Source: Curvularia clavata
Taxonomy: Eukaryota
Assembly (NCBI GenBank): GCA_023920165.1
Contig: CP089276.1
Coordinates: 992,001 to 1,056,000 of the forward strand
Direction of reading: 5' to 3'
DNA length: 64,000 nucleotides
The translations under genes and the position numbers were made by a program. Below, piece by piece: positions 1 through 64,000 of this stretch. The notes beneath the pieces are model-generated. The model had not been told where the DNA came from and did not search any database. It was given only the letters and a program-made list of their open reading frames with translations. Positions within the stretch are counted from its first letter, which is position 1. Every line of letters starts with the position of its first letter.

Positions 1-715
1 GAGTGCAGAAGGAGACGTCACGGTCGGTACGGCCAGCGCGGTAGGGAATCTTAGGGCCCTGCATCTCTTGGATGGCGCAAACACCAGCAAGGATCCAGAG
101 GTCAGAGTAGCTGATCCATGGGTAGGCCTGCTTGACGGGCTCGAGGAAGTCGCGGGCAGCCTTGAGACCAGCGTTGGCGCCGTGGTCACCCTCAGGGGCG
201 AAGCGCATGGTTGCACCGTTGGAGCCACCAGTTCCAGTCAACTTGTCGTAACTGCAGCATGTTAGTATTAAATTCTGGGGTGATGAGAAAGACATTGGAT
301 ATACTCACGTTCCCGAAGCGTGCCATGCCAGACGCAGGAGCACAGGGCCGTAGCTGCCGTCGTCGTAGTCATCCTGGTCCTGCAGCCTCTTGGCAATATC
401 GTCGTAGACCTTCTGGTAGTCCTCGAAGCGGGGTGTGAAGATCTTGGAGCTGGTCTGGCCAAACAGCTCTGGCTTGTATGTGTAGAGAGCATAGCCACCA
501 GCACCGAGAAGCAGAGCGCCCGCACCCCAGGCTAGACCAGTTGGGTTGCCCTCGTGCTTATCAGGGCCATCCTCAGAAGCATATCCGCGTCGTTGGTTGC
601 GGAAAGCATTTTGTGTGGGTGCAACGAAGCGGGCAGAGGAGCGGGTGGCGGTGGTGCGGAAGGAAGGTGCAGCGGTGCGCAGAGCGCGGGAGAAAGTTCG
701 AGAGGCCGATGCCAT
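1..715 (-). CDS. CCP1: Mitochondrial cytochrome c peroxidase (5' part; runs off window start)
   Basis: Presequence [15 protein letters not shown] anchor, and class I peroxidase motif [14 protein letters not shown]. Intron ~308-252 (GTGAGT..CAG), then [17 protein letters not shown]...[13 protein letters not shown]. Confidence 0.93.
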
Positions 716-1855
716 TGTGGTGATACGGTTGTGTATGTTGATAAGCTGGCAAAGGGTTTGATTGCCTCCAGAAAGCTCAATTGGCTTGGAAAGAGGGCAA
801 GGAGATGAGGCAAAAAGCCAGAAAAAGCAGGACGACAGAAGATGACAACCGAGGGCGTGAGAAGGATCTTAAAGGACACAGCATATGCCGATGGCAACAA
901 TCTTTCTTTCTGGAAGCCACGCCAAAAGACCCACCTTTTCGGCGGCCGCACCAATCACAGGCCGCACAGCGGCTGACCGTCTGGACCCTTTCGATTACGA
1001 TATCTCAAACCATTGCGACATGAGCCCGAGGACTTAGGTGTCTGATCTCGATTCGCCGAAGGGCGGGTTTGTAGATACGGCGACAAAGATTGCCAAGGGC
1101 AAAACCCAGGGCATCCGGCAAAGAGGCGCGGTGGTTTTGTGCCTGCTGGCACCCGGGTGCATAATCCGACTTCCAGGCGCTGTCATTGGCTGTGCCGCAG
1201 CCGATCGACGCAGGCCAGATGTCGGGAGTGAGGGGCAATGGTGTGCGGCTCTGCGGCAGCCGCCTCCATACGCCATTGTCGTCTTCATAGACTACTGCTG
1301 TCGTCTTACCATCACCATGCTGCCTTGCACGGTAGTTTCTACGTTGCTCACCATCCCAGCCTCGGCCCTCTGCACCGACCAGCCAATCGTTATGCCGACA
1401 TACTAAGCTGTGGGGGATGACTCGGTCTGCGCCCACATGCCGTCCCTCTCCGACAACGGCACGGGCAGAAAAGTGGATGCTTCGCTCCAACAAGTAATTT
1501 TGTCCATCTAGCTCGGTAGCTCGGGTACTCCACTGCCTTGTATGCATGCATGTGTCAGGGCGTCAAGGTTGTCTGTCAAAAAGACGATTCCATTGGACCT
1601 AAAAACAACAGGGTAGTATTAGGGCAGTGAAACAACAAACGATCAAAAAAGCAACCAAACGCAAATAACTCCCGCTAGCCATTGCCCTTCGGCTTGTGAT
1701 ACCAAGTCTTGACCCAGCGCCTTGCAGGGAAATGCTCATGCCCATGCTCATATCGAAATCAGAAAAATCAGAACCGGCTCCGGTGCCAAAAATGCAATCA
1801 TTAACCCAGGTATTCTTCCTTCGTCGCAGCGTGAAACATGAAAAGTAAAAACAAA

Positions 1856-3277
1856 TCAATGAAACATATGGTGCCCGGGCGGCGGCGGGGGCAGACCCAT
1901 GATGGCGCCGAGATAGAGATGCGGATGCGGATGCGGATAGACGTTCATGCTGCTCGTGGGCGTGGATATGCCCGACGTCGATGCGGTAGGTGGGTGGGAC
2001 TCCTCCAGACTCCTTCTGGCTGCATTTGCTGCTGCCTCCTTGACAATCTTGGGTTTGAGCAGGTCCCATGAAGTACTGTTGGGATCCTTGGGAATCGTCA
2101 CGGCGCGCTTGTACGACGGACAGGCCTCGAGCTCCTTGACATCAATGGGTGGGTTTAGCTGAGCGGCCTTTTCCTTGAAGTAGGCCTTGCGCCTCGATTT
2201 CTTGGAACTGTACTCGGCAGTCCTAGCGGTTCGCTGCATCTCTTCCCACTGCTCCATCTTCTTTGCAAAAGCCTGTCGTTCCTCTATCTTCTGAGCTTTT
2301 GCAGCAAGCCAGGTAGCAATCCAGGTCGAGGGCTCGTTGCTGTCAGAAGCCCGTTCACGCACTTCGCGGTTGTACTCGGCAACAAGCCTCTCTACGTCTG
2401 ACTTGAGGTATATTGTCTTGAGTGCATGTGTGCTGGCCGGGCCAACGCCAACAAAGTTACCCCAGGAATCGTAGATGCCGCTTGGAAGCGCCGCGCGGAT
2501 GAAGGAGATGTCCTCACCGTCTGGGCCCTTGAGCAGCGCCACGGCTTCATGTTCCTTGATGACCTGGTTGGTTAGACAATCCTTGCACATGCGGCGCAGA
2601 AACGCCCAGAACGTCTTGCGGGTGTTCTAGACAGCGTCAATACACGGTTCACGGTCAGTTTGCAACGTGCTCAAGGCATCACTCACCGGCGCACCGCAGT
2701 CCATACAGCCATGGCCGTGGCGTAGATGGGCAAACTGGAATTCGGTAAGTCCTGGAGGTGGGTCCGGCATGTCGGTCCCGTAGTAGTAAACCCTGCTGTG
2801 CTTCCAGAGCATGGGGTTGTCGCGTAAAAAGCGATAGCACGACGCAATCTTGCTGCGCATCTCGAGTAACTGGGCCGGGTCCGAGTAGGAGAGGATTATG
2901 AACCAGCAGTCGAGATCGACGCCCTTGGACAGAACCTTGCCCCGGCGTAACCTGGTGGGCTTGCGCTGCTGCCACTGCTGGGTGAGCAGCGGGCGGGCGG
3001 GCTGGGTGGCGAGTGGTGCTGCGGCATTGCTGGCATAGGAGTGGGCTGAGTGTGGTGCTGCGTCGTAGTCTCTCTTGCCATCATCACCCCGCTTGCGCTT
3101 CAGACTGCCTTCGACCTTTGCCAAGGGAACATTGTGGGAGCGCACCTCTTGGGCAAAGGCAGCACGCTTGCCAGCGGGCGGGCGGCAATTAATCACTGTC
3201 GCATAGGCCTGGTCGGGCGTCTGCAGGAAGGGCGTCTGCTTGTTGACTGTAAAGGCGACATATTTGGCATTCACCAT
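1856..3277 (-). CDS. Conserved fungal hypothetical protein, F-box-like with Cys motifs (2+ exons; start uncertain)
   Basis: ORFs 2627-3277 and 1856-2590 join through an intron (~2686-2630). F-box-like segment DLDCWFIILSYSDPAQLLEMR..LW, followed by CMDCG...RRMCKDC and a charged coiled region. Confidence 0.6.
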
Positions 3278-4427
3278 TTCGGGGTCAGCAGGCCAGCCGC
3301 TCTCTGGAATGGGCGGTCGAGTCCGAGGGCACGCAAGTGTGGCTTTCCGGGAGCAGAGCCAACCTTTGCATAGAGTCGTGGCAGCAGAATGGACGAGAGG
3401 GGGGCGCAGCGGTCAGAGGGCGTGAGGAAGCAGGAAAGGAGCGTGGACGACGACGCCGCTGAGACTTCCGCGTGCCCAGGCTCGAGTGAGGTCGGCTGCC
3501 GAACCAGTCTTGCCCGATGGCAAGGTTGACCCTTTCGCATACAAAACCTGGCCCTGCTCGCTCTCGTTAGTCAGCTCCAGACTGCCTGTGCCTGCCCTTG
3601 ACTACGACGCTTTGACATCACGCTGCTCTGCGGGCGCCCTGGGCCGGCCGCCTCCACACCATTTGCTCCATCCAACATAGCACACCTCGTCCAAGATGCA
3701 CGTCTACACGCCGCCCTACTCCTATTACTACTACTACCAGCCGCAGCCCGTCTGGACATGCATACGCCCGCCACTAGCAGCCAGGCCCCCTCCCGCACAC
3801 TCGTCGCTTCAACCCATTCTGACGCTCGCTGCCTCTGTGCAATTTGGCCGAAGACGCCACACTGCTGATCACATGGTAGCAGCAGCGTTAGACGCGAGGC
3901 GCGCGCCGCCCGACTCTTATTTTTTTCTGCGCCATTGACCGACCCGGCAAAAGTCGCCTGCCCGAGCCATGGATGGCAATGGTGAAAGGCGCACGGACAC
4001 GGCGTGCATGCAAAGGTTACGTCGTAGCCTGTGCTATCCGCGACTTGGCGGCTGGGGAACGATGGGACGACTTCCCCGACGAGATGCGATGCTACCGACG
4101 CAGGAGCAAAAGGCAGGAGTCAAAGATGCGGGGTTAGCGAGAAGCCCGCTGGCAAGAGTGGCTAGGGCCGACAGCTAGGGCGTGCGACCTCGGCCTGCTT
4201 ATGCGTGCTATGTAAGTAAGACGTGTCGACGTCCATCTGTCACCCTCCGTTTGCTCCGGCTATATCTTTCCCTTTGCCTCGCCCTGCAGGTGCCATTCTA
4301 AGCCCAGGTTCGGCCCTTTGTTCTACCACGGTACACGCTGTGGTCGACCATCTGTCCAGGCGCACCTCATCAAGTCTGTTCCGCGCCAGACCGTCTGTCT
4401 GACACTGCCAAAAACCAAAACGCCACC

Positions 4428-6224
4428 ATGTTTGGCAAGAGAGAGAGTAAGTCGAGGGTCTCCCTGTCGCGGCGCCAAGTGGTTTCGGATTACATCTGAA
4501 AAGGCTTGTCCCAGAGTAGTCTCATCGCCAAGCTCCAACACGGCACACATCACCCATGTAGTCTGGCGAGGCAGAGCAGAACAACAGTCTGACCATTTGC
4601 AGAAGAACCGCCGTCTCCGGATGTTGGCAAGGAGGAAGCCATCCCTCGCTACGACAACACTCACGATGATGAGCTTGAACACATCACGTGCCCGCCCACC
4701 ACGACCGATTCCAAACTCATAGCCAAAATCGATCTTCATGTCATCCCATTCCTGTGCATCATGTACTTGCTGGCTTTCCTGGACCGCGTTAACATTGCCA
4801 ACGCCAATGTATTTGGTCTCAGCCAGGAACTCGATCTCAACAGAGACAACCGCTACAACACGGCGCTTGTCATCTTCTTCGTCCCCTACATCCTCTTCGA
4901 GATCCCGTCCAACATTCTGCTCAAGAAGATGAAGCCTCGTATTTGGCTTAGCATCTGCATGTTTGGCTTTGGACTCGTCACAACGCTGCAAGGCCTGGTG
5001 CAAAACTACAGCGGATTGTTGGCTACCCGCTTTTTCTTGGGTGTTTTCGAGGCTGGCATGTTTCCGGGAGCATTCTATCTGATTGGAATGTGGTATAGGA
5101 GACACGAAGCTCAGAAACGCTTTTCCTTCTTCTTCAGTTCAACTACGCTTGCTGGAGCCTTTGGTGGACTGCTAGCCAGTGCCATCGGTAAAATGGACCA
5201 CATGAGAGGTTACCGAGGGTACGTCTTGAATCAACACATCCTCGCTATAAACGATGGCCGTCTGGCTATGTCGTCAAGGACAAAAAGCTAATACAGGAAT
5301 AGATGGCGTTGGATTTTCATCCTCGAGGGCTTGTTGACCGTCGTGGTATCGTTCGCATTCTTCTTTCTGCTACCAAATTTCCCCGAAGAAGTCAAGTGGC
5401 TGTCGGAGCCTGAGCGTGCCTACGTGAAATACCGCCTCCAAATTGACCAAGGCCGCTCCGCTCGTGAGCGCCCCATCAAACTGCGAGACGTTGGAAACGT
5501 GTTCAAGGACCCCAAGATCTTTGTTGGTGGCATGATGTATTTTGGCCTGATTGTACCAGCCTACGGCTACGCCTACTTTTCGCCCGCCATTATCCAAGGC
5601 TATGGCTACTCGCCCATCCAGACCCAGCTTCACAGCGTGCCTCCGTGGGCCGCTGCTTTCGGTTTTGCCATGACGGTTGCCTATTTCTCTGATCGCCTAA
5701 AGCATCGCTTCCTTTTCGCCATTTTCCCCATCTGTGTCGCGATCGCCGGGTTCGCCATTCTTATCTCTGTGCATAACCATCGCGAGCTACAATACGCTGC
5801 ACTTTTCCTGGTGGCCATGGGAGCTTATACGGCTATGCCTGTTATTGTCTGTTGGTTCAACATGAACTTGGGTGGACATCACAGGAGAGCTGTCGGTAGT
5901 GCGTGGCAGGTTGGCTTCGGTAAGTTCTAGAGATTTTCTTATTCCATCTGTCTTGTGATATATGAACTGACATGATACTTAGGTAACATTGGCGGCATTA
6001 TTGCTACATTTGCATTCCTCAAGAAAGACGCACCCAAGTATACCAAGGGTTATTCCATCAGTATTGCTTTTGTGTGCCTTAGCGCCCTGAGCTGCTGCGT
6101 GTACTTTGTCATGTGCAGCTGGGCGAACCGAAGGCGCGAAAAGAGTGTCAGGGATGTGGGCTTGACAGAGTATGAGAAGACGGAGATGGGTGATTTGAAT
6201 CCAGACTACCGCTATCTGCTTTAG
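4428..6224 (+). CDS. MFS transporter, allantoate/nicotinate permease (ACS) type; 4 exons
   Basis: Motifs KIDLHVIPFLCIMYLLAFLDRVNIANA, WYRRHEAQKR, WRWIFILEG and a C-terminal GDLNPDYRYLL. Multiple TM helices. Introns near 4447, 5219 and 5920. Confidence 0.92.
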
Positions 6225-6735
6225 AGAGACTAAGGCGAAGGGGAAGAATATATATAGAAAGCGAAAACACGATCTACGGTAAAGAATGTATACAAGTGGA
6301 ATTCTAAAGCCTGCAACATAGTAGATTATGATTTTAGAGAATTAAAGACTCCCAATGAGTGGGTACTCTCGAGTAGTCTAGAGTATATCCACCATTCCAC
6401 CAACTAAACTGGCATAGCGTTTCGTCGCTGTACATATGAGACGACACGATCTTACAGCACAGCTGTGGCGTGTTTCATTCGACGTAAGTGGTTTGAAGTT
6501 CAGCAACCTAAACCGATTTTACCATACGCTATCGTTCCTTTATGGCTTTATTCCGCCCGGAGATGCTTTACGAGGATTGTCGCCGTTTGAGACTGCGCTT
6601 CGTGTGTATGCTGGGTATTGATAGGCTTGGCTGCATTTGGAGCTACCAGCTCGTGCGTCTACTGAATTCGCATTATCGATTGCCGATGAATGGAAAACGA
6701 AAAAGTGTACCATGCACCCATTCGTTCCCATCTTC

Positions 6736-7578
6736 TCAGGTCACACTCTGCGCAGTCGTAATGCTCTCTGTATCATCACTTGCATGGCCCCAAATCTCCT
6801 TGCTTTCACTCTCGACTCCCCTCATCGCCTTTGCCACCTCTTCCAGCCGCACAACTACCTCCTGCACCCCCCTGTTTACTTTTTCAAAATAGAGATCATT
6901 CTCCTCTCTCCTCTTGCGGCTAAGTTCAATATCCTTCTCCGTTTCCTCTTCCAACTTGATTCTATCAAACAACTTGTCACCCTTGCCAGCACTAGCAGCA
7001 TCACGAGGATTCGTCAGAATCTGCGGCTGCAAGTCCGCTGCCTTGCTATCCTGTGCTTTCTTCTTCTTCTTCTGTTGCTGTTGCTGCTGCTCGGGCGACT
7101 GCTCATCTTCTTCCGAGCGCGCCCACGCTTTCGCAAGCTCGATCTGGGCTTTACGCAGCTCATCCAACGCGCGCGAGTGCTCAGAACCAAAAACAGTCAT
7201 TCCAGGGCCTCTTATGGCGCTGAGTTCGACCTCCTCGAGTGTATTTTGCATTTCGGCCCATATCGCTTCCGCGCGTGACGAGGCTTCAGCATCGGCGGCT
7301 TGGCTTTGTTGGCGCTGGCGCCTTTGAAATGGTGCGGAGGGATTTGTCGACACGGGGCTGAGATGGTCGCCATCGTTGGTGGTGTTTGGAGGGAGAGGCC
7401 GCTTTGAGTCGGGCGAAAGCAAGGAGCGTTGGCGGACTAGGGGTGTCTTCGTGGGCGCACGAGTCTCGTGCAGCGATGTGTTGGATGCATTGTGCGATGG
7501 CGGTCCGACGAAAAGGGCAGGTGCAGGAAGGCGATTGGTCTGAGTCCTAGTGACCTTCTTGTCGTCTTTGGAACTCAT
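6736..7578 (-). CDS. Hypothetical coiled-coil protein
   Basis: Single ORF of about 280 aa from MSSKDDKK. Contains helical segments AIWAEMQNTLEEVELSA and HSRALDELRKAQIELAKAW. Divergent from RPS23. Confidence 0.7.
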   Translation of the reverse strand: MSSKDDKKVTRTQTNRLPAPALFVGPPSHNASNTSLHETRAPTKTPLVRQRSLLSPDSKRPLPPNTTNDGDHLSPVSTNPSAPFQRRQRQQSQAADAEASSRAEAIWAEMQNTLEEVELSAIRGPGMTVFGSEHSRALDELRKAQIELAKAWARSEEDEQSPEQQQQQQKKKKKAQDSKAADLQPQILTNPRDAASAGKGDKLFDRIKLEEETEKDIELSRKRREENDLYFEKVNRGVQEVVVRLEEVAKAMRGVESESKEIWGHASDDTESITTAQSVT

Positions 7579-7978
7579 AATGTCGTATGCGAAGAGATGT
7601 TTACGGGGAAGAGGTGGTAGACACACGTGAGCTGGCGCTAGATCCAGAAGCTAACAAGGCCTTCGAATGCCGGACCTCAGACGCTGAACTCTAGAAACAG
7701 GTACTGCTTGTCGACACGAATGGAACCAGTCATTTCATCGTCTGGGTTCAGAGGAATTGCTGATACTGGTGTTGGGTGTTCTGAGGCCTCGGTCCAGATG
7801 GAATGACGATGGAGCGATAAGATAAGCGACACCCCTGCACATGCGCTAGCCACCAGAGAAGCGACGCCAAGGCCCGTGCGCACACAACTGGGTTCGATTT
7901 CTCTTTCCCGATACCTACTTCGACGCTCGCGATACTAACCACCTACTCTCCAGCACACCTGTCGTCAACACCGCAACC

Positions 7979-8625
7979 ATGGGTAAAGGTATGCACTTCC
8001 TCCCTTGAAACGCCTTCAATCCTTCGAGATACCATCGAAACGCGCCCTCGCTCTGCACGATGCCACTGTCCAATTTGCAGCTGCTCACAATCTTCTCATA
8101 GGAAAGCCAAGAGGTCTCAACGCCGCCCGCAAGCTCCGCAACCATCGCCGTGAGGGACGATGGGCCGATCTCCACTACAAGAAGCGCCTTCTCGGAACCG
8201 CGTTCAAGTCCTCTCCCTTCGGTGGATCTTCCCACGCCAAGGGTATCGTCCTTGAGAAGGTCGGTGTTGAGGCCAAGCAGCCCAACTCCGCTATCCGAAA
8301 GTGTGTCAGGGTCCAGTTGATCAAGAACGGAAAGAAGGTCACCGCTTTCGGTATGTCACTCAATCTCAGGAATCGAGCGTGGAGCCACAGAAAAGCATCT
8401 GTGGCGGTTACGCATGTATCAAGAAAATGGGGCTAACGCGAAGCAGTCCCCAACGACGGTTGCTTGAACTTCGTGGACGAGAACGACGAAGTCCTCCTCG
8501 CCGGTTTCGGTCGTAAGGGCAAGGCCAAGGGTGATATTCCCGGTGTCCGTTTCAAGGTTGTCAAGGTTTCCGGTGTCGGTCTCTCGGCGCTGTGGAAGGA
8601 GAAGAAGGAGAAGCCCAGGTCATAG
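7979..8625 (+). CDS. RPS23: 40S ribosomal protein S23 (uS12); 3 exons
   Basis: [15 protein letters not shown]...[36 protein letters not shown]...KEKKEKPRS. Introns ~7989-8101 and ~8352-8446. Confidence 0.98.
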
Positions 8626-9270
8626 AGTACTGGCCGACAAGGAATCAAAGAAGGAAACGAACGTGGATCACCAGCCCGCCATGAACGAATGATGGAATCC
8701 GCGGATCACTGCGGAAGGTTTTCGGAGTCTTTACATTGGGGATATCTGTGCTTCTACTCGGCATATGAATGTCATGATATGCTGGAGGGTTAGATAGAAA
8801 ATCTGACTCGTTCAAGCGCCCACTTTGTTTGCAAAAGTCATTGCTGGGCTGGTGTGTGTACTGCTTCACAATTCCTTGGTGGCTTACTGGTCATTTGCGG
8901 GGCTTAAAGCACAACACTGAACATGTTTTGCGTGCAGACGGAAAGTTACTCGCCTATCCAATTGACATGACATTTGCTTTACCCACTCATACAATTCCTT
9001 GCCTGTCTATTACAAAGGAGATTTGCAACATACCGATCCCGTTCTGCGGCCTTACAAACTCCGGCCAATGTAACATAGTAAAGAAGTGCCGCTTGCCGCC
9101 GGGTATCTCAATCCAAACGCCAGTTAATAATGCACCCGCCATCCCAAAGAACAGAAGAAAAGAAAAACAAACAAGCCAAAAGAAGAAAGAAAAGCAGGAA
9201 ACCCTAACGCTCGCTAGTGCAAACCCAAGTATTGAAGGCGCAGCCCCCAACTTTCCTTTTTCTATTATTT

Positions 9271-11073
9271 CTATTTGGAGAACAAGGAGTTGAACGTATC
9301 CTCGAGTCCCGTATCCTTCATAGTACCATAGTAATCGTACTTGAGCTTCGGACTAGCAAACAGCTCAGCGTCCCTCTTGACATTTTTCGGGACGCCCAGG
9401 CCCTCCAGGCCGTGTGAACTCCCTGCACCATCCGCGCCCCTAATCTTTTTCTCTTCTTTGAAGAAATTAGGCATGCTTTCTTTGAGTGGCGGCGCCCAGA
9501 CGCCGCGTTTCCACGGATCGGGTTTCTGGTTGGCGGCGAGCGAGGTGGGGGGTGCGGCGGGAACGCGGTGGCGGAAGGGGTTGGGGTCTTTGCGGGCGAA
9601 GATGGAGTGTGGTTCTCTGGGTTTCGCAGATGGCGAGGGCTGTTCTTGGGCAGTGGTTGGACGCCGGGAAAATTGGTTGGATATGACTTCTGGGGGCTGA
9701 GAGGAGAAGCGGCCCTTGGTCGGGGTCCAGTCCATGTCGTCAACGTCCAGGAAAGCGTTTCGCTGCGCAAAAGGTGTCGTGGCCTCGGTGGTAGCGTGCG
9801 TAGTAAAGGATGCTTCGGTGATTGTGGGTGATGGAGGAGCGGGAGAGGATTCTTGATAGCCTTGGATTCCGGATGCGAACGAATGGGCCATGCTGTCGAA
9901 GAGATCCGCTTGAGGATGTGCAGGATGATAAGAGCCTCGACGCTCTTTCTTTGCGCTGTTAGGTGCGCTGAGGACAGGCTCCTGGGTTGCTTTGGCGAAG
10001 GATGGTACGGCGCCGTAGATTATGCGGACAGTCTTCCAGGTCAAGATAAACGAGATAGCGAGTACCCCAGTCATGACCATTTGAGAATAACGGAAACCTT
10101 GCAGTGTGTGGCTGTCGATTGTGGTATGCTGCCAATAGTAGAGATTCGCAAAACGGAGTATCACTACAGTGCAGCGTATCGACCACAGTGATGTGAGACC
10201 ATGCATTCTCCCGGTAAGACTGTTCATCTTGAGCTTCAGCTTAGGGTTCCACCAGATAGTGAGCAGGTCGGCAAACACGGCGTATTGCAACCATTTGACT
10301 ATATATGGCGAAAATACACAGATGTTGTCGACTGAGCGCAAGAGAAATGCTTGTTGCATACAAGAACTCCAAGAGAAGACGCGATGTTCCTGAACAGCCT
10401 CGTCTGGTACCATGATCGTTCCAGCAACATGCCAGAGCAATCCCATCACCGTGCTCAGTATGTAAGTCCATTTCGCCAGCGAAATGGCCCTGAGCGTCCA
10501 CGTTTGTCGCGCTGTGTACACGGTTGTGCGCTTCTTCTTGCTTGCCTCCATGATACGCGCCAAGTTGGCTGATCTGGCGACATGGTTCGCGTTCTGTATT
10601 TGGTTCTGGACCCGGGGTAGACAGTCCTTACAGACCTGCGGATAGCGCTCCTCAATTTCGAACTTGTAGTCGTCATAGGCCGCGAGATATTTTTCATATT
10701 GCGGGTCGTCTTCGTCTGGAATGAATTCGGCGAGCAGAGTCGTGCAAAGCATTTGGTTGTGCTGACACGCGTCGCAGAAGATGTCTTCTGCAGGAGCAGA
10801 CATGAAGGGCGAGGGTGACCGTGAGGGTATGTATTGAAGTACAGGCGCAGGGGCAGTTGCAATCTCTTCTATCGGAGGATCCGTGATGTTTCCGCGCTGA
10901 TAGCCAGTTAGTTGCGTGGAGATTGCATGTTCATGTGTTTAACCATTTACCTCGTCAAAGTGATTCACAGCGTCGCAATGAGGACAGTGGTATGTCTTGG
11001 GTATCTGTGAGACACTGTCTCGTGCTTGGACATTGCAGTAATGACAGCGCAGTCTGCGCCGTAGGAGCGGCAT
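9271..11073 (-). CDS. IMA1: Integral inner nuclear membrane protein Ima1 (Ima1_N Cys-rich domain)
   Basis: N-terminal CHYC..CPHCDAVNHFDE, intron, then GNITDPP..FCDACQHNQ...RYPQVCKDC. Several TM helices and an MDWTPT motif follow. Confidence 0.85.
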
Positions 11074-11421
11074 GTTGAACCAGACTTCTAGAGGTTGGTG
11101 TGATGGTTGATGTTGCAGTACGATGTCATCGACGGGCTGTTTTGGCGTGGCAGAATAGCCACGCTGACACACCGCCCGCGTGCCGGCGCGGAAATTTGGC
11201 TCGCGATATCGATGGCACTGGTCACCTCCAAGAGGGACGACTTTCCCGCCAACCCATCGCTGCGAGGACAAAGCCACTAAGGCGAGGCACTTGCAGTGAA
11301 TTCAAGAGTGTCGATTGGCCTGAAAATCCCGTCGCCAGCATCCGTCCTCGTCCACCGTTCGATGGCTCGGTAGTCCGCAAACCCTCGCACATCCACATCC
11401 ACCGCCGCTATCCTACCCACC

Positions 11422-13030
11422 ATGAGCCAATTAGTCGTCCGGCCAGGGCGCAATGCCGCCCGTCAGGCCAAGAAGCTCAAGGAAGTCCGTAAAGTCAAGC
11501 ATGCTATTCAATGGCACGAGCGAGAGCGAAAGAAGCGGCAAGAAATCAAGCAAGAGCGATGGGAGTCCAAGCAATCCGTCCTCCAACGTATCATGTGGGA
11601 GAATGAGAACATTAAGGGAGTCAAGAAACGGGCCCTGGCCAATGCAAAGGAGGATTGGAAACTGGGCCCCTTGAGGCCAAACCGTGCCATTGGACCAAAC
11701 GCCGACAAGTATGGCGCCCTTACCGCGAACCAGATGCAGAAGCCCGAAATTCCCGTCAAGACACAAAAGAACCGCAATGCCGTGCGAGAGAGGAAGGGAT
11801 TGGAGTTGGAGTACCCATTGGTCGTCGACGATAAGAAGTACTTTCCAATCGTCAAGGATGACCGCGTCGTTATTCTCAAGGGAAAAGATGCTGGCAAGAT
11901 TGGTGTCGTGCAGGATATCATCCCCCGGACCCATGAAGTTATTGTCAAAGATTTGAACATGGTTTGTGTTTTCTATTTGTCTTGTGCGCTTGGTTGCTAA
12001 CGTTTCGTAGCAATATTACGACTCCAATGTCTTTAGTGCTGCCAATGAAGAGATGGGCCCCAAGCATCCAAATGAAGTGCCACTTCCCATGGACCATGTT
12101 CGTCTGGTAATACCCTCTGAGATCAACCAAGGAGGTGTAAAGCATTACAAGGATGTCATTGTAGAAAATATTTTCATGGAGCGACATACAACAGGCATTG
12201 ATCCCTACACTGGGACCGACTACGGAAACTCTGAAATACCAAAGGAACATCAATACGACCCTCGAAACGGCCTTCCCATCTTCCACCGCTATGTCTCTGG
12301 TACAAACCACCGTATTGAATGGCCATGGGAACGTGAAGAATGGATTGAAGAAGTTGAGGTCACGCAAGAGCAAGGCACAGAAAAGCGCTCATGGCTTAAA
12401 AAGACCATATCTACAATCGCTCAGCCGTTCTCCGGTCTGGACCGTTGGCGAAGCAGCAACAAGGAGGCTAGGGGACAACAAAACGCAAGCGCCCTCAAGA
12501 CGGAAGAGATTGAAGAAAACTTGACAGAGATCGAGAAGCAGCAACAACAAAAGTTCAAGACGGAACCTCCAAGAAGCAAGGACCCTGAACTTCCAGAGGC
12601 ATATGACGACGTAGACACAACGCGCAACATTGTCGAGAGATCCGATTCCATGTCTTACATCCTAGTTGCACCACCCTTCCCTGATACTCTTAGTGAAGAA
12701 CTCCGTGGCGATATCCACGACTTCTCTATCAAGGCGAAGAAAGACAGGGATCCTGATGCACCACGCGTCAAGATCCACAAGCACTCCGAACAGGGTGCGC
12801 TTGCACGTGAGATCGCAAAGGAACAAAAGCGGGCGGCCGAGGCGATGAAGACGCCCATGCAGTTGAGGTGGGAGCTGGAGCAAAGGAAGAAGGCAGAGGC
12901 GCTGAAGAAGCAACCTCTTGTAGACCGGGAGAGCTTGTTGGCTGCGCTGGGCCAGCACATGCAGAAGAAAGCTACAAAGCCCTACCTGGGCAAGAAGCAG
13001 ATCCCTTCGTCGACACAGGAGCTGGACTAG
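11422..13030 (+). CDS. MRPL40: Mitochondrial 54S ribosomal protein uL24 (KOW motif); 2 exons
   Basis: EDWKLGPLRP and KOW motif DRVVILKGKDAGKIGVV. Intron ~11962-12010, then PMDHVRLV and IEWPW. Confidence 0.8.
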
Positions 13031-13232
13031 ACTGCTTTTGTCGGTTCATGGTTGCATCACGGTCTCTGGGCACGAGAATTGTAACATAGACATTTTTGTA
13101 TACATAGCCGCGCACTGAAGGCAGCAATCTCAATATTAGCATCGTGGGGGTATCTTCGCTGTAAACTGTACATCAAACGCCGTCTCTTTTGCTATGCACA
13201 TCTCGGATCGCACATCTAGGCTTCTGATTTAT

Positions 13233-14135
13233 TCATACCAGAACGCCACAGTACTCTGCTCTTCCGCCCGCGCCTTCTAACTCTTCCCACTGCACAAGGA
13301 ACCGATCCACGACTCGAAGTAGAATCTTCCCACTCAGACTAAGCGTCTTGACGCGAGCAAAGCTCTCTACATATATAGTCTTGCACTTGCCTCTGCTATC
13401 CACGCCCCTGACGTTGAAGAAGCGCAGTATGAGGCTCGCGAGAATGACTATGACGGCCGTGGCGGGACCATTGGTGATGATGAGATCGGGGACATCGGAA
13501 GCAGCAGCTTCGTACGGTGTCGTCGGCGGTGCATGGCCAATGGGAGCTCCGAGAAGCGGCTGGAAACAGGCGAGTAGAGAGTACAGAGCCGATAGAGGTG
13601 TTGTAAGCAATGGCTGGTGTATCTTCCTTGCGCGTGGTACCACGGCGATATCGTAGTGCTGCGGACCGGTGCATGCTGGGCCGCTTTCTCCTCCTTTGGA
13701 CGTATCTAGAATATGCGTCTGGCCGTTTACGTCTGTAACTTGCATCGTGGGCTTTGATACGTCTCCATCGTCCTCAATTACTGACTTGACCCGCACCCCT
13801 CGTTGCTTTTGCTTCTCCCTCTCTTCCAATTCGCGCTCGAATTGCGCGGCACGCTGCGCGGAAAAAGCGTCACCGCTGCTAACGACATACGTTCGGTGTG
13901 TGTATTTTGCCGTGTCGAAATCGCGGAGCAGGTGCAGCATTTCGTGGGTGTGGCCCCCGGATCCGAGCACGATTAGCACGCGCGTTGCGAGCGGGCGTTT
14001 GCGCCGTAGTGGAGTCGTTTTCGAGCGCGCATTGGGCAAGATGGCGATGAGACGCAGTGTGCAAGCGACGAAGACGGTGGCGAGAGCTGCTATGAAGAAG
14101 GAGAGGGTGTAGAGGGTGGATGGCGGGGGTGCCAT
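13233..14135 (-). CDS. ALG14: UDP-N-acetylglucosamine transferase subunit ALG14
   Basis: Motifs VLGSGGHTHEM, PRARKIHQ, PDLIITNGPATAV and YVESFARVKTLSLSGKIL..FLVQWEEL. Confidence 0.95.
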   Translation of the reverse strand: MAPPPSTLYTLSFFIAALATVFVACTLRLIAILPNARSKTTPLRRKRPLATRVLIVLGSGGHTHEMLHLLRDFDTAKYTHRTYVVSSGDAFSAQRAAQFERELEEREKQKQRGVRVKSVIEDDGDVSKPTMQVTDVNGQTHILDTSKGGESGPACTGPQHYDIAVVPRARKIHQPLLTTPLSALYSLLACFQPLLGAPIGHAPPTTPYEAAASDVPDLIITNGPATAVIVILASLILRFFNVRGVDSRGKCKTIYVESFARVKTLSLSGKILLRVVDRFLVQWEELEGAGGRAEYCGVLV

Positions 14136-16002
14136 GTTTGAGGAATGTGGCTTGTGATAACTTGATGATGTTGGGGGTCTGTTCAGAAGCCCAGCTTATG
14201 CAGCTAACAAACCTCGGGACGCTATGTCGTATGCATAACATTTAGAGAATGTGATTTGGGTTTACTATGCCAATTCGTGTCTCATCAGGCAATGCTATAT
14301 CGACACGCTCAAAATTCACAATGGTGTTCTCTTCATGTAATTGTAATGATGAATCAAAGCACACTAGTAGACGGGAATTCAAAGGATGGTAAAGCATTAC
14401 AGAACTTGACTAGTCGTCACATAACAATCCACTACTCTCTATACACTGTAGTGGAGTGAAGTGATTATCTATATGAATGGGCACTTAATGCGAGTGATAT
14501 AAGGGAGATTTTCTTGATAATAAACTCCTAGGTGCAGTATGCGCGATTTCCATTGTAATTGAAAGCACAATAATTAGATCCGTAGCACTTAATCGCCTAT
14601 AGTAATAGTAAGTATAAATTGACGGTAACAAAGGCAAGACTCACGCAAGCTTGACTACCAGTTCCAGCCATATTATTGCATCGTTGGGTCCCAGGATCAC
14701 ATGTCTAGCGCTATTAGTCGCGCAATCTTGCAGGGGATTGGTACACTTACTCCAATACGATCAGGCGAAGCTTGGGGAGCTGCAGATACAATTGACGCAA
14801 CGAGCGCTAGGAAGAAGAGAGGATTCATTGTATCGTGAGGAGCTAGTAGAATGTGTACAGGACAACTGAAAATATGACGTAACAGTGGGTGATGGAAAAG
14901 AGGGCGTATCGCAAACTATCTGACGATAAGACTAGGGCTTTGGGTAGTGAGAGAGGCTCTAATATAGAGAGACGACTCAGTTCATCCAAAGCAATACGGG
15001 TCGGAAATAATATTCATACTAAGCCCCCTTTACGCTTTGTCATTTACAAGAACTTCTCATCTCTAGTTTGGCCGTAATATACTAAAAGCATCAGGCCCAA
15101 GAATATTCAGAGACCGTGCTTAGAATTGGCACTCAGTGATCTTACAATCCAGTTCTTGGTTGTTCATAATGGGTGTATAAATGTGCATAGCTGTCTTTAG
15201 TGCTTACAATGTATCAGCCGATGTCCTCGGCACTATGTTGACAATTTCGTATCCTAAGCAAACGACTACGTAAGCGTCAGGGGAGCGTACGAACACTAGA
15301 ACGAATACAATTAGGCATTTCTGATATGAAGATTCGAAAAGTATACTACACCTTTTTCGACCCGCCTGATATCTGCCATCACGAAATGGTGCCATATGCA
15401 CTTTCCATGCCAAGCTTGGTTATTCATTGAATGGGCAAATCAAAATCTGTTTCAGGACCTAGCTGATTTGACTGCGGGGCCGTAGGGGTAGATAACCATG
15501 TTGAAGCTGGTAGCCCAGCTCAACCTTGGATAGAGCTAGACTTAGTGAGCATGCAATGCACGCCGTTGTTGTGGCTGTAGATGCTTTTGCAAGCTAGATT
15601 AGCAACGGCAACAACTAGACAAGGTTAATTTTTTGTTTAAAATCTAATCTGATGGTTATCGGGTTTGCTGCAAGCCAAGATTTCATTGGACGTCGCTGAG
15701 CATCTCTTAGGGACTCGGGGGTGGTCACATGAAGCCTGGCAGAGTAGCTGGATACTTTCTTCTGCATACTATTATGTCTCAACTACTGAGACTCACAAGT
15801 GCAATCAAAGTATGAATTATTCTCGGATCCAAGAATGAAATTCTTTTAAATAAATCAACAGAAACATATCGTGAGAATACTACGGTCTATAGACGGGTGA
15901 TGATGTAGTAACGATGTCGGAAGAAAACAAATCCACATGAAATATACAACAAAGAAGAAGAACGGAAATCGATGGAAAAAGAGCCCTTCACCATCGTCAC
16001 TT

Positions 16003-18979
16003 TCACCGCCCATTCGCACTAGCCACAATTTCTTCCCAGACAGGCCAGTAAGCATCTGCTCCCGGCTCATCCATCTGCCAAATCAAACTCGGATTCCGTC
16101 TTATTACACCTTCATGTCCCCTTTTCAAATCAAACAACCTCTCACTGAGTACTCTCATCTCATGCACTACCAGTCTCAGCTCTCTGCCCTTCGTGGTCGA
16201 AGGGGAGATCTCGCTTTTTAAGTCGGACAGTGGACCGATAAGGCGAGTGAGTGTGGGCGGTAAATTGTATCGAAACGAAGCCTCGACCCATGATGTGACG
16301 GCGAGGCGGGAGGAGAGAAAGGCACTGAGAGCAGGAAGGTAGGCGAATGTTGCTTTTACGGATGCAGTGATAGAGTGGTGGGAAGACAAAGACAGAGCGC
16401 GGCTTAGGTGGATGGGCCAGCAGAGTGCCGCGTAGCGTAGGAAGGGATGATGGATGTCGAATGATACAGTGCGGATGCTGCTTGCCCTGGAGCTATTGTT
16501 GCGCGGAGTAGGCACAGCTGGCGCTATTGGATGGTTGTTATCGCCATCTGATGAGGATAGTGACTTATAACCGCTGTCTCCGGATGCGTTCGTACGTTGA
16601 CTCGCTCCACTACTAGCTGAAGCAGTAGGAGGTGTAGGTGGGTTGTGGGGCTGTAAGACGCCAAATGGACGCTTGGGTACGTCGTAGGCAAGATAGAAGA
16701 GGCAGCCTGACGCGAGATGCGCATGCACACTGCTCTCGTCGTAGAGGGTAAATTCGAAATTGCAAGAAGCAGAGGATTGTAGATAATCGCACACAGATTC
16801 GTGAGCGAAGGACACCACGTCATCTGTCACCCGAAGAAGGCCGCAAGTGAGTTCCTCCAACTCGTTGACCATATCCGCTTTACACGATGACTTGCTTTTG
16901 TCTCCATCGTACGAACATATAGCCGCCCGCAATGCGGTGGGCTCAAGGTCATGAATTCCGTGAGAGAGCCAACGAAACCCACCATTGATGATCTGCTTCT
17001 CATTCTGTGGGTGACGCCCCAGCGTATCGAGCATGATGTGATAGAGTGGGCCTAAATTTTTCAAAGACCCAATATTTGACAGAACAGCCAGTCTCTCTTC
17101 TGATGAAAGCAGCGGCGACTGAAAGAATTTCAGTAACATGTTGGCCCATAGAAAACACCCATCTGCTGCTTGTGCGAGCTGGGGAATGAGCATTCGATCC
17201 ATAGATATTCCGAAGAAGCCCTGGTCTGCCAGGCGGCTCAAATCCGGTGTTAAATATCTTTCAATAGCGATGGCGTTGTGGTGGTTCGTGAGAGGAAAAA
17301 TATGGGGCGCGTCAGATGCCCACTTCTGGTATTCCAAGGGTATCTTCAAGTCCGGTCTACTGAACAACATCATCCTTGCATCAGAACCTCGGCATAGTTT
17401 AGCCAGCAATGCTAAGAAGCTCCCAGTGTCGCTGCACTCATTGATACCGTCAATCACGACGTAGGTGGGATGTTGTCGTAATAGTAAGGTAAGGACGTCT
17501 ATCACCTCGTCGGTGTTGGCATGCTCTCGAAATGAAGTTTTGCGTAACAAAAGGCATACAGAATCGAGTGTTGAATGGTCGTTGCGATGCCATTGAAGCA
17601 GTTGGCATGCCATGGATCGGAACGCATCGTCGGGGTGATTGTGTTTAGAATGAAGGCGACTGAAATGGTAGTACGCAACTGCAGGCGGTTCACCACAGAG
17701 ATCAGGATCTTCAGCTTCAGCCGTAAGGTTCTCGATTACCGTATGAGATATGAAGGTTTTGCCAAAACCGACCTGTGCTATTGATTGTCAGTCTGTCAAC
17801 CAAGGGTAACGATAAAGAAATCGACTCACCCTGCACAAACAGCACTCGATGCTGCCAACTATCTACCAAGAGATGCGTGTCATTGGCTATGGAATTTTCA
17901 AATGGCTGGTCTCTCCATTTTCGGTAGATTGGAGTCTGCAAAAACCACGCACATGACTCTAGGCTGTACGGTCTGGGACGGCGATCAGACTGGCTGACTG
18001 CAGGCGAATTGCAAAGCCAATCTCCAACCTTATACACTCTCCTCCATCTCTTTGCAGCTCTCTGCCCCTCATGCTCAAAGTGATCGCTATTCTTGACTTG
18101 GTCTTGGGTGTGCAAAAAGTCAAGATACTGCTTTCGATGAAGTGAAACGTCAGAATAGTTTTGGATATCATTCTCGATCTCCTTCTCTAGCCATCTCCTG
18201 TGTTTGCCTAATCGAGTCTCTAGACGTGAAAGGCGCGAGTCAAGTGGGCGCCATGATACCGAGTGAGCTGCATCAAGAGTTAGCCACCATGAAGAACAAT
18301 CGAATGAATTCACCAGTGTGGTTTAGATATAACCTATAACATACCCTGAGATCCTCGACAGAAAATTCGGTAAACTTCCAAGAGTAGCTGCACAAAGTCG
18401 GCGTAAACATAAGACAAGAGCGCTGCTAGGTGGTAGTCTTCTTGCTTCATGTCAGGACGAGATGAATCTCCTCTACAAGCCTCGTAGATCTGCTGATAAG
18501 GAGGCATGGTATGTGCAATGGCCTCGAACATATCGGCAATTTTTTCAAGGAGAGAGATGTAGTCACTACTCATCTGCCTTGGTATCAGCATAGTTTGCAG
18601 CTAGGAGCGGTAGGACCCTTACCTTGATGACCAGACGGAGTGCACCCCAGAACCAGCTTACCCATTCCGGATGGACCTTTATGCATGTGCTCAGAACATC
18701 AAAGTATGGCGCAAAAGCGCGGATGAATAACGCAAGCTTGCGACTGCAAACAACTACCCTCTGGTCTACAGAACCGACACCGACAGAGCCTCGACGGAGC
18801 TCATCCAGCAAGAGCGATACTTGTGCGTCAGGTTGAAAATGGAGACGGTGCTCCTGCAGTATGCTATTCTGTATGGCTGCTAATGCTTCGCCAAACAATG
18901 GTACGTTTGGGCTACTCGCTGGTTAGATTTTCTTATGCGAGTTGCGATGATGGTATTGGACCTACACTGAGTCGGCCAT
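16003..18979 (-). CDS. NACHT/STAND-type NTPase with fungal helical N-terminal domain; multi-exon
   Basis: N-terminal FAPYFDVL..HPEWVSWFWGALRLV and pre-P-loop SCAWFLQTPIYRKWR. Spliced Walker A LFVQAQVGFGKT, Walker B-like YVVIDGINEC, then FSRP, ADGCFLWA, FAHESVCDYL and FLRYAALCWPIHL. Start codon inferred. Confidence 0.75.
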
Positions 18980-19642
18980 TGCTATGTCGGGAGTTTGAAT
19001 CCGTGGTGCGGTTTTTTGAGGGAATTCCAACGAAAGCGCAGCCCTGGTCTCAACAGCGGATGCATTGGCACAGAATGTTCAGGATACACTTTTGGCGAGT
19101 TAGAGCGACTGCGACATTGTCGAGACATGGTGCCAAAAGGGGCAGCGGCATTTAGATATAACAGGCATGCTCAATTCCCACATGGCAAATTGTAGCGTTG
19201 TATGGTGCCACGGGAGAAGAAACGGGTGTCGTGGGGCTGAATGGCGCAAGCAGATAAGCGGAATGTGTAAGAGGACGGCGAGGGCGACGCTGTAGGCGCA
19301 CTTGTCATGTCTCGGACACCACATAATTGGCAGGCGTGGGGGACCGTGCTCGGAAACGTGGGCGAGACGACAGGTCCATGCGATGACTTGCACGCGGGCT
19401 GGCCGGGGCATTGAACCGGTGCGCGGGGACGGGGACTTTATCATGAGTAACAGGAACTCACACAACACGAGCATCATTGCACGGCAGGCAGGTAGGACAG
19501 CGCAAAGGTGTGTATCTAACGTCATGGGTATCACCTCAACAAACTACATAGCCAACTGCTCGGCGTCGTCAACGGGTCTATGGACAAAGAGTATTAGAAG
19601 GCGAGATACTAAATGAATGCCACCAAAATTGTGGCTACCTGA

Positions 19643-21164
19643 TTACACGGATGCAGGCATGCCAAGCCGAAGCGCAAGCAGCGCCCGCACGTCGGTGACA
19701 TATTGCAGGCCTTCAAGCAGTGGGATGAGGTTCAGCAGATCATGATCGGTTGGGTCGCTGATCCAGCCTTCGATGGGAATGGCATTGTCTGGGTTGTCCG
19801 TCAGTAAGCTACAGCCTTGGGGGCTTGGGGGAGCCCAGGGGCTGTCTTACCTGGATGGAAGACGTAGCTCAGTGGGCTATTGTCAAGTATCATGACCTTG
19901 CTCAGATCTGGTTCAACCTGCGCAAGGTCCTTGATGTAAGCCCCATTGCGAACAGTGCAGTGCTGCCTGTAGTATCGTCCTGCAAAATACTTGCGCTCCA
20001 CCTCCAGCCAGTCGATGACGGGATCGGCATACTCTTGGACCGATGCGGTAAATATAATCAGATTGTACCATTTGCTGACCTGGTTGGGGGTGTCAGCCAC
20101 GCCTTGGCAGGGCTCAGGTACACACTCCTTACCTTTTTCAAAAAGTCGTCGCAGTACGGCCGCTTGTGAACGTAGTACAGAAGCGGGACCTGTGGGCCGA
20201 TGACCTGCCCACCTGCGCCAACCGATGCCTGCAGCTTTACCTCTACCATGTGGCCAGTCTGGAAGCGGCCGCCATTGACTATGCTGTGGATCAATGTTTC
20301 ATCGAGATCGATGATCAATGTTTTTTGATGTGGTCCAACGGCAGAGGTGCCCTTGGTGGAATAAGACGGCTGGCGCCGTGGTACCAAGGGGCGTGGGGGC
20401 TGAGGCGCTCGTGGGAATTTTGTCAGCTGCTTGGACGACACGGTTGCCGGGCCAGTGGGCGACTTGAGCGAGGCAGCCGCCTCAGACGAGACAGAGTTGT
20501 TTTTGGACGACTGTGCCTTTTTGGCTGCCTTGCGCTGTCTCAATGCGTCTTCGTTGTGGTGGAGTGTAATGCGGATCGACCGCTTTGCAGGAGCGATTTC
20601 GTCTGCGCGAGACGACGTGTTCGACTTGGAGCGCGTGTGTCGCGAGGGGCTGTCCCAGTCGGCGTCGCGCGTAGTAGACTTCTCACTCTCGGATTCGGAT
20701 GTCATGGCGGTGGATGTGGATGCAATCGAGAGGGAGCGGCGGGTGGGCTGCGAAGTCATGGGCTGGGCAACGCTCGAACTGCGACCTTTGCGCATAGCCT
20801 TTTCGCTGCTGTCTGAAGCACCCGAGGCTCGCGCTGCATGTGCGCTCACCTGCTTCCGGCGTCGGCGAGTAAAGGTGCGCGAAATATGATACACAGGGGC
20901 TAAAAAGGAAAAGCTGCCGTCTTCCTCGTAGTAGAAGCAGGCAACCAGATACTGGCCAGTATAGACAAAGGGGGTCACAATCACGCCCACGACAGCAGCG
21001 ATACCGTCGGATATACGCTGCGGATACAACCACCGTCTCCGCCTCGTCGTGTCTTCGTAGGGCCCCTCGGAGGATTGTTGCAGCAGCGGCGTTTTCTCGT
21101 CTGATGCGGATGCGACGGCTTCCGTCGTCCAAGAACCGGAGCTGGTACTCCTGTCGGCGCCCAT
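19643..21164 (-). CDS. NEM1: Nem1/Dullard-type NIF (CTD-like) phosphatase; 3 exons (start may lie upstream)
   Basis: HAD motif KTLIIDLDETLIHS, then YYVHKRPYCDDFL, FTASVQEYADPVIDWLE, ILDNSP and NAIPIEGWISDPTDHDLL. N-terminal TM segment. Confidence 0.9.
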
Positions 21165-21833
21165 CTTGCGCGTCTCGCTCTGTGCAGCTATCGCACTCGC
21201 ATCGTCAGGCAGGGCCGAAGGAGAGGGTCGGGGAGCGAGAATGGCGAAGGACTGTGGGGTAGCGTAATGGCCGGGGTCGAGGGGAGGGGGCTGCTGCTTG
21301 TTGTCTGTATCGCTGCTCACGAGTAGCAATGGCGAGGGAGCGAGGAAGAGCAGCTAAAAGAGCGCGAGAAGCTCCGGGGCTGGCGAGGGGGGGCTCTTGG
21401 AAGCGTCTGTGTGATGTCTAGCAATAAGGCCGAGGCGAGAGCGGAGAGGCTGCAGAGAGGACTAAGCAAGCAGCAGGTTGGGGATGATGCCAATGACGAC
21501 CGAACAACTGGAGAAGGGCCGTGCCCAATCGGAAAGCCCAAAGCTCAATTTGGCGACGACTCATACACTACTTTTGGGTTCACGCAACTTGAACAAGCAA
21601 TATTCCTCCACGCGACCGCCTTGCCCAATACAACCGCCTGCAGTGTCTGGACCGCCCCAGAACTCGCCTGTCAGGCTTTCCTTTGCTCGGTTTCAAAAAA
21701 GAAAAGAAAGAAAAAGGTCACTGCAGTGCCTGGACAGTCATCGGAGAACACCCCACCACCCCACCACATACGCGCGCCGGGCAGTGTGAAGCCTTGGACA
21801 AATATTAACCCACCATTGTGTAGAAGTGTCAAG

Positions 21834-23398
21834 ATGCAGGGCTCTACCATTCAGGCGCCAGGCCTGGCAAGCTACCTCAAATCGCTCAAGAGCACCCCAG
21901 TAGACGCCTCAGTTGAGCACTTTACTTCGTAGGTCACTTATGGCACGGTGCGTTACCATGGCTGATTGTTCTACAATAGACTCCTCAAGCGACGCCAGAT
22001 TCGGAATTCTAGGCCATGCGCCATTGCAACTACGGCTTTGATGTTGCGCGTAGTGGGCGAATTCAAAGGAAGGGACCCAGCAAAGCTCATTGAGCGCATC
22101 AAGCAGGTCGGCAGGCGACTGACATCGGCGCAACCGAGAGAGGTTGTCGTGGGCAACATTGTACGGCGCGTACTCGGACTGGTACGAGAGGTGGTAGACG
22201 AACACGCCGAAGGACAGACACCTACTGGGAGTGAGCGAGGCAATGCAACACCACCGGTTCACGCGCATCACGACTCGCTCCACAGGCCAGCACTCAACTC
22301 GAGCATATCCACCCTGAGCCCTCTCCGACATGCCGTAGCAGAGCCCATGCCCGCAAGCGGATTCACGGACAACGCCTCTGATGCCAGCGAGCCCTCGAGA
22401 CGGCCCCCATTGCTCACTTCCCACACATCGTACGCACCCGCTTCGGCCGCGCCTCTTGTACACTCGCTATTCGGTCTCTTTTCACAACCGGCAGACACAC
22501 CCTCGGCCACAAGCACACCAACAGGGCAGGCATCGCCGACTAGCAGAACCAACCTGACTGCGCTTAATCTCGAACGGCTTGCAGGCCTTGAGCGAAATCA
22601 GAACCTCGATCTCAAGGGCGAGGTCATGGAGGGCATAAGAGACCTGCAGGATGAGCTGGAGACATCAGACAAGCAGATTGCTGAAGTTGCCCTCGACCAC
22701 ATTCACGCCAACGAGATCATCCTCACACATACCGCGTCGACTACGGTGCAAAGGTTTCTCCTGTTCGCCGCTCGAAAACGAAACTTTACCGTTGTACATG
22801 CCGAGACGCATCCTCACGACCACACCGCTACCCATGGCATTCTGCTGACCGGCAAGAAGCGAGAGGCTAACCCAGACGACAACGAGGAGGACGATAAGTG
22901 GAAGCCCCTCAAGGACGCTGGAATTCCTGTCTATGTCATCCCAGACTCGCATGTGTTTGCCATCATGTCGCGTGTCAACAAGGTCATCCTAGCTACACAC
23001 ACTGTCCTTGCCAACGGTGGTCTTGTCGCAGCTGCTGGAGCCCACATGATTGCAAGGGCAGCAAAGGAGCATCAAACACCAGTAGTGGTCCTCAGTGGCG
23101 TTTACAAACTCAGTCCAGTCTACCCTTTTGACATTGACGAGTTAATCGAGTACGGTGATGCTGGAAACGTCGTACCTTTTGATGACGGCGAGTTTGTAGA
23201 CAAGGTCGATGTCGAGAATCCCCTGTACGACTATGTTCCTGCAGATCTTGTGGATCTCTACATTACCAACCTGTAAGTACTTGTCTTTTTCTTGACTTGT
23301 TTCGACTAATGGCTAACTGTCGCAGTGGCGGACACGCACCCTCATACCTCTATCGCATCGTGGCAGACCACTACCGCTCTGAGGATATCACCCTGTAG
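21834..23398 (+). CDS. GCD7: Translation initiation factor eIF2B subunit beta; 3 exons
   Basis: LLKRRQIRNSRPCA, AQPREVVVGNIVRRVL, HIHANEIILT, MSRVNKVIL, YKLSP and YDYVPADLVDLYITN|GGHAPSYLYR. Confidence 0.95.
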
Positions 23399-24559
23399 TT
23401 TATGAAGAGTCACCGCATTACGATACCACGAAGGCCAGCCGAGCAAGGGAGGAGGGAAGGAGGCTCGCATTAGCTGTGGCTTAGAGCCACGACAAATGAA
23501 AAATCATGTGTACCTTCTACTAAGCCCTGTCCTGCGCCTGTGAAAACCAAACATTGTCCACATTTGTACCACGTCCATGCAATGTATGTTGTGCTACACG
23601 ATTGGTCACACCCACTCTGCCATTCCGCGCCATTGGTCATGCACGGCCTGGGATACGTTTGCCCTTCGGCCCTAGGAAATCGATGCTCTTAGTCCAACCT
23701 ACCTCTTCTGGTAATTTGGACAAGGCGTCAGATTGGTGGGCTTGCACACTTTTCGGCACGGAACGGGCTGTGCGAGTGGGAGGTCACATGTGGCGCGTTT
23801 TTTCTTTGCTTTGGGTCAAGTGTGGGCGGGGCCCACGGGCGACGGCGAAGGAACGTGCGTTGGATGGGTTTTGTTTTTGGGGGGAGAAGGGTAGGATTTT
23901 GGCCTACGGCGGGAAATGCATGACATGAAGTGACATGTTGGGCTTAGCGGCAGAAGGGCGGGATGAGATTCTTGGTGCGTTCCAGCCGTTTTGCGGGCCG
24001 TTCGCACATGCTGTGGGTGTAAATTGGTTTGGTGATGCTGGTGCGTATTTCATAAGAGAAGTATGTAATGCCAATACACGCATGGGAGTGGTCTTTTCTT
24101 TCCTGGAGCTTTGTTGGGATGTCGGGAATTGCTGCTGTAGGTTGCTGATGACGTAGAGAATATTATGCGCATTTGTTTAGCCTGCTGCTTGCATTTCCTG
24201 TATGCGTGACAAGGGGTGGACGCGTGTTTATTGCTGTGGATCGTGATTCTGAAAGATCGGTAGGCGTTTCCCACATGCCTGTTGTAGTTCTGATCTCTGC
24301 TGCGAGGTCTGACTGGGTTCGCGGCTCTTTACACCCGACACCTGAGGAATTCAAACGGTGTAACGAAATAGTTGGATAAAGCCGCCGTCAAAACGCTCAT
24401 AGTTTTCGGTCAGAACGACCATGATGTGGAATAAATGGTAAGTTGCATCGTTCACATGGACTTCGCTATCCACGTATATCTGTACATCTCGAAGAGCTAG
24501 AAAGGCCGTTTTATCAGCATTGTGGTAGGACTTTTATGCCGACTATTTCGGTACATCCA

Positions 24560-24720
24560 GCGCCAATCAGGTGGCCGATTTTGGCGGAAGCGACGTTATG
24601 GAAACGCTTGTTGAGCAAGATATCAACAGCCAAGAATGGATGGCTGAGTATGCCGGAGGATTGAAAGTCGCTATCTGTAACGGGTGTTTGATAAATTTGA
24701 TAGTGTTGCTAATCATGAAA
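24560..24720 (+). pseudogene. Possible degenerate ankyrin-repeat fragment
   Basis: Short ankyrin-like strings VADFGGSDVMETLVEQDIN and GLKVAICNGCLINLIVLL. No intact gene structure. Confidence 0.2.
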
Positions 24721-26166
24721 TATTCTACCTCTTTATTTGTTTTCCATCTCACGTCAAATCGCTCAACGGCATTCATCAGTGTTCTTGTCTCCTAGCAATA
24801 CGACGAATTGAGTGGATAAACATCTTTCCAGCATACGCCGAACATGCTCTGTAATCGGAGGTGCTTGGATATAATCTCCTGACTACGTGTATACGCTGTA
24901 CTGAAATTATCCTATTGCTGAACTTGGTCTTCTCATACGCTAATTTTCTTAACGAGATCTAGAACTATAGATGCTCTGGTAGCTGTAAATTTAATGTACG
25001 CCAGATTTGTTGATAGAAGAGCGACACAAATGACGCTCTAATTGTCAGCTGACAAGTTTTGTGGACTGAGAGCAAAATCTGGGGCGCAATGAAGATCTAC
25101 AAGCCGAAGACGACCCATAGCAATATCATTGTTGGTAAAATATAGACGTCAATTCAGCTGGGTCTGTGCCAACTCCAACAACGAAGCGATTGTGCGCATA
25201 CTGAGAGTCAACCAGCTTCTGTGACGAGAGCTGGGAAGGCAATGCAGGTCTAAGGTGCGCGATTATGGCATATTAATACAAATTACATCAAGTGTTGAAT
25301 GATCCAACGATGCATGCTCCACTAGCATGGCTTAACCGCCAAAGGCATGCATTCTTACCACAACGAAAAGGTGGCGTTGCCTTGCTTCGCCAACAGGGTC
25401 CTTACTACTGAGCCTGCTCCCGACGCTTCTCAGGCCAATATCCCCGTAAAACAACCTTCAAACGAAAGTCTCTCTGAGACAGCCAGTTAGTTCAGGAACT
25501 CGAAAATGATTTTTGATTCTTTTGAATGCAATTTCAATATCATGACTGAGTTGATGGACTTGTACCATGAGGTCGCAACCACGGGGAGCCCAAAAAGCTT
25601 GACAGTTGTCCGTAGCTACCTGTGGAATGTCACACAGATCGAAAACATTGTGTCAGCGATAGGTAATATGGTTCAATTCAGCAACCATGCGGCATACCTA
25701 TGCTGTGCAATCAGATCGGAGGTGAAGCTAGGAAGACTCAGTCCGTCATCACCAGGTGAAGTTCCAAAAGGAAGCGGTTCAAGTAACTCAGGTGCCTGCT
25801 GCCCTGACCTCTCACTACATCACATCGCGTAGTTATTTGTATAGCTAGCAGCTGCAATTCGAGGCAGCTGAGCCATATACCGCAGTGTGCTATTGTCACC
25901 CAAGTCGTGAAATGCGCATTCTTCCAACAACTTCATTGTGCTTCCGTGCAACTGATTTATGCCGCCGCTCTCTCACCGAATCCTTCTCAATACAAGCTTA
26001 TGAGCACTGCATAACTTGCACAAGCTCTCACGTGCACAGTCTCCACAGTCACCGCTTGTTAGTCCCACCTGCAGACCCACTGGGTTCCGTTTGTCGACGT
26101 CACGGACGCGGTGTGCAGAGCGGCGGCCGAAGGTTTTTCCGATGCCGCTAGCGCGAGACTCCCAGG

Positions 26167-26174
26167 TATATAAA
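26167..26174 (+). promoter_or_regulatory. TATA box of the U2 snRNA gene
   Basis: TATATAAA ending about 30 nt upstream of the inferred U2 5' end at ~26204. Confidence 0.7.
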
Positions 26175-26203
26175 CCCCCGCTCCCACCTTCCTTCTGTTC
26201 TTT

Positions 26204-26440
26204 AGCTCTGTGAGTTTTTTTCCTCACCCCCCCTACTGTCGGCCACCCTACTAACGTATCCCAGCTTTGCCTTTTGGCTTAGATCAAGTGTAGTATCTGT
26301 TCTTTTCAGTTTAATCTCTGAAACGTGACTACGGTCACATTCAAGATTATTCTTATTTTTGGAATCAGTGGATGGCTCCCTGGGCTTGCTCATAGCCATC
26401 CTCACAGTGTCGCCTGTATCGCACTACCTCAGGCCGACGC
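26204..26440 (+). ncRNA. U2: U2 spliceosomal snRNA, interrupted by a 55-nt spliceosomal intron (26210-26264)
   Basis: CTTTGCCTTTTGGCTTAGATCAAGTGTAGTATCTGTTCTTTTCAG is the conserved fungal U2 5' core, with branch-pairing GTAGTA at 26290-26295. Also present: stem IIa, stem IIb GTGAC-TACG-GTCAC, Sm site ATTTTTGG at 26355-26362, stem III, and stem IV with loop TATCGCACTAC. Confidence 0.95.
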
Positions 26441-27372
26441 GAATTTTTTTCATTGAGCTTTCTGGCCTGGCCAGTTTCTCGAGGAAGAGAATTGAATTAC
26501 GCTGCATTGCATTCGGTTGCTCTCAAAACTCTATGTGTTGCTCTATTCTCATAGAATGTATGTGCTTATAGATTTCGCCCATATGTCAGTTGGAGGAGTA
26601 TTTTTCGTGTTCAGTTTGCCCTGTGCCTAGTGATTGCCTCGTCTACTGATTGCTGGCTGCTCCGAGACACGCTTCGTCATTGCGCTAGCATGTTCTTCTA
26701 CCTTTCCTGTTCCAACCCATGCCAACTCATTTCAAGCATTTCTACCATGTTGATGTGAACACCATCACAATAGGCATGGGCAAGAATGGTCTAGTAGAGC
26801 AAGTTACGGCGCGCCCAGGCCGCAGCTAGGGTAGGAAAGCTGATGCTACTACCCTGATGCAGCGGGGTGCTGAGCAAGATGCCGCGCAACATAATATGAT
26901 GTTTGACAACAACGCTCAGATACAACTCAACAAGTCAACTAGCTGCCAAAAGCCAGCCAGACGTCGCGCCAATCTAGACGTCACTGTGTCCAGCAGCCAA
27001 AACGACACTGAAAACGAGGCCTATAGGATACATGGGAGGCCAGGCTCAAAGGCTTGGACCTTACCAGGTCGCCCCAGCTAACCCGGCATAAACTCATACA
27101 GGAAATATAAGAAGAGGTCAAGCCCGACTTTTGTTACCACTACGGTACACTCATCTTCCAGTACACACAATTCTTTATGGTAAGGACGACAGAAAATGAG
27201 TCTCAAATGGTCTGGTTTTCGATTTCCCAGTTTATCAGCTGTTATAATATCAATACGACTGATGTGTTCTCGATTCTCTTGTCTTCAGTGAGGAACAATA
27301 GCGGCAGTTTTAGTTTGGAGGTTGCCTGGCTTTGCTCTTGTTGAAGTAATACACTGACGTCCTGTAGGTCGA

Positions 27373-29421
27373 TCAAAGCCAGCTAGGCAATATACTCCTC
27401 TGGCAACTCGGACACTGCAACTCGGCCTCCAGCACCTTCGGATACATCTGCGCGCGCTCGCGCAACCGCTCCTTCACGCGCCGCTGGTACGCTGCCCGTT
27501 CTGCATTATCCAGCCCGCTCTCCAACCAGTATATGTCATAGAAGCAAGCATCAATACGCGTGCGCATCCCATCTTCCCTCTCGTAAAACGATGCGAGAGA
27601 GCGCGAGTCCTCGACGCTGAAGCGTCCGCCATCCCCCCAGTCCTTTCCCCATGAATTCACGAACGTCAGCGACTGCGGCCCACAGCCGACCAGTACAACA
27701 GCGTGGCCGCCAGCCGTCTCCGAGTTGCGATGGGGCTCCATCGTCGCGCGCGAGAGGACGTCACGACACGAAGCCACAGAGCCGCCAAAATGGCGGCCGA
27801 AAGCGTCCCAACCGGGCTCGGAGAGATGAAATGTTGAGAGGACGAAGCGGCGGCGTAGGACGGCCTGGCGTGCGGCGTCCTCATCCACCTTTTCGAAACG
27901 CAGCGGCGGGTACCATTTTATGGCCGTCCTGAGTACTTCTCCGTGTTCCAACCTTGGTCGCGTTCTGAGAATTTGGCGAGAATGCGATTGCGGATCTGCT
28001 CGATGGTTGGGTAGCCGTTTGTTCGGCCAACGATGCGGAGCAGGGCAGAATGCAGAGCGAAAGCGGTGGCGTGCGCATAGCAGACTCGAGCGTCGCCCTG
28101 GTTGGACGGGTTTTTGCAGTTGCGAACATGCTCGTCATCGACGTACTTGTCAATGTCAACGCGACCAAGGATGTCGAGCACGGTTTCGGTAGAGCCGAAG
28201 CGGGCGGTCAGCAGCATAGAGCAGAACTCCTCGAGCGCGGCGGCGCTGTTGACCGTGGCATAGAGAGCGGCCTCGCCAGCCGAGGGAATCTTCCAGCCTA
28301 GAGTTGTGAGCACGGGGATCGGGTGCTTCAGGCAGGGGACCCGTTGCGCCATGTCAAAGAGCACCCGTTGCCCGTCATTCCTGTCGCTCACGGCTTTGTA
28401 GTGGAGACAGCGCTGGAAAGTGATGGCGGGATCGCTGGTTAGGTACACTGTTGCGATAACCACGTTCTCTTTTTTCAATTCTTGTGCAATTGGTAGAGGG
28501 TCGCCGTCTGTTGATACACCGTCCGATAGGAGGACCAGCATACGGTTCTTGACATTCTTGTTGTGTTTGAATACTTCCAACGACTGCCTAAGAGACTCCT
28601 GCATCGGCGTTCTTCCGTACACGTACTTGCGGAGCTTGTTGAGCAAGGTGTTGGACTCCATCTTCTGGCTGCCGCTATTGTTGCTTGTCATTCGTTTGTT
28701 CTGGTCCTTCTGGAGCTTCTGGAGCTTCTGGAGCAATTTAACCACTTTATCTATCTTATGCGGCTTCAGTTTTCCAAAGTCTTGCAGCCACTCTTTGCAG
28801 ATGCGGCGAGCGAGTTGTAGGGCTTCAGATTTGTTGACCTCGTTATTCTCGATCTTTTCTCTAACGGCTTTCTCAATTGAGGAATCAACGCCTACTGCTG
28901 CCACAGGGAATATAAAAACATGAGGTTCAATAAAGAAACTTGTTACCAGCCCTGCCACTTTCGATGCATTCTGCAATGCTTCAACCTTCTCCGGCGGAGG
29001 AATAGCCTTAACAAACTCATTAATCTTCTCCGGATGCCGTTTCAAATGCACATATACCATCCTCGCCTCATCATCCGTCAAATTCTTAGAGATATACTTC
29101 GAGACATACTCCAGACTTCTCTCATTCGCGATCTGAATTAACAAAGCATGTGCAGACTTTCCATCATCTTTCTCCTCACTGACAAGCGCCTCAACAAAGC
29201 TACAAAGATCCACAACCGCAGGCTCCTCCTCAAGTAGTCCAAACGCGCCTACGAACATGAGCGCACTAGGACCGGGACTCTGCTCGGCCTGTGCGAGCTT
29301 AAGTGCCGCTAAGAGGATACCTAGCGTGGAAACGGTCCGAAGCCGGTTGGTGGTTGTCGCGGCCGACCTCGAGCGCAGAGCGCATAGAGCCAGAGACATC
29401 GAGCAGGCAGCCGACAATCAT
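27373..29421 (-). pseudogene. vWA domain fused to papain-like (C1A) cysteine peptidase; two frameshifts
   Basis: vWA elements: MIDAS LLDVSGSM, GRTPM and LVLLSDGVSTDG. Papain elements: NQGDARVCYAHA (Q/C), GGHAVVLVG (H) and NSWGKDWGDGGRF (N). Frame breaks near 29320 and 27940. Confidence 0.8.
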
Positions 29422-31381
29422 GGGTCCAGCATTGTTTCGAGTTGTGAGGGCTCGGGAATCGATTGGGGTGGGATTTGGAGTGATTCCATGGTCAATTAAG
29501 ATGGAAGAGTGAGAGCGTTTTATGAAGCGAAGACAGAGCGAGGTTCTCTTGTGATCAAAGATGATATGCTGGTGAGGAGAGTGAGCGTATAACTTCCAAA
29601 GGAGTTCATAAAATCTAGGCAGCAGAGGCGAGGCTGTGTCATCGAGAACACAACGGGATTCCCAGGTACCTCCCAATGGAAGCTGATTGCAGACCTTTAC
29701 TTTACCCGCACGGGCTGTCTGAGAGCGTCTATGTGTAACAAATCAACTGCAGCATTGTCTTCGTGTAACGCGGGGCAAAGTCAGCCTAGGGCTTTGGCTT
29801 CTCTCGAACGTCGTCTGTGTGCACGATGGAGGAAAAAAAAGGACGTCACTGTGAGCAACTAAACCAGAGCAAATGTTAGGCATACGTTCGAAGAGGCTCT
29901 CAGCGAGTACTTTGTTAAATGGCTATACTGGGCGAGCCGCCTCAGCTCCCCAGCCATCCTACCAACGCTCCATAATATCTGTTGCATATACCCAAAAGCC
30001 GGCCATGTAGCCAGTGGTTAGGTGATCAGTACCATTTGATCTGAATACATGTAATTGGCTCTATTTGTATCGGATTCATGAGATGAAATTAATGGAAATT
30101 GCGGAGAAAGTCAGCCCCGGAGGATAGTGTGCTGAGCAAAGAAAATAGAGGGCTGTTCTAATTATGCTATGTGGAACGAATGAGACAAACTGATCGGAGA
30201 CCTTAGCGATTTGCCACAGACGAGGTAGCTGTGCCAGAACTCTGTAAAGAAAATATATCACATTGGTGCGCATTTAAATCACACTTAGACGTATTGAGCC
30301 GCGCTGAGGGGTACGCAACAGTGAACCCCTCCCCCTCCTGTTTATTATAGGAAAAACACTTTGAATCTTCAGCCAGGTTCTCACTGACATTGAAACCGAA
30401 CATTTGGACTTTTTTGAGTGGGGTTACATTGTTCACATTCCCGCACTTACTGTTAGTTTGGGTCACTATCGACCAAGGGTAAATCAATTAAAGCATTTCC
30501 TATTGCTTGAAGTATTTGACTAATAACATAATGGAAGCTCTTGTAATTCTCTTACCGTAAGCCAATTTACGATATTAAGATACCTGGAAAAGTGTGACCT
30601 GGGTTTACCTAGAATCATGCTCCTGTACTGCAAGAGATGTCTTATTCGTTTGTCATTTCGGTCAAAACAGGTATCACGATATAATTTGACTTCAAACCTG
30701 TCCACACAGTCACATTTACGATTGTCATATACATACCATACGCTGAAACTCTTTCTTTACCTCTCGAGTACCTTCTGTCTTAAAAAAAAACATTTTGTAT
30801 TGTTGCCTTTGTCATTGATTCGCATAGAACCTTACTTTCTAATGAAGCAGCGTTTCTGTCAAAACACAGCGATTTCGCTCTGCTTATCAACCTTTATTCG
30901 GCTAGCGGAAGGGTAGATGGCACACCAAGACCAATAAGTAGATAGTCTAGAGTTACACTACTCCTTGAGCAATACAATAACCTTTAGCTCCTTACAGTTT
31001 CCTGGAAATGCATACTCCATACCAGCACGCCACACTAGTTGCTACCCTTACTAAAACCTCCCCTTCTATAGCCTAGAATAGCCTAACTTTGACTAGTAGA
31101 TTATAATAAGGTAGTTATATAATACTATTTAAGACCATTTTTACTAGTTATAGAATAACACTAGGAACTAATAGAATAGATTCTAAAATAACTACTGAAC
31201 TGTAGATTCTTTACAAAACAGGGGAATTTGCGTGACCTAGAGACAGGCCTTAGGTTGGAGTTCGCGACGACCCTAGCTTATAGTACTGCTTGGTAACGTT
31301 TTTATGATAACAGGCTTACTGGCAGCGTAGCTATATTGGTGGCGTTATAAGCTTGTTAGCCGCAATTAGGAAGTTGACTGC

Positions 31382-31382
<1 letters not shown>

Positions 31383-31421
<39 letters not shown>
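31383..31421 (+). repeat. (AAG)13 microsatellite
   Basis: Perfect AAG trinucleotide run read directly from the sequence. Confidence 0.95.
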
Positions 31422-31422
<1 letters not shown>

Positions 31423-32812
31423 CAAGGCTTTTAATCAAAAGAAATTAAGTATTGAACGCTCGTTCTATTTCGCTACCGATTCCGGGGTAGTGCTGCGTAA
31501 ATCTGGCCCATATGTGGCATACGCGCACCTTACCCGGAATCTGCTCCAAACCACCTTATTATTCTGGACCACCCAAACAGGCCCTCAATCATGCACATGA
31601 AAGATGGTCGTATTACTGACAGACGGCCCACGTGGTCTTAGTATCGTGTGCTAGGTTGATGAGTAAGACCATGTATACGAGCCTAGAATAGTAGTTGAAA
31701 CTCCATTATTGGGGTATCCTGATAGAAACACCGGGAACTATAGATCGCTACACGACGACGGGTCGCTCGTGGCAATCCTTGTGCAGAAACATACCATCTA
31801 CTGGTACTGATGGATACCCACCCCTTGGCAAGTTTGCGTAGCTAAATTTACCGATTATGCACCGATACAACGGTTCGTGCAAGACTTGATATGCTTTTGT
31901 CTCGCCATGTTGAGAGCGCACGCGCGGTCCAAAGCTCCGGGCCATTCGATGTTCCGCGAAATACGAAGTGACGAGTGGGTCGGACCGGATCCTTCGTGTG
32001 ATTCATGTAACCGTGTCATCACTGGATGCGATTATGTGGTACAGGACGAAATTAGCGGGTGACAGCGGGTCTATTCGACGTTCCGGCCTGCTCGTCTACG
32101 CCCCTGCTTGAACCGTCGTAAGAGTGCTAGCCTGTGCGTTTACTGTCTCAGATTCTGATCAGCCCATATACCCGTGGGTTTGTCAATCACCGTGTGAGCT
32201 ATTCAAGTAAACCTCAATTCATGATGAGGTTCCTGCTTGTGTTACAATATCAATGCAGCAGAATTGCAAGTTGTGTTGGATTGAAGTGATTTTGCTGCTA
32301 GTACGCTCGGTTCTTCAAATGATGGATGCTTGGCTCTGCTGAGGTTCCAAGAGCCTTACAAGACAAGCTAGTCAAATCTGTCAAAAACGGAAATTGATAG
32401 GTATAGTCTAGTGGGGAAGGTGCGCTAGGCAGCCTATGTATTCCTTTGCAAGCTTAAACATCACGAATGCACTGTGATCCAAGTGGAACTGGTGCTTAAC
32501 CTAGAAAAGGGAAATGTACTGGGAAACTTTACTGATACGAGTCGCAAGGAGGCCGATACATCAAATCACCGTGTGTATAAAATTAGAATTGAAGGTTCAA
32601 GGATGTTTGTTAGCTCAGGCAATGGTTACTTGACAAGCAATAGTGTACACAAGAAAGGATTTGATGTGGTATGAGAGTGTGGCATTGAAATATCTCTACC
32701 TAACGGGCTTTACTTGACCGCCGATACGAAACGCAGTAGGTGAAGTTGGAGATTATTTACAATGCAAACTTGACCAGACCAACCCCCTGCAAAAGTCCTC
32801 GCTGTAAGGAGT

Positions 32813-33280
32813 CTAGCCTCCCACGCGCGTGAGCTGAACCTTCATCATGGTATTCTCGTTCAACACTTGCTGTCCACCAGACTTTGAGACGCCACCAAAA
32901 TCCCTCATGCACGTCTGTGCGAGGTTCGCGAAATAGGCGCTGAGTCTACCGCAGGGTATACAAGAGTTGTAAGGTCCACAGAGTTCAAACTCGGCAGTTC
33001 CTTTCCTATACATCGTGGTGCAAGGGCTCCCTGAATTGCGTGTCTGGCAGCAATTTTGCGATAAGCCCGAAAAGTAGCTGGCACCATTGATTCCGTCGAA
33101 GGCATTCGGGCTATTATCGGATGTCTCGCAGTATGGCTGCGTAACAGCGAGGATGGCGGAGTTCCCAGAGGGGGTGTTGTTATTGTTGTTCACGTCGACG
33201 TCCACGACAGTTGCCTCTGGCTCGATAGGGCTAGCGATGGTCCCAGCAAGGAGACCGGCAAGCAGGACCAGGTATTGCAT
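32813..33280 (-). CDS. Small secreted 8-Cys protein (candidate effector/toxin), paralog A
   Basis: 155 aa with signal peptide MQYLVLLAGLLAGTIA. Core CETSDNSP..CCQT..CTTMY..LCG..CIPC..C..GGQQVLNEN. Confidence 0.85.
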   Translation of the reverse strand: MQYLVLLAGLLAGTIASPIEPEATVVDVDVNNNNNTPSGNSAILAVTQPYCETSDNSPNAFDGINGASYFSGLSQNCCQTRNSGSPCTTMYRKGTAEFELCGPYNSCIPCGRLSAYFANLAQTCMRDFGGVSKSGGQQVLNENTMMKVQLTRVGG

Positions 33281-34196
33281 AGTTGTGTTGGGTATGTATG
33301 TCTGTAAATATAGCAAACTATATATTGAGGATCGTACAAAGCTTGATGGTTGCGATTATTTTGAGTGCCGATGTTGAAATTCATGTGCATTCCATGCCAA
33401 CTTATATACCCATTTACTGAAGAAGCAACACGAAGTAGAGCAGCTGTATCAAGTCACGCTGGCTCGGCTTCATACGAAAAAATCCGGTCTTGACGGGGCT
33501 TTTGCCTGGATTGCACAAGCGTAAAGACGAAAAGAGTCACAGATAGCTCAACACCAGCATTTCCTGAACGGCAGTAGCTTTTGCGTCCAGTGGACCCTTG
33601 ATATCACGGGAACCACTATATACAACCATAAAGAAATATTCCGTGGTTGTGCGATTCCGTTCAGGGCTAGAATTAAGTGGCAGCTCTCGGTACTCAATAC
33701 TTTGCTATATTGATGGGTGCAGTTAATCGTAGCTACAACTGTACTATCATGCATGATGATGGCACGAGGAAGAAGTTAAGCTTAGGGATCTACAATCGAG
33801 GCGGCACAGCGGCCCATGATCGTCATATTCAAGTCATTAGCATGCTCTTAGTAGCTTACGCATAATCATGTCAGGCTGTCTAAGCCTGCATTCATGAAGA
33901 CAAATTTCACTATACGAGCAGACTGGCCAGGAATTTTGCAGAACAATCCGTTGGTAACGTTGGAAATTCACAGTGTCCCCAATTGGAAGGTCCATTTTGT
34001 AGTCAGGCCATTGAAGGTAAACTAAGATATGTATAGCCAAGGATGCTTGCCAAAACGGGATAAAGATAAACAGTTGTTCTCAGTAATGAGGGATTTGATA
34101 AAACCTATAGAGACGATATAAAGATCAAAGCCTTCCATTTTCCTAGTAGCCCATCACTAAAGTGTTTCATATCAAAGACCTGCTTCTTCTTCGACA

Positions 34197-34709
34197 ATGC
34201 ATTTTTCCCCGGGCCGTCTTGCCTTTCTCCTGGGCCTTCTTGCTGTCTCCGCAGCTGCGATCCCCCTGGACACCACCACTGAGATTGATCTCTCCTCCGC
34301 GACTACAGGCACGCCGGGCCAACTAGCCACTCCTCTCGCCTCAGTCTTGACCGCTCCGGTGCCCACGAGCGAAGTCAGCAACTTCCAGGCCTTTGCCACT
34401 GCACCGCTCTGCGAAACCTCCCAATACTCGCCTAATGAGGATGACGTACTGGCGGGTGCGGAGTATTTCTACGGGCTCAACAAGCAGTGCTGCCAGACCC
34501 AAAACAAAAACCGATTCTGCACAACCATGTACAACTACAAAGAAGCAGGTTTTCAACTCTGCGGCACTTATAATAATTGTGTCCCCTGCAGCAACCTCTA
34601 CGCGTACTTTTACAATATGCTTTTCGACTGCAGAAGCAATCACAGAATTGGGGGACAACAAGTTCTGAACGAGAACAGCCAGCTCAAAGTCCAGATTGTG
34701 CATACCTAA
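34197..34709 (+). CDS. Small secreted 8-Cys protein (candidate effector/toxin), paralog B
   Basis: 170 aa with signal peptide and Thr-rich linker. Core CETSQYSP..CCQT..CTTMY..LCG..CVPC..C..GGQQVLNEN. TATA-like GATATAAA upstream. Confidence 0.88.
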   Translation: MHFSPGRLAFLLGLLAVSAAAIPLDTTTEIDLSSATTGTPGQLATPLASVLTAPVPTSEVSNFQAFATAPLCETSQYSPNEDDVLAGAEYFYGLNKQCCQTQNKNRFCTTMYNYKEAGFQLCGTYNNCVPCSNLYAYFYNMLFDCRSNHRIGGQQVLNENSQLKVQIVHT

Positions 34710-35114
34710 TCGGGTTCTTGACTCCGGAGCAGTGATTTTGCAAGGGGAAGTCACATTTGGCATGAGAAGTGTTCCCGAGCTTGGTGGTGGGATTATGAGA
34801 GATCAGGGTGGTCCATACGCGAAGCGAGGAAGGCTTGGTGGTGCCTGAAACCAGAGACGTGGAACTGTTATTGTGCTAGCTATCAAGTATTGATCAATAC
34901 CAAGAACAAGACAGTTCCGTTGTATATCAATCCGATATAACTCATCATGAAACTGTGATTCCGAATATACTAAAGCCGTTTTGATTCTATGAAAGGATAT
35001 TGATGTAGTAAACCCCTCACTGCGCAAGAAAACCCTAAGCTTGGAAACCGGCGCCATGATAATACGTCGTTGCAGCTTGCTGAGAATCGCTGCAATTTCG
35101 TCTAACGTAAACAT

Positions 35115-35282
35115 AGACTAGTGAATGGGTATAGGGCACCCATCATGGATTGAGGTAGGGTATAGGGCTGCCAAGACGAGGGCTGGGGTAGGGCTAGGTT
35201 TGACGACTGAGCAACCCAGCCCTACCCCTAACCATCTCCTGGCAGCCCTACCCCAACCCTATTCCCACCCATTTGCCAGTCT
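35115..35282. repeat. Imperfect foldback palindrome (MITE-like)
   Basis: Left arm AGACTAGTGAATGGGT..TAGGGCTGCCA..GGGGTAGGGCTAGGTT is the approximate reverse complement of right arm AACCCAGCCCTACCCC..TGGCAGCCCTA..ACCCATTTGCCAGTCT. Confidence 0.7.
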
Positions 35283-35454
35283 GAATACAATTTTTACAGC
35301 TATAAATCGATATGTAGAGTCGCAGCCAGTATTTAAATAGATGAAGATAGGCGCTAATCGCATGTCTGGGAGAGAAATTTAGTTTTCTGTATGGCTTAGC
35401 CTTTAGGATGTAGCTAATGAGCTTCTTTGCTAGATGTCAAAATTTATTAAACAG

Positions 35455-36951
35455 TATTCAGCCTACAAGGGGTCCCTGTAGTGAATGACTTTGTTAACCG
35501 GCCGTAGGATATGACGAAACTCGAACGAGCTCTTTTGCTGCAGAGCCAGCATAGTCGCCAGAAAGTGTTCGTTTTCTATCGACTTGGAAGAATGGGCAAG
35601 ACACAACTTTCTGTAGGATTTGCAAAAAGGAACCACCGGAAGTTCAGTTCAATGTTCTGGCTTGATGGCAGAACGCAAGACAGTCTCAAGCAGAACATTG
35701 CGGCTTGTTCAAGCAGGATTCCAGAATACCAAATAGCAGAGAGCAGCTGAGCGTATTCAGCTACAGGTACGGGGGATGTGGGTGCCCCCATGAGAGACGT
35801 AACGAGCTGACTGAGCGATCAGACAATAGTAACTGGCTAATCATCTTTGAAAACGTCGATGGAGAGAGCGGAGTAGACAATGCCGATCCTGGCGCATACG
35901 ATATCTCACGCTACTCCCTTGGCGCCGACCATAAATCGATTTCAATCACGACCTGACTTGCTAGCTTAGAACAGCTTGGAATTCTAAAGAGGCTGAGAAA
36001 GTTTAGTAGGGAACAGACGGAGTTTATGTTCCAAAGCCGACATGGGGGAACTCATGGTAAGACGACAGCTGTTGGGTCGCATGCATAACAACATCAGCGC
36101 TCACTGTCCCGGAATAGATTCTACTGAGAGCGAGGAGCTATTCAGGCTCCTAGATCGCTTGGCCGCTAGCGATTGCGTAGGCTAGCGCATGTCTGCCACA
36201 GAGCAAAATCAGCGTCACGAAATACGTCCAGCTATGTAATCAGCAATGGAAGAGTTTTACAGAATCTCAGGATAGAACGGGTGCATCGCTTCGAGGCTAT
36301 CCCAATTGCAATATGTGGACGACGTGGACGATCTCGTACGATGCCAGTATTCGGGCAAAAAACACGGCCGCGGCGAACCTGCTTCTGCTCTGGGCATGTC
36401 TCGACAACAAGGACCTGTGGTATGGTCTCCTCGCAAGAGCAAGTATAGAATCTACCGACGTAACTGAGTCGTTGTCTGAGTGCCTTGCTAAAGTTGCTAA
36501 TGATGAGGTTGCGTTCATTGCAGTATCACGGCTTGCAGGACCTGGCTGGCTATTCGACTCATCTAGTGGTGCATCAATGGGCATTCCATGTACAGGACGA
36601 GAAACAGCGGGCTGTATTCATACGGGTTGCAGTGGCCGTGGTTGGGTGGGCAGTGCCGCCTAATTCAGAAGAGTATTCGAAGGAGCAACGCCGGCTCCTA
36701 CATAGCTCATGCGCAACGATGTGATCAATGGGTGATAAGGCAAGTAAAAGCCACTATAGGTAGGGCTTAAAGCGAAAGAACGCAGAGCGGACATGCAGCC
36801 AAATGGTGTAACGCTAGGTGCGATACACAATTTTGGTGTGCTTTACGCGGACCAGGGCAAGCTGGGCGAGGCAGAGAGGATGTATCAGCGAGCGGAAGAA
36901 GGATACGCGAAGGCGCTCGGGCCAGGCCATACATCAGTGCTAGATACAGTA
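35455..36951 (+). pseudogene. NB-ARC + TPR fungal NLR-like pseudogene
   Basis: FSLQGVPVVNDFVNRP*, degenerate P-loop LGRMGKTQL, FWLDG, WLIIFENVD, WTTWTISY and TPR HNFGVLYADQGKLGEAERMYQRAEEGYAKALGPGHTSVLDTV. Many stops and frameshifts. Confidence 0.88.
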
Positions 36952-36954
36952 ACG

Positions 36955-37660
36955 CCATTGGCAGCGTTAGCACCTCGGTTGCAGGCTTTCCACTAAGCTG
37001 CTGCGTAATCTCGATTGCATCAATCGAGATGTGGAAGTCGCGAATCACGTCATTCAGTCGAATTCGGCGAAGTTGCAGATAGGTACTAGCGAGCCCTCGT
37101 TTTCTCCTCTCATACTTGTGGTATAGGCGGGTCCCTGTGTCAGCAATGAGTAGATAGAAGTCTTCATCCTTGAGCATCTTTCTGTGTTTCTCTCGTGTAC
37201 CTGCTTTTGCTGGTCGTAGTCAAGTTCAGTCAGTGCGCGGCGGTCTCGAGACGGGCCCATGCTCGCAACGGACCGCATCAGTTCCTCTTTGGAAGGCGTC
37301 CCAAAATAAATCGCGTGAAAGTCACGTGCAACATGCGTCGGCATTTAATACTCGTCGTACGTGCTTCCAAGGTGGCCCATGGTCGGGTTACAATTTACTG
37401 CATCACTAGCGCCTAACAGTTGGTTAGCCTTTGGGGTGGTCCATCGGGCGCACAGACACGGCATGCAATGCACAGCGTGCAGTTAAGTGGAATCAGAGGT
37501 ACGACTATCTCCACGAATCAATTACCCATCCACTAGTTGACTTTATTCAACAGGTGTATTTGCTTTTGCTTACTCACCAGCCCGAGGTCCGTCTTGCGCG
37601 GGAACTACTAAAGCAAGTATGGATGTTTTAGGCGGGCAATAGGGTTATGGCTCTTGTCAT
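36955..37660 (-). mobile_element. Degenerate DUF3435 tyrosine recombinase (Starship captain-like) fragment
   Basis: Translation TMGHLGSTYDEY*MPTHVARDFHAIYFGTPSKEELMRSVASMGPSRDRRALTEL...FHISIDAIEITQQLSGKPATEVLTLP resembles the DUF3435 catalytic C-terminal region as recalled. Has an in-frame stop and a frameshift, and is truncated at both ends. Confidence 0.7.
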
Positions 37661-38175
37661 TGGGAGTTTAAATCAATAGTGTATAGGTAGATTGTGGTAT
37701 CGCTGGATTGGGTGTTCAACCGTGCAGCGAGGCAGAATGAATTGTGCTTGGAATACACTGAATTTATTAGAGGTCATGCACATGGGAGGGGAGGTATGAT
37801 TGGTCAGCGCTAGTCACCCACGTAGCTGTTATCTGACGCTCTACATACCCGCGGCCTGCTTCCATAAGATTACTTCAAGAACGATTAGCTTCAGTCCTAT
37901 GATTCATTGGCCCAGAAGTAGTCGGCAGCAGTCAGAAGCGCAATTCGTCCAGTAAGACACCGTTCCTCCCGAGCCCTGACTGCTACCTTTAACCCACCAT
38001 CTTCCCCACTCCATGCGACCCTAACTTCAACGTGATTATAAGCAGAATACTTCCAGGCCGCTTATATATAAACCATCTCTTCGGCCCCATATAAACCACA
38101 TCTCCAGAGCCTCGCATTCACAAGTCCTTCAACGAAAAACATTAACATATTACATTATTTCGATCCCACGCAAAC

Positions 38176-38808
38176 ATGGCAAATGGCTTCGCAGCAGCAG
38201 ACAAGTCCAAACCATTCATCACAAACAACAGCCTTGCCAAAGACCGGGGCTACAAAGATGGACTCCCAACAGCAACCTGTCTCTGCGGCGGCGTGCAATT
38301 AGCCTTCGTAAGCCCACCCCACTCCCCTCTCCAACCACCCGCATACTACAACCCGCATCACTCTACTCGCTAACCCGCCCACTAGCCCGTCGAAGGGCCC
38401 GGTCTAATCAACACCTTCGTCTGCAACTGCGCCGACTGCCGCAAACTCACCGCATCCATGTTCGCATCCAACTTCGCCATCGACGACAAGTACCTAGTGC
38501 ACGTGCGCGGCCGCGACAATCTCAAGTCGTGGTATAATCCCGTCACGCCCGTGCGCCACGAGGGTTCCATGACAGACTACTTCTGTAGTACATGCGGGAC
38601 CCTAATGTACCGCATCAGCTCGGCGTTTCCCAATGTGCCTATTTTGCGGATTGGCTCGGTGGACGATTTGAGTTTGCATGAGACGAAGCTGAAGCCGCAG
38701 TGGGAGCAGTTTACAAAGGATCGTGTGAGTTGGTTTGGGGGAGTTAGTGGGGATGATGTTAGGAGGATTGAGGGCAATTCGAAGACGTATACGCTTTCTG
38801 GGGGATAA
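38176..38808 (+). CDS. GFA / Mss4-like (CENP-V) zinc-binding protein; 2 exons
   Basis: ATCLCGGVQ, intron ~38308-38384, then FVCNCADCRK and FCSTCGT. TATA box upstream. Confidence 0.9.
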
Positions 38809-41136
38809 GTGCGTATGGTTGTTTTGTAATATTGGCGGGGTGTGGAAGAAGTGGTGGTGGTAGCTATCGACAGTAAGTAAAGTACTGGAAGATGCTGCTT
38901 AGAGGCAATTTTGATTAATTTAGTTTCATATATAAATTAGCCTTTAAGGTCCTTCAATACCATTTCCCTCAGTTTGAGCTTCTTCTTCTGCTTCTGTCTC
39001 TTAGGCATTTCTTGTCTCCCTAGCCACACTTCATGCTCTGATCCCTCAGTACGTGATAGTATGAAAAGAGACTCGTTCATAGGCGGGGCACGCACAAAGG
39101 AGCTGATCAATTCTGATACCATAGTAGTTTTCTCACTTTTATACTATATATTTTATAGCCTACAGTCTCTTAACGTTGCCTTTTTCAAGATCATAAAAAG
39201 CACTAAGGTGTTACTGAAGGGGCTGCTCGTGAGGGCTGTACAGGTTTCAGCGAGCTCGAGTTTTGACACGCAATGAACGGCGTCGGAAGGTGTATATTTA
39301 AATCTTTTAGTGTTCAAAAATCCGTTAAATTGGCAGGAGTCTGGTTGCACAAATCTAAGAAAGTATTTGTAAGCACAAAATTCGCTGCCACCCAGCTCAC
39401 TGTCTTCGCAGAACGTGCTATCGTCCACTCTATACTCACTTCCACAATGACTGTGCCATCTACGATCGGGAAGCCGAGTATTGAATCTATATTTGCAAGC
39501 GCAATCGAAGACCGCATTTCATCAGAAAAAGCCAGGAAGAGCCTGAAATTGACAAAGAGGAGTGGTTTGAGCGAATACCAGATTCAACTCTGGTACGCCC
39601 GGTTAACTGCATCTCGCTGGTTCACACTACAAGTCGATAATGCGGAATCGACCACATCAATGGGCGGAGAGATGGAGAGGTTCTTCTCAATAATCAGCAA
39701 CCACCTAAAACCAACAATTCGCAATGCTCTCCCCTACCTATTACAAGGCTGTGTCTTCTGCCATTGAGATTTTCGGGTGACCGCCCACGAAAGCTCCAGA
39801 ATCGAGTCTCTGATTCAAACGCCTATCCAGCATGGTTCAATAACTCACTCACTCAAATGGGAGAAGCACTGGATTGGAAGCGTTATTGTTAAGAGATTAG
39901 TTGAGTCTGCCTACGGAGATACGCTGCAGAATGGAGCTGTGTCATAGCTTCTTTGCAGCACCAAGTGCGAGTATCCACGAGGGGAACATGTTGTGGAATA
40001 CAGCGCTGCAGTTCTTTGTGGAGGTGGTGCGGGACCTGGATGAATCCTTGGGTTTACGCAACGACGAATAGAGATAGTGAAAGGTTCCAGGGACATATGA
40101 GTGGATGGCGCTTTAATGGACTACGATGCTTTTGTATCGACTAAATGAGCCTTGATGTATATGCCGAAAGTAAGCAACATTGATTGGTTCATCAGAGTCC
40201 GTGCCTAGTTTCCATATATCTCCTTAGTGTCCGTCGTCCGCAATTCCCTTGATTTAGCTTCAACCTTTTTCTTCTCTTCTCTACTCCGTACACCTGCGTC
40301 GTATGCGACGCAGAGCTGATTCCTCCTACACTACATATGAGAATGAGCTCTCTAACAACGAGGTACAAGTAGACGCAAAGGCCGTTGCTGCACGGAGTAC
40401 CCTACGATGCTCATCGTGCGTGCACGGACGTCTGTGCTTCGCAGTTCGAGTCCGTGTTCACGTATTTCCAGACGGCAGAGATCAAGCAGTCTCGAACTAT
40501 GTTGTATCTTCAGCGAATAGTTTCTCATTATATGACCCTTAGAAGTCCGACACCAGATATTGCGGTATTTACACGGAGTAGTCCAGATTCATGCGATGCG
40601 TTGAGAGCGTGACTGTGACCACACATGGGGTTCGTCCGTGCCGAAACAATGCTCGGGTTGTGGGCCTTGCTTATACGGCTGCCTTTTCTACTTTCAGCGC
40701 GGCAACGTCCCTTGTCGGCCCTATGGGTTGCATGGTGTGAAATGCTGCCGCTACGAAAAGAAGCCGAGATCAGCCGTCTTCATGGTTCAAAGCATTTACA
40801 TCGCAACGTCGTGTTGGGTCTTTGAAATAAGCAAGAGTCAATCGAGGGCAACATGACTTGTCATGTACGGGCCGTTTTCACTAATATGAGCTTGAAGCCT
40901 GATCCTCGCTTCGCGATATACACGGCGCAATGCGTCTTTGCTAATGACCGAGCTGCAAGGGTGATTCTAAATCACCAGTCCGCAACATTCCGTTCAGCTT
41001 TAGTGCTTCACTAAAAAGGAAGCTAGCAGGGCCGCCATGCTTGTAGCTTTTGCACCTTGGGATAGTCTTGCATAATATAATAGACGATTTCGCCTCTTCC
41101 TCTTGGGTTATTTTCCTAGCTTCCTTGGCCTCTTCA

Positions 41137-42700
41137 ATGATGTCTTCTCGCCGGTCATGCCTGGCAGCTCTAGTGCTGCAGGCACTACTCCCCTTTTCCT
41201 CAGGAGCATTCTTCGAAAACAATGTTGATGCCCTCCGTGAACTCGAAATTCCTGTTGCGAGATCCTTGCATGCACTGAAACCGTTTGGCAAACGCCGATC
41301 AGACAAACTCATCAGTAAAGCAGCAACATCGCTTAAGAATAGTAAAAGGGAGCGCTGACAATGACCAAATAGCGGCTCGATCTGACAACAGAGGTACAAG
41401 TCCCACTCGAACAATACTTGATGGAACGGACTATGCTATTGACATTACTCTCGGCGGAAAGACCTACGCTGTTCTTTTTGATACAGCAAGTAGTGCCTTC
41501 TGGATGCCTGGAGCTAATTTCACATGTGTGGATACCAACAACACGGCGCAGTAAGTATGAGAGCCCAGATTTGCTGTAAGTTTTAGTTTGACTTATCTCT
41601 CTGCAGACCTGATTCAGCGTGTGGCTTCGCATCGAATGGCCCTGAGGAGTTCACTGGCGGAAGAATAGCGGATCAAAACTTTCAGGTCACTTACATCAGC
41701 GGAGAGTTCGCAACAGGCGCTGCTGGTCGCGAAGATGTGACTTTTGCAGGAGTTACAGTCAAGAATCAGCATATAGGTCTAGCAGATAGAGCGTATTTCG
41801 ACAGTCAGAACGGTTTTACGAGTGGGATCATGGGTAAGTTTAATCTTCATTAGTTTGCAAATCGCCGAAGCGCCCAGTATCCGAATGCATATGAATCTGA
41901 CAATTCCAGGTTGGGGACTTGGTAATTATACCACATTCTATCCCGGAGACGACCCGAAGCTCAACAATAAAACCGATCCAAATCACACCTGGATTCCTAC
42001 CAATACCTGGATACTCAACGCAGTCGAACAGGGCTTACTCGAAAAGCCCATGTTCTCTATAAATATTGGTAACAGAACGGAAAATGCTGCAAATCTGAGC
42101 GCATCCGGATTCGTGGCTGTAGGAGGTGCGCCACTTGAGGGACTTCCCTTTACTGGAGTCTGGGCTCACTCGTCAATCACTCCTGAGACGTACGCGCCTT
42201 GGGGCTTGAAGAATAAGTATACTCACTGGAATGTAAGGCCAGATGGGTTCCTGGTCGACCAGACTTTCGTTCCATGGAACCCCGGCAACTTCGCCGACGG
42301 CGGCAATGAGATCTTCACTGTCCTCGACACGGGTTCTACTTGGAGCTACATCACCAATGAGACTATACAAGTCATTGCCAAAGCAATGCAACCTCCAGCC
42401 ACTTGGTCCATACCTGACACTGCATATGTCGCCATGTGCAATGCCACGGTTCCTAAAGTGAGCATCCGTATCAATGGCACGGATCTGCCTATCGCCAAGA
42501 GGGAATTGCTCCTCGATGGTTGGCTTGGCCAGGCCAACAATTCAACGACACTATGTTGGCTGGGCTGGCAGCCTGCCTACCAGCCTCCACGCGGTGGTGC
42601 TGCTCCATATATTCTGGGAGATACCTTCTTCAGAAATGTGCTGACTGTGCATGACGTGGGAAATCTGGAGATGTCGTTCGCTTCGCTGAAATGGAATTGA
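41137..42700 (+). pseudogene. Secreted pepsin-like (A1) aspartic protease with one frameshift in the pro-region
   Basis: The signal-peptide ORF stops at 41358 and the next frame gives VLFDTASSAFW. Two introns follow, then VLDTGSTWSY and YILGDTFFRNVLTVHD. Confidence 0.75.
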
Positions 42701-44138
42701 GGGGTTCAGTGGAGAAACCTATGCCTGATAAAAGGATATATGATTTTGCTTTAGGAATGATGACTAGAAAGAGGCCTATACTCGTGTAAATTGAACCAAC
42801 AATGCACCCGAGTGACATCATTTGCTGTTACTCAATCGATGAATAATACCTGAGCTAAATTTGCGATGATGTCCATGCCATAATTATTCTATATATGCGC
42901 TAGTACAGTATCAGCCCTGCGTCATAGCGCCGACATAATACTGTTATTTTACTGTCGCACAAGCAACCACTCTCTACTCTCCATAAAACAGACAGCATCA
43001 TATCCAACTACAAAGACCTAGGTAAGCCATCTGAAAATCCGTGGGGTCATTCCGGCGCGACTGATATTGTAAGTGTAGCTTTCTTTCATCACTTTAGGAG
43101 TAATCAATCAACAAAGAGCAGTCAAGAGCGACAAAGGACGATTACGAGATCGGATCAAAAACAAAAAGGAATTTGCGCACCTGCTGAGCGTTTAAGCAAG
43201 CCGTCGGGCAGAGTGTGCAAATGATCTTGGCACAGGAAGATCAGGCACCAAACAGTGCTGTCACAGAGAGGAACGAAATTATCTTATACTCTTATGGCCT
43301 AGATGGCCGTAGCACTCTTACTAATACATCCCTGTATAACAACAGTGAGTTCTAATCACTATGCCATCCATCAATCCGCGTCTCACGATTTTGAGTAGTT
43401 GAGAGCGGCTGCTGGGTTGCTACTACTAGAGAGGTTGCATAACGCCTAAGCTGCGCCCTGATAGCTAGCGTGCGGAGGGATAGAAGAGGCGAGTACCTGC
43501 ACAAGAAGCTGCTTTATCCATGATAGTAGCAGTCTCACTGTTGTTTGTGCAACTGACCCAGACGCCGAGACCATTGTATCCGCCACAAATTATCAAGAAT
43601 AGACGCATATAGATCCATATGATATGATACATGGCATTGTTTTCGGATTACTGACTTTATATGCAAGATTTTCGGGCGCCACAACTGGTTGCTAGCTGTG
43701 ACACGTAACCGGGTTCAATATATTCTACTTCACAATCAATTTTAGTCGCCTTTTGGCACTCATCCTAGTTTTGCTTTGCTTGAAGCTTGTAGTATGAAAC
43801 CTTGCATATAAATGATAACAGATTTTTAACAGTGGCATTTAGTCTTCTCTACTTATATGTTTGATCTGCTGATACCTTTTGATTGAATGACAAATGTGTG
43901 CATGACCGGTCGTTCAAGTGCGCGCACATTCTTCGTTTTTTTTGACGAAAATACATAAGCTGGGTCGAGCATATTTGGAATCTTCTCGGAAATGCATTGG
44001 TCAATCTGCCAGTAGTCGCAGCAGTTGATTTCTGTCGAAGCTGTTTAAATTCGCCAGCGACGGAATCCGGGCTCTGAGGAGCACTAGCCGTCTAGGCGTC
44101 ACCAAGCCAGCGACCAGCGTTGCACTTGAACCTTTTGT

Positions 44139-44948
44139 TCAAGCATAGGCTGCCAAGAGGGTCAACTCCAGGAAGATTTTCCGAAATCGACGGTGAATGA
44201 TCTCCAAGGTCAAAGATATCGAGACATGAATGAGCCAGGGGGTAATAGCATGGTTATACTCTGCAGCTTTGGGCTTGTTCCAGTCGCGCATTGTTCTACT
44301 ACGATGTCGTAGTGTGTTCGTACGACTTTGTGGAAGCAAACTAAAGGAAGAAAGCACAATACGCAAACGACATTCGTAAATGAGCCGACATGGACGTCAA
44401 TCCAACAGCGCTGGTACCAGAAGATCGCCGCTCGCCATACCATAGAGAGAGAGTGTTCTATGCTAGGACGCTGCCTGGACTCTTTCTCATGGCCGCTCTT
44501 GATGCTCTAGTATCATTCAAATCGATTAATATAATCGACTTCAACACACAGCGCATCAATGAGATCATCATGCTAGCAGCCCAACGGTCGCTGCGACACC
44601 GGCTATCAACACGTTGTTGACTACATTCCAACGAAACAAAAAATTGCCTTCTTAACTTCATCCATCAAGTACTCTCAGTTTTCTCGGTTATGCCGAAGCT
44701 GGCTGTACATACAGCACTTACAGGCGAACATCCAGAAACAGTCTCTCAAGACCTTTTTCGCTCTCATCCATGATCTACGTTATATCGCTGATAATGGCTC
44801 CCTCGAAGTTACCGTCAAGCTTGAGATCAACGACGGCGAAAGCCAGGGGTGCGACCAGTGGTTCTAAGAGCGTAGCGGTGCATTGAAATGGGAACTTATA
44901 GAGGTTGGAAGTGAAAGTGAAAGCGAGGAAGATAGTGAAAGTGAGTGA
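44139..44948 (+). pseudogene. Possible decayed hypothetical gene
   Basis: Fragmented coding-like stretches ending in the acidic tail ...EVGSESESEEDSESE*, with internal stops. No family recognised. Confidence 0.25.
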
Positions 44949-45556
44949 GCGATGAAGGCGAGTTGTTTGTAGAGTTTGGAGGTCACATTGGAGGCGGGGA
45001 AGATGAAAAACGAAAATGAGAGGGTGAGGATGAATTATGAATATTAGTCTAAGAGACGATCAGGCATGGGGAGTCAGAAAAAGTCTTTTTTTTTGTTAAT
45101 CCATACTGGATATCAATGAGATCTTTTTCGTATCAGTCACTTGTCATTTGGGATCATTACATGTCACACGGCTACCTGCGGCATAATATATGGGTAGACT
45201 AAAGAAGACTTTTCAGAGTCCTCCTAACAGCTGAACCAATCCGATAACTGCGCATTAGTGGCCTAATCGGACTCTATACACCAAATAACGCTTCCACCAA
45301 CACTATTCAACCATCGCAGCCATGGCGTGATCGATTCGCTATGCGCGATGATGTATACCTTTACAATAGCAAGGTTATTATCAGCGATTAGCCACAGGTC
45401 ATGGACAAGACCATAGATATGTTTGACCATAGAAAGTCCCCAATTCTGGTAGTCGTAGTTGGACGTGAATCGTACTCGTGAGTGATAGATGTATGGCAGC
45501 GTAATGCGTGAACCGACGTATATACGGCAGTACGGTAAGCGGATCGTCGGGTTCTC

Positions 45557-46402
45557 CTATACTATAGGGTCTTCCGCATTACGGCTAATGAAGTCGATAA
45601 TGGGATTGGGCACCTCCTCGCCCTCCTCAGCCGCTTGGTCAGGGGCTGTGGCCTGAATATATGAAGTGTTACCCTCAGCCGCTTGGTTAGGGGCTTTGGC
45701 TTGAGTATCTCGAGTGTCGCCCTCAGAAGTAGCCGCCGGGGCACCCAACTTCTTGGTACAGTATGCCGCACGATGTCTGACGTTCTGTGCCTCTCTCTTC
45801 TCGGCTTGTTCGGAGTCCAGCTGACCCAGTTTATCGGCGCGAGCAATCTGGGCTTCCAGTCGATTGAGCCAGCCAGCTAGACCACCATTGCTAATATTGC
45901 TTAGCACCCAACCCCAGAAAAGGAAGGCCCATGCCCATTTGATATCGTCCGCCAGATTCATGCTCGTGGGGAACACTGCCATTCGTTCAAGAACGGCTAC
46001 ACATCTATATGCATAATGGATGGTACAATCAGTCAAAGTGAAAGACTCTCGCTCTTTTCGGCTAGGAGATCGGTAGCGATGTATGTCTGTCATGTACTTT
46101 TGCTGTAGCGTAGTTCGAGACGCGTCACGCTGTCCCTGTACTCGTTGATCTTCGCCTTTCATGCGTTCCTCGTATTCGGCAATGATGTCATGTAGGAGAT
46201 CAATGCGCACGATCTCTCGAGCAATAGCAACCGCAGTTGTGTTGAACAAGTCCAACAATTTGTTTTTGTCAATGTAGGCTTTCGACGGTAGAGTAGGGTT
46301 TCCAATAGAATCAACAGGTCGATTATGCAAGTCCACTGGCGTTTCGTTTTGGAGGGCATTGTCTAAATCTACCATGCCACCAAAAAATTCGTTGTCAGAC
46401 AT
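45557..46402 (-). CDS. Hypothetical 281-aa intronless protein with C-terminal 16-aa repeats
   Basis: Long ATG-initiated ORF with a TATA-like CCTATATAAG about 170 nt upstream. Repeats EGDTRDTQAKAPNQAA and EGNTSYIQATAPDQAA. Confidence 0.6.
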   Translation of the reverse strand: MSDNEFFGGMVDLDNALQNETPVDLHNRPVDSIGNPTLPSKAYIDKNKLLDLFNTTAVAIAREIVRIDLLHDIIAEYEERMKGEDQRVQGQRDASRTTLQQKYMTDIHRYRSPSRKERESFTLTDCTIHYAYRCVAVLERMAVFPTSMNLADDIKWAWAFLFWGWVLSNISNGGLAGWLNRLEAQIARADKLGQLDSEQAEKREAQNVRHRAAYCTKKLGAPAATSEGDTRDTQAKAPNQAAEGNTSYIQATAPDQAAEEGEEVPNPIIDFISRNAEDPIV

Positions 46403-47959
46403 TGTGGGGTGGTGGGAAGTCTTCGCCTGAAAGTTGGTATGGTCCCGATGACCGAATATATAAAAGTAATCTGATATATAAGAAGTATTTTAGACAGTGT
46501 TGGAGCTGGTGGAAGATTGAGTGGAGGAATGGAGGGTAGGAGGAGTGGTGGACAGTGGGCGTGGTCGGGCTTATATAGGTAGAAGGAGCTCCTGCCAAGC
46601 CACCTTCACCTAAGCAATTTTTGCCCAGCTGCCTTTACCTCAGCAATATTTGCCACCTCCCTTCACCTCAAACGGCCCTTACGGGGCGGTGAGGTTAGAT
46701 AATCACGTTCTAGAGCCTTCCTCCGGTAGCGCACGTGCGATTCGGGGAGCCATTTTGCGACAAACGAACTCCAGGGTACTACCAGAGTGGCCAAAAATGT
46801 ACTCAAATCAAACGAAGCAATCAAGTGAGGCCAGAACATAACATCATGAGCATAAATGTGTATTACCACGACTGAGACGCTGGGAATTTTGTGATGGCAA
46901 TGAGAATACAGCCTCCCTCAGTCTATTGTGGCTTTATATAACCTCCTGATTTACATGAATCTTTTTCCGTATTTCTCCAATCCGTGATGTAAATTTATGA
47001 CTATGGCTTGGAGCAGAAATGAGGTCTTGCACCAGATAGAAAACCCATGAGGCTATCTGCGAAGCCTTGCTAGTAATTGTTATGTGAGCAGTACTCAACC
47101 CCACGCTTCCACTTACCACTAAACCACCCTTCTTGTGTCGACGCTTCTCACACAGAGGGTTGAAGTCACAGTCTGGGTACTTCCAACACCGATGCCATGA
47201 TGGGGACTGCCTTCAACCGTGCAATAAATGCTAGACTTCAAAGAGATTGCAGAGTAGTTGCCTCTAGAATCCCTGATCGGTAGCTTGATAGTGATCAATA
47301 CTATTTTTGGATAGTTACTACTCTCAACGCTAGTGACCGCATGCCGAGTCTAGAGTGTATAAGTAGTGCCACTTTCGTAACCTAGAGATATCTGTAATGT
47401 CTTTGCTCGGATTTCTGAGGCTGAAATGGTAGTGAATATGATTTAATGCACTCATAATCTCTCAGTCCTTAGGAGAGTTGAGTCAAATGCACAACAACGG
47501 CAGAAAGATATTCAGTGAGACACTTAGACCTTTTAGTACTTTCTGCGCGTGATTTAGTATCTGAAGCTGTTCCATATGTCTTCCTTTCGATCAAGTATTT
47601 AACTTTTCAGTTGTCGGTTGCCTCCCATTCAGCGACTAGCACAATCATTGTGCAAAGATCTCAGTAGACTCTTCACTTTCGGCCCTAGGTTTTGCGCGTT
47701 TCGAGACTTTAACCTACGTAAACAGCCGTACTGAAATTCTTTTTGCATTTTCGGTTGGCGCTAATCAAAGAAATGGGGCAGCGTGAGGATGAGAATGCTT
47801 TTGGTTGAAGGCTCAAGCCGACTAATCCTATGAATGAGCAGCCCACAAGTGTAACCTCTAGTAGTTGTATGAACATCGCTATTTTGTGCACACCTTTTCA
47901 AATTTTTACCGCATCAGCCTCTTTCTCTACACCTCGGCAATTGCTAAGCCCACACAATA

Positions 47960-49801
47960 ACGTGCGCCACCAGTGAGCTGGCCACACCAGTGAGCTGGCC
48001 GCCCCACCAAACCTGACCTGCCGCGACACACAATAGATCCACAACAACGTGATAAAATTAGATAGAATATAGAAGTAACATTCACTATCTAGTTTTATAG
48101 GTAGTCCGAGTGTATCCTTAAACGTGGCACTTCGTGCACGTTGGCGGCGCGCGTTGACGTCGCTAACTGCCCTCACTCTGCCCAACCTCCGCGACCACCC
48201 TTTCTACCTCTGCAGCGAGCTGCTAAGCCTGCTGCACCCAAAGAACTCCACTAGAAGCAATATATTAACGCCGCTGATCTTGCTTCTATCTTAGCCGCTT
48301 ACTACCTTAACATAGCTTCTTATTTTCTTTAGCAAGTATTATTACTAATTGTATTGTAATCTAACAGCCTTTAATAACTTAACGGAGAAGTTAGCTTGTT
48401 AGGCTCTGAGATTCCCGATAAAGCTTGTCTTAAAGATATTTTGCTTGCTGCTAAAGCTGAGCTACTATATAGGGCGTCTCTACTTACTAGATACTATTAG
48501 TGGTCCCGCTATCTATAATTGTCTATAGTAGAGATAGCGTCTAGATAATAGTTAGTGACGAGAGAACACAATCTAGATAAAAAGGAATAAGACCTGTCGT
48601 CTAGAAGCCTGTCTGAATATTCTACTACGTAAATATTATTAGTCGGATCTGCGTATAGGCTGTAAGGAAGTCTATCTTATCAATATAGTAGACGCCTTAA
48701 TAGGCGAGCTTATCAACCTCACGTCTATACGCGCGCTTAAGAGGAGAGTAGCAGCCTACGTCTAGAGGCTAGAGAAGATGGGAGGTATGGGGTGGCATAT
48801 AGAGGGTAATAATCTTGTTCTCGGCGTAGTATTGGTCGAACTCTGGCATAGCATGGCTACTATGGCCGTCTACGATAAGAAGCTGATAGTCTCTAGCTGT
48901 ACGAGTAGCTATATGTTGGTTGAAGTGCTTTACCCACTCTATACTAAGCTCATCTGTCGTCCAGCCGTTGTCTGAGACGCCGATAGTCCAGTTAAGTAAG
49001 AGATCGCGATACTAGATGTTCTGATGGACTTTACTAGACAGGATCACTAAGGGTAGTAGAGACCAACTAGACGCGTTAACGCACTCGATTGCTATAACCT
49101 ACTCGCGATTGCCTGGCTCTACAACGGCTAGCCGTCTAACTCTTTTAGAGCTTATGACTACCTTTGACGATATAGCGACGCCTATCGCGAATCTAGTCTC
49201 GTCAAAGTTATAGATATCTTGATTAAGGACGCTGTACGTCTAGCGTATCTCCTCTACTAGCTTAAACTACACTATAATTACTCTAGGATCCTCACAGTAG
49301 GCGCGCTAGCTATTAAGTTTTCTACTCTACTTTATCTAAAGCTCAGGCTGGCTCTAGATAAAGCGCGATACCTAGTTTTTACCAACTGGCTGTAGAGGTG
49401 GATCTTGGCCACGCGCGGCAAGTAGAACGTCTGCCATTCGTTGCACGTCGATGATATGAGGCGGAAAGTCTTGTTTATCTAGCTTTAGAATCTACTGTAC
49501 GAGAGACTGCTCTTCAATAGGCGATAGCTTTCGTTTGGCAGAGGCTGTCTCTAATCGCGGCTGGACACCACAGAGGCGTGTCTAAAGAGTTAATTTTAGC
49601 ACATCGTACGCTTTTGCGAGAGCGTGGATAGATTGATTTGGATTATTATAATAAGAAGCTGTAGTAAGACTAGTTCTGTCTTTACGAGAAGTTGATTGAG
49701 CGCGTGGTTGTCGCGGCATTGTGGTGGTTGTGGAGAGAGTTGGGTCAGGTTTGGTGGGGCGGCCAGCTCACTGGTGTGGCCAGCTCACTGGTGGCGCACG
49801 T
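47960..49801 (-). mobile_element. Fot1/pogo (Tc1-mariner superfamily) DNA transposon, RIP-inactivated
   Basis: 59-bp perfect TIRs (ACGTGCGCCACCAGTGAGCTGGCC...) and TA on both flanks. Minus-strand transposase relic from ATG 49719: HTH ALAKAYDV, YNFDETRF, LLIVDGHSSH, PPHTSHLL*PLDVGCYSPLK and a C-terminal CTKC knuckle. Many TAG/TAA stops. Confidence 0.95.
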
Positions 49802-50728
49802 TAATAGGTAGGTAAATCTGAGTTACAGCTTGGTTGGGTCTTTGCTTCTGACATCATTGCCAATGCTAACCCGAATAGGAATAAGAAAAGCCTATCTCAG
49901 CCCCTATCGAGATCTGTAACCTTAATATATAAAGTTCTCTAGTAGCGCTAGCATCCTGATTAGTAACTAGCTAACTCAAGCTCGCAGCCCAATCTTAGGT
50001 TGGTTAGTGTTCACTACCCAATCTTGAGGCCAGCTTGTTAAGCGCTACTGCTACTAAAAGTCTTGATGCAGCGAGACTGTTAGGGCATTTAAGAGTACCA
50101 AGATGAGCTACTACCGATTTTGGTCGGCGTAGTATTGGCGGAAATACCAGAACTTTAACAACAAGGGTCGGGCATCTGCCGGCCTAGCGCGCGCTTCACG
50201 TCGTGACGGGATTGTTACGGACTGAGTCCGCTTTGCTCCCTCATGGTTCAAGAGGGAATGAGTCGCGACTCCGGCTGTATATCATGCTAGATTTGATATT
50301 GAGGAATACCCTGTATGCTGTTGACGGTAACGAGTTCGTGGATTTACAATGTCGCGTACAAAAGTCCCAATTGCATCATCTGCTCGAAGTTTTGGAATAG
50401 ACTTTCCCTAATTTTGGTGAGGTTTAGGGCTAACGTAATGCTCAAACCGAACAATCCAATCGGTAGTATGGGAATCTCAAACATAGCCTCAGCCACCAAA
50501 TCACTGGTTTTACCTCATACAGCCAATCCGCAGACTCCTGTACCTCTCCGTTGCTCTTTAGCATCTTCACTGGACCTTTCTCTGAGCTCTGACGATTTTG
50601 AGGCTTTGTTCATTATTTATATGGGAATCTTGGGAACGAATCTCAAACAAACCAAGCCCCCTAATATGATGACCTTGCCCTCTATAACCAAGGTTGAGGG
50701 CGCCACCTTCCAGAATTAAGGTCGCAAT

Positions 50729-52250
50729 ATGAAGCAACTCTACATACTGATTTTGCTTTTAGCCTATATATCATGCATAACCGCACAAGACCATGGTCTT
50801 GTTGCGTCAATCCCTGAATGCGCAGTACGTATGTATGTACCACCAACGCCAAACCCTGGTGACTTACGGTCACAGAAAATATGTACAGGAAGGCTGGTTT
50901 CAGCTTCTTCGTGCGCAGCTTCGGACGGAAGTTGCATATGTACCAACACGCAGCTCCAAGCTATGATCGAGGGTTGTGTCCGTCAGACATGTACGGTAAA
51001 GCAAAGCCTAAGTTAGTAAGACCTTCCATATACCTTGTTGGAGAGGAAGGCTGAAATCTCATATTTTAGCGGCTAAGAACATATCTTCAACGCTATGCGG
51101 CGCGCCTGTCAGTAACATAGGATCCCACGTGAAGATCCTTAACATTACTCTATTCAGCGTCACGGCAGTGGTCGCGCTTATTCGGCTTCTATTCAAAGCA
51201 GTCTTCTCTGGTACCGACGCTGGCTGGGACGACTATACCATCATAGTTGCGTTGCTTACCGGAATACCATCTGTTATTCTCGTGGATACACACCTCATCC
51301 CTAATGGACTCGGCAGAGACATCTGGACTTTACCATTCGACAGCATATCTGCCTTCCGACGCACTGCGTACATCCTCCCGATACTCTACTTTCTTCAGGT
51401 CGGCCTCGTCAAAATCTCTATTCTTTTCTTCCTCCTACGGATTTTTCCTAGGCCTACAACTCGGAAGCTGTTGTACGGCACTCTCATCTTTACTGCCCTT
51501 TGGACCGTTGCATTCATCCTTGGTGGAGTCCTTCAATGCCAACCGCCGAGTTTCTATTGGATGTCTTGGGATACGAAGAACCAAAAGAGGTGCCTCAATT
51601 TTAGCGCATTAAACTGGGCGAACTCGCTTCTCAGCATCGTTCTAGATACTTGGATGCTGGCTATACCACTATACGAAGTCGTCCATCTTCAGCTATCGTG
51701 GCGCCGAAAGTTCAGCATATCCTTGATGTTCTTTGTCGGAACCTTGTGAGTAAAAAAGCAAATGCTCGTGGTATAACTCGTGGTGGTAATTATATTTTGC
51801 AGTGTTACGGTTGTCTCCGCTCTTCGATTACAATCCATCGTAGACTTGGATCGTGACAACAATCCCACACGGGACTTGACCGCCATTGTCTACTGGTCCA
51901 GCATAGAACAAGACGTAGGAGTTCTTTGCTCTTGTATGCCTGCGCTTCGGAAAATTCTTGTACGCGCATACCCTTTGGCTTTTGCATCGAAGAATAGAAG
52001 TTCCAGAAGGCAATATGATTACGGCAGCCACGACCATACTGGTAGTGGAAGAGGAAAAGCAACAATAGAAGGCGATACAAGCCGCTCACAAAAGTCCAAC
52101 AATGCACCGGACATCTTGCACACGCAGACTTTTGACGTGCAATTCGAGCAGAACTTGGATGACGACGAGAGTGCACTAGTAGAGATGAGGGATTTTGTCA
52201 GAACACCCTCAGGGGCGCGGAGTACCAACGTAAGCGAAGCAAGCTTATAG
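50729..52250 (+). CDS. PTH11-like CFEM-domain integral membrane receptor; 4 exons
   Basis: Signal peptide and 8-Cys CFEM (IPECA..CAASDGSCICTN..C..C). Then GWDDYT, GLGRDIW, KISILFFLLRIF, CQPPSFYW and WSSIEQDVGVLCSCMP. Confidence 0.9.
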
Positions 52251-53256
52251 TAGATTGGAGAGAAATGGGAAGCTATATGCCAGTGCATCTGGTCTTTCCA
52301 GCTTGTCAGGCCAACGCTAGAATTCTGTAGGCCCACCAGCAGTATCAAACAGGAATTAGTACAACGAATCCGTCTGTCCAGCAATACAGCAGTCGAAGAG
52401 CAAAGCTCTGTTGAACCGCCGCCTAGCACAATGCCTTATTCTGAACTCTGCCTACTCCGCTCACCAGATCGAGAGCCTCGCCATCCCCGCAGAAGTTGTG
52501 TAGATGAGAATCAGTTCACGACTGGATTATGGAGACGCTGCGGAAGTCTCCACACGCAAAGTATACTTGCGACGCGGTCAACTGCTTCCGCAAGCACTGT
52601 CTATATCTTGTCAGCCATCCTTACGGTTTCCTCTCCAGTGACGACTAAATGCTGCAGCTGCAGCAGCCGCCCTAGCAGCCCAACAGATGACGACGACATT
52701 ATGTGGTGACGGTTTGTTTGTCCATTTTGGGATTAGCGTTTTGCCAAGAGCGCACGTGCGCGCGAGGCTGTAGCCTGGGCTTTGCCGCCTAGCGCGTCGA
52801 GAGCCAACCTCCTCTCTACTCCACCCCATCTCCACAACCTCGACGACTACTACTGCATCTCTGTCTGTCCTCTCAATAACAACTCCTCATCGTACGTGCA
52901 CGCGGCTACCGTCAGTCGTCAGCCGCTAAACCGTTCTGTCGGCCTGCCTGGCGTCTTGCCCCAGTACGCCATCCTTATTGAAAGGCCTTTGGCACAGCGG
53001 TCGGTCTCGCGTTCTACGCGTTTCCGATTCGCGCACCTTAGGGGCGATACTCAAGCAAGGCACAGGTAGTGTTGATAAGGCGGGCTTAGTGGTCCACGAT
53101 CTGGCGCGTGTTGTTGTGCCTAGAGTCAGGGCTGCTCTTTGCGACTGTCGCGAAAGCCCGGGTGGGTGGGTTTCCTTTGCCGACGCATGTCGCCTGCTTC
53201 GTTGCAAGGGGGATAAGTGTTAAGTAAACGCCTTCTGTAGAAATAACTAATGAATA

Positions 53257-54800
53257 ATGGTACTTAACCTTGTTCGCAAAGAAGGCGTCTGTGCCTTGGC
53301 GTATGCTGTAAATGATGCATCTGTTCTATCGACGTGTTCTTTAAAGATCCTTTATTCGGACGCGCAATTTGCCTTGTCTCTCGGACACGCCGTCACGATC
53401 CCTGGAGTTGACGGCGAGCAACTGTTGACTCTTCGCTATGAGGGCGACAACCTTGTGCCTGGGCAAACCTCGCTCAGGAACGTCGGTATTCCCCTTCCGG
53501 ACGAATCGCTACACGCAATCGCGCGACATGGGCAGCCGCGGCTCCGAACGCTGTCGCTGACGCTCAAAGCACCTGGGTCTTTATGGTACCCTCGCAGCTT
53601 AGGCAATAGAGTGTCTGACCTTCAGACTGGTTCTTACAGCCTCTTAACGCTAGCCAGAGCCACACAAATATGCATTGTTTTCGACACAAAATGGCTTGGG
53701 GACAACCTCGCTCTACTTCAGAGAATTGTCGAGGGTTCGCGGCAACTCACTGGCATCCCGGTGATCTCACAGTTCACGACCGTGTATCAGCAGGCGGACT
53801 GGTCAATACTCAACCCTGATCAGGACACGAAGTCTGGAGCCTGTCGTCCCATCGAGGACCTGGTGTCTGAAGCTGTGCCTTCCATCGAGTGCCCTGTGGC
53901 CGGGCCTCCTCCTATCGAAGAAGCTGTATATGATGCCCCACCACCCTATGCGCATGTGTCAAGCAAGCGCTCAAGACATGGTAAGTCTTCTATCAAATAC
54001 AACACTGGCGAAACCCTAACGCACATCCCCCAGCTCGCAAAAGCTTGACACCAGATTCTCCTCCACCAAAACGCCTCCTCCAAGACCCTAAATGCGAGCC
54101 TTCGCCTATAAAATGTGCTTCTTCCCCATCGTCGGTTAGCCCAAAGTCCACAGCTTCGTCAACCGCTACCGTGCAAGTAGACGTTTTCCAGGACGCTGTA
54201 ACATCTGCAGTTGAGAAAGTGCTTCCGGATCTGCTGCGCACACAACTTCCTAGCATTTTGCAAGATCTCTTTCCGAGAATGCTTAGCAGTCCCTCACCGT
54301 CGCCATGTCTATCTCCGACACCACGGTCCCGCCAGGTCGCGAACGCACTCACGGGACAACCGAGCCACAAAGCCACACCTGCTGCAGTCGTCAGAGCTGT
54401 TGTGAGCACTTATACCGAGACCCATCTTCAGAAAATCCTAAACAATGCCCTAGATCAAGCCTCTCAACAAGCTTCTGAACTTTATAACTCCGTGGGTGTT
54501 GAGTTGGAGGACTACATCGATGACTCCAAACTTGAATTAGCTACACTGAAAGAGGACCATGTTGCCGCCTTCAATGACGATTGCAATGAGAAGTTGGCAG
54601 AGTTTAAGGAACAGCTAGCAGAGGAGAAGGACGAGACAGAAGTGGAGATAAAGGCACATGCTGATGAGGTAGTACTCAGGACTTGGGACAGGGTAAACAT
54701 GGTGGAGAACGCGTGCTGTAGATGTCAATGCCCTCATGGTCCCAAGGACAAGCGGAGCCAGTTGGAACGAGGGCGGAGGGCAAGGTCTTTCCCCCTGTGA
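53257..54800 (+). CDS. Hypothetical protein; 2 exons
   Basis: Two long ORFs joined by an intron at ~53981-54033 (GTAAGT..CTAAC..CAG). Contains a PPPY motif, an S/P-rich linker and an acidic coiled-coil C-terminus. Confidence 0.65.
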
Positions 54801-55188
54801 AAGAGCGTTGAGTTTTGGATGGATGATTGATGATGTTCTATATCCTTGTGATTTATACGTAGCAATATAAACTACGATGCCTTATCTTGGGATCTGTTTC
54901 CCGCCCTAGTTCGCTTCCTCGTATTCTGACTCCGGCTCTGGCTCTCCAGACCCACAGATGGTTGACGATACAAGTCGTGTGAATTAGACCATCTCTAGAC
55001 AGCAGACGCGTACAGGATATCCGGACACATGACTTCCTCTCCTAACACATCTCACCAATCTGGCACATTTGCTCATCTTCTGACCTCTTGGTGTAAATTC
55101 TACATCTCTTCACTCTAAACTTTACTCAGATTGATCACTAGAATGGAAGTCCAATCACGCACAACACTAATAGCCACTGATGGCAGGG

Positions 55189-57365
55189 TTACAGATCAAT
55201 AGATAAACGATCCGAATACACTCGCTCCTGCCTTCCTTTCACCGTGCTAAGAAGTATACCTAGACGAGACACCACGTATTCCCTCTCCAGCAAAACCACC
55301 TCCCCTTCAGCCGGGCTATCGCTACTAACATAGATCCTCCCTCGCGCATCCACCGCCATACCTACCGGCCGGAAACAGCTCGTCGTAGAGCACTTCTCCA
55401 CACTCTCGTTCCACAAGACATCTTCCCACACCTCAGTCGCATTACCTACCGCAGCAGGCCCAAAACCTTTGGCTCCTTGATTGAACGGCACTTCAATGAC
55501 TTTGAAGCCCACAGGCGGGTTGCGGTTCCAGCTCCCATGCAAAGTCACGTATAAGGAGGAGAAGTTTCCGTTGAACTTTGCATCGAGCGGCGTCGAGTGT
55601 GCAGGGAGAGCAAGACGAGGCGCTATACTACGCTCTTCACATGTCGCATCGGTGAATGTTGCATTGGGCTCCAGTACGAACTGGTCGCCTATGGTGAAGT
55701 TTTGACCGGGGATGACTGAGGGAGAGTAGACAGTGAAGCAGGTAGGATAGCCGTACCAGTTCTTGTTTTCCTGTGATGGATCGCCAATGTAGTTGAGCTC
55801 GTCAGCGGGGTTGTCGTTATGGATGTCGGTAGAGATACTGTCAATGGTGCGGTACAGTTCATCCGCTGAGTTTTCGAGAGCCCAGAGATTCGAAGATGCG
55901 TCGTATGCTAGGCCGACGGAGTTGCGTAGGCCATAGCCTAGCTGCTGGCCAGTGGTGGCGTAGTCGTAGCCGCTGGGCGGTACTGTAGTGGTGTCGAAGA
56001 CCTTGATGCACGACCGACCCGTTTTGATGTCAAGGGAGCCATAGTCGAGATTGTCGTTTGAGCCGTGCGAGACGAGAAGAAGGTTTGGGTGTTTCGGTGG
56101 TATGCTCAGTGACCGTGTAACATGGCCTCCGCTATCCATACCCGTTACTATAGTAGTGGCGTTTGCTGATACACTCATTGTTGCTGCATCGTATGCCCAT
56201 GCAAACACCGTGGTAGCGGAACTGGCATATAGCGTCTTACTATCCTGGCTGAGCACCATACCGTGATTGAGGTTCCGCTGCGCAATCAATGTTTTGCCAG
56301 GCTCTAGGCACCCATTTGACGAGACCTTGTGTACAGTGACGCCGACACCGTTTTGAACCATGAGGAGATTGCCGGCACTATCGAAGATAAGGCTTCGTGG
56401 CTGCGTCAAACCTCCTGCGACTTTTGTTGCTTTCCAGCCTTTAGCGGTATATAGAGGAAATGCAAGACTGGCGACGCCATCACAAGAAGTAGGTACATCC
56501 GTTGGGACTGGTCCTGAAGATGTAGAAGGAATGGCACTAGTGCCCATGGACGTCGGGCGCACAGTTGAGGCTGAGGTAGGCACCGGAGCGCTGCTCGCTA
56601 CTGGCGGTACATCAGAAATGAGATTCGAAGCAATCAAGCTGTCAAAGTCCAAATTATGACCTTGCGTCAGGTTGACCTTGAAGTGGCCAAATGAACTGTG
56701 AACGTTGAAGGTTGATCTGTTGTTCGCGGGCTGTGCAGGTGCTTTACTCGATAAGCCGTATGCAAACTTTTGCGCAGAGGCGTTTGCATCAATTGAAACG
56801 GTCTTTCCGTCAACATTGAGCCACTGCGAACAGCCTTTGCACCGGACAGTCAGCGTCCAATGTGTCGCATTGTACCCTGTCCCCTTGACATATGTGTATT
56901 CCGCGTCGGCGTAAGGCTGTGGCAAGCTAAGTCCTCTTGATCACCGTTAAAGTCAGATTCGATGTCTATACATGCGGAACTTCACGTCGAAAACGTACAG
57001 GGCCATTCTGGAACTGTAGATTGATGTTTTGGACGCGGCGTTCACCCAGCCCATCGTAAGTGGAACATAGGGCATAGTACTACCCCAGCTGAAACCTACC
57101 CATCCATTTGCGATGGGTGATATAATGTTTAGCACGGTGTCAAAGGGTGCGGATACGGCTGCTGGTAGGGCAATACGAAAGGTAACGCCATTCGTTCCAG
57201 TCCAGCTCGAGTAGCAGATTGTAGTCTCCGGGTCGCAGTATCGCTCAGAGCTTTGCCCATGTGCTATGGCTGTTTCAGGCCGGATATTTGGTTATTCTTT
57301 TACTGGGTATACGTACCAAGCGTTGTGAAAAATGATAGGCCTAGATGTAGTACAGAGACCTTCAT
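55189..57365 (-). CDS. Secreted AA8 cytochrome domain + AA12 PQQ-dependent (sorbosone/pyranose) dehydrogenase
   Basis: Signal exon MKVSVLHLGLSFFTTL. CDH-cytochrome motifs GWVGFSWGSTM, WTLTVRCKGCSQW and FNVH. S/T/P linker, then beta-propeller motifs GGHVTRSL, GLRNSVG, ENSAD, DNPADELN, YGYPTC, HGSWNR and CFRPVG. Confidence 0.88.
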
Positions 57366-58578
57366 ACCGGGCGGTAGAGTGGATTCACTTCAGCACTGTA
57401 CATTCTTCACAGCAGATACTAGAAGCTTTAAAGCCCAAACGTTTGTGAATGCTAGATGGTATGTGTGTTTCAGGATTGGTGGTCAATTTGAGAGGGCTAG
57501 CATTGTATGCTGCCATCAGCGTAATTGACAGGGACGTATAAATTATTTTCATTGTCACGAGCGGAGCAAAGAATGTCATATACCGACTTGGCGCTTCTAC
57601 ATCCTTTGATAAATGCAAATTTATTTGTTGTTCTCGTCGTGTAAAGGCTGTAGAATGGAGTGTCGCATGATGCTATTCATTTTACCAGACGTGGAGCTCG
57701 CTGCTGAATGAATACTGTGGCTTCGAACTAAGTGGTTTCCTGTGGCTTTCAAGAAAAACAAAGCTTCGGCATGTAAGAAAAGTCGAAGTCCAAATTTTGG
57801 GTAGCTTGTCCCGAGCTTTGATTCAGGATGAGTATCATGACGATTTGGGCACGGAACGAGGAAATCCCCACGTTGGATGATATACAATTCGCGGCCTAGA
57901 ATCTTGTATGACACCTGAGGTTGCAGTATTGCTTAGGCGCGGCCATCGTGGATTTGGCTGAACTGAGATCGACCCGATTGTATAGATGAAGCGGCGACTT
58001 TACCCTTGGGAAATGAGTACTATGCGGGTAGTGCTGACGATCGTAATGCTGTCAACATTTGGGTATGTAAGATAAGCAGTCGGGGGTAGTCTCTGAAATC
58101 TTAGAAGCTCTCATTTCGGTAAGGCGGCTGAATATTCGAAGTGTCGTGGATTTAGTACGTATTTATGCAGGGTTCTTTGATTGATGCACGTGACCTTTGA
58201 AAAACACTCACCTTCTTACGCACGTGAGTAGTAACAAGGAGCATCTTCGTTTCCGTTCGCAGATAATCTAGTGACTTGTGTTACAGGCACTCTGTCATGG
58301 AAACACCTGAGCTTGGTTCTCTGAGTGCGTATCAGCGATGGATGATAAGCAACGAACTGCGGCATGGCCCGCCTCCGCTTCCCCACGTTCTCCGCACTTA
58401 GCTACCGAGGCTCGCATCCTTCGACGCCACGAAGCGAGGCGGGCCCCATGCCTCTAGAAAGCATCATGTCGCACCTGAAAGATAGTGCCTTCCAGCACTT
58501 GAACCGTACTTGAAGTCGTTGCCATACGTCAAAGAAGTCTCACGGCCTCATCGTTATTGGCTTATCCAAAAATCCACA

Positions 58579-59310
58579 ATGGTACTTGGCCCCTACACCA
58601 ACTTGCGCGTCGACCAGCATGACCACGTCTTCGTTATCACGCTGGCTAAAGCGCCCGAAAACCGCATCAACGTCGCCTTTGCCCAGGAAATTATCCGTGC
58701 GCTGCGCGATATTGAGAAAGAACTTGGTCCCGACTCAGAAGGGTGTGTAATCACCAAGGGCGCGGACGCAAAATTCTGGTGCACTGGACTGGAACTGGAC
58801 GAAAGCGACACCAATCCTTTTGCCAACAGCGATGGCTTTTTCCCATTGCTAGCCACGCTGCTAGACTACCCGTTTCCAACTATCGCGCTGCTCACGGGAC
58901 ATACGTTCGGCGGCGCATGCCCGCTGGCTCTGGCGCATGACTACCGTATTATGAATTCCCAGCGCGGTTTCATCTCCATGCCGCCTGTGAATCTTGGATT
59001 GCATTTTCCAGGTATCGGGTTTCTTCCCAGGCTGAAACTGAGGCCGCAGGTAGCGCGGAAGATGCTCCTTGAGGCTCATCGATGGACGGGCAAGGAGGCA
59101 TATGAGGATGGGATAGTGGACGAGATTGCGGAGCCGAAGGATATGCTGGAGGCTGCATTGAAGAAGGCAAGAGAGGTGCAGGGTAGGGCGAAGATGGGCG
59201 TGTACAGTGTGTTGAGAAATGAATTGTGGGGTGAGGCCGCCGAGAAGATTAGAGGGATTTGCTATGTTCATGGGCAGAGGGTAACAGCGCCTGCGAAAGC
59301 GAAGATATAA
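58579..59310 (+). CDS. Enoyl-CoA isomerase/hydratase (crotonase fold), probably peroxisomal
   Basis: KFWCTGLEL and PTIALLTGHTFGGACPLALAHDYRIM. C-terminal AKI resembles a PTS1 signal. Confidence 0.88.
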   Translation: MVLGPYTNLRVDQHDHVFVITLAKAPENRINVAFAQEIIRALRDIEKELGPDSEGCVITKGADAKFWCTGLELDESDTNPFANSDGFFPLLATLLDYPFPTIALLTGHTFGGACPLALAHDYRIMNSQRGFISMPPVNLGLHFPGIGFLPRLKLRPQVARKMLLEAHRWTGKEAYEDGIVDEIAEPKDMLEAALKKAREVQGRAKMGVYSVLRNELWGEAAEKIRGICYVHGQRVTAPAKAKI

Positions 59311-59520
59311 GTATTTGTATTTTTTTGGAATATGAAGTTCACTTTCAATGAGATCAAAGGACTTATGTCAACCACGTCATCTCCGAATGCACATTCATAC
59401 AGGGCGATGTGTTTCATTCTTGATAAAATATGTACAGTCTAAAGCTCAATGTCGATGTGCATGACACGAGACCTCAGCGATGAAGCTTTTATTAGTCAAA
59501 TCGCGTGATCATGCGGACTT

Positions 59521-60675
59521 CTACCAAGTAGGCTGAAGAGGTGGATCAGCGTTCTTGACGAGCATCTGAACATACTCGTCGAACCAGGCACCAGCAACTG
59601 GTGCACCGGCCAGACCACAGGCTCCGTCACTCTCACCACCGGGCTTGATCCAGACGATCGAGTCGACGTTTGTGTTGTTTGGCGCAGATCCAGGACGCAC
59701 ACCAAAGCCAGAGGGCTGGACATTACACCACTCGCCCCATTCCTTGCGGGCACCGGGAAGGGCAACACGGCCCTGGTCAATGATGAAGTTTGTTGGCATA
59801 CCCTCAGCAGCCATTGCCGCTCCAAGGGAAGTAGCGTAGTGGCTCTCATCCCAAGACGGAGAATACTCGGTGTAGTTCTCACGAACCTTGGCATTGAAGG
59901 GGTTGTAGTTGGATACGTTGGTTGAGTAGCCCCGAATCTTGGCTGCTGGGTTGAGCTTCTTGGCCATGGCGACGACCCTAGCAAAGATCTGGGCCGTGGG
60001 CTTCAGGTTGTCGGCCCATCCGAGCCAACCTCCGTGGGCGGCGTCCATGTACAGGTGTACATTGGGGTACTGCAGCTTGGCGATAGCGTAGGCAATACCT
60101 TCCTCGTAGATGGGAGTGGCATTGGCACAAAAAGGAACACCTTGGTTTGTGACGGCGTTTCCGAGCGAGTCTGGCTCGAGAACAATGGCGAAATCAAGAT
60201 CCCTGGCCTCGGATACAAGCTTTGCGTACTTGTCGACAAACTCGGTCTTGTAGATGGCCAAGCCATTGTTCTTGGAGCTAAGTTCACCGGCTGACTCTCC
60301 AGCAGAGCAGTCACGGTCGGGCAGATTGTAGAGAACAAGGCCCACAATCATCTTTTTTCCTCTCTTCCTCTGCTTGCGGGCTTGCTCGATGGCAGTAGGG
60401 ATCAGGCTGAGACCATCACGTGATGTAACCCATACGAAAGTGGAGATCTTCTGAGCAACAGTGCGGGTTCGTGCTGCGTTGAGGGGGTCGTTCTTCGCCT
60501 GGAAAGATGCAATGGTCTGCTGAAGTTTCTTGCCATAGCTCTCAACGACATAGCGGTCCTTGCCTATCCACGGGTTGACGGTAACGTTGCTAGGAGGCGC
60601 AGGTGGTTTTGGGGCTGCGGACGCAGCGCCAGCAAGGGCAGCAGTTGCCAAAACAAACTGTGTGATTTGAACCAT
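59521..60675 (-). CDS. GH6 cellobiohydrolase/endoglucanase without CBM1
   Basis: Signal peptide, then YNLPDRDCSAGESAGE, VLEPDSLGN, DAAHGGWLGW, NVSNYN, WGEWCN and WIKPGGESDG. Confidence 0.95.
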   Translation of the reverse strand: MVQITQFVLATAALAGAASAAPKPPAPPSNVTVNPWIGKDRYVVESYGKKLQQTIASFQAKNDPLNAARTRTVAQKISTFVWVTSRDGLSLIPTAIEQARKQRKRGKKMIVGLVLYNLPDRDCSAGESAGELSSKNNGLAIYKTEFVDKYAKLVSEARDLDFAIVLEPDSLGNAVTNQGVPFCANATPIYEEGIAYAIAKLQYPNVHLYMDAAHGGWLGWADNLKPTAQIFARVVAMAKKLNPAAKIRGYSTNVSNYNPFNAKVRENYTEYSPSWDESHYATSLGAAMAAEGMPTNFIIDQGRVALPGARKEWGEWCNVQPSGFGVRPGSAPNNTNVDSIVWIKPGGESDGACGLAGAPVAGAWFDEYVQMLVKNADPPLQPTW

Positions 60676-62726
60676 GATTGCTAAGAGCTTGAGAATGAAT
60701 GAGTGAATGACTGACTCCGAAGTGGCTGCCGGGAGATGCAATGGATAGGTACATGAGGCCTTTTATAGGTGTAGTGATGATAAGAGTAGATCATAGACGA
60801 CGCACACTGTCATGTGCTCCGTCTCCAGATGCTTCTTCCGGATAGGTTCTACAACTCCAATGGCTGGTTTGACCTTTGATCGACGGCACCGTCGGCCCGT
60901 AACATGAAGGCTGTTATTCCCAAAAAGGTCAGAGCTTTTATGTGTGAACAATCAGCTTCTGCGAACAACGCACTCTGACAGTCTAGTGTTGTTAGTGTGC
61001 CTCATCTCCTCGAACTTGCTGCGTCCAATGGTCGCTTGCCCAGGAGCAGAGTGTTTGCCCGCTACGGTATATTAGCCAAGATGATATCTACTGGGGTGAG
61101 AAGCGGGACCGCAATCTATTTGGGCTGTTTACCCGGCTTGCAGTACCAGCTCCCGGCAACCCAACCACGTGGTGCTTTATAGATGTCATCTGTGAAACGA
61201 TTCCACAGATTGGTTAATGCTTTCAGACTAGCGAAATTTAGATTGTTCGTAAAGTGCGATGCAGATGTTAGGCCATTTCGCCCTACAAGCGACCATTCGA
61301 ATGCACCGCAAAGAAGATTCGCTGCATGTTCTACTGCATCCACGGGCGGCTGTACCCTGAGGCTGAGTTGAAGGGAGGTACCATCCATGCACGAGATGCA
61401 GGTACGCCAGGGCCAGTTTGGGTTAAGTCCACAGAGACAAGTCTTCATGATGCTTCCGAGATAGTACTCCAAGGAGACCGATAGGCGCGCGGCAAGACGA
61501 GTTTCATGGGGGGCTAATTCTCAATAGAGACTTCAGTTAACTCTAGAAGACCCACATAATGGTAATTTCAGAATGAGTAGCAATGCAAGTAAAGAGGGCT
61601 CGATGAAACTGTTTCCCAGTCGTTGAACGATGTGGGGAAACCCCATGAGGATTGGTAGCATTGGTGTGGAGAACAGGAGGCGACCGAACGGGCTCCTTGG
61701 TGTCTTGGCGCACTATATATCACCGAGTGCAGGATCCACTCTCTCGTTATCCTTGTCTATTGCTGCATATCCTCATCAAAGAGACGTCTCATGTTCCCTG
61801 TTGTATCCAAAATTCGAGCAACTGTCATAAAATAAGTGTCTCCGCACAGCAAAGGTATGGCGTAAGACACACTGGGCGGTGACGTACGCAGAAATTGTCG
61901 ACTATCGCTTAATGAACCCATATGCTGCATTGAGTCGTCTGATGTATTCTTGACCCAACTTTCCTTAGAGGAGCCACTAAGGTGAGATACATGAGAGAAC
62001 TTTGGATGACAACGGACTTTTGAGCTATCTCAGCGCAATCCTCCTGAACAAACCCCAGAGAAACTATAGTTATTGCAACTAAGCACTGGATACTCCATAA
62101 GCATTTCGTCCTACACGTAATGTTCAGAAATGTCTACAAAAGCCAACCATAAGCCTAAAGTACCAGGAGTCGTTGTTGATATGTTAATTGATGCATTGGA
62201 ACGCTTTTTGGTTGTCACGTGCATGCCAGCGGTGGCGAATCGCCTCCCGAAAACGATACGAGCGGGGATCCTTGTACATATGTGTTGTACAGAGAGAAAG
62301 GATTCGACCAAATAGAGCGAACGAAAGGCGAGTATGATATGATACTTTTCTTAGGTCTCAGCTTACTAGGGCGTGAAACCCACAGCTTGAAACGTACATT
62401 TGAAAAACTCACTGTTGGCCGATTCCCTGCAGCCTCTAGTGTTGCCTCTTAGATATCGGTTTCCAACAAAGTGTCTAAAACTGTTACAATTCATGGTTTA
62501 CAGTTCTTTTTTGCCGCAGTACCACAGCAAGTATGTTTGATTATATGTTGGCGCGAAAGAACACTCGTGATTCGGCCGAGGGGCTTTAGCGTCGGTTGTT
62601 CAACACCACCGAACATCCGAGGTATGTTGCGACCACTACCTCGTCGTTCAGCCACAGCCAAGCACGTTCCCAAGATCCCCCAAGACTCCTTCTTTTCACC
62701 ATCCGGGTGTGGTTTAGATTTCCAAA

Positions 62727-64000
62727 ATGAGTTCAGATTCCCAAGCGCCGCGCTTTGTGCCTCCTAGTAGACGGAGGGACAAGCCCATCTTGAGCTGTAC
62801 TCTTTGCCGGCGACGAAAGTGAGTGACTTCAGAAGCCAAGGACGCAGTGCGTTCAGCTGTCTGGGCCTCTACTGACATTTGGGAGATTGAAATGCGATCG
62901 TCAACAGCCATGCAGGACCTGTGTAGATCGTGGGCTTTCGCTCTCTTGCGCGTACGTGCGTAATCTGCCAACACCAAAAGAACCAAAGATTCCAAACAGT
63001 GTACACGACCGCATTAATCAACTGGAGAAGCTTGTCACCGACCTTATGAGCAGCAAGAATGTTCCTGAAGTATCACCCGCAGCTAGCTACACATCGCAAC
63101 ATCAGGATGACAGCCAGTATGAGATCCCGGGAACTCCGGACCGTGTGAAGTTCAATGGTGAAACTACAAGTTACACGAATAGCGACCATTGGACTAGTAT
63201 TCTTGATGGGGTGAGACCATCTTCCTTTAACCTTGTTTCTTCTGCTCAACAAACTCCAGATCTCAGAATTGCGGGAACACCTTGATCAGATTCCTGCCTC
63301 TACTGATGCAAAAGAGGCCGGCTCAGAAGAGATTCCTGGCCCAGAAATTTTGTTTGGGCGGCAAAGATTTGCGACCAAGGAAGACATAATCGCTGCTCTG
63401 CCTCCGCGACGTGAGGCGGATCACTTGGTAAACACTTTCTTCGCAACGATGGACACACATACGAGTAGGTCAGCGTCTACAGCATAGTCAAAAACTCGCT
63501 AATATGCCAAGGTTCGGCGTTTATACACCGGCCAACTTTTCTTAAACAAGTAAGTCTTTGATCAGGAACACGTTCACATTTCGAACCTGACAGGTTGACA
63601 ATTGCCCAGTACGCGAACTTCTGGTTAAATCCCTTTGAAACACCAACGATGTGGGTAGGCCTTTTGTATAATACCTTTGCCCTAGGTGCTCGCTTCCAGG
63701 CGACTATCGAGAAATATTCGTCAAGCAGCTCTAGCTCAGCCCAGAGCTTGTTCGAGGCACGCATGAATTTCTACCGTGAGAAAGGCGTACAATGCATGAT
63801 CCTTGCCAACTATACGAAATGCCCGCCATCGACTATTGAAGCGTTTTTGCTCTATTGCGGCACTGAGTATACCCGCTGTGTCGATGCTCAGTTCAGCACA
63901 TACGTCGTATTCGGTTTGGTTGTAAGAGTAGCTTTCCGCATGGGGATGCATAGAGATCCGGCAAGATTTCCTAACATTTCACCTTTCGAGGGTGAAATGC
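62727..64000 (+). CDS. Zn(II)2Cys6 fungal transcription factor (partial; runs off window end)
   Basis: SCTLCRRRK|LKCDRQQPCRTCVDRGLSLSCAY, followed by a fungal-specific TF middle region (HWTSILD, FIHRPTF, RMGMHRDP). Confidence 0.93.

Follow-up and report, generated by a model that had tools for sequence, protein, structure and literature searches.

A probable spliceosomal intron six bases from the 5' end of a U2 gene in Curvularia clavata

A U2 snRNA gene of Curvularia clavata very probably carries a spliceosomal intron directly beside the cap. In the window, by which we mean the whole stretch of 64,000 nucleotides that was analyzed, comparative evidence makes us confident of a functional gene of the RNA polymerase II type, whose transcript would start at or next to A26204 and would be interrupted after its sixth base by a canonical intron of 55 nt. 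The initial annotation had described a U2 gene whose first exon is 6 nt long and in which removal of the intron rebuilds the 5' strand of stem I, and this description is upheld both by the anatomy of the window and by comparison with at least 120 other U2 copies. Judged by sequence, the intron is one of a widespread group of 5'-proximal U2 introns that lie after base 5, 6 or 7 in filamentous ascomycete-like fungi. Introns in spliceosomal RNA genes are rare, and the case that introns spread by reverse splicing near the active center of the spliceosome has drawn on them.

The U2 gene and its proposed splicing

The U2 identity of the gene is clear. The Rfam family RF00004 matches the forward strand at 26258-26448 over model positions 1-192 with 147.1 bits against a gathering score of 46, and this is the sole Rfam match within the 64-kb window. 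The match combines a full-model score above gathering with the branch-point recognition sequence GTAGTA (GUAGUA in the RNA; 26290-26295) and an Sm site, ATTTTTGG (26355-26362), placed between stem-loops. Exon 2 opens with CTTTGCC at 26265 and comprises the U2 body, that is, the remainder of stem I, GTAGTA, the Sm site and the 3' stem-loops; it runs on the forward strand to 26448, the end of the Rfam model match. Upstream on the same strand, the sequence reads as a TATA box (TATATAAA, 26167-26174) and, beginning 30 nt below its end, the putative exon 1, AGCTCT (26204-26209), which would form the first six bases of mature U2. Between the two exons lies the 55-nt intron (26210-26264), recognized by its sequence and by comparison, with the 5' site GTGAGT (26210-26215), the branch site TACTAAC (26249-26255; branch A at 26254, 10 nt from the 3' end) and the 3' site CAG (26262-26264). 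Our reading of positions 26000-26700 agreed with the initial annotation on every motif coordinate and on the placement of the intron in the 5' strand of stem I.

The signals are those of an ordinary GT-AG intron: GTGAGT at the 5' end, a branch of the CTRAY type, a YAG terminus, and a length within the range of the window's own introns. A heuristic GT..CTRAY..YAG search that joined open frames returned 11 candidate mRNA introns in the window (49-84 nt; two of the 11 are overlapping alternatives), and the U2 intron agrees with them in size and in signals. The window's other genes are fungal, and include a GH6 cellobiohydrolase, an AA12/CDH-cytochrome gene, eIF2B, Ima1 and an NPHP3_N NTPase. The GH6 gene, an intronless frame on the reverse strand at 59518-60675, is 87-88% identical to Alternaria-type proteins (relatives in Alternaria at 87% and 84%, Pyrenochaeta at 83%, Pyrenophora at 83% and Stemphylium at 82%; best match 89%), and this one protein points to a Pleosporales-like dothideomycete. 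It adjoins a reverse-strand frame with AA12-like and cellobiose-dehydrogenase cytochrome domains (55189-56940), with which it makes up a small lignocellulose-degradation neighborhood.

The initial annotation had also stated that the unspliced sequence lacks the 5' strand of stem I, and this is true only in part. On the Rfam model, one pair of the unspliced DNA, a G-A at the base of stem I, is flagged as non-standard, and six bases of the 5' leader do not fit; in the Rfam structure, removal of the intron exchanges the G-A for a U-A pair. However, Rfam aligns the unspliced DNA over positions 1-192 with no apparent truncation, and the case for an intron must therefore rest on other evidence. For a second comparison, the first 68 nt of 70 co-linear U2 genes were made into a profile HMM. 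On it, the spliced window sequence scores 76.1 bits, aligning from profile position 1 and matching the consensus 13-mer AGCTCTCTTTGCC at 13 of 13 bases, whereas the unspliced, co-linear sequence scores 66.7 bits, aligns from profile position 7, which is the start of exon 2, and matches at 8 of 13. The gain from splicing on this fungal profile is modest (9.4 bits). It bears out the earlier expectation that the spliced form would outscore the unspliced one with full 5' coverage, on a profile of intronless copies instead of the Rfam model.

Where transcription starts, that exon 1 is six bases long, that the intron is actually spliced and that this copy is used are all points that we infer from the sequence. 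Hypothetically, the transcript would start at or beside A26204, some 30 nt below the TATA box. The capped precursor would then be spliced by the existing spliceosome, with U1 pairing to GUGAGU and a U2 snRNP assembled from pre-existing U2 pairing to UACUAAC. AGCUCU would be joined to CUUUGCC to give the conserved 13-base 5' end AGCUCUCUUUGCC, and with this joined end stem I would gain its outermost U-A pair and the RNA its 5' leader. In yeast, the U2 5' leader pairs with the 3' part of U6 to form U2/U6 helix II. The spliceosome would have to recognize a capped first exon of 5-7 nt, which is extremely short, and this counts against the presence of an intron.

Recurrence and origin of the insert among U2 copies

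For comparison, metagenome contigs were scanned with the exact 37-nt core of the U2 5' region, which yielded at least 117 loci and at least 120 U2 copies, or 121 with the window. This set is a redundant metagenome sample of contigs that carry no taxon labels, chosen by the exact 37-nt core, and the copies were aligned on that core before they were classed. Among the matches listed, 80 of the 121 copies have AGCTCTCT directly before TTGCC and are co-linear, with a 5' end that reads AGCTCTCTTTGCC; 12 are co-linear with variant leaders, and in five the upstream sequence is too short. A GT...AG insert of 51-64 nt is found in 23 of the 121, including the window (again among the matches listed). Three loci (L018, L026 and L061) each hold two head-to-head U2 genes a few hundred bases apart, all of them intronless. 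In four others (L052, L009, L050 and L077), a contig end falls within 8 bases of the U2 5' end; L052 has the A of AGCTCTC as its first base, and L009 starts within the final bases of an intron. The assembly probably broke at these points, where a repeated U2 body gives way to diverged flanks. The idea that L052 is a spliced contig derived from RNA was rejected, because the contig extends 4.4 kb downstream and L009, L050 and L077 break at the same place.

The insert occurs at three adjacent positions. Among the matches listed, it follows base 5 in two copies (AGCTC/GT...AG/TCTTTGCC), base 6 in 14 copies including the window (AGCTCT/GT...AG/CTTTGCC), and base 7 in seven (AGCTCTC/GT...AG/TTTGCC). 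The length of exon 1 and the start of exon 2 co-vary across these 23 copies as 5+8, 6+7 and 7+6, so that the joined 13-mer is always identical to that of the 80 co-linear genes. The only explanation that we see for this co-variation is ligation of the putative exons. The exon 1 of the window is itself the first six bases of the AGCTCTCT present in the 80 intronless copies (among the matches listed). A survey of other U2 copies had been suggested with the initial annotation, and it favors the intron: besides the window, 22 of the matches listed carry an insert whose removal rebuilds the same 5' end. All 20 intron-bearing loci submitted to Rfam (the window and the duplicates L057, L072 and L105 were omitted) were recognized as U2 with 98.5-149.6 bits, 18 at full length and two cut by the end of the locus. 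In one further locus, L104, a similar insert follows a variant exon 1, AGCATC, and the joined 5' end would be one base longer than the 13-mer.

Our classifier required GT, AG and the reconstruction of AGCTCTCT, and these features of the inserts are thus imposed. The strict model of exon 1, GT...AG and exon 2 fits 23 of the 36 copies without a directly upstream AGCTCTCT (35 loci and the window, among the matches listed), whereas 1000 trials in which the upstream 140 nt were shuffled with the last 6 kept gave 0.127 fits on average and never more than 2. The intron-like arrangement is far above chance. Other features were not imposed by the classifier. Among the matches listed, all 20 distinct introns have G as their fifth base and 19 of the 20 have T as their sixth, and 22 of the 23 introns place a CTRAY motif 10-13 nt before their 3' end, the exception being L062 with CTAAG. 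The intron interiors, equally free of the classifier, show little conservation, with a mean of 0.61 bits. Positions 7-30 of the 20 distinct introns are rich in C (46%) and poor in G (7%), often with CCCC, and correspond in the window to 26216-26240; the remaining intron sequence is about even in composition. This C-rich 5' half may reflect shared ancestry or a function.

The insert is cleanly present or absent between relatives. Locus L079 is intronless, while L094, L002 and L066 carry an intron after base 7; their promoters and 3' flank can be aligned, their U2 bodies are nearly identical, and the difference between them is the exact presence or absence of the insert. Precise intron loss is the outcome that would be expected of recombination with spliced cDNA. 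The window's intron also has recognizable kin. Its interior resembles those of the position-6 introns L031, L113 and L034 (1-3 of 1000 shuffles reach the score), which suggests that it has been retained across lineages, and it resembles the position-7 intron L015 weakly (40 of 1000 shuffles). A FastTree phylogeny of 97 distinct U2 bodies of 185 nt intermixes the intron states, and the bodies are too short for a trusted order of events.

Positions 5, 6 and 7 may represent either one-base shifts of a single old intron or repeated insertion. We put forward, tentatively and as a somewhat unlikely scenario, that in filamentous fungi spliceosomal introns land repeatedly at the U2 5' end. On this hypothesis, the three positions would have arisen by repeated reverse splicing, or by re-insertion of an excised intron into mature U2 inside the spliceosome, followed by copying back to the genome, with losses via spliced cDNA. 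If true, U2 genes would record the transposition of introns into a spliceosomal RNA outside the catalytic core, and the spliceosome would be able to cope with capped first exons of only 5-7 nt, which would rank among the shortest known.

A different question is whether the intron has a role. The initial annotation had proposed that maturation of this U2 needs U2 snRNP, with the intron's TACTAAC as the cue, creating a possible feedback loop. The dependence is logically true, as removal of any spliceosomal intron needs U2 snRNP, and the window's branch site is a perfect TACTAAC. But among the 23 introns in the matches listed the perfect TACTAAC is found in the window alone, the rest having mostly GCTAAC, the ordinary motif; the intron is dispensable between close relatives; and the loop would be self-reinforcing, not homeostatic. 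We consider it improbable that the intron is a regulatory device coupling U2 production to U2 snRNP activity.

Promoter, 3' flank and use of the copy

The promoter favors a start at exon 1: in intron-bearing genes the TATA box and the TAGCG element keep the distance to exon 1 that they keep, in intronless genes, to the 5' end. In the window, the last TATAWA lies 35 nt from the A of AGCTCT, and the U2 body lies some 90-100 nt from TATA. Among the matches listed, the distance from TATAWA to AGCTCT in intronless copies is 37-62 nt (median 48) in 58 of the 61 with the motif, the three outliers lying at 169-184 nt, and the distance from TATAWA to the micro-exon in intron-bearing copies is 32-49 nt (median 38; 11 of 23 with the strict motif). 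Upstream of the TATA box, TAGCG/CGCTA is enriched about fourfold over shuffles in co-linear and intron-bearing genes alike: among the matches listed, it is found at -130 to -31 in 51 of 76 intronless copies against 13.4 expected from shuffles, and, counted from exon 1, in 12 of 22 intron-bearing copies against 3.8. TAGCG/CGCTA is thus a possible snRNA promoter element in these fungi, a candidate put forward on its enrichment and position. The window has a CGCTAGCG-type element of this kind on the forward strand at 26146-26154, 55-58 nt before the proposed start. A TATA box about 30-60 nt upstream of the presumed start, together with a common upstream element, is the arrangement of a polymerase II snRNA gene in filamentous ascomycetes, and the window shows it. 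The promoter of the window is moreover homologous with those of the co-linear loci L055 and L096, sharing a TATATAAACCC motif and a pyrimidine tract followed by (T)TTAGCTCT.

The 3' flank (26447-26494, forward strand) consists of a TTTTCAT box at 26447-26453 and a predicted hairpin. TTTTCAT occurs downstream of U2 in 81 of the 101 copies with enough flank (among the matches listed), and RNAfold predicts a long hairpin after it in 26432-26536, with -27.2 kcal/mol for a single fold taken without a shuffle control. Box and predicted hairpin are probably signals of 3'-end formation.

These features also bear on whether the window copy is in use. The intron could be real in origin but sit in a silent or minor locus, with U2 supplied by intronless paralogues elsewhere. 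In the entries of supplement 2 to a 2008 screen (PMC2396436), there are three U2 genes in Pyrenophora and four in Stagonospora, both Pleosporales, as against none in Alternaria brassicicola, and the counts in the first two make several copies likely in the window's genome as well. In the window, however, the U2 body is intact at 147 bits, and its promoter elements, splice signals and 3' box all resemble the consensus. Its relatives keep the splice signals while the interiors of their introns diverge, a pattern that indicates selection on splicing and argues against a silent copy. The window's intron, being related to those of L031, L034 and L113, has likewise been kept across lineages. We regard a silent or minor copy as quite improbable.

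It is highly improbable that there is no intron, that transcription starts in or just after 26210-26264, and that mature U2 begins near 26258-26265 behind a promoter region whose motifs resemble splice sites by coincidence: the Rfam alignment of the unspliced DNA from 26258 across model positions 1-192 would fit such an arrangement, but the bases before CTTTGCC vary among the 14 base-6 copies while the intronless 5' end is invariant in 80 (among the matches listed), the TATA box would stand about 90-100 nt from the start against 37-62 nt in intronless genes, and both the co-variation of the exons at three positions and the 23 fits against 0.127 in shuffles would be left unexplained.

Relation to known introns in small RNA genes

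The intron in the U2 gene of Rhodotorula hasegawae is said to be known from one species and reportedly sits just downstream of the U2 branch-point recognition sequence, whereas the proposed intron of the window follows the sixth base. The Rhodotorula intron is of the mRNA type, in a basidiomycete yeast (Takahashi et al. 1993, as cited in PMC5855946 and PMC2396436), and, in the pertinent text of a 2018 review, it is the one U2 intron given beside cases in U1, U5 and U6 (PMC5855946). As in the window, a canonical spliceosomal intron interrupts U2, and its removal needs the machine that U2 helps build. The two differ in phylum, and the window-type intron is found in 23 of 121 copies at three adjacent positions (among the matches listed).

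Introns in U6 were described in Schizosaccharomyces pombe (Tani and Ohshima 1989) and in many fungi (Canzler et al. 2016), as reviewed in passages of PMC5855946. They too are spliceosomal introns in the gene of a spliceosomal RNA, their presence varies by species, and reverse splicing has been discussed as their source. However, U6 is a polymerase III gene with introns in or near the catalytic core, whereas the U2 gene of the window is TATA-driven and carries its intron in the stem I/helix II leader beside the cap.

The closest analogue in anatomy is the U3 snoRNA of fungi. According to passages of a 2017 survey (PMC5832005), the U3 gene, a small RNA gene transcribed on its own, has a TATA box and yields a trimethylguanosine-capped product; its introns occupy a few neighboring positions that are characteristic of different clades; their presence differs among close relatives and paralogues; and sliding versus repeated insertion is debated. 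In contrast to U2, U3 acts in rRNA processing, and it is for U2 that first exons of 5-7 nt are proposed. The same passages state that, among small structured RNAs, frequent interruption by introns was known for U3 and U6 only (PMC5832005).

The U2 genes predicted earlier in Aspergillus, Coccidioides and Chaetomium have 5' ends, as given in entries of PMC2396436 supplement 1, that read (CC/TT)AGCTCTCTTTGCC. This is the same 13-mer as in the spliced window sequence, but those genes are co-linear, without an insert. The literature searched yielded the Rhodotorula case as its only U2 intron and no report of a 5'-proximal one, and an earlier mention in PMC2396436 supplement 1 or in subscription journals is possible. 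What is probably new is that the intron sits beside the cap, recurs widely and occupies three adjacent positions; that spliceosomal RNA genes can contain spliceosomal introns was already known.

An intron six bases from the cap would make U2 the third frequently interrupted small RNA, after U3 and U6. It is present in about a fifth of the sampled ascomycete-type U2 genes (among the matches listed), with clean gain or loss between relatives, and U2 introns offer a natural test bed for one-base intron shifts in which no reading frame is involved. Annotation with covariance models reports the intron-bearing genes as co-linear and assigns them a wrong 5' end. Finally, U2 genes of this kind would pose the mechanistic question of how the spliceosome recognizes so short a capped first exon (5-7 nt), together with its 5' splice site, and holds both through the two catalytic steps.
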